From positions 106,640,001 to 106,704,000 of the forward strand of contig NC_086373.1 in assembly GCF_036588685.1 (NCBI RefSeq): a stretch of 64,000 bases of DNA. Direction: 5' to 3'. Below, one piece after another: positions 1 through 64,000 of this stretch. Positions within the stretch are counted from its first letter, which is position 1. The number at the start of each line of letters is the position of its first letter. The position numbers were made by a program, and so were the translations under genes. The notes below the pieces were generated by a model. It had not been told where the DNA came from. It saw only the letters and a list, made by a program, of their open reading frames with translations, and did not search any database. Origin of the DNA: Mytilus trossulus (taxonomy: Eukaryota).

Positions 1-2147
1 TAAAGTAGTTTTTTATACCGAAATTTGCATATAAAGCCTCAAAATCTGCAACACGGAAAATTAGGGCGAGGTGTTTGAGAAAACTGAGCACCGAAAACGA
101 CTGCTTCTGCATTCAGGAATTAGATTACGTTGCGGTTCCTTCCGTGCAATACATTTTATGGAACTGGGAGTTCTTAAATAAGAAATGTTGATGCTTGAAC
201 TTACGTTGTTACTTTTTTGTCGCTTCAAAATTGCCACCCCATGTCAAACATAGCCGACACCCCGCATGTGGCGTTCTACACGGTGTCTTAGCAAAGACAA
301 AAATATCTACAAATAAAAGATTGGCCGAAATACTAGAAAGCGTCTCTTGAGTAAATAACACCGTGGTTGCTCCAATGAGAGTAATGAGACCGAATCGTAA
401 TATTGAGACCTGCTCGGGGCGTTAAGCATACAGGACAAGCAGGGTTGCGCTACTATATCTAATAGAATTTAGCCATAATTTTCATTTGGGAATAGCTGAA
501 AAGTTTAATGTTGTCAAAAATTGCCATTGAAGGCTATATTGAAGAATATTTTACATTGCATTGAAGGATCTTCGCGGCATAAAAACATAGCGACCAATAT
601 TTAATTTTTCATATTCAGGACAAATATTGAACTTAAAATATGTCAACACGCACAGGTGCGAGTTGTAATCTTTTTAAAACATGTATATCCTAAAAACTAT
701 TTGAGTATATACAAAATTAAAAAACATCTCATCTCGCTCCTGTGTCTGTCAGAACATACCAAGTTTGAGCTCTTTGCAAAAACATATTCTTACCATAAGA
801 TTAATTTTATTTGGTTTTATCCATCCAACATTTCTCCCTCATCCATCTTCTTCGAGGACTTTTCATCTACATACGTGCTACTTTAGGTAAAGAAAATCCT
901 AACACTTTTTGCACGGACCGCGGGAAAATTTATATGTGAGCTGTAAGTGATTGACAATACAGGGCCGTGTTAAATGTAAGATTCATTCCATTAATGTCAA
1001 TTTGACTTCTGGTTAATGTACGCATCTACTGAACATATTGTCCAAAGCTGAGAGATGAGTCAGGTGTATAAAAGAAATGAAACAATTTTACATACAGGTG
1101 AAATGAAGTTTTTGAGATCTTTTTCAGTTTGTATTCGCTGTATGCTAAAAACATAAAAAAAAACAAAAAACACAAGTGACATAAGGTTAAAAAAGATGAC
1201 AGAAAATGTAAACAGTTGTCTTATACAAGTTCAAATTTATTTCTGAATATTATAATGAAAGTACTTCATGTATTTATGTGCTGGTGCAGACTGTGTCATA
1301 GGCAGAAGTGAATACTCTAAAAAAAAAAAAAAAGCGACCATTATCCATATGGCCCGGTAGTATTTACTTTACATGAACTACTTTTCTCTCTAGTGAAGAA
1401 TAGTGTTCCTGTAAAGTACATGTAAATATCCACATTGAACGAATAAAAAAGCTGTTGATATTCATAATCAATGAGAAAATAAATGCAAAGGATCAAACGG
1501 AAAATAATAGGTCTGGAAAATATTGTGTATTCAGAAGAGTAGTATTTTCAAAGAAAAAATATATACTTTTTTACTGTATAGGGGTATTCGTATGTATTTC
1601 AAAGCAAATAAATTTGAAATAATTTTTTCAATATGTCATTCAAAAGACTTGTTTGATATTAAGATAATAAAATTATTGTGCGGAAATGTAGTGTAGACAG
1701 TATAAAAGCAAGAACTTTCAATCGAATAGAAAAGCATTAAATTTATCTTAGATATTCATAGAGTGGTGGTTTAATTCTAACGAATATCCCTTTCAAACCT
1801 TACAAAGTTCCTTCAAGCGTTAAAATTCCCAACAATTTGAAATGTGCTAAAGTCAGATCTTCTTTCTTAAAAGATGCCATGCCGAAAACTACAAGCTGGA
1901 CCATTTATGTATTTGGACCGAACGAAATATTCATATGGTCTGAAACATGTCTTCACGTTTTCATTTAAATGTTTATTAAAATATATGATTTTGACTTAAG
2001 GATCAATACAATTATTTAAATTTTACCGCTACATAATGAATAGTTTATGATGCATAACCAAACCGGTTTTATAAAAATAGTTTTCTGTAACGCGATTCAT
2101 TTATTCTATAATATAAACAAAAACTTGAACACGTTTCTATATAAGAT

Positions 2148-4033
2148 ATGGCGGACGTATCTGCCAACCAATCTCCACCGCTGGACAATGAACTAAATGT
2201 AGAATGGACAGACACATTACCGACCAATATAAAAGACGAATTACCAAAGATTTGTAAATATGAAGGAAATCTTCCTCCTGGATTGAAACTATACTCACAA
2301 CAACCAGTGCTGCTGTACAGATGGTACCATAAAAGAAAGGGCGAAGTTCGGACAATATACCGAGATTCTACTGGACCTTACTACGAAGTCGGTCAAACGT
2401 TAGAGATACCAGACGATTTTGAAGGTAAGTAATTTCCCGAATTAATACAAACAATATTTATTGTCGTTAGTAATCAGTCTCTTTATAATTACTAAAAAAA
2501 ATCATGTTTTGAAACGACTGCTCTATGAAACAAAATAAACTTATTACTTATAATTACTTTTTCCTTTTTTTTATAATTAGAAATATAGGTGTTGTTCTGT
2601 AAAATAAAAATCACTTAAAAACAATGATAACATGAAAAAACCACGTTTACATTGATTTAAAAAATATAAAATTGATATTAAATATATATGTAAGAAAGAA
2701 AATATGCGCCAAATCTGGAATAATGAAAAAAAACCTTCAAGACCAACATTTGAATTGAAGCTGAAAATATACTTACATTGATTAATGGATTGTTGGATGC
2801 TCAACGTCGCGCGATTAACTTAAAAAAAAACCACAACACTGAATACCAAATGCGAATACTGTAAAAAAAAAAACACCAAAAAAAACCAACAAAAAAACGT
2901 GTTTACATACGTAACGAACAAGAAAACATACATATCGTGTGTTCTTTTGGTATAGAGTTGTCTCATTGGAAATCTTACCACGCCCTCTTGTTTTATATAA
3001 GATGCCATAACATGCAACACAATTTTCCAAATACGAATGCACAAAAATAAACAAGTCTAGATATATTGATTTAAGACAAATCCCATTATTCACAGGTTGG
3101 TTTGAGCTTGTGCCACCAGATTTTGGACGTGTGAAATATTTTGAATCTATTGAAGAGGTCTCCAAGACAATGCCAATGAAATTTTTCACACGAACTAACG
3201 TTTCAGGCATATGTGTAAATAACTCTGATGATAACGAACAGACATATGTTCAACGTAAGATAGCGGCTGGAACAGTCCTAAAGGTAGAAAGCACTTTCAA
3301 AGCAAAATGGCGGACGTGTGCAGAGATAGGAGTCCTGAAAAAGAAACAAAAAGAGTGGACAACACGTGAAATACAATATCTCAAATGCATCGATAATAAA
3401 GAACAAGAAATATTGATACCATTCACGGCAAAAGGAAAATTTCATCCAGTTTATCAAAAAGGGAGTTCGGACAGCAAATGTGTTTTCAGAATGAAAGATA
3501 TATTGACAGATTTAACTCTGCCTGTGAAGGTTCGGATTATCTATGGAAAACCGCCGGTAGTACCTTGTATTTTTACTGGTATGATGGTTATAAAGAGACG
3601 TATAACTGAAGATGTGTTTGTTGGAAGCACTATAACTTTTAAGAGGCATGCGCTGTTTGAACTTCCTGTATCAGATGATGTGAAAATCTGCACGGCTAAA
3701 TCAGTAGAACAGTTTATAGATATGAAGTCATTTAAAGATGCAAAACAACTTTGCACGAAATATTCAGATTCTTTCAGTTCCCTAATTAAATTGTCTCCAA
3801 AGTTAGACACGGATCATCAAATGATCCAACATATACCAACAGAAAAAACGAAACAAAGACACGAAAGCTTGAAAACTCTTGATCTTTTAACAAATATAAG
3901 CCTTACTGACGATGAACCAAGAGCACAGTTCATGGAGAGTTCTAGTGACGACACAGTATCAGAACAGTCTCTTACGTTGGGAACGCTGGTCGAACTTAAA
4001 GAATTGTCAAATAGGAGATCTATGATGTGTTAA
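2148..4033 (+). CDS. CABIT-domain protein (THEMIS/GAREM/Serrano-like), CABIT-only paralogue 1, ~404 aa; exons 2148-2424 and 3096-4033
   Basis: The two ORFs join through a GT-AG phase-1 intron (GAAG|gtaagt ... cacag|GT TGG TTT), giving LEIPDDFEG-WFEL. The CABIT core motif YLKCIDNKEQEILIPFTAKGKF and the LPVKVRIIYGKPP motif are present. Intron position is identical to the two neighbouring paralogues. Confidence 0.85.
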
Positions 4034-6734
4034 ATTTTATTGAGTTGACTGAATCTTGCCTTTTTAAATAGTGTGCCATTTCCGGTGAAAATAAGGAAGT
4101 TTAGCAATATTTAATTAGTGTCAGAAAATTGTAATGTCTAGTCATTTTTTTTTATTTAATGTAAAGAGAATCTTATATTCGTGATATCATGTTTTAGTTA
4201 TCTAGTATGTTTGCCATATACAAATTTATGGAATACTACAAATTGCACATATAAAGCCATGTTATTTTATGTTGCACATATGCGGGTTGTGGTATATCTT
4301 ACCGCGAGATAATATAGTTTGCCACATCTTATTCTCTTTTTTAGCTGACTATGCAGCATGGGCCTTGATCATTATTGAAGGCTGTACGGGGACCTATAGC
4401 TACATATTATGTATCAAAAGTCGCACAATGATTTCATGAAATATCAAAAGTTGTAAAATGTCAGCGACATCTTAATCAAAGGAATTTTTTTTTTTAAATT
4501 GCCTTTCCAATAGATTATACATTAATGTCATTATATTTGAGATTGTCTTTCGGCTATAAAAATAAGTTCCGTCTATTCAATAAAGTCCCGAACACTTTCG
4601 TTTGAGAATTCAATTATTTCATATGGTTTCGAGTTGTCGGACTTTAACTATATTACAACATTTCGTTCAATAACTTTTAAATATATGTTTTTGACTGGTG
4701 TTATTTAAATTTGAAAAAAACTGTTTAAATTGCATACAGGAAGAATTTTTAATTCCGGTGTTTGCCTACATTTTGTTAGTAAGTTTGATGACCGTCGTCC
4801 TTAAACCTATACAAAATTATGATATACAATGGTTTTGATGTTATATTTGTTATTCTCATATGATTTTGTCTAATGCTTAGTCCGTTTCTGTGTGTGTTAC
4901 ATTTTAATGTTACATGTCGTTGTTCTCCTCTTATATTTAATGCGTTTCCCTCAGTATTAGTTTGTTACCCCGATTTTGTTTTTTGTCCAGGAATTTACGA
5001 GTTTTGAACAGAGGTATACTACTGTTGCCTTTATTTATACAACCAAACTTGGCCGCAATCATCCTTAGAGTATTTAGTTAAACGTTCTGTGAACCTGCCG
5101 GCCAACATAATAGCCATCATGGCTAAAAAACGGGAATGAAATGGAAATATTTCCAGAATATGGACAGTGGACTTCTTAGAGAGATTTACGCTTTTTGCAT
5201 GACAAGAGCTCTAAATGAATCGATACTGCTGAATTTACATACTGTTTATGCATTGTAGAATGAATAAAAAAAACATGCTGTTCAATCTAAAGCACAAATT
5301 GGAAATGAAAAAATTCGAGCGCCAAGGGTAATTCGAAACGGAAAGTCCTTTATAAAATGGCAAAATCTAGTGCTCAAATACATCTAACAAATGGAAAATA
5401 CCTGTATTCCTGAATTGGAACAGGCGTTTCCTTGTGCAGAAAATGGTGGATTTAACTTGTCATGATAACAGTTGCATTAAATACCGTCATATTGACAACA
5501 ATGTGAGAGAGAAAAACTAACAGACATTGTGGATTCATTTATTTTCGTGGGTATCAATTTTTCGTGGATTGAGGAACACTTGCATTTTCGCGGAAATCGA
5601 GGTTAACATGTATCCAGTAATGGGTAAAAACGTCAAAATGTTAGATACAGCAGTCAACATTGTAATATAATGTTATAATCACTATATATAAATAAATAAA
5701 GGTTTCTACAAAGAAACACAAAATGGCATAAAAACAAAGTACATTAGTCAAATCATGGAAGTATTATATTGACAATATAATACTTCCATGGTCAAATGAA
5801 AGACAAGAATTCAAAATTGATCAAAGCACAATATCACAATGGTGGGATGTATGAGTACCGAGCCACATCATAAGTACATAATCAAAATTAGACTATTAAA
5901 AAAGTAAAAAGTTTACCACTTTTCTGATATAATACAAGTAGTTCTAAGCAAATAAACTATAATAAATGCTTATATATGATTATTGATATAGCTATAGGAT
6001 TAGGTAAATTTGTATCCTTCATCTAATATATGCAGTACACTATTGCACAAAGACACAAACAAAAACTATAGGGTAATTCGCGCGCAGAGTACCAAATAGA
6101 TTATCCCGGTCCTTGCCTACAAAGGGACAACCGAAAAATAATTTGGATCAAATTCCAAATTAAGAGGTGTACAGTGGCATTATATGATGACGATTCTAGA
6201 AAAGGTTTAAATAAATCTTTAAGGAAGATGCAAATATAAAATGGATATCCCCCAGAAAAAGTAATGACAAAGTCAATGGTTTGTAAACTTAATCGCGGAA
6301 AATATTTCCCCGAGTACATTACAAAATAGAAGGGGTATACATTATATGGTGAAAATTCTGAGAAAGTTTCATGTAATTTTGTTCATTACATTAGTAGGAA
6401 TTAGTAGCAATAAATCAAATTGTGACCCCCGGTGAATAAATGGCAAAGTCAAGATAAACCCTAAATATAATACGAATCAAAAACAAAATAGGTGGGACAC
6501 GGTGACTTGAAATGATGAAGATCCTGAAAAAGTGTCATTGACATGAAAAAATAAAATATCTAAGGGTTAATCGCTACACCATAGTTTCCATTGTTTTGCA
6601 CAAGGGTGATCAGTCTTTTTAAAAGATGTGACAAATCTTTTTGTTTCCAACTACATTCAAGTTTTATACTTTAGATTTTTAAATAGCACCATATTTTATC
6701 ATGATAGACATAATATAAAGCCATGTTATTTCTA

Positions 6735-8480
6735 CTACAATTTCTCGTCCTTCTTTGATTCTTTTTCCTCTTTTCTTGCAGTTTTATCCACTTTATAATT
6801 ATGGCGCACTTTAAGTTCGTTGGCATATCCATCAGCGTTTTTATCCATGAATTTCAAAGTATCTAAGAAAGTTTGATGTCTGTCGAAATGCGGGTAGTTT
6901 AAAGCTTTTACAAACAATGGCACCGGTGCTACGGGAAGTTCTAATAATCTTTTGTTTTCACTTATAGTACATGCTATTACTGTGTGATCTTTGATCAAGT
7001 CACACACTTTCAATATTTGAGAAAACCCACATGGTTTTGACGGCGGTCGACCATGTAGTAATTTCAAAATGACCCCTTTAGACAACCCTGCCGTGTACAT
7101 ATCTTTTATATTGTATGCATATCCTATGTTCTCAATATTGATATGTTTTGACGTTGACTTCCGAACTTCAATCAAGTAAAACATTCCCGCCGCTTCAAAA
7201 GGCAGCAATACGTTGGTATCGTCTTCCGTCTTACAAACAAGACAGCGAAGTAGTTTTCGTTTGACAATCTTTTTATGGTCAGTATACCTGACAAAATCTT
7301 CCTTTACATTGAGTACTTTCAGTAACCCTGGTTGGATATCTACTTTGAGGTGTAATGGTTCAGCTAAGTTACTATTTGTAGTGTACTGGTCGCGGATATA
7401 TCCAGTCACTTGTTTATATGATAAGATTTTCTTTGGCATTATCCTCGCTACATTGGAGATTGTTGTCAGTGGTTTATCACGGTCATCTATGAGACGAAAC
7501 CATCCTGCAAAATAAATAAACAGATTCAATGTAATTCCTTTAATTGTTGTTTTCCTAATTTGGTTGTTTTTTTCGTTTTTAAAATAGGTCGTTTGGTGTC
7601 TCTGAATTATTGATTTATTATTTTCTGAAAGTTTTTCATTTTTGAATTCACGTAAAAGATGTTTGCAATCTTTAGTTGCCAAACCACATCGCTATCAGGA
7701 GTTGCATATCTTTAAGTTGAATCGTTTGATATTTTAACAGTTGTTTTATGACAAATTGAGGTTAATATTACTGAAACGAATACTATTAACCGATCACTGA
7801 AATTGTTTCATTTAGGAAAAGTCAAATAGTTTGTTTAAAATTAAGTTGTATTCTAAGATAGATAGTCAAATGAGGGCAACATGCAGCAATTCAACAACAC
7901 AAGTTAAAAAACAAAAATTAATGTGTAAAATTCTAAAATGATGTTTAATCTTAACGAATTTCTACACGAATTTGCACACTGTAATGTTATTTTTGGAATA
8001 AATAACGATACTGAAAGTGAATGTTAAATTTAAGATTTTTACTTATATTTCTGAAACTATTGGTCTGTCAATAACTCCTCCTTTTTAACTGTTTTGACAA
8101 CATTATCAGGATTGTGCCATTATCTTCACACGTTGCAATAGTTATAGTATTCTACATGTTTACGTACCTGTATATCCAAGTGGAATAACAACTATTGGGT
8201 CATCTTTACATTGTGCCCCGGTCAGTAAATCAACAGAAGTCACATTTTTACAGTAAACTTTAACCCCATTCAGCTCTTTATACAGAAGTAAAGGTTTATG
8301 TATATCCAATAATGGCGAGCTGTCAGCTGAGGATTTTTCCTGCCACATTTTCACTACAGAAGGTAAATCACCAGAAGAATCAATTATTTCCTTCAAAGGC
8401 TGTGGTGTTTCTGTCCATGTAAACTGAATTTCCATGGAAACCTCTGGTGGAGATTGTTCTTTTTCGTTGTTTGACTCCAT
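6735..8480 (-). CDS. CABIT-domain protein, CABIT-only paralogue 2, ~360 aa; exons 8480(or 8528)-8168 and 7504-6735
   Basis: Phase-1 intron (ACAG|gtacgt ... tgcag|GA TGG TTT) gives VVIPLGYTG-WFRL. Core motif CLVCKTEDDTNVLLPFEAAGMF and the LKLLHGRPP motif are present. The start codon is ambiguous between 8528 and 8480. Confidence 0.85.
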
Positions 8481-11400
8481 TATTTTCCTGGTCTGTTTGT
8501 ATATGGTTCCTCCTAAGACGTGTTGCATGATTTATTTAAATAATTTATTTAATTACACAAACACATTCAATATATAGTAAATATGTTTATAAACCAATAT
8601 ATGAATTTATCAATTCTAATTCATTTTCGTCCATTCATAGTCACCCAGGCATACTAAGAAGGTATTCAATATCTTGTATTCAGCTTTATAGTCGTAAAAG
8701 GTGATATATTAAAAGACATCAACATGTACAGTAGTCCTATTATTAAGTTCGTATTTTTCACATATCACGTGATGTGTTCGATGATTTGTCTCTCTCCGTA
8801 ATAATCCATCCGGAATTACGAAACGTCAATAAATGAGAGGAAAGATAAGTTTGAGAAACAACAGATTTTCCATGGCAACTGGTAAAACTAGCTCACATAA
8901 TAAGTCCAATATATTAAGAATCACATTTTCACAACGAATATCACCAAAAAAACCCACAGTAGTTGTGATTTTACGTTTTATGTACCGTACGAGGGTAGAT
9001 CTGATCGATGACCTTAACCACTTTGTATTGTCTCATATAATTTGCCTCGAGTAGTTTGACATTTTCGTCCATTAGCGTGCATTAGTTTGACAGAAATAAC
9101 GGGTTGTCATTTTGTAATTTTTCGACAGTAATTTATATCGATCTCGTTAAAAGGTACACATTCTAACCTGGGAACAAATTTTGTTACCTTATTTCATTTG
9201 AACTGATAGTAAGATTTTCAAAATAAACAAAAATGTTAAACGAATATATTTACAATACTATGTATGTTATTTGAATATGTATAAGATAAAGAAATTGTGA
9301 AATCAAATAATCTTATGACAGTATTTTCAAGTATAGTTTTCTAATCAAATAAACTTGACAAATTAAATCTTTTGTAAGTTTCTCAGATATTATAACATGG
9401 GCTTTAACACCATGAGGGAAGCCATATATCCATGGTGCAGTTTCATGAGTTTGGTGTTTACAGTTCGATAACTCGAGTGAAATACCTTTCAATCAGCAAT
9501 AATTTCTCATAAACATAAAATACCAAATTTGACCATTACCGTTATTTTGAAGGAAAAAAAAGATTACCATTGTAAAGTCTTTTTATTGTCACTGTTTATT
9601 GCAGAATCTAGGGAAAACTGGATAATGTTCGCGGTATTTCTATGGTATAAAGTGCATAAGACTTGTTTCAAAGTGTAAGGGTTGGAATATTAGTAAATTC
9701 ATCCCATTTAAAGTAGTTTGCTGTAGTATGTATAACACGATGAAGATTAATGAGTATTAGTTAGCTAACAAAGAGGGACGAACAATTTCTGATACTGGAA
9801 AATAGATGAATTCAATAACAACCTCACAAAAAAATGTATGAAACTCACTAAGAAATGGATTTATCCGATTTTTTAAATTTTTGAAGCACTACGAACATTG
9901 TTCAATTTGTAATGATGAGAGAAACAAATCCAAAAGAGAAAACAGATGAAAGTTTCCAGGAGTTGAAAACAATGTTTTATGCAAACATGGAATGCAAAAT
10001 ACCTGAACTAACTTTAATGTACAATTATCTAAATAGTTCTTTTTTTTCATAATACTCCTCATGCGCATTTCGACGATACATGTCTCTTAAGTGATGCTCG
10101 TGGCCAAAATATTTGAAATTCAAAGCTTAAATAAAAGGTGAAGAGCTATAATCCAAAAGGTCCAAAAGGTATAGCCAAATCAAAGGACACGCATTTAGCT
10201 ATATAGCTGCAACATATCTAAGGAATGAATCGAGCAATAGTGTAACGTTTTGCCTCACAAAGCATACAATGACATAACTAGATTAAAACACTCAGTGAAA
10301 TGAAAGTAGAAGTAATATGGTGGTATTTCTGTAGTCTGGTGATCAGTCCAGAAACTATTTAACATGTTGCATCTAAAAGATAGGGAAAAAATACATTTCC
10401 CCATACAGCAAAGCCTATGTCGTGTTGTAAGCTTTAAATTGTCCCTGGATCTGGATAATAAGATATGAATAATACAAAAGAGAAATATAACAGTCTTGTT
10501 TCGATTCGCCATTTTGTTGTCATCCATTTGTTCGTTTGTGTGTCCTTTAATGGTAAGTTCGTTCCTGTCACGTGAAGAAAGGGACCTATCTGTTTGATCC
10601 GTGTCTAAACAAATCTCCAACCTCAATGTTGACTGAAAACAACATTCTGCTGATTTACAAGTACTTTTGAATTTAGACACCAAAAGTTATGTATTATTAA
10701 AGTTCAAAAGTCCAATTCGGCAAGAGTCAAGCAGTCAAAGATTCCAGTTAAGGTTTTCGCCTACAGTGATGCTCATGTACTTTAACCAGAACACAGAAGT
10801 TCATTGTTCTGTAAAATAAGATACCCTTAATTAAATAGGTATAACAAAGAATTTGACTTTTAATGGAAAAGGATGTTTTACTAGAATAGTCTGACCTAAT
10901 ATATCTTTTTACTGCAATAGCCTGACCTAATATATCTTGATAACCTTATGATAATATTATTCAGGATTTTTGTAAAATGTCCGGGGGTTGCCATCTGTTT
11001 CTTACTGTTTTACACCAAATGGACCGTTTGTAACATGAACGCTTGACAACTGCTTTCTGCCAGAAGCAAGTAAAAAGTACAAAGCCACACAGGTGTATGC
11101 TTTCACGAAATTAAGGATGAATTAATCACAAAAATTAATGTTATGAAAAAAGGTGAACAACTGTAATATTGTGTTTGATTGATAGATTTGATGCGCCATG
11201 TTGAGTCTGGTGGTGAACGTGTCATATAATTAATTCTTTGTTATAATTTAATGTCCATAAAGAGTACATTTTACTTAATATTGTATAGTTTTATGTAACG
11301 TTGTGACATCTACATCACACTTTTCTCTGACTTTCGACATTCTGTTTTAACCATAAGATATGATACAGTAATTAAAAATATCACACTGCTCTTACAACTA

Positions 11401-12459
11401 GAACTGTAGCAATGACAAAGTATCCTGTTGCTCTACTTGTTACAACTATTACTATAACAAGGACAGTCAGTACGTACTTTACTTTTTACTCCAGACATAT
11501 TTGGAGGAATTCGTACTCCAAATTTGAGTCCCTATGTTGTTCATTTAATTAATTAAAGTTTTGCATTTACCTTCATGACATTTAAACATATACAACTACA
11601 CAATACGAGTGGACTATACTTGACAATTAATAAGAAATTACCGACATCATTTTTTGTCATCGTGTTGTGCTGTCTTTGTATGAGCATAACGTTGTCAGTG
11701 ATCTATAGATTAATACTTCATGTTTGCTTAGCATTGCTTTCATAAGATTAGAACAGAGGTACATGTAGTAAAAGAATTACAACAAAGGACTTACATAAAT
11801 AAATTAAAAAAATATCTCTAAAACTTTTATACGAATATCTTTTAAAATATTAATCGGGCAAATGCTGCAGTCTTAACAAATTATGAAGGGCGTCAAGAGG
11901 TTTATAATTAGGCGTCAAATATGTACCAATTTTGCTACTTGTTAGTTACACTTGATAGATTTCTTCCCTCAATTAACGAAAATAAACTTTTAAAACGTGC
12001 CTATTAACTGTATTTTCCTACTTTTTGTTTGATAGTCTTGGAAAAATAAAAAAAAATGTAACGATTACGATCAATTTAGTAATATGTGCTTGTCAACCGC
12101 TTAAAACTAGTCTAGAATTAATTAATATAAGTTTATAAACAGGAAAGCCAAAATAATCCACTCCCTATATGGAATGAACACCAGTATTATTATTGAGTGA
12201 GTATAGAGACGTGTATATGAGAACGCGTCATGGAGTTACTGTGAGTCTTTTCTTCTAGCTCTTCTCAGAAGTTAGACTGTACATTTTATATTTTTCCTTT
12301 TTGTCTTCAATTATACAATAAAGTATTTCTGTTTCATTTACGTATTCTTTAATAAATAGATGATGTCGTAATTCTGCATTGCATGAATATCTGATCTATT
12401 TCTGGCGGTTTGGTAACAATGATTTAGCAATTGTAGCACACACTACTATCATTCAATAT

Positions 12460-12640
12460 AAAAAAGGAGGTGTGGTATGTTTGCCAATGGGACAACTCTT
12501 CACAAGAGACCAAATAACACAGAAATTAACAACTACATACTGCCTTTAACAATGACCAAAACTCATACCACATAGTCCGCTATAATAGGACCAGAAATGA
12601 CAAATGTAAACCAATTCAAACGAGAAAATTAACGACCAAA
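12460..12640 (+). repeat. Short dispersed repeat (TGTGGTATGATTGCCAATGAGACAACT family)
   Basis: Related copies occur at ~16520-16650 (-), 18030-18110, 49535-49600, 54035-54062 and 56540-56645 (-). Confidence 0.6.
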
Positions 12641-12904
12641 TCACGGTCAAGTCCGTATGATCAGAAGGGACAGGTTATAAAATGATGTCACAATATAGAC
12701 AAATATAGTTGGAATTGTAATAAAGGGATATTGATGAACATTGACCTTACCTATCTGAAATATGTATTAAAAGAAATCTTGGAATTATCGCCTTGCTCAA
12801 ATTTGCATGCGTGTTTGTACTTTGAAATCATATTACATGTTTACCAGCCAACATAACAGACTATATTCATTCTCATGCGTTTACTTCTATCCGGTTATAT
12901 AAAC

Positions 12905-14217
12905 AAACTAAAGGCTCTAAAGAGCCTGTGTCGCTCACCTTGGTCTATGTGAATATTAAACAAAGAAAGCAGATGGATTCATGACAAAATTGTGTTTTGG
13001 TGATGGTGATGTGTTTGGAAATCTTACTTTACTAAACAGTCTTGCTGCTTACAATTATCTCTATCTATAATGAACTTGGCCCAGTAGTTTCAGTGGAAAA
13101 TGTTAATAAAAATTTACAAATTTTATGAAAATTGTTAAAAATTGACTATAAAGGACAATAACTCCTTAGGGGGTCAATTGACCATTTCGGTCATGTAGAC
13201 TTATTTGTAAATCCTACTTTGCTGAACATTATTGCTGTTTACAGTTTATCTATATCTATAATAATATTCAAGATAACAACCAAAAACAGCAAAATTTCCT
13301 TTAAATTACCAATTCAGGGGCAGCAACCCAACAAAGGGTTGTCCAATTCGTCTGAAAATTTCAGAGCAGATAGATCTTGACCTGATAAATAATTACTTAA
13401 GTACACCCCATGTCAGATTTGCTCTAATTGCTTTGGTTTTTCAGTTATAAGCCAAAAACTGCATTTTACCCCCATGTTCTATTTTTAGCCGTGGCTGCCA
13501 TCTTGGTTGGTTGACCGGGTCACGCCACACATTTTTTAAACAAGATACCCCAAAGATGATTGTGGCCAAGTTTGGTCTAATATCGCCCAGTAGTTTCAGA
13601 GGAGAAGATTTTTGTAAAGGTTACTTTAATTTACGAAAAATAGTTAAAAATTGACTATAAAGGGCAATAACTCCTAAACGGTTCAACTGACCATTTCGGC
13701 CATGTAGACTTATTTGTAAATCTAACTTTGCTGAACATTATTGCTGTTTACAGTTTATCTCTATCTATCATAATATTCAAGATAATAACCAAAAACAGCA
13801 AAATTTCCTCAAATTACCAATTCAGGGACAGCAACCCAACAACAGATTGACCGATTCAACTGAAAATTTCAGGGCAGATAGATCTTGAACTGATAAACAT
13901 TTTTACCCAATGTCAGATTTCCTCTAAATGCTTTGGTTTTTGAGTTATAAGCCAAAAACTGCATTTTCCCCCTATATTTTATTTTTAGCTGTGGCGGCCA
14001 TCTTGGTTGGTTGACCGGGTCACGCCACTCGTTTTTTAAACTAGATACCCCAATGATGATTGTGGCCAAGTTTGGTTCAATTTGGCCCAGGAGTTTCAGA
14101 GGAGAAGATTTTTGTAAAAGCTAACGCCGGACGACGACGGACGACAGACGACGGACGCCGGACGCCAAGTGATGAGAAAAGCTCACTTGGCCCATTGGGC
14201 AAGGTGAGCTAAAAAAA
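12905..14217 (+). mobile_element. Helentron-associated non-autonomous element (HINE/DINE-like) with internal ~530-bp duplication
   Basis: 5' palindrome AGGCTCTAAAGAGCCT, subterminal IR GCTCACCT/AGGTGAGC, two internal repeat units, a (GACG)-type microsatellite, and a 3' hairpin followed by an A-run. A deleted relative lies at ~40951-41151. Confidence 0.7.
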
Positions 14218-15126
14218 CGGATAGATGTGGAAAAACGGTTAAAGAAGTTGGAAAAATAAGAATGTGTACCTGCATTTATACACTTCAATCTGAAAATTGA
14301 TATAACTGTATATATACTGTAGGACTTTTAAATATTTTAATAAATACCTACATATTTATAGACACATATTATAAGCATATTGTGTTTTCCGTTCGGGGTC
14401 ATTAAATATCACCTGTCAAGAGTTTTTACAGTATATTTTGCAGATTTGAAAACCTTATTTAAAAAGGTACTTAATTATTGGCAAATTTTGGTCAATGGCT
14501 TCTTTCCTTGAGGAAGTAATTTAATAGCATTTATTCAGATATCTGTCTGGATCTAAGGATATAGGTGCATATATATAAAAACAAGTTACTAAATCCTTAA
14601 ACGTTTATAAGCAGGAGTGTTTCCGGCTGTCGAGCGTGTGTATGGACTTTACCGTTTAAAGTCTGATAAGATATAAATAAGGAAGACACAGCTACGTATT
14701 AATTTCTACTCATCATTTTTACGCGTGACATAGAATCATTCTTCCATGAACATTACTATTTGAATTAATTTGTTATTACGAAGGTGAGAAATGGATTCAT
14801 TTGTAAAAACAGAAGTATACGGTGATAATCTACTACTGTAACGAACTTATTTTTTTCTCACAGTTATGGAATATTTTGAACTATCAACTGTGTAGTGTAC
14901 CTATGGTTGGGTTTTCAATAGTATTTTAACAATGTTATGCGTTCTTATATCGATTTAAACGTATAACCGAGATTTAAAAGGTTTTAAAAAATAAGGATGT
15001 AATTAGTGACAGAAGATACTAGTTTCTATAATAATATTTCATTTCTCGGAACTTGTATTCTACAAAGCGAAATTATTGACAAAATATTAAGTTATGGACT
15101 TTTAAGTGACTTGATACGAAAAGAGG

Positions 15127-18100
15127 ATGAATCCATCGTGGGGATATGAGGAAGGAGTGTATAACCTCGAAGAGATTTGCTACAAACACCCTCCTCCAGT
15201 CGTTGTTCATTGCGATATAGAAAGTTCAGAGGTTACACCTGGTAGTTCCTCTTTTGACTTATCTCAGCCTCTACTTATATATAGACAGAGGAATATAAAC
15301 AAGATAAACGCTCAAAATGTTCAGAGGGATTTATTTAGAGAGACCGGACCTCCTCTTGTCATCCCAGAGGATTATAAAGGTAAGCTATGAGATTAAAAAT
15401 TAGGAGTACTAAAATTGTACAGAACTCGTGGGTATTTTAAAGGTATATGTTTGTAACCCAAGTGATAAAAGACAGGCAGTGCATCCTTTTGTTTTCAGAC
15501 GAGTTATAGGATAGTTGTAGCTATGATAGAAATTTCTTATTTTCAAACAAGTTATACGACAATTTTTTTTATGTCAATATATCATTTTGGTCCTCAGACA
15601 AATCGTACGGCAATTACTAATGGTATGCCAATGTATCATTTTTTTCGCTCAATAAAATGCATGTAACTTGAAATAGAACATACAGAATGTATAAAATATT
15701 GAAAACTTGTGTCGAATGTGAAGATTTAAGTTTAATATAATAATCAATTCTAGATGATAGTCATTAAGTGGCAATAGGAAAGGTAAATTCAAGTTGAATA
15801 AATCCTAACTAAGCGGCATCTTTAAACAAAACTAATTCAACATTGGAACTAAAAAAAATACAGATAGTCGTTACTTCATTATATATTATCACATTATATT
15901 TTTATATTATATCATATTAATATATAGTATATTTTCCTTTGGGTTTATTTGATCCGTTTATCATATTTTGACACTTTAAGATTCAAGAATCTATCCTAAA
16001 TTGAGGTAAATTATATGGCCTCCGAATACCGTTTCGATCCCTTACATCACTGAAGAGACATTAATTGTCGAAATCCGGATATGGTGTACATATTTTTGCA
16101 CCTCATGTTTGTGGTATACCATCTTCTCCGCAAGTTTATTGCTTTTAGTTTGATATCATATAATTCATTTACTGGAGAAAAAAAATACTATAAAGATTCT
16201 CACAAGCATGATAATAAGTTATACGAGAAGGAGTTTCGATTTTTTACATGATATATTATAAATGTATTAAGTTTAAAAGTTTAGTTAATTTGTTAGTTGT
16301 TTTAGTGCTTTGTATTGATTGGATAAGTGAAGCCCTTTCAAGCGTTTTTATAGTTTGTTCTAATGTTGAACTCCTAAACCACTGTCCCATGTTGGAGAGT
16401 GGAGCGCCTGCAAACATATTTAACCCTTCCATATACTGTATGTGCCTGTCCTAAGTCATAATTCTGCAATTAAGTGGTTATCGTTTGTTTTGTGTGTCCT
16501 ATTTGGTTTTCATTGATTGTCAATTCGGAGCTTTTTATAGCTTACTATGTGGTACTTTTTTGCTTATTGTTGAAGGCTTACAGTTGCTTACTTCTACGTT
16601 AGTTGGTCTCTGGTGGAGAGTCGTCTCATTGGCAATTATACCACATCTTCTGAATATCTGTGGAGATGATCTTAAAAAAAAACTAAATCATATAATAATA
16701 ATACTTTATTGATGTATATATAAGTTAAAACGTATCTTTTAGCTGAAAAAATCTGTCATATCAATGTTATATATATACAATTTTGAATTATGTAGTATTT
16801 AATGACCATTTAATTGCTGTCAAAATAATAATTATATCAAAATGTTTGATACCGATCTGGTAGATTAATGAACCTCCTCCATTGTAATGTTGTAAAACAT
16901 CATTCTAAACAGTAAATTGACAAATCCAAACTAATTGTATCAATAAGAAATATTGTATTCGTTGTATTTTCAAAGCCTAAGTTGTTAAAGTATTAATTTG
17001 AATAGGAAAATAATACTTATTGAATGCCTCTTATTTAAAAAAAAAAATCAGTTAGAGTTTGCATGATACATTGTCCATGGCGTGTTAATATTTTGTTATT
17101 CATATTTCTATTGATTGGTGTTGTTCTTGTGTCTTTTTATCTTTTAAAACTAACGTAAATCTACAAAACAATTTTTAATCTTTCGTGATCTTAACATCAT
17201 ATGAATATAATAATTTCCTTGATCATGACCTGTAGTCCAGGTAAAATTCCCTCTGTAATTTTTATCATTTTCAAAAAACTTCTTGGTGACAATTACAGAT
17301 TGGCATTTATTTGTCCTTGGAGGTAATAACTTGACCCTATTTATAAATTATCCAAATAAGGAAGAAATTATTGACTTAAACACAATTTTCCATAATTTGT
17401 TGAATCCTACTTTCTGTATACTAATCTATAACCGGGAAGAGTAAAAAAATTGATAACACTGTCACAAGTAGCCAGTTTTGAGCTTCGACACCCCAATTTA
17501 ATAACAGGGACGAAAGATATCAGAGGGACTTTCAAACTCATAGATCGAAAATAAACTGACAACGCCGTGGCTAAAAAAAGAAAAAGACAAACAGACAAAT
17601 AATAGTACACATGACACAACAAAGGAAACTAAAGACTAAGCAATACGATCCCCACCAAAAACTGGGGGTAATCTCAGGTGCTTCAGAAGGGCAATCAGAT
17701 CCAGTTCCAATGTCGCACCCGTCGTGTTGCTCATGGTTTTTTTTATACAAACCCGGTAAATAGTCTTATTTGAAAGGTCACATTTGTGAAAAGGGAACAG
17801 GATTGTAGTTACAACATAAGGAACATATCCGATATCATTTGTGAAATTACATTCTTCTTTTCATTTAGTGTTGTTATGTCATTTATTATTTGTTGCTGTC
17901 TTCTTTCGATATCTTATGGTTCTCCTTCATCAAACTGAAGTAAATTTGTTCAGTATTTTTGAATATGCTCGAAGTCACAATTAAATTTTGGTATGGTAAA
18001 CAGAAATAAAAAATACTTATAAAAATAAGACAAAATGGTATGATTGCCAATAAAGACAATTGTCCACACTAGACCAAAATGACACAGAAACTAATAACTA

Positions 18101-21100
18101 TAGGTCACCATGTTTACTTGTAAATGCATTCATATCTGAGTACTTTGTATAAAAAATAAAATAATTTCTATATGCATAATTAATTTGATCATGACTAGCC
18201 TGGATAACCACACAGATCGTCATAATAAAACGTGTTTGTTTCAATGTGAAGGTTGTTGCTCAACAGATACATATATAAAATCATGTTACAATGGTGACAA
18301 GCGAGAAATTCATACCTCTTTAAGTGAAAAGATATTTTATTCAATTTATTTGTTATTGTACCTTTTCTCGTTAATAAGATGTATAAAATTTAAAAAATTA
18401 AACCACGTAGTATAGTGTCAATTTCGTCCTGATACTTTGATGGTATGTAAAGATTAAAAGTACAAATCAATAAACGTTTTCAAATCAGTTTTCATAATTT
18501 GTATTATTGATTTTATTTAAAGAAAAGATTGCATACATTTGTTTGAATGGATATGATTTGCACACACTATCCTTCAAACATAGTCAACGAAATTATAATA
18601 AGTCAATCCCACCATATAAAAATTTAATTTTTAAATGGCACTGACAACGACGTTTATTAAGAATATAGGTGGGTCAACCACAAAAATTAGAGGACAAGAC
18701 CACGGCCAATATATAGTTTTGTAAACAGAAAAAAAGCATGAACTTATTGCTTTCAAAAATTAAAAAAATTAAACTTAATTACATGTAATTTTAAAAACAC
18801 GAATAAAAATTAACGAATCGTGAAAAAGACAATGAAAAAAAGAAACGAGCCTTGTATCGTAAAAAATAAAAGTTATAATAGATGGTTAAAGAGTTATACA
18901 TTAATTATAAAGCAATCCAACGACAAAAAAAAACAATTTACTATATAAAGTTGTTATTGTTTTGGTGAGAAAAATGCTACATACATTGAGACCCGAGAGG
19001 TCTCTACAACATATCGAGCTAACGCAAATCGAACCAACCGAAAATAATTTACCGGAACAATGAGCAAACATAATATCAGCATCATGCAAGGAAACGTTGG
19101 AAACGTTTGACATTAATTTTGATGTGAAGATGACCTTGATAAGTTTTAGTGTCGTGGTATGAATATGACAACTGTCGCTTTTACATTGATTGTTGAATTT
19201 AGTCAGATTTAGAGTGAGGAAAGGTGGCACTGTACATCGATGCTGATTGACAATGCACGATGTGATTTTTTTTTAGACGAGACTAAATATAGTATACAGT
19301 TTTTATTAAGTAAAAATATAAATCCCATCGAATGCAAGAGAGAGTTCCGACTTCTTAGTGGAATTCAGTTTTGTTTTGTTTTTTTATTGATCAGTTTGAT
19401 ATTTACATTTGGTTGCTTGGTGGTTATATCCATCACCTTGTTCATTGATATTTTGCTTTGTACAATTTTAATTATCTTACACAACTAACCTATAATTTTA
19501 CTTTTTAAAATAGGATGGTTTGCAGTTCTACAGAAAAAGCGTATAAATCCAGCTACATTAGGACACAATGTTATGGAGTATAAACTAGTTTCTGACCTTT
19601 CAAATTCTGATACAGAGACGTTTCTTATTGGTGGATCAGAGCAAGTGCACGCGCTTCAAGTATCGATCAGCTGTGACGGAAAATCTCAGCAACAACAACG
19701 AGGTCTGTTCCCTGGCGAGGTTTTACGTAAAGGTAAAATATATGTTGGAGAAAGTAAGCGTAAATCTGGTATATTTCGAAGATCCAAATTAAAACAGGAA
19801 TACTACTTGTTATGCACCGATGAATGTGAACGAGAAATATTACTTCCGTTCAACCAAAAAGGTGTGTTTTATACATTAACGACACAAAGCGGTCCAATGC
19901 CTTGTCCTGTCTTACACATGAAAGATATACTTGATAAAAAGTACCTACCAGCTACCACCAAACTGCTTTTTGGAAGAATGCCAATTGCGGAATGTGGATT
20001 TACTGGAATATTGCGCCTTGAACACTCACATTTTGAACGATCAGTAATTGCATGTACAACTTCCGAGAAGAATACCTTTGTCGAATTACCAATAAATTGC
20101 TCTTTGAAGTTCCGAATATTTGAAATGAACGATGAGGTAGTTCAGTCAGATTTATATAAACGTGCTTTCGCTTTGTGTAATGAGAAAGCGTATTTATACA
20201 TGAGTGGAATCAAAGTGAATCATAGTATAAACGAAACAGTTCTATCAGAGGATGAAGTAGCAACAGATTTGCCACCAAGTCCTCATATTTTGAGGTCGAA
20301 AAAACAAGATCCCTCTACAGATGACAATAGAGAATCTGGTTATATCGAAATGAGAGATAGTTTGGAATTATCAGAAGAAGCATCGTATATTGACATGAAG
20401 GAAAGTCTCTCATGTAGCAGTTCGATTTCAATAGATTTCGATGAAATGGATTATATGCTTCCGAGCGGTAGAAACAGTTTACACAATTCTCTTCGAAGAA
20501 GTAACTCAAGGGATAATAGTAAAACAAATACTTTGACGAAGCATCAGTCATACCGTTCTCCGCCACCTGTGTGTTCTCCGCCGCCATTACCAACAGCATG
20601 TGCTGGATCGCCTGAACATTCGTATCTTGACCTAGATAGTGGTATATCTGATGGAATACCTGTAAGTGTTCGAATTGACAAGGTACATTCTGATAAGATT
20701 TACGATATACCTCGCATTCCAAGACGTCTCAGTGCACCAGAACCGATTGACATGTACGCAATGAGTATTACAAGACCAACATCATTAGATATAGTGCCTG
20801 AGGCTAATTTGGGGGAGTCCATTAACTATGAGAACTTTTCAATATTGCGAGAAGTTGTACCTAAACCATGTGGTACTTTAAGACCAGGACAGACTCGAAA
20901 ACCATTGGAACCTATTTATAGTGATGTTCCTAGTAACGCATCAATACACCATGTACTAGAACCAGAAGAACATCTAAATGACTCACCAACCAAAGATACA
21001 AAAACTACTGTTGTAGTCGAAACAGAAATACCATCTGTAACACAAGATTTTAGCAATAACAATTGTGACATAAAGACTAAGGACAAAATTGAACGTGAAA

Positions 21101-23574
21101 CACCATCCTTTGTCTCAACGAATGATAAGTCCGAAGTACCGAACTGTCAGGACGATGAAAAGACTTTAAATGAGGAAATAAATGCGCCACACTGTCCGGA
21201 CGATGAAAATGCTTCAGCATTAAATGAGGAAACATATGTGCCACAATGTAAAGACGATGAAATTACTTCAGATTTAATTAGGGAAATAGATGTACCACAA
21301 TGTCAAAACGATGAAATTACTTCAGAATTAAATGAGGAAATAGATGTACCACAATGTCAAAACGATGAAATTACTTCAGCTTTAAACGAGGAAATAGATG
21401 TACCACAATGTCAAAACGATGAAATTACCTCAGAATTAAATGAGGAAATAGATGTGCCACAATGTCAAAACGATGAAATTACCTTAGATTTAAATGAGGA
21501 AATGTATGTGCCACAATGTAAAAACGATGAAATAACTTCAGCATCAAACGACGAAACAGATGCATCACAAGGTCAGGATGATGAAAATACTTCAACATTA
21601 AATGCTGAAAAAGATGTGCCAGAACGTCAGGATGACGAAGATGTGTTACCATTAAATGAAAAAATGAATGCAACACACTGTCAGGAAAATGATGAGGTGT
21701 CGCCATCTAATGAGGGAACAGATATTTTCCCCCCAAACATAGATGTTGCACGAGAGAAAAAACCTGGAACAGATAAAAATGAAAAATTGGATGAAAATGA
21801 ATCACTTTGCAAAAGTGAATCAAGAAACCAGATTTTAGAACAGTGCGATGAAATACGAACAAGTATTGACACTAAACATGACGAGCAGACATCGGATAGT
21901 GAAAGTATGAACACTGAACAATCAACCAGAATTGATGACGTCATATTATTAGAATCAAGATCTGCAGTAACTGAATTTATTTCAAGTGATGCACCATTTG
22001 ATGATATCAAAGTCAATCTTGACACAAAGTGCTGCAATACTGAATTGTGCGAACATGAAATAGAATGCTCAAATCACACTAACATAACTACTTTTACCCA
22101 GGATGTGGAAGTCAGCTCTGTGAAAGACCAGACGAGTAGTACGATATCAAAAGATATTGTAGGTGAATTAGATAGTTCGATTACTAATGATGATAATAAC
22201 ATGTCTGAGCAACTAATTGAGAGTCTTAGTCATGTTTGTCCCTCCACTAAAAACAACGGAAACGATATAGAACTTCAAAGTGAAAACATTGCAAGTGCTC
22301 TTCAAGGACATGCTAGTGATAGTTACATAAATGATCACATTACCACTTCAGAATATGACAAAATATCAAAGAGCGATACGCCTTTCAACATCGTCTCACA
22401 ACCCTCTAATATAGAGGAAAATTCGCTTGAAACAAATATAGGAAAATTAACTATTAATGTATCTCATATGTATGACGAAGTACAAGCAACTGTCACTCCA
22501 CCACCATCCGCTTGTCTCGTTAAACCTCTATCAGGAACTATGGGTGATAATAATATCCCAATTATTAGTTCTAAGAATGCAGAGCATAAACAAATGCCTA
22601 ACCCTGATAAATCAGTGACGTCCTTGTCAATAAAAAATTCTGTCATGGATGAATCGAATAGTGCAATTGACCGGTCTACAATTGATACTAAATTTGACTC
22701 ATATGCGGTTAAAGCATCAAACTCGTGTATTGAAAACAATGAACAAAATGCTGCGCCTGTATCTGGCAACATACATGCTTTAGTTGAGAAAGATTTGTAT
22801 GAAAGTAGTAATACTGACAAACTTATGTCTCAATTTGAAAAGGATAACGTTGAAGGTGAACTAAACACATCAAAATATTCAGAATTAGAAATGCAAGGTG
22901 CTAAAATGATTGAAAATACTGTTGAGTGTATAGATAAAAAAAATGAAGAAACGTGTCAAATGCAGTCAATAATTCATACAGAAACGGTTGTTCAAGAAAC
23001 AAAACTTTCAGACAATAGCACACAACAGCCCCAACAAAGAGAAGGCGAGCAAACACATCTGAAAATGTTTATATCAGAGGGACAAAACAATGTCGTAGAT
23101 ATAGTGCGAGACAATATTCATACATCTATCAGACAACCAAAACACGGTGCTTGTCAGGAAACAAACGATACAGAACGAAAAACAGTCAGTTTGATAATGG
23201 ACAATGTTCAAAGTTCAAAATCCTCGCATAATTCGCCGAAATCAGACAATGAAAACATTATTTCAAGTATTCACGAAGAGGTTTGCGACGAACACATTGA
23301 AGATAACATTAATGACGAGGATGACTTGTGCAAACTTTCTACCAGTGAAATCGTTGCAGGATTTAGAAAACTTGGGATAAGGAAAAGTGTAATAGATATT
23401 GTTCAGCAACGCAGTCTTCGAGGATCAAACTTAAAAGATAATCAAAATCTTGGACAAATTTTCCCTGGAATATCGTGCATTGACAAGCGAAAGATTAGTA
23501 TGTTTTTGCAAGGCATGATGCAAAGTTCTGATTCTTCAGGCAAACACAATCCGACTGAACCAATATGGGTTTGA
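15127..23574 (+). CDS. GAREM-like adaptor: N-terminal CABIT, Tyr/Pro-rich region, acidic repeats, C-terminal SAM-like domain, ~1437 aa; exons 15127-15379 and 19514-23574
   Basis: Phase-1 intron (AAAG|gtaagc ... aatag|GA TGG TTT) gives LVIPEDYKG-WFAV, in frame with the 1333-aa ORF. CABIT core YLLCTDECEREILLPFNQKGVF; PPPVCSPPPLP; Tyr motifs YIEM, YIDM, YDIP, YENF. The C-terminal DLCKLSTSEIVAGFRKLGIRKSVI...IDKRKISMFLQG resembles the GAREM SAM domain. Confidence 0.85.
16043..16088 (+). ncRNA. Minimal type I hammerhead ribozyme (core intact), sense strand of the GAREM-like gene intron
   Basis: TACATCA-CTGAAGA-GACA(TTAAT)TGTC-GAAA-TCCGGA-TA^TGGTGTA. Helix I is 7 bp, helix II is 4 bp, helix III is the palindrome ATCCGGAT, and the cleavage triplet is AUA. 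Confidence 0.8.
17505..17850 (+). repeat. Dispersed repeat (GACGAAAGATA..CAAACTCATAGATCGAAAATAAACTGACAACGCC family)
   Basis: Related copies occur at ~32070-32220 and ~53495-53740. Confidence 0.6.
21130..21720 (+). repeat. Coding 54-bp (18-aa) tandem repeat, consensus LNEEIDVPQCQNDEITSE, about 10-11 units
   Basis: Visible directly in DNA and protein. Central units are near-identical and flanking units are degenerate. Confidence 0.9.
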
Positions 23575-24760
23575 GTTGTTTAGTTTTAAGTGAGTCATAA
23601 ATTGTTGATTGTGATATCCATTTTGAGTTCCTGTTGTAGACAATTAATTTTGAATAGTCAATAAATGACAATCAGACTTTATTATAAGAGCATTATATAG
23701 TACATTTGTATTATTCTTTGCTTATATTTGTGTATTAGGCACAGACAGAATGCTTGCAACCGAAGATATTCATATTATGTTTTATGTGAGTTTTTTTAAT
23801 TTTTTTTTAATTTAAAATAATATTGATTTGTACTATAGTGCTGCCACATTTACATCTCATCAGTGCTTTATTTGTTTAATTTTCTATTCTTGTTTGTTTG
23901 CGGAGTGTGTTTGTCTGTATGCCCATGTTCTCTTTGCATTGTAAGTTTGAACTACAGAGGTAGATGTGATATGTTCATGAAACATCATCAATTAATATAA
24001 CAAGATTTTTGCAAAGTGTATGCAAAAAGGGTGGTGAAACTTCATTCAAATTGTTGATTCAATTGTCATGATTTGCGTTTTTGCAAACAAAGAATGAGGC
24101 TATTGAATACAACTCTCAATATTCACAAATGAGTTCATTATTGTTAAGTTTACTTTTTATAAAATAATGAATTATTCGAAAATAAGGATTTATAATAATT
24201 CTCAAGGCAGAGATAAGTGATCAACTTTGGCATGTCAACTGTTTTGATTCTAGCGCCACCTTAAGAAGACGAAATGCACGTCTGAAGTGATAAATTATAA
24301 ACCTATTATCTTAGATCAGTTTTTATAACCACCGCTTGTGGACGTTCCAAGGTATCATCAGCCTAGTAGTAAGCACATTTGTGTTCACATGAAATGTCAT
24401 TGAGATGTCTACTTTCTAAAAAAAAGAATTGTATATTATATTGAATTCCTCAAAATACTCAGGTTGTCTGCTTACTCCCATAAAAAGGAAAAATTTACAA
24501 AATACCGAATTCCGAGTACAATTCAAAACAGAAATTCTTCTATAAGACGACAAAATCAAAAGTTCAAACACATAATACCAATGAAAAACAACTCTCGTAC
24601 AGGCATTTCCTTATGTAGAAAATTTTGAACTAAACCGGGTTTTACAGCTAGCTAATCCTCTCTTTTGAGTTGTACGATAGTTGCAAACTTTGCATTGTAT
24701 TAACAACAATGTGTAAACAAAACAAACAGACCTAGCTTAGTCCTAATAGGTAAACATGTC

Positions 24761-25119
24761 AAATAGTTATCAAAGGTACCAGGATTATAATTTAGTACGC
24801 CAGACGCGCGTTTCGTCTACATAAGACTCATCAGTGACCGTCATATCAAAATATTTATAAAGCCAAACAAGTACAAAGTTGAAGAGCATTGAGGATCCAA
24901 AATTCCAAAAAGTTGTGCCAATACGGCTAAGGTAATCTATGCCTGGGATAAGAAAATCCTTAGTTATTCGAAAAATTCAAAGTTTTGTAACAGGAAATTT
25001 ATTAATATGACCACGTTATTGATATTCATGTCAACACCGAAGTGTTGACTACTGGGCTGGTGATACCCTCGGGGACGAAACGTCCACCAGCAGTGGCATC
25101 GACCCAGTGGTTTAAATAG
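24761..25119 (-). mobile_element. ~353-bp retrozyme-like repeat monomer carrying a type I hammerhead ribozyme
   Basis: Bounded by AAATAG direct repeats and contains the hammerhead at 24840-24797. Further partial or decayed copies lie at ~24140-24420, 26310-26420, 32645-32978, 33127-33360, 33640-33750 and 46686-46712. Confidence 0.8.
24797..24840 (-). ncRNA. Minimal type I hammerhead ribozyme (core intact)
   Basis: GTCA-CTGATGA-GTCT(TATGT)AGAC-GAAA-CGCGCG-TC^TGGC. The CUGAUGA and GAAA core is intact, helix III is palindromic, and the GUC cleavage triplet places the cut between 24803 and 24802. Confidence 0.85.
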
Positions 25120-28100
25120 TAAATAGTAAATAGGGGTACAGTGCACATTGCGTTATAATCTTAATCACTATGAAAACAAACAAATATATCAACATAAAAA
25201 AAGGCAAATATACAGAACACATAAGCAAAATAATAAGACAACAATAGAATAAAATTACCAAAGGAACACATCACAATGGCAGATTGCATTAGTACTGAGC
25301 CAAGTCAAAATGGTATTACAAAAAAAATGACTGAACAGTAAAGGTTAATAATTTACAAAGACAAATTCAATAACTCTATAACACGTATTTAAGATTAAAA
25401 AAAACAACGTTAATACAAAGAGTCTTAACCATCATGTATTTTTTGTGAAGCTGATATGGAATATTTATCAACAAGGGTCTCTTCCGATAATTTTTGTTAG
25501 TAAAAGGACGAGACATTTGACATAACTCTGGTTCACCAACTTTCTGCTCGATACTGGTAACGTTTTATAAAGTCTGAGTATCAGCTACAAGCTCTTGAAT
25601 ACCGACTAATTTGGGAAATGTATATCTTATATACAGTTGAAGTTGGTTTATTGCTACTAAGGTGGGGGAAATTGATAATTTCAAAATTGGAAATCGTCTC
25701 GTTTGTGATAGATTCTGGTACTAAAATGACCGCTTATGTCAAAGTGAAGTATATGTCTAAAAAGGCCGAGGGGAAGCTCTATTTTCTCCTTAACTACTAG
25801 TTCTGAAGGCATCCAACAAGAAAAGCTTGGATTTTTAATGAAAAGATCATCCTCAAAATATTTGAATGTAAAATTTTAAAATCTGGCTTCTTTGATCTTC
25901 TTGTTTTTGACTAGTGTTTGAATGAACTCTGACTCTTATAAAAATTAAAAGAATCGGCAAGAGAGGCTAACAGTTTGTTTCCATAGAAATGCCGACAAAT
26001 TGTTGGAAAAATTCGACTTCCAAATTCAACAAATATGTTGCCGTTTCTTATGGGGTTTTTCCATTTTGAATTTTCCTGGAAGTTCGGTGTTTTTGTTATT
26101 TCACTATTCCTAGGTAGACTCAAACTTCAAAACCAATTCAGTATCTTTGAACGAATTTAGTAAAGGTTTCAATTAATTTGTGACTACGAAATTCTTGACT
26201 TAATAATTTGCAAGTGTTATCCAAATTGAATACAAGGACAGAATAAGCAGTGGTTAGCTCCTTACACCAAACCTCTTCAAGAAGGATTATGTAGAAATAA
26301 ACTCATTATAGGTATCAGGCTCAAGTTTGTACGCGTTTGTCTTCCAAAAACTCATCGGTGATGCTCGAATAAAAAAAATACCGAAATATAATATTAAGTT
26401 GAAGAGCATTGAGGAACCCAAATAAAGCTAAGATTATATATTGTTGTGGAAGAAAGATTGTAATCGACACTGCACAAGTATTACTACTGGGTGAAAAATT
26501 ACGACCACTGCCATGATTTGGTTGACCAATTAAAAAGTTTCTCTGACTGAACTCATTGAAAAACATTTTATAATAATCTAAGATCTTTTTTCATATGCAA
26601 TAGAGTCAATTTTGGCTTCAAATTTTAGGTTCATCTAAAGAAAGATTTTGGACACTTTTTAAACACTTAAGTGTTTATTTCAATTGTTTCAGTTCGTTTA
26701 TGTGAAAGATTCTGACTGATTCAGTCATTAAAAACGCGCCGATTCAAGCTAACATATGAAAAATCTATCAAATATGCCAAAAAACGTCACTTTTCAGATG
26801 GTTTTTGTCAAAAATGAAAGTTGCCGCATCCGTGTTCATCCTCAACCTTTATATATGTTATGTATTATCATCAAATACAACTTATATTTCAATATTATGA
26901 ATGAACACGAATGCGGCCACTTTCATTTAAGACGGAAACCGTCTAAAATTTAGCTAAAATGCTTAAATTGTGAAGATTTCAGTAATTTAGCATGACTTCA
27001 TGATGCACGTACCCGATATTTGTGCATTGTATTGTCAAAAACAGACCATATTTATGAAGCAGAAGCATTCTACTATGATATTGTAAATATGCGGGATAAA
27101 TTGTTGTCGGCAACGAAAAATTAATAAAATACCAACTTTAAAACATATTGTGTAAATACACAATCAAATATATATTCAACAGTTAGTGAGTTAGTAAAAA
27201 CCAAGAGATTATGTCCGTGTAAAATTTGAAGTACTGTGGTTTTCTTATGTAAATAAATAAACAAATGTTATAAATTCTAATATGAATGCGATACTTTTAA
27301 AATCTAATAGCAGTATTTTTTTTATGTCACTTTAAGTAACAGTGTATGTTAATAAGCAGTTTTCAGGTCACTGCGTAACGCGAAAATGTTTTTGGTATCA
27401 TCTCTCTGATTTCTTAATTGGCCTTTGGAGCAAAATCAATCAAATTAAGTTTTATCAACATCATCGTAATTGAATATGGTAGCCGAAAATTAAAAAATTA
27501 TTGTTCACATATGTTACATATATCAATTTTTTTTTATGAACGCATCGACGCAATACATATTTGGGACAATGAAATTGACCTGTGTCAAAGATGAATCATA
27601 CTGTCCTCGATCAATTGGATTCGACGAACTGAATCTTTAAAAGGTTCCCTTAAATAACCGCTTTCCAGTCCAGTCTGAGTAATTCATAGTATCTCATTTG
27701 ACATGCATTTTCAGAAGAGAACCAGGTAAGAACATCAATAAATAATTGATTCGATAGGTTGCTTAAAAAGAGAAGTTTATGTGCCAGGCATCTGAAAATA
27801 TGCGTCCACGCAGCGAGCTGGTTATGTTCATAGATATGTCGAATTGCCAAAAGTGAAAAGTCTTTGATATCCAGCAAGAACTGTTTTTCCTTGTCAACAT
27901 GTTTTTCGATGTTAATTATAAATACATCTACTGTTTGACAACATTTTAATTCGTGGTATTTGAGGTTGTTTTCTTTATAGTCAAGAGCTGACCATTCGGA
28001 TTTTCATTAATTGTTTTACGTTTTATATTTGGACGGTATCTTTTTGTGACAACAGTGATTGAACATATTTCTTTGTTTTAAATAATTGTTCTTCCATTTG

Positions 28101-29394
28101 TATATTCATTTTGTTTGTTGGGATGTTTTTTAATGATATTTCTATGTCTATGTGGATATTTTCAGCATGATTATAGTTATCAAAGTTACCAGGCTTATGA
28201 CCTATGACCGAATTAAATATGTCGATAGAATATTCACGGTAGCCACATTTAAATTTCTCACTTGCATCATCACTGAAAAGAGAGTAACTCGTTACAACCA
28301 TACGATCGAAAATGATAGAATTAGCAAGGTTGGTAGAACTGTCAACTATCTATAGGGTAAAACAACATTGTTTGACATGATTCGTACATGTCTACCCCGT
28401 TAATATTGTCATAAACTATAATTGTGAATTGTGTTTACGTTTTCTTGACATATATTCTGAATTGTTATCGTTTTCATTTTATATGAGAAAACTTTTGCAG
28501 TTATATTAGAAAACTATTGCATTCATAACTTTTTTATAATTAAAGCACATCGCTATTATATAACAAAAATATCGCATCCATGTTATAAAATATAGCAGTA
28601 TCATTGAATAAAATGTGATTTTGATTTAGAAAACAATTAAATTCATCGAAATTGCTCTCCACTTATTTTGCTACTTGATATTATTGAATTGTACCTCTAC
28701 AAATGATAAATGGTGCATTAATGTTTCATTAAATCAACATATCGATTTTTTTTTCGTTTTTTAAAATGCAACTTCCTTGTTATCATCTGACACAATCCAT
28801 GAAAGTTATACAGGTAGACGTTTTCCGTGTTAAATATTACCCTGTTTTAAAAATAGTCATGTTTATACCGAAAAATCTCCCTTTCTTCATACAATTGTAA
28901 ACATTCGTCTGATATTTCAAACAATGCAAATAGTTTATTTAAGACAATATCGCTATTTCATATAAGAAACTTTTTTCATCTATTCACTTCTTCCATAGAT
29001 TAATTCTGATCAGTCAGTTTTCGTAGAATCCATTAAATAGTTGATATAGTAAATGCTTTATTTCATCAAAGTGTTATTTTAAATTATTTATTTTACTAAA
29101 CATGATATAAGCCAACTTTGACTTAACAGCCTAAACATTTATGTAAAAATATTTTTCAAACATGTCTTTCCTTAAGTAAGAAGAAAAACGTAAAAAGTGT
29201 TTTTTTTTCATAAGAAAATGTTTATGTTTTATCTATAAAAGGAAATAAAACTATATGTTTTAGTTCTAGAATTATGACGGTATAAGGAAGTGCTATGGTT
29301 CATTTGAATTGTATTAAATGTGAACTTCCTTTATTGTTTTTTTTCTTTTAGAACTAATTATACTCTACAAAGGAATACATATGTGATAATTGCA

Positions 29395-31767
29395 ATGTGG
29401 TTTGAAGTAATTATTTTGTATTTAGTATCTAGTTCCAGTAGTATAATTAGTGCGACGGGAAAGAATTATTCATGTGATACACTGAAGAAGTTCGTTTTTC
29501 CAGAGGAAAATGGCGTCACAAAAGATTGCAACTTCACAATTAATTCAAGTGATATGAAAAATTTTGTTCACAACATATTTATCAGTGATTTCAGGTTGAA
29601 TATCTGGACGTTTACCTTAAAATTTGATAAAAATGTCCCGTTGAAACAGACGACTTGTGCTTTCCGGCCATTGCAGTGGGTATGGACGTTTCCAGGAGAA
29701 TATGGAGCTGTTGAGCGTTTGTCATAGCCAGCAAGCTACAAGATGTGGTCACTAGGAATACTAAATGTTGATCCTAAATCTAAAGGGCAAGTCAGGTTAA
29801 CTATTAATGGCAACTGTTCTGTTAAACTAGGACAACCAGAAACTATTCAGCGAATAGGATTGGCTTTGATAAAAATGACGAACAATTCAGATCTAATCGA
29901 AAAACGCTCTGAGATTGAATACAGCTACTTTTGTTATTCAGAACAGATATGGGTTGACAAGAAATGGTTGTATCACCTTTGTTTACATGTTATTTGTCCT
30001 TTGAATGCGCTGGGCATGAAATGCTGTCGTACTGTGTATCAATATGAAACGCAGAAAAAACGTGTCATGTGTAGCCCAAAGATCATGTCTTTTGGAGACA
30101 TTTGGTGGCAATATCCATTTATCATCGGAATCGTTATCTTTGCCTTTTTTCCAATTATTTTGTTAAAGACAGTAAGCACATTTTCATCCGGCAAAGACGA
30201 AAAAGAGTCTAAATATGGAAGTATACAAAACGAAAACCAAGAAGGGAGCATTCCTAAAGAATGGCTGTTATCAAATCCCATCTCTGTGTGGAATCTTATC
30301 AAGAGAGTGATGACTAACTTCGGGTGTGGACAGAGTCGTTTTAGTTCCAAAATAATCAAGCTAACCTTAGTGTTTCTAAGTCTGAGTGTCCTTGCTGTAG
30401 AAATTATTCAGAGTTACTATTCTGAATATGAATTTGTTGTACAGAGTGTGAGACAAGGTATACCAATGAACTTTGCCTCAGTTTTAGCAGGATTTAAGGA
30501 AAGTAGAGAAAAGTTCTTGTATTATTTTGGTGGGCCCTATATAGCTTTGATCGTGTATGTTTTCTCGCTGTCGTTACTGCTTTGTATTCCTAAAAGATTC
30601 TCAGATATAATCGACAATGGAATTCCGGACAATTCCGGTCTAGCTGTAACACTAATAACACTTGATCTAAAAACTAAAGGCACCCTCGGAGGCATATATG
30701 ATTTACACAAGCAAAAGGAATATAAACGATTTTACAGTCTATTGAAGTCACATTTGTTTTTATTAATAAACCCAGCCACATGGGTTCTAGGTTTCAGGCT
30801 TCAAGCTCAGAGATTCAAAGGATTACTGAATATTTCACGAAGAAAGTCATTTCTAGTGTATATTACATCATTAACTTTATTCCCGTTTTATTTAGTATTT
30901 TGCACTTTGGAATGGTGTATTGTAATTGTCTACTTTGTCTTACCAGTGTTTTCGTTTTTCTTTGTAATAATATGCGGTTTCTGGAAGACACTTACTAATT
31001 ACTGGAGCTCTGGAACCGGAAGAGCAATAATATTTCCGATCCTCGCATTTATTATGTTTTACAATATATACATATTCTCTGTAATATTTTTGGAAAGCTT
31101 CATCTATATGTCTCGAATTTTTATCTTCACTATGACTGGATTTATTGCCTTTCCGAACAAAAGCTACGTTTACCTGGTTCTTACTTTAACAATTACCATG
31201 TACATAGCAGAAACTATTCATTCTGTCCGTAGTGTCTACATGGACTATTTTGTTCGAATATTTTCTATATGCAAAGACATATCTGATAAATGTCAATTTC
31301 CAAAAGTACAGCTGTTTTCGAAATACGGAGATTCTTCTGTGATTTCACGAGAGGTGTTTTATTACGTCATCAATAGGCTTCGACCAATCCGAATTGAAGT
31401 TTGTTTTTCTCTCACGAAAGTGCTTTTGATCATGTGTGTTCTATATTTAGCAGTCTCAATGATCGTAAGTTTTGATTCATTCGATAAAATGGAAAGTGTA
31501 ACTCAAGTTGTTACTGTCTTATTCATCTGCTTAGTTCCAAAGCTGTGTAAGAAACTTTGTTACACAGAAAACAAATTCAAATTAATGAAAGATAACGCAA
31601 AAATAAAAGGATTAATTGAAGACTTTTGTAGGCAAAGACTGTATTCTGGAAAGAATAGGAAATCCGACAAAGTGTTGATACAGAGTGATGAAATATCAAG
31701 CCTTATTTCACCTGTCGAACAGATGGATGACGATAGCAGTGACGAGCTTCTTTTCGAGTCAATGTAA
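29395..31767 (+). pseudogene. Uncharacterised signal-peptide, Cys-rich ectodomain, multi-pass membrane protein (~790 codons) with one in-frame TAG at 29725-29727 (null allele, pseudogene or readthrough)
   Basis: ORFs 29320-29727 and 29743-31767 are in the same frame, separated only by TAG (ERLS*PASYKMWSLGIL). ATG 29395 begins a hydrophobic signal-like segment just after a tttag acceptor at 29351. Many hydrophobic TM-like segments follow downstream. Confidence 0.7.
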
Positions 31768-32744
31768 CATTTAAAAAGCTAAAGAATTAAGATATGACAT
31801 TTCAATTATATTCAGTTTAACGTTGTAGAAGGTCAAAAAAGATGATTAGACCATAAAGTATTTGTAAATATCAATTTTATGTTTTCTGTTCTTTTTTTAA
31901 AAACTTACTAGTATGTTATGAGCATACATAATGAAGGCTACTCTAGAAAACAAATTTATTGCGCACTGAAATCTGTATCTTATCTTTATATTCATTACAA
32001 CATGATTTTTTTAATAGAATATAATGTCATAAGTTGGTTTTTCTATTCTTATATGGTTGACCATTAAAAGCGAGACGAAAGATACCACAAGGGCATTAAA
32101 ACTCAGAAGTCGAAAATAAACAGACAACGCAATGGTAAAAAAGAAAAAAGAGCAAAGCACAAACCATTGTATACAAAACACTACAAGGAAGAAAAACGAC
32201 TGAGCAACACCATCCCAACTCCATGAAAGATTTATGTTTTCGTTCATTGAATTTTCACAAGTACTAGTAAAATTGAGAATGGGAATGGGGAATGTGTCTA
32301 AGAGACAACAACCCGCCCATAGAAAAGACAACAGCAGAAGGTCACCAACAGGTCTTCAATGCAACGAAAAACTCCAGCACCCCAAGCTTCCTTCGTAGTT
32401 CATTTAACTCAATAATATAAGAATATTTACCTCTATGTCTGAAGTGCCAAACAACGAATGAAGGCATAACAAGCTTTGGAACATGCACTATTTGCATTAC
32501 TTAAAACTGTGTTTAAGTCTCATACTACACTAGTATTGACTTTGTGGATTTTAGAAACTTGTACAATATAAAACACAACTTATAGATATCATTCAGATAT
32601 TAGAAGAGAAATGTTCGATTTTTGTCATTAGGTTTATTAGAATGTTAGTGGTTCGATGCTACTGCTGGTGGACGTTTCGTCCCCAAAGGTATCACCAGCC
32701 CTGGAGTCAGCACCTGTGTTGACATGAATTATATGGTAATTCTA

Positions 32745-33510
32745 ATAAATTTCTTGTTGACAAATTTATTTTTTTTTAAACTAAGGATTTTCTTATCACA
32801 GAAATAGATAACCTTAGTCGTATTTGGCACGTTTTGGAATTTTGGGTGCTCAATGCTCTTCAACTTTGTAATTGTTTGGCTTTATAACTACTTTGATCTG
32901 AGCGTCACTGCTGGGTCTTATATAGACGAAACGAGAGTCTGGCGTATTAAATTATGTTCCTGGTACCTTTGATAACTATAAATTACACACCTATCATTTG
33001 TGACTTTGGAATGTGAACTTTTTTAATGTTAGTAAACTGAAGAAGACCTCAAATGTGAAAGAAACAGCCTTTTCAAATAGATATACATGTTTTCACCATG
33101 ACGTCACATAAAACTTGAATTTTTCTATAAATTTTCTTGTTGACAATTTTTTTTTTTTTAAACTAAGGATTTTCTTATCACAGAAATAGATAACCTTAGT
33201 CGTATTTGGCACGTTTTGGAATTTTGGGTGCTCAGTGCTCTTCAACTTTGTAATTGTTTGGCTTTATAACTACTTTGATCTGAGCGTCACTGCTGGGTCT
33301 TATATAGACGAAACGAGAGTCTGGCGTATTAAATTATGTTCCTGGTACCTTTGATAACTATAAATTACACACCTATCATTTGTGACTTTGGAATGTGAAC
33401 TTTTTTAATGTTAGTAAACTGAAGAAGACCTCAAATGTGAAAGAAACAGCCTTTTCAAATAGATATACATGTTTTCACCATGACGTCACATAAAACTTGA
33501 ATTTTTCTAT
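32745..33510 (+). repeat. Near-perfect 382-bp tandem duplication containing two core-mutated hammerhead copies (32902-32945, 33284-33327)
   Basis: The sequence repeats with period 382. In both copies the hammerhead core reads CTGCTGG instead of CTGATGA. Confidence 0.9.
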
Positions 33511-33927
33511 AAATTGAAGATCATTGAAACCATCGAAACACACATCTTGTTCAGTTCATGGAAAATATTTGGAAAAAAACCCACACTGATTCCAACATCA
33601 AAGAAGATATCATCTAAATGTGGACTATTTATTTGTTGATTTTGGCCTTTTTACTTGTTTGATTCAAGTCACTGATGAATCTTTTGAGTCTTTTGTAGAC
33701 AAAATGCAGGTTTCCCAAACAAAATTTTAATTCTGGTATCTCTGATGAGTTTATTTGCTATATTGGTTTGGCTCTCTCTAATTAATTTACAGGATAATAA
33801 CATCATAAACTACTGAAAGATTTGAGTACATTAAACTTACAATATTTTTCAGATCTTTCCAAGTCTTTGTTTCTTGTGTACATTGACATTTTTTTTTTTC
33901 ATGAATATATGCTTTTTTCATGTATTA

Positions 33928-34465
33928 CATCTTTGCTAGTCAAGGATTACGATCCACTCCCGCTCTCTTCACCCTTGGCGGATTGAGATAATATTTTGGA
34001 GACACAAGGTAAGGATTTTTATTGGTTGCAATAGAAACTCGCTGCATCCAATCAAAAAGCGCTTATAACATGATCACGTGTAGATGTAGAAAGTGTTTGT
34101 AAACAGTTGCCACGTGTGAATGGTGCAACAAGTTTTTACATCACTAAACATACGACTATATTTAGTGACAACTTGGATGTTTTTAATCAACTAATAGAAG
34201 TTTCTGTGTATGTTTCATGCACAAATGCATGATTATTGAAGGAAATTTTTGTTTCTGGCTTTACCAAGTAGGTAGAATCTAGACGCTACCGTGTTTTTAC
34301 CTCCAAATTGAAGAGTTCAAGTGCTACCATTGGTCAAGAATAATGTATTAGGAATGACTTTAATCTTCTGATAGATGGCGCAACATTGATATCACAAATG
34401 TTGGCTCAATCTGCCAAGGGTGAAGAGAGCGGGAGTGGACCGTAAACCCTTGGCTAGCGAAGATG
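33928..34465. mobile_element. MITE with ~60-bp imperfect TIRs
   Basis: CATCTTTGCTAGTCAAGGATTACGATCCACTCCCGCTCTCTTCACCCTTGGCGGATTGAG is inverted at the right end. The element is flanked by the direct repeat CATGTAT (possibly a decayed 9-bp TSD). Confidence 0.85.
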
Positions 34466-36174
34466 CATGTATTATTGTAATATCATAAGATGGAAACATT
34501 CTAAGGCTGTAACGAATAGAATCTACCTGATCATCGTTTCAAAATGCAATGAAATAATAACTGAATACAGTAAACATTTATTGCAAATAAGTTGGTAAAA
34601 ACTACCTAACAAAATGGATTTCTTATTATAAAGCAATAAATCAATTTCTTTACAAACTAATATTTTTTTTATATAAATAAATTCATTGAAGTAGATTGCC
34701 ACATGATATCATGAATAATAAAAGTAAAAATCATAGTTACATAATACATATATATATATAAATTAAAAAATTTAAAATTTATATCCATAAAGTTAGCATT
34801 TCATTAAAAATAAACAATTATACATCCTCTATGGGCAACAGTTTGATTTTTTGCTAGATATTTAATAAACAAGTGGTTCTCTGATGGTGGAGGGACTGTC
34901 CAGCAGTCTTTTATACACAAATCTATCAAAATAAACTTAATAATATCATGTTCACTTAGAAAAAAATCCTGTGCCTATCAAAATATTTCTTAAAACAATA
35001 TGACACACTATCCAGTGTAAGATCAAGATATTTACTTTTAACACAACCATAAACATATCATTAGAACTTGATATAAACTTTTTGCCATTTATAAAACAAT
35101 AATTGCGTAGTATTGTTTTTTTTCAAAATGATTTTTTTAATTTAATAACATTTGAAAAATTATGTAGCTGTGTTTTATTATTATTATTTACAATGCAAAG
35201 AGTAAAACTTGCAACACTCCAACAAACAAAATTTCAAAACTTCAGAACCATTATACTATAATTTAAACTTTACTGGTTTTTATCAAGAAGCCTAATTGTT
35301 GATTAAAATGATTCCCTTGAAGCATTCTCAAGCCTTAAATTGATTATGTTTCACATTATTGAGGTATGTTACTATTAAACATATGTGAAATCTATCATAA
35401 TGAACCTGTTAATATTAGTTTCTAACATTGCATAAAAGTCTTCGTTCACATTTTGAACTAATACTAATATTGTGCTCTTTATAGAAATCAGGGGTGGATC
35501 TAGCCATTTGAAAAAGGATAAAGAGTGGGGTGGGGGTCAATCACATTCAAATGCGTTGATTGTCCCAAACAAAAGGGGGGTTCCAACCCCGGAACCCCAC
35601 CTGTATTCGCCACTGGAAACACAATACAGCTTGGGTCAAAAATACAAAACAATATGACACAAGAATAAACACATGATATTATATAGATTTATAAATTCTA
35701 CATTGAAAATATATAAAAGTAGCACCTCTTCTTTATAGTACAAGAAAGATTAAAAAATCATATGAAATTGGTAAACTACAAGAGACAACATCCTATCTAC
35801 ACTCAAAAGCATATACATGGAGTGATGGTTTCTATCATGTATTAAAAAAAAATATGAATAAAAATATTCAGATATGTCTTATTTCAACCTATGTAAATGT
35901 ATTCTTAAATACTCCATATATGAAGAAATGAATATTCTATAGTAAAAATATGTGTAGCTTCACAAAAATGTAAACATTATAAAACTAAAAAATCACAACA
36001 CTAATGATAACTTTTTAAGTCAAATTGTTATATATAATATTATGACAACTATGTGAGAACATTAACTTCGGGATCTCACACACAAATAATATCTATTTTA
36101 TTCAAAATGTAACTATTGCATCAAATGTCTGAGAATCAGATCTATTTTCCATTATATACATCATCTGCCCATGT

Positions 36175-39100
36175 CTAATCCTGGTCAGCCTTTGTTGCAA
36201 AAGACTGTAGAGTGGACAATTCTGATGGCATGTTTGTTAACTGTACCTCTTCTTCCTGGCTATCAGTGTCAGCATCTGAAATACACATTAAATGGTGTAA
36301 ATTTAGGTGAGATTTACAGTTTACCTACATGAATTACATTTCAAGCTGAATATCACATTTTAATGCAATGATTCAGAGATCCTTTATTTAATGTTGATTA
36401 CATGAACTTATTTCTGTACACAAGGTTTCTTTGAATGACAATTTATATACTCATATTTAAATAAAAAAAGTTACATTCCTAACCTGGCATGCTTATAAAT
36501 CAAAAGGGAAAAAGTGACTCAATCTTGCATACATCATTAAATAATTCTGTATCATTGAAAAAACTGCTACCATACAGAATTTGTAAGAGGGGTTAAAGAT
36601 ATGACAGAAAATAAAATATATTTTTCATTATTGCTTAAAGTTTTCATTGTTTTTATATAAAACTACCCATGTATTTTCACAATTGTACTTACGAGCACTG
36701 GAAGCAGTCTTGTGAGAGGGAGCATACAGAGACAGCAGTCCAAAGATGTACACATTCCAAAGACCATACACACCTAAAAAATAAATCAATTAGTCTATCA
36801 ACAGAGTAAATTATTACATAAATATACACAAATTTTATTCTTATGTTTATATACAATTATATACACTTTTTAAGCTGTCATAAAGATGAACAAAACATTA
36901 TTTGTTTTTAATCTTATATTACTTACCTGTAAAGAATGCACTTGAGTATTCCAAATTAAGATTTTCATCTCCCCATTTCCACTGTCCTTCACTCAACTGA
37001 CTGATGATGAAAAAAACTACGGTCAATGCAGCACAGAATAAAGTCAGCAGCATCAGAAACTTAAATCGGAAGATTAGACCCTATAAAAACAACAGTAGGT
37101 GTTAATATTGCTATTTACTTACTTTTACTTTATCTTTCTGTGTGATAATGGTTTTTCCTAGTGCAGTAGAGAGGGAACATGATAACTTTATGAAGCAATG
37201 TCATTGATATTTCCAAGGAAGTGTATCTATGGTCCTTCCAGATTTTGTCCTTGGATAAGACTTTTGTTGAGAAACTACGTTTAATTTCAAAACCATAGAT
37301 ATTTGCTTAAAATACTAATTAAGACAAATAACAGGTTTGATGTATAAAGAACTGTCAAAACAATCTGGGTTTTTTTGTATTGATTTTTCGTTTATTCATG
37401 CACATTTCACAAAATGATTAAATGAAAGATCACAAATATTTATAGGGACTGATTTTCTCAATTTAGCTTAATGTTGCTGTCTCTCCATTATCTCATGATT
37501 AAACATGCACATTTTTATGTAATCACTTTATGAGAAACTGATTTATCCAGAAAGTTTTTTTGTTTTGTATTGAGTAGGTTGATTGATATTTGTAAATAAT
37601 TTTTTGAAGAACAAAACTGTATGCCATATGATAAAGAGTTTATATGCTTAATTTTTATGAAAACTTCTGTTTTTATACTGCCATACCATATAATACTTTT
37701 TCCTCATATGGCTCATGCTTGGTAGGGATGATTTTTTGGCACTGATGTTTCGGAAGACACGGTAAATCATGACACACAAGAACAGGAAGTAGGCTGTGGC
37801 AGCAACAGCAGCTATTATAATAAAAGCCAACTTTTTATGTTAAAGAAAAGAGCTTTGTGATTTAAAATTCATACTCTTTATAGATATTTATAAAAATATA
37901 AGTATGAGTATGAGGGCGAGAGAACTTTGAGACTAATATTTCATCTTAAAAGATTGCATTGTGTTAGCTGACTTGGGCATAACAAGAATGTGTCCATAGT
38001 ACACAGATGCCCCACTCCCACTATCATTTTACATGTTCAGTGGACCATGAAATTGGGGTCAATACTTTAATTTGGCATTAAAATTAAAAAGATCATATCA
38101 TAGGGAACATGTGGACTTAGTTTCAAGTTGATTGGACTTCAACTTCATCAAAAACTACCTTGACCAAAAACTTTAACCAAAACTTTAACCAGATCTTCGC
38201 ACAATCTTTTTCTTTGTTCAGTGGACCGTGAAATTGGGGTAAAAACTTTAATTTGGCAATTAAGTTAGAAAGATCATACCATGCGAAACATGTGTACAAA
38301 GTTTCAAGTTGATTGGACTTCAACTACATCAAAAACAACCTTGACTAAAAACATTAACCTGATGGGTGACTAAATGACTGAGGCACAGACCAGAAAACAT
38401 AATGCCCCTCTACTATCGTAGGTGGGCCATAAAAAAGCTTAAGCAAATTGTTTTTTAATAACAGGACATATCCATCAATATTCTCAATGCTATTTGACAT
38501 AAAACAACAAAAGGATACAGCCAGTTTTGACCCAATTTCACTTGACCATATACTGTAGAATGGATTCTTCAACTGCATTCCTCTGTAAAATAAACACAAT
38601 TGAAGCATGATTTTTTACTACGGTATTCAAAAAATCATATTATGCTTTAAGTAGTTGTAGTGTCAGGAGTTGTTATGATACATTCCCCATTTCCATCCTC
38701 AATTTTATTCAGAAGGTGTTATTGTAGAATTAAAGTACAAAACTATGGTGAAAGTTCAATAACTCCAGTAAAAAATGTCAAATCAAACTAAAAGTATAGT
38801 ATGGTCAAGAGAATATGATGACAAATATTCCTACCACATATGCAAACTTTTTTTATGGTCTCTTTGAGTATTGTTGTGTTTTGAGCAGATGACCAAAAAG
38901 ACATACAAACAAATCCTTATAATATATCTTGAATTTAACAGGTGTTATGGAAAAGTGTTCAAAACAAATACCAATGATGGTAAATTACTGTAAAATGTTT
39001 TTGCATTGCAAAGTCTACAGTACAAGAATTGGCACTTACAAATAATTGATTACAATTTTGTGTGTTTTTAACAATGAGGCGGTAGAAGTAAGTATTTATA

Positions 39101-42100
39101 ATCAAATATGTACCTTTCACACATCTCAAACACAAACAAGCAGACACAACCCACTATTACAGCAGTTAAATGTTTCCAGTACAACTTCAGTCTGTTTCTC
39201 TCTGTCTGGTCCTATAAAACAATGTTAATATACTGATTGAGATATCTCTGTCTGATTCTAAAAGAGAATGTTAATATAACGACTGACATCATCTATATAA
39301 TGTTAATTTGCACTAATTTAATTCATACTTAAAATCAACAGATCATCAATTTCATGCTAGACTAAAATTATCTTTTAGGCAAAAATTAAATATGATAAGA
39401 GAAAATAGTAAACAATCAAGACATTGAATGAATGTACATGTTTATATGCATGATATGTATTGGATGTAGGTCATTGTAGGTCCAGTTTTATAGTTTATTT
39501 GTATTGAAGGTATTAACACATTTGAGAATATTTTTTATATGTACAGATTTATGCATAATGGATGATTAAATCATTTGTATATTGGATGTATGTATAATTG
39601 TATGGATGTTGGATGTATAAACACATTTGTGCGTCTTTTTAATATGTACATGTTTATGCATTTATTCATTCATTCATTTCTTTATTTCCTCTATCAAGAG
39701 ATTCAATGAACAACATATATGTTAACAAATTAAATTACAAAGGTTTACAAAAACAGGCAACAAAATACAATATTACACTATTTACAATAACTAAAGCATA
39801 TTACCAAAAGAAAATTTTAAGACAATTGCTCTCACTAACGACAGCTCATGTACTTAGCAAGCTACTGTATTATCCTTCTCGTTACTCTGCTATACTCAGC
39901 AACACAGAGTGCAACGTGTATGTGGCACAAACTAAGAAAACTGTCAGTGTCGATATTTACTGTTGTTATGTGCTTGCCCAAAAGAATGCAGTATAATTGT
40001 TCATCTTCATATGAATACAGTTCGACAAATAATTGCAATGGAAACCTTTCAATAATGAAATCCCACCATGCATCTCTGATTGATTGAGTACCACAACAAC
40101 TACAACACGCATGTACGTACACATCTAGACGCAAGTGCTTCCCGTGTTGTTAGGGATGTCAGTTAGTAATTTTGTTATGAAGTATGTGTTTACGACTTCT
40201 CTTGATGATGTACATTGGGGGAATGTGAAGTATAAAAATGTGTGTGCATGGGATAAATGTAAAGGTTTGTGTGTATGGGATGTATGTACAGGTATGTGCC
40301 TGTTGTTTATGTCAATTTCTAATGACTTGATCATCCTATTGTGTATAATATCAGCAAAAATGCTTACTAAATGTCTTCAGATCTCATAATAATAGCATCC
40401 TTCATTATTCTATGATGAACTTACCATTATATGTTCTCCAGTAAATATAATCCAGAAAGACAACAACATGGCATAGAACGCTCCCTGTCTGATATCATTC
40501 AGCAGTAGCATGAAGGGAATATTCAACCAAAATGTCAACCATTCAATGGGTACTGAAACATTATAAGCATAAGTAAATGTTAACTACATACTATGTTACA
40601 CACACACACACACAGAAACATATATATGGACTTGACTTTCATGTGATGTAAGGCATTTTAAAGTACACAATCAGAAATACTTCGATGCTATCTTGTGATT
40701 TATGTGTTGAAATGCTTGCATTACAAAGATAACTGACAAGCTTCTTTTTGACAGTGTAAGAAAATCTAAAATGGTAGTTTCTTTAATGTGTAAAATTTTC
40801 AAAGTCCTGAATGTCATACTATCAGAGACACATGCGTATATGTTAAACTATTATTACTGTGTTTGAGTAACTTACAGTTTATATGTTTGAGTTACATACC
40901 TATCTTGCTATTTCAACTTCGCGTTTTCTTAATAAATGAATCTTTATCGTAACAAGAGGCTCTAAAGAGCCAGTGTTGCTAACTTTGGTCTATGTGCACA
41001 TTCAACAAAAGACACAATAGAATTCATGAAATTTATAACAAAAATCTATGTTTTGTTGATATTGTCTTACTATAAGGCATAAAGCCAAAAAAAATCGTAA
41101 TTAAAGGACAATAACTCAAATAAGGAGTTGTCGGACCAGGCGAGCTAAAAATGAGTATGACTTACAGTTTAAGATTGACATTGTTATTCCCAAGGCAAAG
41201 AGTGTTCTGAAAATTTAAAAACATAAATACCTGTTATTATACAGTAAATAAATATACAATTTAAATGTCTTTTATCAATCTACAAATGTACATATGATGG
41301 AATATAATGCATATCAATGTTAACAGTGTTAATCGTCTACAGCTTACTTGTCAGACAGACTTACCATTCAGGGAGCATTTAATGCTATTCCATTACTTTG
41401 TTATGTACAATTAATTAACAGTTCTGACTAACCACATTTGACAAATAAGAAAGAGGTAAAATGTTCCATGTCCTACTGTCCTTGATACAACAGGGAAATC
41501 AATGTGAATTAGCTAAACATCACTATTGGCATGAATGTTTAATGCTCTAACCTCTCTTTATATACAAAATTATGTCATATTTTGCAAAACTTTTCTATGT
41601 AGTTTTTACTTATTTTAAACGCTTCTACATGTAGTAAGTTTTTGAGTCTTCACATGTGTAACTATTGAGATCTTACCTTTCTAGTAAGTTTTGGAGTATA
41701 CATTTGTGTGGCTATAGAGATCTCACCTGTCCAGTAAGTTTTGGGGTCATTGTCAACACATCTGAGACTATTGAGATCTAACCTTTATAGTAAGTTTGGG
41801 GGTCTACACATCTGTGAGTATTGAGATCCTACCTTTCTTGTAAGTTTGGGGGTCTACACATCTGTGACTATTGAGATCTAACCTTTCTAGTAAGTTTGGG
41901 GGTCTACACATCTGTGACTATTGAGATCTAACCTTTCTAGTAAGTTGGGGGTCAACACATCTGTTACTATTGAGATCTAACCTTTCTAGTAAGTTTGGGG
42001 TCTACACATCTGTGACTATTGAGATCTAACCTTTCTAGTAAGTTTGGGGGTCAACACATCTGTGACTATTGAGATCTAACCTTTCTAGTTAGTTTGGGGT

Positions 42101-45100
42101 CTACACATCTGTGACTATTGAGATCTTAACTTTCTAGTAAGTTTTGGGGTCAACACCAGGGACTAAACTTAACTGTTTTTGTCTAGGGGCCAGCTGGGCC
42201 CCTAAGATATTTTTTTCAGGGGCTCAGTTGAAAGTTTAGGAGCCCAGCCAATCTTTATACAAAAAGAATAAATGAAAATAAAACTGAAAATAACTTAATA
42301 TACTTACTAACAGTGTTCCAGCTTGAATCTCAGGGCAGAAGGGAGCTAGTGCTCCTAAGTAAGGAGTTTTAAAAATAAAACCGGTGAGATGGGAGAGGAT
42401 AATTTTATTTTGATGAAACATTACATTGCATACATTGCAGAAGCTAAGAACTGTTACTTTTTTTCTCCATAATTGTTAAAATTAAAAGCAGTTAATAAGT
42501 GCCCCCATGCTGAGACTACTATAACACAAAAAAAAAAAAAATGTGTTATAGTAGTCTCAGCCCCATGTAAGGAGGATCATAAATACAAGAAGTAAAACAG
42601 GAAGTACAGTCTTGTTTATGTTCAAATACAAATTTCTCTGATTCTTCTTTAAATATATGTTCATGGTATGAAACAAAACAGTTTTTTTTAATAAAGCTTA
42701 TAATATTTAAATTATTGCCACCAAAAATGTATTATAAGATTTGACAATATTTATTTTAGGTTATTTCCTGCCAAAATTGTCTCCCTTCGTTTTTTTCAAC
42801 TTCCTGTTGACCTTTAGACAACATGGCTGTTTCTTCTTTTAATAAATACTATCTCAATCCAAGCCATCCTCTAATAGTGTTGATCAAAATATATTTTGCA
42901 ATAAGTTTTTATTGAAGATTGGATATCAAACTTAATATTGGGATATTTATTTACGAGACTTTGCGTTTCGTTTTTACATTAAGTATTTTTTTGTAAATAG
43001 CGATTTAGGGACAAGTTACCGTCTAACACAGGCTTATGATGACTGCCAGGTCAATTAGAAAACATCCCTTTCGCGATGCTTATTGGACAGTTGAGATCAG
43101 TTGAGAAGAAAACACTATTCAATAATGAAATAATCGTAGGAAATCTAGCAGAGTTGAAAAAAAAACATGTTGATTGAGGAGGTATATGATATATCGTGAC
43201 TTCGGATTGAAAACATAGCTGTTCGACTGGGTTTAGGTTATTAGAAAGAACCTACTGGTTTTCGAAATACTCTATGTTACTATATCGCTTTGAAAAGACA
43301 AAACAGGTTTCCTTTTGGGAACAGTCTTTGTTAATATCGCTGGGGAAAGGGTACAAATGGGATTTACTTCAAATTTTTTAACAGTCGCCAGCTGGGCGAT
43401 CATGATGACTAAATTTGCCCAGCCGAAAATCTGGTCGCCTCGGGCGACTGGGCGAGCGTTAAGTTTAGTCCCTGCAACACATCTGTGACTAATGAGATCT
43501 AACCTTTCTAGAAAGTTTTGGGGTCAACACATCTGTGACTATTGAGATCTAACCTTTCTAGAAAGTTTTGGGGTCAACACATTCTGTGACTATTGAGATC
43601 TAACCTTTCTAGTAAGTTTTGGGGTCTACACATGTGTGACTATTGAGATCTAACCTTTCTAGAAAGTTTTGGGGTCAACACATCTGTGACAATTGAGATC
43701 TCACTTTTCTAGTAAGTTTTGGGGTCAACACATCTGTGACTATTGAGATCTAACCTTTCTAGAAAGTTTTGGGGTCAACACATCTGTGACTATTGAGATC
43801 TCACTTTTCTAGTAAGTTTTGGGGTCAACACATCTGTGACTATTGAGATCTAACCTTTCTAGTAAGTTTTGGGGTCTACACATGTGTGACTATTGAGATC
43901 TAACCTTTCTAGAAAGTTTTGGGGTCTACACATGTGTGACTTATGAGATCTAACCTTTCTAGAAAGTTTTGGGGTCAACACATCTGTAACTATTGAGATC
44001 TCACTTTTCTAGTAAGTTTTGGGGTCAACACATGTGTGACTATTGAGATCTCACTTTTCAAGTAAGTTTTGGGGTCTACACATGTGTGACTATTGAGATC
44101 TAACCTTTCTAGAAAGTTTTGGGGTCAACACATGTGTGACTATTGAGATCTCACTTTTCAAGTAAGTTTTGGGGTCTACACATGTGTGACTATTGAGATC
44201 TCACTTTTCTAGTAAGTTTTGAGGTCTACACATGTGTGACTATTGAGATCTAACCTTTCTAGTTAGTTTTGGGGTCTACACATGTGTGACTATTGAGATC
44301 TAACCTTACTAGTTAGTTTGGGGGTCTACACATCTGTGACTATTGAGATCTAACCTTTCTAGTAAGTGTTGGGGTCTACACATGTGTGACTATTGAGATC
44401 TAACCTTTCTAGTAAGTTTGGGGGTCTACACATCTGTGACTATTGAGATCTAACCTTACTAGTAAGTTTAGGGGTCTACACATGTGTGACTATTGAGATC
44501 TAACCTTACTAGTTAGTTTGGGGGTCTACACATGTGTGACTATTGAGATCTCACTTTTCAAGTAAGTTTTGGGGTCTACACATGTGTGACTATTGAGATC
44601 TCACTTTTCTAGTAAGTTTTGAGGTCTACACAAGTGTGACTATTGAGATCTAACCTTTCTAGTTAGTTTTGGGGTCTACACATGTGTGACTATTGAGATC
44701 TAACCTTACTAGTTAGTTTGGGGGTCTACACATCTGTGACTATTGAGATCTAACCTTTCTAGTAAGTGTTGGGGTCTACACATGTGTGACTATTGAGATC
44801 TAACCTTTCTAGTAAGTTTGGGGGTCTACACATCTGTGACTATTGAGATCTAACCTTACTAGTAAGTTTAGGGGTCTACACATGTGTGACTATTGAGATC
44901 TAACCTTACTAGTTAGTTTGGGGGTCTACACATCTGTGACTATTGAGATCTAACCTTACTAGTAAGTTCTGGGGTATACACATCTGTGATTATTGAGATC
45001 TAACCTTTCTAGAAAGTTTTGGGGTCAACACATCTGTGACTAATGAGATCTAACCTTTCTAGAAAGTTTTGGGGTCAACACATCTGTGACTATTGAGATC

Positions 45101-48100
45101 TAACCTTTCTAGTAAGTTTTGGGGTCTACACATGTGTGACTATTGAGATCTAACCTTTCTAGAAAGTTTTGGGGTCAACACATCTGTGACTAATGAGATT
45201 TAACCTTTCTAGAAAGTTTTGGGGTCAACACATCTGTGACTAATGAGATCTAACCTTTCTAGAAAGTTTTGGGGTCAACACATCTGTGACTAATGAGATC
45301 TAACCTTTCTAGAAAGTTTTGGGGTCAACACATCTGTGACTATTGAGATCTCACTTTTCTAGTAAGTTTTGGGGTCTACACATGTGTGACTATTGAGATC
45401 TAACCTTTCTAGAAAGTTTTGGGGTCAACACATCTGTGACTAATGAGATCTAACCTTTCTAGAAAGTTTTGGGGTCAACACATCTGTGACTAATGAGATC
45501 TCACCTTTCTAGAAAGTTTTGGGGTCAACACATCTGTGACTATTGAGATCTCACTTTTCTAGTAAGTTTTGGGGTCTACACATGTGTGACTATTGAGATC
45601 TAACCTTTTAGAAAGTTTTGGGGTCAACACATCTGTGACTATTGAGATCTCACTTTTCTAGTAAGTTTTGGGGTCTACACATCTGTGACTATTGAGATCT
45701 AACCTTTCTAGAAAGTTTTGGGGTCAACACATCTGTGACTTATGAGATCTAACCTTTCTAGAAAGTTTTGGGGTCAACACATCTGTGACTATTGAGATCT
45801 AACCTTTCTAGTAAGTTTTGGGGTCTACACATGTGTGACTATTGAGATCTAACCTTTCTAGTTAGTTTGGGGGTCTACACATCTGTGATTATTGAGATCT
45901 AACCTTTCCAGTAAGTTTGGGGGTCTACACATCTGTGATTATTGAGATCTTACCTTTCTAGTAAGTTTGGGGGTCTACACATCAGTTGTATCCTTTTCCA
46001 AAACCAGATTAACACAATCAGAACACATGGAAACATGAAAGTCTTAATGGAGAACCATATTATAGTAAATCCTCCATTCTGATGAATTGTCTACAACAAC
46101 AAAAACAGAATTATCTTAAAATAAACAGGTATAAATGGGACACTGATGATGCCATGCTTGCATATAAAGCTATAAAATAATTTAACTAAAGAAATGTTAA
46201 AATGATGCTACCCAAATTTGTACTTGATACATGTAAGTTTCATAATATTTGCTTGAGGCATTTTTCATTTGTAAAGAAGCATAATTAACTCTCGAACGAT
46301 TAAAGTAACACCACCAACATTCAAACTTTATATGTGTTTTTTTGTTAAGTACATTGTATTAAATAAGTGTTGTCTGTACATTTCATAACATTTGGTTGAG
46401 GCAAACTAAAGTAAGAGAATAAAAATCTATTGATAAAGGAGCATAACTCTAAAACAGTGAAAGTGACGCCACCAAAATAAAAACTTGATCTGTGTTTTGT
46501 GGTTATAAGCATTGTCTATTAATTTCATAAAACTTGGTTGAGTCAAACTGAAGCAAAAAATTCAGCAATGTTTTCATTGGTAAAGGGGCAGAATTCTAGT
46601 ATGGTAAAAGTGACGCCACCAAAATTCAAACATGATTTTTGTTTTCAAATAAGCATTGTGTATAAATTTGATTGAGGCAAACTTAATAGTTATCAAAGGT
46701 ACCAGGATTATAAGATAGAGAACAGAAACCAACTTTGGGATGTATGTACATAAAATGTATGTTTAAGTAGATTAAGAGAACTTATTAAGGTTTAGACAAT
46801 ATAATCAACAACAGGTGATATCTATTAAAAATTCTACTAACCACAAGAGAGATATCATCAATCTGACCAATATTTATATTCTTCTCAGGACTGGGAGGGA
46901 GTCGTAGGTTCAGAAGATAGTAATCATGGTGTAAACTGGAAATCTCAAAGGCATGCAGCAGCTCACAATCATACTGAGACCCTGGTTCTGTCTTAAAAAT
47001 AAATTTAAAGATGAAAGTAATGGTTGATTAGAACAATTGATGAACAGCAATATAAAACTTTATCAATTATAAAAATAATAATAATTTAGTAATTCCTACC
47101 TCATTCTTCTCATTAGAAGTGTCAGAACAGACAAGTTTTCAGTAATTCCTACCTCATTCTTCTCATTAGAAGTGTCAGAACAGACAAGTTTTCAGTAATT
47201 CCTACCTCATTCTTCTCATTAGAAGTGTCAGAACAGACAAGTTTTCAGTTATTCCTACCTCATTCTTCTCATTAGAAGTGTCAGAACAGACAAGTTTTCA
47301 GTTATTCCTACCTCATTCTTCTCATTAGAAGTGTCAGAACAGACAAGTTATCAGTAATTCCTTCCTCATTCTTCTCATTAGAAGCGTCAGAACAGACAAG
47401 TTATTAGTAATTCCTTCCTCATTCTTCTCATTAGAAGTGTCAGAACAGACAAGTTTTCAGTAATTCCTACCTCATTCTTCTCATTAGAAGTGTCGGAACA
47501 GACAAGTTTTCAGTAATTCCTACCATTAGAAGTGTCAGAACAGACAAGTTTTTAGTTATTCCTATAGAAGTGTTGGAACAGACAAGTTTTCAGTAATTCC
47601 TACCTCATTCTTCTCATAAATACTGATGGAACAGAATTTTTTTTAGTAATTCCTACCTCATTCTTCTCATTTGTACTGATGGTACAGACAAGTTTTCTAT
47701 CCTCTGCAGATTCTGCCAGTAATTTCCAATCACCCTCTCTATCTCCTTCGTTCCTGTAACCCAGTCTAAAATCCAACAGCATCACTGGGTTTAGTCCTAA
47801 TAATGATAAATAAATAAACATAGAGTGAAAATGCAGTGGTGACTGATGATATAGATGTACTGTAAATGAAGTGAGTTCAAATCTGCAATTTTGCAAGCCC
47901 TCTCTCATGGTGCTTCTTGAGGTATTTTTTTTAAGAGTTCTAAATTCAGTTCTTTGCACACATTAAATGACCTAAAAGTTAACTGTTTGTACACTTTTGT
48001 TCTTTGGTCTTTAGATTAAGCTTAGTCAATTAAAGAGGAAACATGTCCAATATCACTGCTCAATTTGAGGCTCAGTTGCATCCGGATATACATTTACATG

Positions 48101-51100
48101 AAGACAAAATTTAATTCATTTAATTGTCCACATATGCTCTCAAACATAAAGTTAATCTCCAAACACTTACCTTTACATAGATATTGTTTAATAAGGGAAG
48201 AAACTTCAATAATAAAAGGTAGGGCCATTAAGGGCTCCAAAAAATAGAAATAAAGGTTACAGATTAAAACAACATGTCTTGTGCCCTATGATTTAACAGT
48301 CTGCACCAAAAACTTTTTCAACTACTAGTCCAAAGACCAATATTCAGACATTTTTCTTATTGGTCCAAAAAATTTTTGCAAAAACTTGCTAGTCCGAATG
48401 AAATTTTACTAGTCTGGGGCATCGGACTAGTGGCTAACCGTGCAGCCTGTGATTATGAAAATAGTTTACATGTTCTCGCTTGAATGGCAATACTAATTTT
48501 TGATACATTAATTGTAGTAACTTCAATGTATACCATTCAGCATGTTCAGTCAATGCCCTAAAACATCAAGATGCATGTACACGAATACTGTAAACCAACT
48601 TATTTTGCGACTTACAATGTACATGTATAACACAAATATAAATCATCCTAAATATGTCAAACTGGGATCTTTCCTTGTTAAACTACATTGTACATCAAGT
48701 TAATTAGAAAATCGCCAAATTAAATAGCCGTGAAGTGGACTAGAAAGTGGTAAACGCAAAATAAAGTATAAGCAATATTAACATGATTAATTTGGTTTAC
48801 AGTAATGGTAATCTTGAAGTGAATTCTTTACCAATGTAATCCACTTACCTACAGGATTGTGTGGTTGATATATAATGTCAAGCTGTAATACAGACATCAT
48901 GTACTGAAACCGTGGATGCATCTTCAGCTCTTGTCCATCTCTAGGGCCAGGAATCCAGAAAGCAAAAACAACCTGTTTGTCTGTTATCTCTTGACTAATG
49001 ATTTTAGGATCGTCAGGCCTTAAACTATCCAACTTCTCACAGCTAATGCTCTTATTTCCTCTAGGTATATGCCATTTCTCTCTGTTGACATATCTACCTC
49101 TGGAATAGCATTTTGTACCAATGATAATGTTCACATTGTTAGGTTGAGGAGCTACAAGTATAAAATTGAGTTATTTACATGCATGCAAAGCTTCCCATAT
49201 TATTTTCATTGAAACTAGAGACTCTTAAAGTGTTAATACCACCAAATCATAGTACGTCACATCCTGTTTTCCATGCGAAAAAGGGTTGAAAAAATTATCC
49301 CTTGAAATTGACATTTGTAGGAAATTAATCAAACATTTCATTGCAGTGAAAAATTTCTACGTTATAAACATCTATGTTGGTTGTTTTAAAGCAGTGTTAT
49401 TTTTCTATTTGGTGTTTCTATAGGTTTTGTTTTCTTGGGCTACAGTATCCACTCTTGTTCATAACATAGCTAGTATTCTGTAATAGCAACACAATTTGCC
49501 CCTGCTTTCCATTAGTTTCCAAATTATGTAAAAATAAGAAGTTGTGGTATGATTGTCAATGAGACAACCAGCTGGTGACAACTATCCACCACAGACCAAA
49601 TCATTTTATGCTTAGATGTAAACAACTTGTATTTGTAGGCGTTTGTTCAAGTTATTGCACATGGTTATTGGTATCCTGTTGGTAGCTGCACTGTGTGTTT
49701 TATCATGTGTATTAGTTTTATAACAAATGGTCTAAATGGGAAATCTGGTTTTTTGTGATAACATACTTTGTAAGACTGGTTAATTCTTATAACCCCACTA
49801 CATTTTGTGACTGAACAAAGTCAGGGTAATTAGACAGGACCATGTGTTGTTTGCTAATTTGTTTGTTGGCAAAGTATAACTGGAAGGGAAATCCCTTGTT
49901 TTGCTTGGTGATACTTCCAGAAGTGGGTAATACACGTACTGGCATGGGCATTATAAAGTTTTATCATTCTTTAGTTGTTACACAAGGCAAAATACAATTT
50001 AAATTTGCACATTTTTGAAAGCCAAAGTTTTGATATTTAGAAATCATTTCAAAGTACTGTTTTAGTTTATAGAAATAGAGGTAGTGTAAAAAGCCAAGAA
50101 AAATGGTTTTTGAATAACAACCAAATAGATATATGTGACAGTTTTGTATATTTGGGTATTCTTTTTAATTATAATGGCAGTTTTTTACATACTCAAAAAA
50201 TGTTAGCAAATCAAGGAAGAAAAGCTGTTTTTGCATTATGTAGTAAAATTGTAGATGAATATTATAACTGTGAAACATTACTGTCCTTATTTGATACCTA
50301 TGTATCTAGTATACTTAATTATAGCTGTGAAGTGTGGGGTAATCATAAAGCTGGTGATATAGAGAAAGTACATTTATGTTTTTTAAAACGAATTCTAAAG
50401 GTTAGAAAAACTGCTGTTAATAACATGGTTTACTGTGAATTGGGACGTTATCCAATGTATTATGAAAGACAAAGAAGACTGATTCAATTTTGGTTCAAAT
50501 TATTAAATACTGATAACTGTATACTTAAAGCATGTTATGAAGATATGTTGGAGAGTTCATTTAAAAAACCCAATGACAAATCGAATTGGGCTTGTTCAGT
50601 CAAAGATATATTATGTAGTTATGGTTTTCATGATGTATGGCTAAAACAAAGTGTAAATAATGTTGATATATTCATACATGAGCTAAAACAAAGAATGAAA
50701 GATACCTTTATTGCTGATGCTAATTCTTTTTTTAATAATTCATCAAAATGTATACTTTATAGATATATATATGACACAGATATACTGCAGTTTTATTTAG
50801 ATAGACCTGTTAATCAAATATATAAACCTTTTATATGTAAATATCGTATCTCCGCACATAGCCTCAATATAGAAACAGGCAGATATTACAATGTAGATAG
50901 AGAAAGTAGATTTTGTACTATGTGCACTAACAATATTGTAGAAGATGAATACCATGTTATTCTAGAATGTAATAGATATAGTGATGTAAGAAAACAATAC
51001 ATTAAGAAATATTATTGGCAATATCCATCCACTTTTAAACTTATACAGTTGTTATCAGTTCACAATGTAAAAGAACTTAATAATTTAGGTAAATTTTTGT

Positions 51101-52191
51101 TTAATATTGAAAAAAATCGTAATATGTAGTTGTATTATTTATTTATCATATGAATTTTTGTCTCATTCTCCGCCATGCATGTATTGTGTATAATTGTTGT
51201 ATTTATATTTCACTGATGCATTCAAAAAATATTGTAAAATTGTATATTCTATAAGCTGTATTGCTTCTGAATAAAGTATTATTATTATTAGTGCATTGTT
51301 AAATCTAATTGCTACATATTACTAAATAAACAACATTAAGGGTAAACGCCCCCTACACATATAGATTTAATAGAACAATAATAATTGTTGCTTGTATACC
51401 CATTGTGGGACCTTAATCATGTTAATTGGAATAATAAATATTTAATTTTATTAGATTTGTAGATAAGAAATGGAATGAAATAAAACAGAATTAGAAACAT
51501 GATAAAATGAATAGCCTACAGCAACTATTTTATATAATTAATTGTTTGAAGAATAATATTATGATTTAATTACACAAAATTAAATCTTTTGTTTATTTGT
51601 GTTACATTAAAATTTATCTGTTTGATTTTTTTAGTTGCAATACTGGTACAAAATATTGCAATCACCAACTACCAGATACAGGAGATCCACATAATGTATA
51701 CATGTACATTGTCTTTGTATTAATGTTATAAATTTATGCTGGGTGTAAGAGACTTTTCTTTGCACTCCCACTTAAAAAAATGTAATACCAATAAAAAATA
51801 GACAGCAGAAATGATGACTAATTCAAATAAACTTAAGTTTAAACAGCCTTACAGGGTAATTTGGTGCAAACTACAAAATATATCAAACATAATATTAGCA
51901 GGGTTTTTTTTACAAATAATCATCATTCTTGAACTACAATTAAATCATTTTGAAAATGTACATTTACAAAACAAAACACTGAATGTGTCACTGATAAGAC
52001 CGAATAAGTGTACTGTCCATAATTATTTATTTTACAAAAAGTTTGTACCCGAAAATTATCCGAGTGAAAAGTTAGTCAAACTTACCTTGCAAACCACCAA
52101 TTAAGAAAAACGTTATAAGTAACATAAGCAATATTAAGCTGAGAATGATGAGTTTCTTCCAACTCAAGTTTTCCAAAACAACGCCAGCCAT
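36175..52191 (-). CDS. wls: Wntless (Wls/Evi/GPR177), 548 aa, 13 coding exons: 52191-52086, 49151-48849, 47796-47657, 46991-46842, 46090-45954, 41206-41166, 40552-40425, 39211-39114, 38582-38519, 37830-37687, 37080-36927, 36773-36693, 36275-36175
   Basis: All exons are GT-AG bounded and phase-compatible (1647 nt total). Translation contains Wntless hallmarks: [88 protein letters not shown]. Confidence 0.97.
37831..38518 (-). other. U12-type (minor spliceosome) GT-AG intron, wls intron 9
   Basis: 5' splice site is GTATCCTTTT. Branch site TTCTTTAAC lies 8 nt from the 3' end (ATAAAAAG). There is no polypyrimidine tract. Confidence 0.9.
37981..38436 (+). mobile_element. Second HINE-like element with two ~180-bp internal repeats, inside the wls U12 intron
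   Basis: Starts AACAAG. Contains a duplicated block (TGTTCAGTGGACC..GAAATTGGGGT...TTTCAAGTTGATTGGACTTCAAC), short GACT repeats, a 3' hairpin and an A-run. Confidence 0.6.
42157..43474. mobile_element. Non-autonomous TIR DNA transposon (1318 bp), hAT-like ends, 6-bp TSD
   Basis: Perfect 17-bp TIR CAGGGACTAAACTTAAC / GTTAAGTTTAGTCCCTG. CAACAC is duplicated at 42151-56 and 43475-80. The empty site can be read from neighbouring satellite units. Confidence 0.9.
42510..42560. mobile_element. 51-bp miniature inverted-repeat element (19-bp arms plus poly-A spacer) with a 7-bp TSD
   Basis: CCCCATG | CTGAGACTACTATAACACA (A)n TGTGTTATAGTAGTCTCAG | CCCCATG. Confidence 0.8.
47088..47697 (-). repeat. 53-bp tandem array (~11 units plus the original) derived from the wls exon 3 / intron 3 junction
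   Basis: The unit GAAAACTTGTCTGT..AATGAGAAGAATGAG|GTAGGAATTACT repeats at 47088, 47141, 47194 and onward, and matches the exon 3 end and donor. Confidence 0.95.
50060..51290 (+). mobile_element. 5'-truncated non-LTR retrotransposon (LINE) 3' end, in wls intron 1, antisense to wls
   Basis: The 339-aa ORF has the post-RT motifs [14 protein letters not shown] and ELGRYP, and a C-terminal [16 protein letters not shown]...EDEYH....C zinc-knuckle region. It is followed by AATAAA and a (TTA)n tail at 51270-51290. Clade not determined. Confidence 0.9.
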
Positions 52192-54719
52192 GTCTTTGAT
52201 GGACAATCAGTCTAAATAACTCATAAAACGTGCTTTATCACTTTCGACAACTCTTCTGTCTGAAGAAAAGACTACAGCGCCATCTGGTCTGTTTATGTCA
52301 GACGCTTCCATTTTTAGGGGTGTACATAAATTTGTAGGACAACTTTCTTTGTCCAATTTTCCTTGTTGTATTTTGGTGATTTATTGTGAGTATTTGTTTT
52401 TACACCATATGCTAATAATCAAGTTCTCAACGAAATAGATATATAAAATTTCGTGACAAAAATATAGGAAATAACAAGTAGCGAAATATTCTTACCTGTC
52501 CCTAACAATAAGCAATCCCGTAAAGTTGCATATGGCGGAGAATACGAATTTTCCAGTGACTGAAATATAAGCAGAAGATTCCCAGTTCCTTATATTTACT
52601 AAGGTAGTTGTTTTTTCTTCATTTCTTACATTTAACATTTGTTAAGTTTATTGGACATATTTTATTCATCTTATATTCATAATCATTCTTTTAGTTTTAG
52701 TAGATAGTTTGGTTGATTTGTTGATATTTTTTTACTATTCATGTCATGAGTCCCATTGAACTGTCTTAAGAAAGTAGCAACAACGGACGTCTCTAAGGGC
52801 TTGCTTTCCGACCGATAATTAGCTCCGCAGACAGCCACTTTCTTGACTTTGAAAGAAAATTTTACTAACGGCATAACAAAATTACTGAACTCAAAGGAAA
52901 ATTCAAAACTCAAAGTCCTTTATCAAATGAAAGGCATTTCCTTGTTAAGAAAATGATGGTGTAAACTTGGTAATATATCGGACCGTTTAATATTGCGATA
53001 AAGTCATTAAAAAATGAAATGTAATAGGCAACCGACCCTGATTCAAAACTGAACCTTCCGTGACGCGGTAGTCTCAGCGCGGTGTTAAGTTTCTGTTAGT
53101 TAGTACCTGGATACGTTGAAGTTGTCTGTTGACCAGTGCGACAATCATTCTTAAGCCAAAAAACTTTTCTATTGCATAGCCTCATTTTCTATTTAGGATC
53201 ATTCATCATGCAGTTACCCATAAACTTCGTTTTGTTGGTTTGTCCATCCACAGGGCATAGGGGGATCTATACGTGATCTATACTGTTCTGAAGTGTTATC
53301 TTTTTGCAATTTGGCACACACACAAATCCATAGGTAAAGCGATGATTTACCTTCTTTTGCATCTATAACATGAAATCAAACAGTCCAAACAGACGACATA
53401 TAAAATCGTCATGGTATGCTTGCAAGTGCTTGTTAAAGTTGCTAGCCTATTTATGTTCATGTTCATATCAGGGCCTTTTTTGGACTATCGGCAGATCGCT
53501 CATTGATCGGAAACAAACTGACAATATCATGACAAAAAACGAAAACAGACAAGAACACAAACAACAGTACAAAAACACAACATAGAAAACTAAAGACCGA
53601 CAAATATGAACCCCACTTAAAACCGGCGCTCATTCCAGGTGCTGTGGAAGGGTAAGCATATAAAGTCTGCTACATACGTGAAACCCATCGTTGTGCTAAG
53701 GAAGCTATATACATGATAAGTCTAATTTGGTAGGTCTCATTTATCTAAATTACACACGAATTGTTGGTAAGTTATAACGAGTCTTTGCGTTGTTAATTAT
53801 TTCTTTTGATTTTTTTTACTTGTATACACGTTTTTGTATGTTATACTATCAATTATGAAAATTAAAGTTGAATCGGTGCTCATAAATATGACAGACAGCG
53901 AATTTATATCCATTGAGTCTCTCTTGCTTTTAAATTCCAATCGAAAGTACTGCAAGCTATCTGGTTTCTGTATCACTTTTTCGTTTTTAAAATTTCATAA
54001 ATAATTTACAGAAATTTATATAAAGATAAAAAAAAAAGAAGATGTTGTATGATTGCCAATGAAGTGAACTAATATATATGACAAAAGAGGACATCAAAAA
54101 TAAAAGCCAAATCCATTTAGGTCAACTTTGCCTGAGAAAGTTGAAACATTAGACTTAGTTTATAATCTGTCAATGTTATAAAGTTCGCTATAAAGCATGT
54201 TAGTACACCGAAGTATTGACTACTGAGCTAAACATACCCTCGGGACTGACAGTCCACCACCAGTGGTAATGATTATGTAGGCCCTGCTGTTCATAAGACC
54301 GATATGTACAGTCGGATGTTTAAGTTTTAACGTGTACGGTGTTAGCACATGAGGTAGTGAATAGTTTATGGGAAGACATAAACCTTTCATTCTCCGATCC
54401 CATCATAAGTACTTGACGAGAATCGGTAACTGGCAGATTTAAAGTATTTTGTTTGACTCGGCAATCTGGGGGCCCACGACCTCCCACACTCTAGGCGAAC
54501 ACGTTACCACGAGACCATGTACCTAGTATTAGGTTTATAGATTGAACCCCCCAACGTGTTAAATCAGGACAGCAAAAGTAATACAAAAAGTCTTGTTATT
54601 TTATAAAGAGGGAAGGACATGTCTATAAACATTTTCTCATCCGAGCTAAAGTTTTGAAAATCACGAATGAACTACTGTACTCTTACCTTTCAGATTAAAG
54701 ATTTATTTAATTTCAGACT

Positions 54720-57700
54720 ATGGAAGCAAATAACACCAAAGACTATTCCTGTGGGGAACACAATGATGTCCAGATTGAAGTTCTTGATGTAAATAACGAC
54801 CCAACTGATGATTCACAAAACCAAACACAGTATGTATCGCTTTCTATCTAAAATTGACTATAATACTCACCAGAAAACTTCAAACTAAGCATGCTGAAAA
54901 CTTACTTGGTCACGAAATAGACAGTATTACTATAATACTCAACAAAAAACTTCCAACTAAGCATGCATGTGTTGAAAACTTACTTGGTCACGAAATAGAC
55001 AATAGCATTGATATCAGACTTCAAACTATGCATGCATGTGCTGAAAACTTACTTGGTCACGAAATAGACAGTAGCATTGATATCAGACTTCAAACTAAGC
55101 ATGCATGTGCTGAAAACTTACTTGGTCACGAAATAGACAGTAGCATTGATATCAGACTTCAAACTAAGCATGCATGTGTTGAAAACTTACTTGGTCACGA
55201 AATAGACAGTAGCATTGATATTAGACTTCAAACTAAGCATGCATGTGTTGAAAACTTACTTGGTCACGAAATAGACAGTAGCATTGATATCAGACTTCAA
55301 ACTAAGCATGCATGTGCTGAAAACTTACTTGGTCACGAAATAGACAGTAGCATTGATATCAGACTTCAAACTAAGCATGCATGTGCTGAAAACTTACTTG
55401 GTCACGAAATAGACAGTAGCATTGATATCAGACTTCAAACTATGCATGCATGTGCTGAAAACTTACTTGGTCACGAAATAGACAGTAGCATTGATATCAG
55501 ACTTCAAACTAAGCATGCATGTGCTGACAACTTACTTGGTCACGAAATAGACAGTCGCATTGATATCAGACTTCAAACTAAGCATGCATGTGCTGAAAAC
55601 TTACTTGGTCACGAAATAGACAGTAGCATTGATATCAGACTTCAAACTAAGCATGCATGTGTTGAAAACTTACTTGGTCACGAAATAGACAGTAGCATTG
55701 ATATCAGACTTCAAACTAAGCATGCATGTGTTGAAAACTTACTTGGTCACGAAATAGACAGTAGCATTGATATCAGACTTCAAACTAAGCATGCATGTGC
55801 TGAAAACTTACTTGGTCACGAAATAGACAGTAGCATTGATATCAGACTTCAAACTAAGCATGCATGTGTTGACAACTAACTTGGTCACGAAATAGACAGT
55901 AGCATTGATATCAGACTTCAAACTAAGCATGCATGTGCTGAAAACTTACTTGGTCACGAAATAGACAGTAGCATTGATATCAGACTTCAAACTAAGCATG
56001 CATGTGTTGAAAACTTACTTGGTCACGAAATAGACAGTAGCATTGATATCAGACTTCAAACTAAGCATGCATGTGTTGAAAACTAACTTGGTCACGAAAT
56101 AGACAGTAGCATTGATATCAGACTTCAAACTAAGCATGCATGTGCTGAAAACTTACTTGGTCACGAAATAGACAGTAGCATTGATATCAGACTCGATGAA
56201 TTGTAATAAGATATACATCTGATTCTTCATCAAACAGGGGGCCCAAAACTTACATTGAATAAAACGAACAATGGGGTGCAAGGTTTTCGATTCAAATTAT
56301 ACTAATCGACTTACAGAAATTGCGCCCCTACCTGTTCTATGTATTGTTATGAATCACAGTTTATGACTTGTCTTAAAAAAGTTCCGTCTTCATTTCATTT
56401 GACACCAAAAAAAATTCCAGGATGCAGTTTTGTTTTAAATAATTCAGAGTTATCTATTTATAGTGTGGAAAACATACTAAAATTGTTGAACATATTTTTA
56501 TGCCAGGCCTCTTATAACTTACTATACGATAAACGTTTTGCTTAATGTCGAAGGCTGCATATTGCATTGTTCCTGTAGTCGGTTACACCCATATCATGTG
56601 ATCTTTCGTGAAAAGTTGCCTCATTGGGAATAATTCCACGTCTCCCAATGTGTATCACGGTAACATTAGGAACCAAAAACAAAATTAACCGAATTGATAT
56701 CAATCAAACCAACATGATCACACGAGAATATGAATATTTGAATAATCTTTTCAGAATTAAAAAAATATGAATTGGGGATTTGTGCTTGAAGGAGGACATA
56801 AATGCTACTCATGCTGAATTATAATACTATACCATTTTATTTATTTATTTGTAATAGCTGACTTTTAGGCCTCAAGGAAAACTAAAGTCACTTTGCTAGG
56901 GTTCAGGATATTTATTAATCAGTAACGTAAAACACCCAACATGTGGAGCAAGGTAGTTACTGTTGTGGCACAAACCAATATACTCTATACTTTCCAACTA
57001 TTTCAATGGCTACTGGACATAAACGTCTGTCCTTTTCGACTCCATTAGTCCTTCTAACTCAAAACAAAGAACCTCGTCGAAAATCCAGTGGTTGTCTGTT
57101 TGGTACAGTTGTACGTTTGCACGAGTCCAGCTACGCGGGACTTCCAATCTTTCTTCTGCGTAGTCTGTAGAGTTCCAAGCATGTTCAATAATGTACGGTT
57201 GAATCTCTCTGTAAGTCCGTTACCCATAGGATGGTAAGGTGTTGTTCGAGACTTTTCCATTCCTGTAATGTTGCAGAGTTCTTTGATGATCTTGCTCCAA
57301 AGTTCGCTTCTTGATCAGAATGAATACAATGAAGTTGTTGAAAACGCATCTGCTGTGGTTTTTGCGGTCTGAAGTCTGAAGCTTCTCATAGTTGTTAAAG
57401 AACCAGTTGTTGAGTGGTGAATAGCTCAGCTGTTGTTTATCTGCTTTGCGATGTTCGTTTATCCAATATATCCAGTCTTCGATAAATCTGTCTCTGATTG
57501 TTCGGCTTTAACATCAACTAACTTCTGAGATGGTAATGAAGGATTCACAGATGCATCTGAAATAATCGATAAGCTCTGGTGATGAGGTTGAGCATATTGC
57601 AGGTTACAGATGGCTTTCACTGACTCTGGCTGGATGGTTTCAGTACATCTAGATAATCCATCGGCATCTGCATTAGCATTTCCTGGTCTGTATACAATGT

Positions 57701-60700
57701 TGAGATTGTAAGATGACAGACTTTTATCCATTTGTGTCCGGTAGCAGCAAGTTTAGCTGACGTCAAGACATAGGTGAGTGGATTGTTATCCGTAACTACA
57801 GTGAAGGTGTTTCCAAATAGGTAGTCGTCGAACTTTTCTGTCACTGCCCACGTTAAAGCCAAGAACCACCAATTTGTGGACAGGGTAATTCTTCTCGGAT
57901 TTACTCAAACCTCTGCTGGCATACGCAATGACTATTTTCTTATCACACTGTTCCTGGTACAAAACAGCACCTAGTTCAAGCATCGACGCATCTGTACGAA
58001 GTTCAAAGGGCTTGAGTACGATGGAAATCCAAGGATCGGATGGCGTGTGAGCTTTGACTTTAGTTGTTGAAATGCATCTTCTTTTGATTTCCCCCATATC
58101 CATGATGTATTAGCTGGTTGTAGTTTAATCTAGTGCTTTCGTGTCTTCTTATGAGTTGGCATTAGGTCAGTAAGCGGTCTGGCAATCCTCGAAAAGTCTT
58201 TAATGAACTTCCGGGAATATCCAATGAATCCCAGGAACTGTCTGACCTCATCTGCAGATGTTAGAGGTGGCCAGTTGACAACTTTCTCTATCTTCGCTGT
58301 GTTGGGTTGTATACCATCTCTAAATACTATGTGGCCAATGTACTTTACCTTTTCCTGGAAAAATGCGCACTTCTTTGGTGAAAGCTTGAGTCCACTCTCT
58401 CGTAGTCTCTGTAGAACTCTTTGTAGTCTATCTAGATGTTCTTCGTATGTATCTGAGAAGATAATCAGGTCATCAAGGTAGATGAAATAGATGTTCAGGT
58501 GCACGTCTCCAAGGATTTCTTCCATCAAACGTTGATAAGTGGCTGGACTATTGACGCGTCCGAATGGCAGTCTGTTGAATTCATTAAATCCAAGGGTTCC
58601 CTACGTGGGCGCCAAATATAATAGCTGACTTTTAGGCCTAAAGGAAACTAAAATCACTTTGCTAGGGTTCAGGATATTTATTAAACATTAATGTAAAACA
58701 CTCAACTTGTGGAGCAAGGTAGTTACTGTTGTGACACAAACCAATTCATGTACATACAAGAATATCATACAGTGATATCTTTATAACAGCTTACAAATTG
58801 TCAAAATGTCAAGTCTGTCAATACAATACAATCATGACTATACTTTCCAACTATTTCAATGGCTACTGGACATAAACGTCTGTCCATTTCGACTCCATTA
58901 GTCCTTCTAACTCAAAACAAAGAACCTCGGAACTAAGCGGTGAAACTTTAAACTAACCAATCAAATCCAAGTAACCATGTATTATGTATGTTTATATGAG
59001 ACAATATGTTATGAAGTTTATTGAATATTAACATAATTATACATCTTTATTAAAATATAAACAAAATAAAGAGGCTACCACATATTAAGAAGATAAACTT
59101 TCACAGTTTGACACCATTTCAAATTGCTGACATCCAACATGATTTATGATTCAGTTATAACTACAAAATTATGAATATTGTTACAATATAATAAATAATT
59201 GATATTTCCTGTTGTAGAGAGTTAGAAAATATTTGTTCAAATTCGTCGAATCTAGCATCACTGGCTGCAGCACATAAAGCAATGAAGTCACTAAAGGATC
59301 TGGTTCCTTGTGAATTTTCGCGAGAGGACATTACACATTCTGCCGATGAATTGATTAATTCATTAAATGCTAAAAGAAAAAGAGACTCAGAAATTATCGA
59401 GGACTTCAAAAAGACGTGCGAGTTGCAGGTAATTGTAATGTTCTTTAGTTTACACTCCCATGTGCCTGCTAATATTTTTTTTCAGCGGTTTGGTGATCAT
59501 TAAAAATTCCAAGCGGTTTCGTAAATTTTGAATCAATATTCACGCCAACCAAGTTCACCTAGATACACACAGATCGACTGTTCAATCGTTATTATGATAT
59601 GTTTCTGTCATTTTTATGAATTTATAATAATAATGATATTCACATCACATAATGTCTATAAAATAACGACAATGAAAATAACACCATATACATTTAATGA
59701 ATCTTGAGCTCGATCTTTCTTGATTTACCTTGAAGTGCTACATGACCTTAATGGGCCGTAAAAGAATAACCAAAGTAGACCATAAAAAATAACCAAAGTG
59801 GACCATAAAAGAATGACCAAAGTGGGCCATAAAAGAATGACCAAAGTGGGCCATAAAAGAATGACCAAAGTGGGCCATAAAAGAATAACCAAAGTAGACC
59901 ATAAAAGAATGACCAAGTGGGTTATAAAATTATGACCAAAGTAGACCATAAAAGAATGACCAAAGTGGACCATAAAATGATGACCAACGTGGCCATAAAA
60001 GAATAACCAAAGTAGACCATAAAAGAATGACCAAAGTGGGCCATAAAAGAATGACCAAAGTGGGCCATAAAAGATTGACCAAAGTGAACAATAAAAGAAT
60101 GACCAAAGTGGGCCATAAAAGAATGACCATAGTGGACCATAAAAGAATGAACAAAATGGGCCATAAAAGAATGACCAAAGTAGACCATAAAAGAATGACC
60201 TAAGTAGACCATAAAAGAATGACCAATGTGGGCCATAAAAGAATAACCAAAGTGGGCCATAAAAGAATAACCAAAGTAGACCATAAAAGAATGACCAAAG
60301 TGGGCCATAAAAGATTGACCAAAGTGTACAATAAATAATGACCAAAGTGGACCATAAAAGAATGACCAAAGTGAACCATAAAAATATAAACCAAAGTAGA
60401 CCATAAAAGAATAACCAAAGTGACCATAAAAGAATGACCAAAGTGGATCATAAAATAATGACCAAATTGGACTATAAAAGAATGACCAAAGCCAGGTGAC
60501 CACAAAATAATGACATAAATGGGCCATAAAAGAATAAAATATAAAGTAGACCATAAAAGAATGACCATGGTGGAACATAAAAGAATGACCAAAGTGGACC
60601 ATAAAATAATGACACGATTGGACATAAAAGCATGTCCAAAGTGGGCTATAAAAGAATGACCAAAGCCAGTTGACCACAAAATAATGACTTAAGTGGACCA

Positions 60701-63700
60701 TAAAAGAATAAACAAAGTAGACCATAGTAGAATAAACAAAGTAGACCATAAAAGATTGACCAAAGTGGGCCATGAAAAAATTACAAAAGTGGGAATATAA
60801 GAGAATTACGAAAGAGGACCATAGAAAAATAACCAAAGTAGACCATAAAAGAATGACAAAGTGGACCTTATATTAATGTCCAAAGTGGACCATAAAAGAA
60901 AGACCGAAGTGGACCTTAAACGAATGACCAAAGCAGACCATAAACAAAGTGGGCGATAAGAAAACGACCAAAGTGGACCATAAAAGAATAACCAAAACCA
61001 TCTAATGTCTTGACTTTGCCTAAGGGAATTGGCACGTTGATTTCTTAATAATTTCTAAATTGATCAACGGAAAATGTACGCAATGGTTGTTAGATAATAT
61101 GTCAGTGGCGAAAGACCGACTTCTTGGCTTAATGTATTGACTATTCTTGGGACGAACAGTTCACCAGCATTGTTAACGACACACATGAAAATAACACTTA
61201 ATCAACTTGATGTGTCTGGAAACAATCAAACAATAGAATAACAAGATGTCACGTGTTTGATTGCCAAGGACAACTATCGATCAGCGTCAAAAATTTGGAT
61301 TTAAGCAACAAAAGTAATGGGACACCAATAAACTTTTTTTTCTTTCGAAATTGACATGAATGACAGAAGATGCTTACCATGCGGACGATAATCGCATGTT
61401 GAAAGATTTATGACTGAAATCCCGGGAATCTCCTGAGTGTTTTTAACTTGATTTGTATCATTTATATGGATTAATGAGATTGCAAATTTAATGTTGCCTC
61501 TTATTCTCCTAATGTATTACCATAAAAAATCATTATATAGACACACATACATTATATAAATTAGACACACATACATTATATAAATATTTTAATCCATCCC
61601 GCTTCTACAATTCAAAATAACGTCAAAATAATGCATGTGATTAATTGGGTACCCTAGCATTATATCTTATTTATTTACGATCAGTAAGATATGTAAACTG
61701 AACAACAGTATTTCAGAACACTGGAAAAAAGTAAAAACACAAAATTACTGAACTCCGATGAAAATTCAAAAAGGAAAGTCCAAAAGGCAAAATTAACAAC
61801 TGTCATATTCCTGACTTGGTACAGACATTTTCTAATGTATAGACAGACATACATTATAAAAGACACCCTCAACATGTCGCATAAAATAAAAATAAAATGG
61901 ATTGCAAGGCCACTGATAAAGGACAGAGTTGAAACGGCAAAAAGCATACTGAACTGATCGATGTACTTTGCATGTAATTTAAAACATACATTATAATATC
62001 AAAATAGAATGACAGTTTTATACTCATCAACAAACATATACTAGTAATCGTGATCTAAATGGAGGTTTGTTGGTGCACATTTACACATTTTGACACCGAT
62101 CTCCTTTTTAAGAAATTTTATCTATTGATTTAGCCACTGGATTTAGCTTCTATCGGACTATCGTTTGTATTTTTTAACTTGAAAGATGTTGAATACTCTG
62201 ACATTAGGGATCAACACCTCTGAGAAGCCAAAAATTTCTAGAATTAAACTTTTAAAAACTTTTCTAAACCTGATTTTTGGGTTTATATGTCTGTAAAAAA
62301 ATAATTGGTGAAGAACACATCATATGGTGGTGCGCTTATTTATTGCAACGGCCCTTTGAAAGTACCAAATTTTGAGGATTTTTCCATTTTTCATAAATTT
62401 TTACCCATTTTGGGGCTTTTATCGTGAAAAAAATCACAGTTCCATAAATTAAACTTTTTTCATACTCTCAATAAAGATGAAGCGGACCATGGTGCCAATT
62501 TTGTAATTTTGCGATTTTTCTCTGTTTAAAGAACAAAATGCATATTATTTCAACGCCCTTGTTATAAATGATTGAAAAAAAAAATACATATCTAAGAAAT
62601 TTGAAAAGAAAAAGTTATATAGGATGTTTATGTTTCTGGTGAAATCATTTTGTGTACCCCTCACCCATTTTTCTAAAAATTTCACTAAAAAAGACTGACT
62701 TGATTAGTAATAAAATTTGAAAATTTCTTTACTCAAAAACTACTTATTGGAAATACACAATTCTTTCACAGAGTTAAGTTTGATTATGATAATTATTAAA
62801 TTCATTGCTACTTTCCATTTGTATCGCATGTTTTGGAAATAATTCCAGCACGAGATTTCAATGAGACTGAAATGTCAGAACAATACATCCTTAGTTTGTT
62901 AATCCAAAGAATATTAATGCGAAAAACCTTTTACAAAAGAATAAAAATAAGAGGCATACAAAATGGACAATAAAAATCGAAGGAAACCACAACTACAAAA
63001 ATGGAAAACAAAGATGTCATAAAATGGTCAAGACTTTGTAGATCTTAACGCCTTGTCTTTTTTATAAGTTGTATCGGTTTGCCTTCATATTTTCTTTTAT
63101 ATGACAATGGATTATACAGCATTTAATTTGATTTGAATTATATATACACACTATAGTTTTTCATTATTAGACCGTTATTAAACTTTTCTCCAAATGAGAC
63201 TGTGTCATCCTTCATTACATAATACTCACTCACAGTAACATAAAATATATTGTTTTGACTGATGGAGAATGAGGGTGTTAAGAAGCGTTTAAGAATCAAA
63301 ATTAACCTACCAGGAAATTTAACCTGAACTTGTTTTTTTCTTCGACTTTTGGAAATGAAAAAAATATGTCTGGTATGTCAAACATTCAGGGAGTTCAAGA
63401 CCTATGTAAACACAACATTACACATTGTACTACCAAGGTATGAAAATAAGTTTTAGTGTAGCATTTATTTTTATTTTCAGTATTTTTAAAGTTGATGTTC
63501 ATTTTTTTGTTTTCTTTTCAGACAAGCAGGTCTTGCACTCTTATAGAACAACACATATTTAAAATTTATGAAAAGCAGGGAAAAACTATCCAGGATAAAA
63601 TCCAAGAGTTGTATGCTGTTCTTGACAGAATATCAAAACTGGAAAAGAAGATACAAGAGTTCAAGCGAGCACTTCAGGGACTTTGCTTCGAGTTCAATGA

Positions 63701-63704
63701 TTAA
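54720..63704 (+). CDS. SYCE2: Synaptonemal complex central element protein 2-like, 167 aa; exons 54720-54829, 59218-59428, 63522-63704
   Basis: Phase-consistent GT-AG exons. The helical core [22 protein letters not shown]...[23 protein letters not shown]...ISKLEKKI matches the SYCE2 pattern as recalled (ELIENIN..R.KD..L..NF....LEERIYQIY.....IQEKLQE). An acceptor just before the ATG implies an upstream non-coding exon. Confidence 0.8.
54873..56192 (+). repeat. 63-bp minisatellite (~21 units) at the start of the first coding intron of SYCE2
   Basis: Core AACTTACTTGGTCACGAAATAGACAGTAGCATTGATATCAGACTTCAAACTAAGCATGCATGTG repeated near-identically. Confidence 0.95.
56850..59043 (-). mobile_element. 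Internally deleted Ty3/gypsy LTR retrotransposon: 5' LTR 59043-58617, PBS ~58614-58598, RT-RNaseH-integrase fragments, partial 3' LTR ~57077-56850
   Basis: Direct repeats at both ends. PBS TGGCGCCCACGTAGGG resembles a tRNA-Lys primer site. YLDD (RT), TDAS..LGAVLYQ and TDNNPL (RNase H) and [17 protein letters not shown] (integrase) occur in gypsy order with several frameshifts. gag and protease are absent. Confidence 0.92.
59750..61000 (+). repeat. 24-bp minisatellite (~50 units, AAAAGAATGACCAAAGTGGGCCAT) in a SYCE2 intron
   Basis: Directly visible. It generates the spurious periodic ORFs at 59725-60836. Confidence 0.95.
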
Positions 63705-64000
63705 TCTTTGACTTACTCAACATTGATAGTAAAGCCTGTACTAATGTTTAAATTATAGAAAAGAAATTCTCTTTATTCAGTCGTCTCGTACTAATTTACG
63801 TAGCAATACAAGTTCTTCTTGTTATTTCATTCGCACCTCACTGAACACTATCTCCACTTGCACAATCTTAAAGTTTTTTTCTCATTTGCACCCTGAAATA
63901 AATTTCTTTTTTTTTAAAATGATAGTTTAAAACAAGACTTCTAAACACACCTTAAAAAATTGTATATGTTTTGACGTTGTTGATCACTAAGACTACCCTA

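What the first reader, a model, noticed from the sequence alone, without database searches (positions are those of the whole stretch)
24761..25119. Full-length retrozyme-like monomer with intact hammerhead, inserted inside a Penelope-like element
The minus strand carries a complete CUGAUGA/GAAA/GUC type I hammerhead with a palindromic helix III (ACGCGCGT) in a ~353-bp non-coding unit. The unit is bounded by AAATAG repeats, triplicated on one side. This matches non-LTR retrozymes, small ribozyme-bearing circRNA retroelements reported in metazoans including mussels and proposed to be mobilised by Penelope-like elements. Here the host sequence is itself a PLE RT remnant.
Basis: partly seen in the sequence, partly recalled or inferred. 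Interest (0 to 1): 0.7.

Follow-up and report, generated by a model that had tools for sequence, protein, structure and literature searches.

The report
Damaged retrozyme copy, Naiad copying signal
This is one slightly damaged copy of an abundant ribozyme-bearing repeat, likely the mussel 'retrozyme' already published, pasted into a dead Naiad retrotransposon; the repeat shares with Naiads a predicted RNA stem-loop just past the point where copies of both end, which likely names the enzyme that spreads it.

Summary
The type I hammerhead (minus strand, 24797-24840), the 353-bp unit and the insertion into a Penelope-like element are real. The family has 15,767 exact hammerhead cores in this genome, sits in short tandem arrays, is transcribed mainly on the ribozyme strand, and fits the published mussel non-LTR retrozyme. 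The host is an old Naiad 3' UTR, and 15 relatives show the empty site. Two corrections: this copy's helix I carries a private GC>CG change (4 of 6 pairs left), and with one hammerhead it cannot release a circle. Sitting inside a Naiad proves nothing, since Naiads lie near 19 of 116 loci. The informative part is a 65-nt stem-loop (25048-25112) shared with the start of full-length Naiads, with three compensatory pairs. Two retrozyme subfamilies and the Naiad all end 3-12 nt before it (70 of 98, 21 of 29, 31 of 46). Likely mechanism: Naiad reverse transcriptase starts internally at this signal and copies a circular or uncleaved multimeric RNA. This scan noted the Naiad link before on other DNA of this genome; I took it as a lead and re-tested it. 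Six literature searches did not find it in print.

The parts
24761..25119 (-). Retrozyme insertion: one 353-bp monomer plus 6 nt of the next turn
   Evidence: 96.7% to a family monomer; terminal redundancy; family copies genome-wide
24797..24840 (-). Type I hammerhead; core intact, predicted cut between 24803 and 24802, palindromic helix III 24811-24804
   Evidence: Rfam RF00163 32.3 bits, E 6e-5; coordinates
24839..24840 (-). Private GC>CG change breaking the two outer pairs of helix I
   Evidence: 1 match in the genome; 1386 of 1410 X21 first-mate-plus reads carry the family base at 24839; duplex -3.1 vs -6.9 kcal/mol
24761..24802 (-). 42-nt tail from the predicted cut site to the fixed 3' end, ending in a short U-tract; inferred start of reverse transcription
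   Evidence: 76 of 98 independent arrays end within -8..+5 nt of this point
25048..25112 (-). Bulged stem-loop shared with the 5' start of full-length Naiads; inferred RT recruitment and start signal
   Evidence: Same predicted fold in both; 3 pairs changed on both sides, 97.8% of cells paired; 27 Naiad-type matches, 18 followed by the Naiad ORF start
25030..25049 (-). Hairpin with UUCG tetraloop following the stem-loop
   Evidence: Sequence and fold; the common A>G subfamily variant keeps a G-U pair only on this strand
24761..24766 (+). AAATAG: target hexamer identical to the complement of the element's 3' end (microhomology; one arm of the duplication)
   Evidence: Empty sites; element end
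25113..25133 (+). Three TAAATAG units: element junction sequence, one extra slipped copy, and the second arm of the target duplication (25128-33)
   Evidence: Sequence; empty sites hold one hexamer; origin by slippage is inferred
24480..24760 (-). Host Naiad: distal 3' UTR up to its 3' end
   Evidence: Aligns to Naiad 3' ends and is contiguous with 25128 in relatives
25128..26043 (-). Host Naiad: proximal 3' UTR and frameshifted C-terminal RT (25422-26039), 5'-truncated
   Evidence: tblastn; 77% over 802 columns to a full-length Naiad with N-terminal GIY-YIG, CxC and DKA
26053..26108 (+). Inverted piece of the Naiad 3' end next to the 5' truncation, a PLE hallmark
   Evidence: blastn; hallmark as described in PMC8557442 section 6

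Best explanation
This is a single, helix-I-damaged copy of a high-copy hammerhead retrozyme inserted in the 3' UTR of an old Naiad element, and the family is likely spread by Naiad reverse transcriptase, which would start copying just before a stem-loop that the retrozyme shares with Naiads. Steps: (1) tandem arrays elsewhere are transcribed on the ribozyme strand (shown); (2) the hammerheads cut out monomers that a host ligase closes into circles (published for the mussel family, not tested here); (3) Naiad protein binds the shared stem-loop (inferred); (4) its GIY-YIG domain nicks AT-rich DNA, and the A-rich 3' end pairs with the U-tract 6-7 nt before the stem (inferred; here the target AAATAG matches the element's end); (5) copying runs through the intact cut site and beyond one unit, and stops at a variable point (the fixed 3' ends, variable 5' ends and more-than-unit lengths are shown; a circle as the template is inferred). 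This copy went once round plus 6 nt, holds one weakened ribozyme, and is likely a dead end.
For: 15,767 exact hammerhead cores, reversed-pattern control 0. Arrays of 354-nt period. 76 of 98 independent arrays end within a 14-nt window, about 4 expected; 61 of those 76 are longer than one monomer; 5' ends are scattered. No excess of 5' ends at the cut site: 29 matches against 41 at a control 4 nt away, so cleaved linear monomers are not the main template. Stranded runs X21-X23: 980 vs 149, 1124 vs 165 and 2035 vs 179 in bin 25002-25027; X24 184 vs 187; end-to-start junction reads 516/112, 613/90, 1167/129. Shared domain: 27 exact Naiad-type matches, control 0; 18 of 27 are followed by the Naiad ORF start, 25 of 27 are preceded by a complete Naiad 3' end, none of the 18 by adjoining retrozyme sequence. 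The outer helix has 3 pairs changed on both sides. Ends lie 3-12 nt before that helix in subfamily 1 (70 of 98), subfamily 2 (21 of 29) and Naiad (31 of 46); RNA reads show the same Naiad end (loose ends behind L193:1454-1457). Internal initiation at a stem-loop on AT-rich targets is shown in vitro for another PLE (PMC11167929). Head-to-head inverted copies in 2 of 76 arrays.
Against: No binding or retrotransposition test was possible. Covariation rests on 7 sequences from 3 lineages; 'pairs with a change on both sides' was reached by 182 of 500 shuffles, and the structure was derived from these sequences. Two of five Naiad copies folded alone gave another MFE (L205, L202). The domain folds about as well on the opposite strand (-30.6 vs -29.0 kcal/mol), and the whole circle folds better there (z -3.0 vs -0.9). 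Junction reads cannot tell circles from read-through of arrays, and in PMC11167929 unprocessed RNA was the main substrate. In PMC11167929 priming needed no homology to the target. Only one Naiad family was examined; no other PLE clade of this genome was searched. Naiad ORF transcripts were scarce in the four runs (depth mostly under 10). 22 of 98 arrays do not end at the fixed point. Sequence identity to the deposited mussel circRNAs could not be checked.
Confidence: 0.68

Rival explanations
1. Same element and same Naiad start signal, but the template is an uncleaved linear read-through transcript of a tandem array; circles are a by-product and the hammerhead is not needed for spreading.
For: PMC11167929: hammerhead mutants do not affect insertion and unprocessed RNA is the main substrate. 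Long arrays exist (15 cores in L112; a run of matches at 355-nt steps over about 39 kb at C1:269-308 kb). No read ends pile up at the cut site.
Against: The published mussel RNA is mostly circular (PMC7229834). Common subfamily variants avoid the core and helix I (variable columns are loop II and positions outside helix I), which points to selection for cleavage in source copies.
Confidence: 0.3
2. The helper is another, hammerhead-bearing PLE (Poseidon, Neptune or Hydra type) from whose pseudo-LTR the retrozyme derives; the Naiad likeness reflects a signal common to several PLEs or an old capture.
For: Xenopus retrozymes match pseudo-LTRs of annotated PLEs (bioRxiv 10.64898/2026.07.22.740005). 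Mussels hold PLEs with atypical hammerheads (PMC7229834). The retrozyme shares only this domain, not the 3' UTR, with the Naiad.
Against: None of 29 subfamily-2 loci has a reading frame over 101 aa behind the domain; the only ORF found behind it is the Naiad's. End geometry matches the Naiad to within about 1 nt.
Confidence: 0.17
3. The unit is an ambisense, viroid-like RNA: the plus strand at 25057-25088 reads like a second, minimal hammerhead (CUGGUGA, 13 nt, GAAACGUC), allowing RNA-to-RNA replication.
For: Same 13-nt spacing between core halves as in the real hammerhead; the plus-strand circle folds better than shuffles (z -3.0); reviews mention negative-polarity retrozyme RNA (PMC7761336).
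Against: 7,574 copies read CUGGUGA against 79 with CUGAUGA; the need for A at that place is recalled, not tested. The GAAACGUC half is absent in subfamily 2 and in Naiads, while the sense-strand fold is kept with G-U pairs. Opposite-strand RNA is the minority.
Confidence: 0.04
4. The unit is the host Naiad's own pseudo-LTR or a DNA-level satellite, not a separate retro-insertion.
For: Same orientation as the host and downstream of its ORF; megasatellite-like arrays exist.
Against: 15 empty sites; very different divergence of host and insert; dispersed arrays share one end and have unrelated flanks.
Confidence: 0.01

Closest known systems
Mytilus galloprovincialis non-LTR retrozyme (Mg353; Cervera and de la Pena 2020, PMC7229834; read: parts 2-4 of 6, supplement not readable)
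   Same: Type I hammerhead in thousands of copies, two similar families, repeats of about 350-390 bp (354 and 365 here), low GC, short tandem arrays, abundant RNA.
   Different: Sequence identity not checked. The parts read give no fixed insertion end and no named helper beyond PLEs as 'a strong candidate'. This copy is a lone monomer with a weakened helix I.
Naiad Penelope-like elements (Craig et al. 2021, PMC8557442; read: passages and section 6)
   Same: Host and full-length relatives have N-terminal GIY-YIG, CxC, DKA and C-terminal RT; 5' truncation, partial tandems, inverted 5' pieces, AT-rich targets. The retrozyme shares the stem-loop at their start and the position of the 3' end.
   Different: Naiads lack canonical hammerheads and encode a protein; the passages read describe no RNA start signal. 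The Naiad version has an extra 24-nt hairpin.
Poseidon PLE of Anolis (PAc), internal initiation (Frangieh et al. 2024, PMC11167929; read: parts 1-2 of 4)
   Same: Reverse transcription starts internally at a stem-loop downstream of the hammerhead cut, on AT-rich targets, and needs RNA 3' of the start.
   Different: Another PLE clade, autonomous, start inside the ORF and within the stem-loop; no homology to the target needed. Here the start lies just 5' of the stem, at a U-tract.
Xenopus retrozymes derived from PLE pseudo-LTRs (Li et al. 2026, bioRxiv 10.64898/2026.07.22.740005; read: parts 1-3 of 5, supplements not seen)
   Same: Sequence shared between retrozymes and PLE termini, read as a non-autonomous relationship.
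   Different: Mainly vertebrates, no mollusc sampled; link is general pseudo-LTR homology. Here it is one discrete fold shared with a ribozyme-less Naiad.

Membership tests
Metazoan non-LTR retrozyme | Type I hammerhead motif | tested here: met
   RF00163, E 6e-5, 32.3 bits, 1.7 below the gathering score owing to two broken pairs; core plus 6-bp helix I intact in 168 of 256 family pieces covering the motif
Metazoan non-LTR retrozyme | Short (150-450 bp), non-coding, low-GC unit in tandem repeats, many copies | tested here: met
   354-nt period, 15,767 cores; this copy itself is a monomer
Metazoan non-LTR retrozyme | No LTR, primer-binding site or polypurine tract | tested here: inconclusive
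   Terminal redundancy is 6 nt only, so no LTR; PBS and PPT not searched
Metazoan non-LTR retrozyme | Transcribed on the ribozyme strand | tested here: met
   Family level, 3 of 4 runs strand-biased, the fourth shows no bias; assumes the first mate reads opposite to the RNA
Metazoan non-LTR retrozyme | Self-cleavage and circular RNA | not testable with these tools
   Junction reads fit circles or array read-through; published for the mussel family
Active retrozyme locus (two or more hammerheads in tandem, per Li et al. 2026) | [quoted passage not shown] | tested here: not met
   One hammerhead in this insertion, helix I weakened
Mytilus Mg353 family specifically | Sequence identity to deposited circRNAs | not testable with these tools
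   Supplement unreadable; assignment rests on size, two families and copy number
Naiad PLE (host) | N-terminal GIY-YIG before RT | tested here: met
   On the full-length relative L184: PF01541 at aa 136-228, E 1.6e-7; RT motifs C-terminal. The window remnant holds only the RT end
Naiad PLE (host) | CxC and DKA motifs | tested here: met
   CDC and DKA in L184, L055 and L047 translations; definition
Naiad-mobilised non-autonomous element | Shared cis signal at the insertion end | tested here: met
Naiad-mobilised non-autonomous element | Copied by Naiad RT in trans | not testable with these tools
   Needs biochemistry
Ambisense viroid-like RNA | Intact hammerhead on the opposite strand | tested here: not met
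   Core variant in 7,574 of 7,653 matches; half of the motif lost in subfamily 2 and Naiad

The most novel reading that the evidence does not exclude
Mussel retrozymes are ribozyme-made RNA circles that hijack a ribozyme-less Naiad through a 65-nt structured signal acting like telomerase RNA's template boundary: it docks the enzyme 3' of the start and sets initiation at a U-tract 6-7 nt away, so any small circle carrying the signal is written into the genome as tandem copies.
Probability: 0.45. Interest if true: 0.7.

Novelty: new variant of a known kind. Interest (0 to 1): 0.5.

Why it matters
The element itself is likely the published mussel retrozyme, and this copy is ordinary. The 2020 review states that metazoan retrozymes show no conserved motif pointing to their helper (PMC7761336). 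A discrete fold shared with Naiads, at the same distance from the insertion end in three families, names a candidate enzyme and a 65-nt substrate. That makes two open questions testable in the PAc-type in vitro assay: who mobilises animal retrozymes, and what RNA signal a telomerase-related PLE enzyme reads.

Tried and rejected
Antisense hammerhead at 25057-25088: rejected. A self-locking pairing between that stretch and the real hammerhead did not appear in the MFE of the linear or circular monomer; not pursued further. Location inside a Naiad as evidence for the helper: rejected. Run-off of RT at the cut site: not seen (29 vs 41; one control position only, raw matches that include a few local tandem repeats). 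Template-switch chimeras with Naiad: a few abutting cases (L071, L098, L112), mostly explained by mutual nesting, not used. Target-site duplications as a family rule: only a modest excess, 12 vs 3.9 expected at 7 nt or more among 76 arrays. Rfam has no credible family for the Naiad stem-loop; MIR161/MIR5380 matches near 26800-26945 are an unrelated inverted repeat. A DNA search with the 93-nt domain returned nothing because common words are skipped; no evidence. No RNA holder was listed by the run index; raw runs were laid instead. The MAFFT alignment misplaced the inner GAUG helix, so it was left out of the pair count. Likenesses of the domain to Pol III A/B boxes, twister or HDV ribozymes were judged by eye from recalled consensus and dropped untested. 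No earlier notes near this window.

Full report
Observation. The unit 24761-25119 is a 353-bp monomer plus 6 nt. The word 'intact' needs a limit: the 5' strand of helix I has GC changed to CG at 24839-40. This variant occurs once in the 1.30-Gb genome, leaves 4 of 6 pairs and raises the duplex energy from -6.9 to -3.1 kcal/mol. A bulged 6-pair alternative can be drawn but the energy model did not choose it.

Family. The genome holds 15,767 exact matches to the hammerhead core pattern and none to the reversed control. The best-scoring copies are 94-97% identical and lie in arrays of 354-nt period. A second subfamily of about 365 nt is 81.5% identical (721 exact matches to its domain). This fits the description of the Mytilus galloprovincialis retrozymes: about 5000 hammerheads, two families, 350-390-bp repeats, circles in tissue (PMC7229834, parts 2-4 read).

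Expression. Four raw RNA runs under the same species label were laid on 24560-25320. 5,506, 6,202, 9,282 and 3,000 reads lay on it, almost all within the unit. In X21-X23 first mates lie mostly on the plus strand (980 vs 149, 1124 vs 165, 2035 vs 179 in bin 25002-25027), which in most stranded libraries means RNA of the ribozyme strand; X24 shows no bias. Hundreds of reads join the unit's end to its start, which fits circles and array read-through alike. No read ends pile up. At 24839, 1386 of 1410 X21 reads carry the family base, and the flanks are nearly bare, so nothing points to this copy as a source; the animals sequenced may lack this insertion.

Host. The flanks belong to a Penelope-like element on the same strand: RT end at 25422-26039 with frameshifts, 3' UTR down to about 24480, and an inverted piece of its 3' end at 26053-26108. 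Of 24 related loci, 15 had both flanks and all 15 join them across one A-rich hexamer, so the unit is a true insertion in the 3' UTR. A full-length relative (L184, 77% over 802 columns) has an N-terminal GIY-YIG, CxC and DKA: a Naiad by the criteria of PMC8557442. The location carries no weight: the host is far older than the insert, and Naiad ORF pieces lie in the fetched flanks of 19 of 116 retrozyme loci.

Insertion footprint. From 116 loci I kept the longest array of each and dropped 6 that ran off the locus and 12 that shared flanks. 76 of the 98 end within -8..+5 nt of one point, 42 nt past the cut site; 61 of the 76 exceed one monomer; 5' ends are scattered. These loci were chosen by similarity or by a point variant, so lengths are biased upward. 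Genome-wide, 5' junctions at the cut site (29) are no commoner than 4 nt away (41). A cleaved linear monomer is therefore not the main template; a circle or an uncleaved multimer is. Here the target AAATAG equals the complement of the element's end, which suggests priming by microhomology; the triplication is the element's own junction heptamer repeated once, plus the target copy (inference). Short target duplications are in modest excess across the family.

Shared signal. I had marked 25048-25112 as a conserved structured domain and first tested it as an antisense hammerhead; that failed. Earlier notes of this scan said the domain also opens Naiads, so I tested that. Extended Naiad loci show it just before the ORF. 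A Naiad-type pattern has 27 exact matches and no control match; 18 are followed by the ORF start, 25 are preceded by a complete Naiad 3' end, and 9 lie in two short tandem arrays without ORF. Folded alone, the window domain and Naiad L193 give the same topology, the Naiad with one extra hairpin; two other Naiad copies folded differently. In the outer 7-bp helix three pairs change on both sides; 97.8% of cells pair, against 31-59% when slid, but only three lineages are compared and the count of such pairs is not beyond shuffles (182 of 500). The decisive pattern is geometric: ends fall 3-12 nt before this helix in subfamily 1 (70 of 98), subfamily 2 (21 of 29) and Naiad (31 of 46), each at a short U-tract, although the sequences upstream are otherwise unlike.

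Mechanism. Shown: family, expression strand, empty site, fixed end, more-than-unit copies, shared domain. From the literature: cleavage and circles for the mussel family; internal initiation at a stem-loop on AT-rich DNA for an Anolis PLE, where the hammerhead was dispensable (PMC11167929, parts 1-2 read). Inferred: Naiad protein binds the stem-loop, nicks AT-rich DNA, primes at the U-tract and copies round the RNA. This copy has a single weakened ribozyme and cannot excise a monomer.

Novelty. Searches found the retrozyme papers, the Naiad paper, the PAc paper and a 2026 preprint tying Xenopus retrozymes to PLE pseudo-LTRs (parts 1-3 read, no mollusc sampled). None of the text read reports a Naiad-shared start signal; unread supplements and subscription journals could. 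The 2020 review says no helper-indicating motif was known. The element is known; the signal and the named helper are the addition, already noted by this scan on other DNA of this genome and re-tested here. Verdict: real, mostly known, interest 0.5.

Noticed in passing
L209-L215 (G000:C12:27544285-27545095) and L207-L208 (G000:C10:46617705-46617869): Tandem arrays of 131-bp and 140-bp units made only of the last bases of the Naiad 3' end, the start stem-loop and about 25 nt behind it, with no ORF and no hammerhead: possible minimal non-autonomous Naiad derivatives.
   Followed up: no
L193, L199, L200, L204, L217 (oriented locus positions 1011-1039): A Naiad subfamily carries a 29-nt piece of the retrozyme tail at the same place in its 3' UTR, so retrozyme sequence has travelled inside an amplifying Naiad (also L184, L188).
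   Followed up: no
window 32649-32988 and 33122-33370 (+): Two older retrozyme copies (84%) with a broken core, duplicated together with their 3' flank.
   Followed up: partly
window 24260-24393 (+), 26332-26423 (-), 33685-33746, 54205-54266, 46685-46713, 28173-28198: Further decayed or very short retrozyme pieces; the last two are 26-29-nt tail-only stubs ending at the fixed point.
   Followed up: partly
G000:C1:269000-308000: A retrozyme run of about 39 kb at 355-nt steps near a chromosome end, likely expanded at the DNA level.
   Followed up: no
L066, L068, L115-L117, L154, L155, L161, L162, L169: One retrozyme fragment with the same flanks at ten places: captured by another repeat that then amplified.
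   Followed up: no
window 26792-26948: A 157-bp imperfect inverted repeat, unrelated to the finding, possibly a MITE; it gives weak miRNA matches.
   Followed up: no
L071, L112, L098: Naiad ORF pieces abut the 5' end of a retrozyme array head-to-head (L071, L112) or in line (L098); could be joint insertions or later nesting.
   Followed up: partly

What the first reader, a model, noticed from the sequence alone, without database searches (positions are those of the whole stretch)
47088..47697. Independent second donor-site array at wls exon 3
An unrelated 53-bp unit is again made of the exon 3' end plus the donor (AATGAGAAGAATGAG|GTAGGAATTACT), with about 11 copies. Most keep an intact GT and two have GT changed to GA. 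The copy next to the exon is most exon-like, while distal copies share a derived middle segment, which shows polar expansion into the intron. Two unrelated arrays with the same architecture in one gene suggest a mechanism that seeds tandem duplication at splice junctions (inference).
Basis: partly seen in the sequence, partly recalled or inferred. Interest (0 to 1): 0.7.

Follow-up and report, generated by a model that had tools for sequence, protein, structure and literature searches.

The report
Splice-donor minisatellite in mussel wntless
In a mussel's wntless gene the end of one exon and its splice signal are copied 11 more times into the next intron, a repeat type already known from lancelet and human genes and likely harmless here, but in a sample of this genome's genes 40-130-base repeats sit on splice junctions several times more often than chance predicts, which likely points to a bias in where such duplications arise.

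Summary
The array is real. It holds 12 units (47697-47088, minus strand): 41 nt of wls coding exon 3 plus 12 nt of intron. Of the 11 extra copies, 8 keep GT, 2 have GA and 1 lost the site. Spliced contigs in 4 of 4 RNA-type runs use the first donor; every other donor would give a premature stop. The copy next to the exon is not the most exon-like overall (44/53 against 45-47/53), and alternative products would be +53/+133/+186, not +52/+105. The type is known: lancelet 'mirage' and human F7 repeats; the scan has noted it at ten or more other loci of this genome. Of 33 arrays with 40-130-bp units, 23 span a junction (14 donors, 9 acceptors) against 4.0 expected (5.0 GC-matched). A test fixed in advance on new introns gave 5 of 9 against 0.8 (p=0.0005). 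In 13 of 15 donor arrays the unit carries 20 nt of intron or less. Enrichment is supported; its cause is not settled.

The parts
47088..47697 (-). 53-bp tandem array, 12 units including the exon's own; fills 569 of the 665 nt of the intron
47645..47697 (-). founder unit: last 41 nt of coding exon 3 + first 12 nt of intron
47657..47795 (-). wls coding exon 3 (139 nt)
   Evidence: tblastn with P0001; RNA contig pieces in 4 of 4 runs
47655..47656 (-). authentic donor GT; mussel donor matrix score 9.6, above 67% of 847 mapped donors; 7 of 11 copies have the same 9-mer
46992..47656 (-). intron after coding exon 3, 665 nt
   Evidence: joint 46991-47657 in 4 of 4 RNA-type runs
47554..47591 (-). 38-bp deleted unit without donor
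47353..47458 (-). two adjacent units with GT changed to GA (47417, 47364); likely one mutation copied once
   Evidence: single origin is inference
46842..46991 (-). wls coding exon 4
45954..46090 (-). wls coding exon 5; its donor founds the second array
43477..45983 (-). second donor array, 50-bp unit, about 50 copies (exon-proximal part)
42157..43474 (.). 1.3-kb insertion with 17-bp terminal inverted repeats and a 6-bp target duplication that splits the second array
41632..42156 (-). second donor array, distal part, about 10 copies

Best explanation
This is a splice-junction minisatellite of the lancelet 'mirage' / human F7 type: a 53-bp piece spanning the wls exon 3 donor is repeated 11 times in the intron, spliced contigs use the first donor, and the copies are likely silent, unselected by-products of a duplication process that likely starts more often in exon-containing DNA. 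Shown: anatomy, local origin, the first donor in assembled RNA, premature stops behind every other donor, and genome-sample enrichment of 40-130-bp arrays at junctions. Inferred: (1) a first 40-130-bp duplication arises preferentially in exonic DNA, probably by repair of staggered breaks; (2) duplications wholly inside conserved exons are purged, and those that survive are the ones whose far end just clears the splice signal (about 5-16 nt behind a donor, about 19-60 nt before an acceptor); (3) the doublet then grows by unequal exchange or slippage; (4) first-donor choice, with nonsense-mediated decay as back-up, hides the copies from selection.
For: Unit equals own exon end + donor and is unique in the genome. 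Joint 46991-47657 in 4 of 4 RNA-type runs from 4 studies; no joint from a copy among the 15 rows shown. +53 shifts frame and stops in exon 4; all further donors read a stop at codon 19 of the intron. In 14 sampled donor arrays plus one shorter one the GT positions differ from the founder at 30 of 506 sites (5.9%) and other positions at 738 of 14,480 (5.1%): no sign of selection on the copies' GT. Enrichment: 23 of 33 arrays with 40-130-bp units span a junction, 3.96 expected, 5.01 GC-matched, rate ratio 16.7 (95% CI 7.6-39.2); 16 of 21 with one array per stretch, 2.5 expected. Test fixed in the notebook before new data: 5 of 9 against 0.78, p=0.00045. Already present in two-copy duplications: 8 of 20, rate ratio 4.9 (1.7-13.1). 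Donor units carry 20 nt of intron or less in 13 of 15 (4.8 expected). No repeat lay wholly inside a mapped exon hit. Donors with arrays are stronger than average (median about 10.4 against 8.5, p=0.002). F7 paper: downstream identical donors are functional yet unused (PMC1557585, abstract and Introduction). Tandem duplication from staggered nicks: PMC5730883 (passages; mouse cells).
Against: RNA evidence is assembled contigs, which drop rare forms; 29 joint rows were not shown and one run has contig depth inside the array, so minor use of copies is not excluded; PMC1557585 names two human genes in which proximal pseudo-sites are used. The 40-130-bp window was chosen after seeing the first data set, and the replication holds only 9 arrays. 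The sample is three motor-protein families, not the genome. Birth bias is inferred from counts; no mutation data. Acceptor units show no significant shift towards short intron parts (p=0.14), which a simple 'lesion rate falls off at the exon edge' model does not predict. Blunt or near-blunt array ends are only a trend (13 of 23 against 2 of 10, p=0.07). No outgroup genome was tested, so 'unusual for mussels' is not shown.
Confidence: 0.68

Rival explanations
1. The splice junction itself seeds the duplication: a splicing-coupled event, for example a break or template switch at the U1 snRNP footprint or a polymerase pause just behind the donor, fixes one breakpoint 5-16 nt into the intron.
For: Donor breakpoints pile up just behind the signal (13 of 15 within 20 nt; both wls arrays too, 12 and about 17 nt). 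Donors with arrays are stronger than average (p=0.002). Both donors and acceptors are enriched, each with an intron part about as long as its splicing signal.
Against: A survival filter gives the same lower limit and also favours strong donors. Two of 15 donor units have 52 and 60 nt of intron, and acceptor breakpoints are spread over 19-61 nt. No known pathway was found in 9 paper searches, none of which was aimed at such a pathway specifically.
Confidence: 0.17
2. No birth bias: duplications arise evenly, but arrays anchored in a conserved exon persist longer than intronic ones, which are deleted or decay in fast-turnover mussel introns.
For: Enrichment rises from doublets (4.9x) to arrays (16.7x). 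Mussel introns here carry many insertions and one presence/absence difference between runs.
Against: Intronic arrays are not enriched near junctions (10 of 87 within 50 nt, 9.0 expected). Short-unit arrays (15-39 bp) are not enriched (1 of 57, 2.9 expected), although anchoring should help them too. It does not explain the short intron part of donor units. In wls the copies have drifted from the exon, so the exon is not a master template.
Confidence: 0.1
3. The copies are functional: they tune Wntless level through unproductive splicing and decay, or act as U1 decoys or spacer.
For: 7 of 11 copies keep the full authentic 9-mer. Without the array the intron would be 108 nt, shorter than all 686 introns of the first mapping (minimum 137). 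The array appears in 4 of 4 DNA-type runs.
Against: GT positions change at the background rate across sampled arrays; only the first donor is seen in contigs; the affected genes are unrelated in function.
Confidence: 0.05

Closest known systems
Lancelet 'mirage' minisatellites (Adh3, troponin C, globins BflGb6 and BflGb9, PGBD5); PMC3087553 and PMC3902484, passages read; the original Adh3 papers were not read
   Same: Tandem unit spanning an exon-intron boundary, splice signal kept in many but not all copies, several arrays per gene, normal splicing reported, edge units diverged from inner ones, unit length in the reported range (10-160 bp).
   Different: Different phylum (mollusc). The passages read call the generating mechanism unclear and give no genome-wide rate; here a rate, a unit-length window and a breakpoint bias are measured.
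Human F7 intron 7 37-bp VNTR, with G1P3/6-16, CBS, LMNB2 and PDGF cases (PMC1557585; abstract, outline and Introduction read)
   Same: First unit spans the donor; identical pseudo-donors follow; the most upstream donor is used.
   Different: F7 unit is 4 nt exon + 33 nt intron; the wls unit is 41 + 12, and mussel donor units are mostly exon. Copy-number polymorphism is shown for F7, not here.
Variable internal tandem repeats at exon-intron boundaries of human segmental-duplication genes (PMC2812944, passages read)
   Same: Minisatellite-length repeats at boundaries.
   Different: Those alter gene structure or make new introns in young paralogues; wls is single-copy, conserved and its spliced product is unchanged.

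Membership tests
Mirage / F7-type splice-junction minisatellite | Tandem repeat whose terminal unit spans an authentic exon-intron boundary | tested here: met
Mirage / F7-type splice-junction minisatellite | Splice signal reiterated in the intronic copies, intact in many | tested here: met
   8 of 11 GT, 2 GA, 1 deleted
Mirage / F7-type splice-junction minisatellite | Locus-specific unit derived from the gene itself | tested here: met
   8 matches in G000, all in this array
Mirage / F7-type splice-junction minisatellite | Normal mRNA made from the authentic site | tested here: met
   4 of 4 RNA-type runs, contigs only; minor forms not excluded
Mirage / F7-type splice-junction minisatellite | Copy-number polymorphism between alleles | tested here: inconclusive
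   No listed contig spans the array; uneven cover between runs is only a hint
Mirage / F7-type splice-junction minisatellite | Somatic length instability (reported for lancelet Adh3) | not testable with these tools
   needs single-molecule data from one animal
Intron gain by tandem duplication (Rogers model) | Duplication creates a new intron using a donor and an acceptor in the copies | tested here: not met
   Exons 3 and 4 join as in the P0001 protein; no extra exon in contigs; best acceptor scores inside the array 3.6 and 4.1, below the 5th percentile (4.9) of real acceptors
Dispersed or transposon-borne satellite | Same unit at other loci | tested here: not met

The most novel reading that the evidence does not exclude
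Mytilus has a mutational route that makes 40-130-bp tandem duplications preferentially in or at the edge of exons, so that most locally born long-unit minisatellites in its genes are copies of splice junctions (about 2% of donors and 1% of acceptors in the sample, an undercount). In its strongest form the splicing signal itself positions the break. This would give a measurable genome-wide answer to how 'mirages' arise and thousands of natural alleles for testing first-donor choice and intron gain by duplication.
Probability: 0.4. Interest if true: 0.7.

Novelty: new member of a known kind. Interest (0 to 1): 0.42.

Why it matters
The single array is ordinary. The pattern behind it is not trivial: the papers read describe such repeats gene by gene and call their origin unclear, whereas here about 70% of 40-130-bp arrays in mapped introns span a junction, with one donor breakpoint packed against the splice signal. 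If this holds genome-wide it shows an exon-linked source of tandem duplication in a mollusc, explains part of mussel intron length, warns that exon-flanking PCR markers and gene annotation will be affected, and makes splice-site choice among identical donors testable on natural variation.

Tried and rejected
Protein-kinase family search for exon-centred loci: dominated by large single exons and tandem gene copies; its 30 loci were not used. Aldehyde dehydrogenase search: only 14 matches, not fetched. GC content as the cause: GC-matched expectation rises only from 4.0 to 5.0. Proximity to exons: 10 of 87 against 9.0. Ten-base periodicity of unit lengths, which Spo11 double cuts would suggest (recalled, not read): none in 25 units. 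Selection for in-frame units: 5 of 25 are multiples of 3. Breakpoint microhomology contrast: p=0.07, inconclusive. Copy number from DNA contigs: not measurable, no listed piece spans the array. Lack of RNA cover over the array in 3 of 4 runs is not counted as evidence. Earthworm metallothionein paper PMC12783039 (passages): intronic repeats not described as spanning junctions; not relevant. Paper searches with no hit on mussel or bivalve cases: (only the F7 paper); two searches gave no genome-wide junction test in their listings (titles and abstract starts only; PMC10078293 on human splicing-associated repeats was not opened). The library lacks most subscription journals, and no supplements were read.

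Full report
Gene context. The exon at 47795-47657 (minus strand) encodes a piece 93% identical to Mytilus californianus Wntless. tblastn with that protein places 13 coding exons between 52191 and 36178, and this is the third. The genome is a Mytilus mussel of 1.3 Gb. Contigs of 4 of 4 RNA-type runs from 4 studies join 48848-47795, 47657-46991 and 46842-46090 with canonical ends, and one continues from exon 5 into exon 6. 'RNA' is the tool's guess for these runs; the spliced joints support it.

The array. It runs 47697-47088 and holds 12 units, the first being the exon's last 41 nt plus 12 nt of intron. It fills 569 of 665 intron bases and ends exactly at a unit boundary. Of the 11 extra units, 9 are 53 bp, one 42 bp and one 38 bp; 8 keep GT (7 with the same 9-mer as the real donor), 2 adjacent ones have GA, 1 has lost the site. 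The first copy alone keeps the exon's middle segment, but has a changed start, and matches the founder at 44/53; units 4-11 match at 47, 45, 42, 44, 45, 46, 46, 46 of 53. The last three units are identical. This is the picture of an old edge unit and recent inner or distal turnover; direction of growth is not shown. The unit is unique to this place. Alternative donors lie at +53, +133, +186, +345, +398, +451, +504, +557; the first shifts the frame to a stop in exon 4, the others pass a stop at codon 19, so all would be decay substrates (established knowledge). No joint from a copy appears among the 15 of 44 joint rows shown. In 4 DNA-type runs from 3 studies contigs either include the first diverged copy (2 runs, one of which may be the source of the window) or break one unit inside each end (2 runs), so the array is not an assembly artefact; copy number could not be read.

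Second array. A 50-bp unit from the exon 5 donor is repeated about 60 times (45983-41632), split by a 1.3-kb element with terminal inverted repeats. Its real donor scores 11.6; 33 of 38 pattern-matched units carry a weaker variant. The two units are unrelated, each matching its own exon.

Known kind. Tandem repeats that span an exon-intron boundary were named 'mirages' in lancelet Adh3 and are described in globin, troponin C and PGBD5 genes, with normal splicing and an unclear origin (PMC3087553, PMC3902484; passages). Human F7 intron 7 and four further human genes have donor-spanning minisatellites; in F7 the upstream donor is used although the copies are functional, while in two of the genes proximal copies are also used (PMC1557585; abstract and Introduction). 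The scan's notes list ten or more such arrays elsewhere in this genome, and one already says they are unexpectedly common; these are unchecked AI notes and are not counted as support.

Enrichment test. I fetched 1.40 Mb over 28 myosin and 22 dynein gene stretches, built profiles from database proteins (decoy hits at 12 bits or more: 0 for myosin, 0 to 3 per dynein segment) and placed splice sites by frame and profile continuity. After dropping 46 hits that lay inside arrays, 687 introns (629 kb) had both ends placed. Among 85 TRF arrays (unit 15-500 bp, 2.5 copies or more) touching these introns, 11 span donors and 7 acceptors, against 9.4 expected if each were placed at random (p=0.0035). All 18 had units of 40-130 bp: 18 of 24 against 3.2. 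Since that window was chosen afterwards, I fixed it in the notebook and tested 160 new introns (114 from 31 kinesin stretches, 46 from 7 of 20 planned further dynein stretches of genes already sampled; 48 hits inside arrays dropped): 5 of 9 against 0.78, p=0.00045; all unit lengths 7 of 27 against 3.4, p=0.039. Pooled over 847 introns (819 kb): 23 of 33 against 3.96; units of 15-39 bp 1 of 57 against 2.9; units of 131-500 bp 1 of 22 against 6.2, mostly dispersed repeats. Rate ratio 16.7 (7.6-39.2), GC-matched expectation 5.0, 17 stretches affected, one array per stretch 16 of 21 against 2.5; two-copy duplications 8 of 20, ratio 4.9. Arrays left out because their intron could not be paired do not reverse this: of 47 further 40-130-bp arrays, 14 touch a mapped exon edge, as do 2 of 49 shorter ones (approximate edges).

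What the breakpoints say. Donor units are mostly exon: the intron part is 6-16 nt in 13 of 15 and 52-60 nt in 2 (mean share 0.24 against 0.53, below 1 in 100,000 simulations). Acceptor units hold 19-61 nt of intron in 8 measurable cases of 9, not different from the null (p=0.14). Donors with arrays are stronger than average (p=0.002), acceptors are not (p=0.21). GT positions in copies change at the background rate. Intronic arrays do not crowd near junctions. Ends tend to be near-blunt, sometimes with a few extra bases (p=0.07). No repeat lay wholly inside a mapped exon hit.

Mechanism. Selection alone cannot lift junction arrays above the intronic rate, so either birth or persistence must be biased. 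Persistence by anchoring predicts excess of short-unit arrays and of arrays near exons; neither is seen. I therefore favour a higher birth rate of 40-130-bp duplications in exon-containing DNA, with splicing as the filter: wholly exonic events are lost and survivors just clear the signal. Staggered-nick repair makes such duplications in mouse cells (PMC5730883, passages); its role here is inference. Exons in the sample are CpG-depleted (0.29 against 0.41 observed/expected), which fits methylation as one possible lesion source but does not test it. A splicing-coupled break at the donor remains open. The wider intron parts of acceptor units fit neither model neatly.

Verdict. The locus is a new member of a known repeat type and likely silent. 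Interest 0.42.

Noticed in passing
window 42157-43474: 1,318-bp insertion with 17-bp perfect terminal inverted repeats and a 6-bp target duplication inside the exon 5 array; parts match two other fetched stretches, so it is a dispersed non-autonomous DNA transposon (hAT-like ends; family label recalled, not tested).
   Followed up: partly
window 45983-41632: Copies of the exon 5 unit have a base that reads Gln, as in the M. californianus protein, where the present exon reads Leu: the array may predate that substitution. One base only.
   Followed up: no
window 46131-46754: One DNA-type run has a contig that joins across about 620 bp of high-copy repeat in wls intron 4 (record 17): likely presence/absence polymorphism of an insertion.
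   Followed up: no
window 46992-47087: Without the array the intron would be 108 nt, shorter than any of 686 mapped introns (minimum 137).
   Followed up: no
window 50041-51129 (+): 362-codon open frame in wls intron 1, opposite strand, resembling the C-terminal part of a LINE ORF2 (by eye, not searched).
   Followed up: no
window about 57000-58600 (-): Broken pieces resembling reverse transcriptase, RNase H and integrase of a Ty3/gypsy-type retroelement, in several frames (by eye).
   Followed up: no
window 54949-56193, 21166-21629, 59752-60996: Further arrays with units of 69, 54 and 24 bp (all multiples of 3); the 69-bp one has a 355-codon open frame. Whether they are coding was not tested.
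   Followed up: no
G000 C1:26.00-26.03 Mb, C3:16.31-16.37 Mb, C4:20.13-20.15 Mb: Long tandem runs (about 1.7-1.9 kb period, 10-30 copies) of a kinase-domain gene on three chromosomes.
   Followed up: no
L072-L073 (myosin stretch M18) and L127-L130 (dynein D09), L131 (D10): Large junction arrays: 41 bp x 69, 109 bp x 34, 64 bp x 50; several dynein genes carry two or three junction arrays each.
   Followed up: partly
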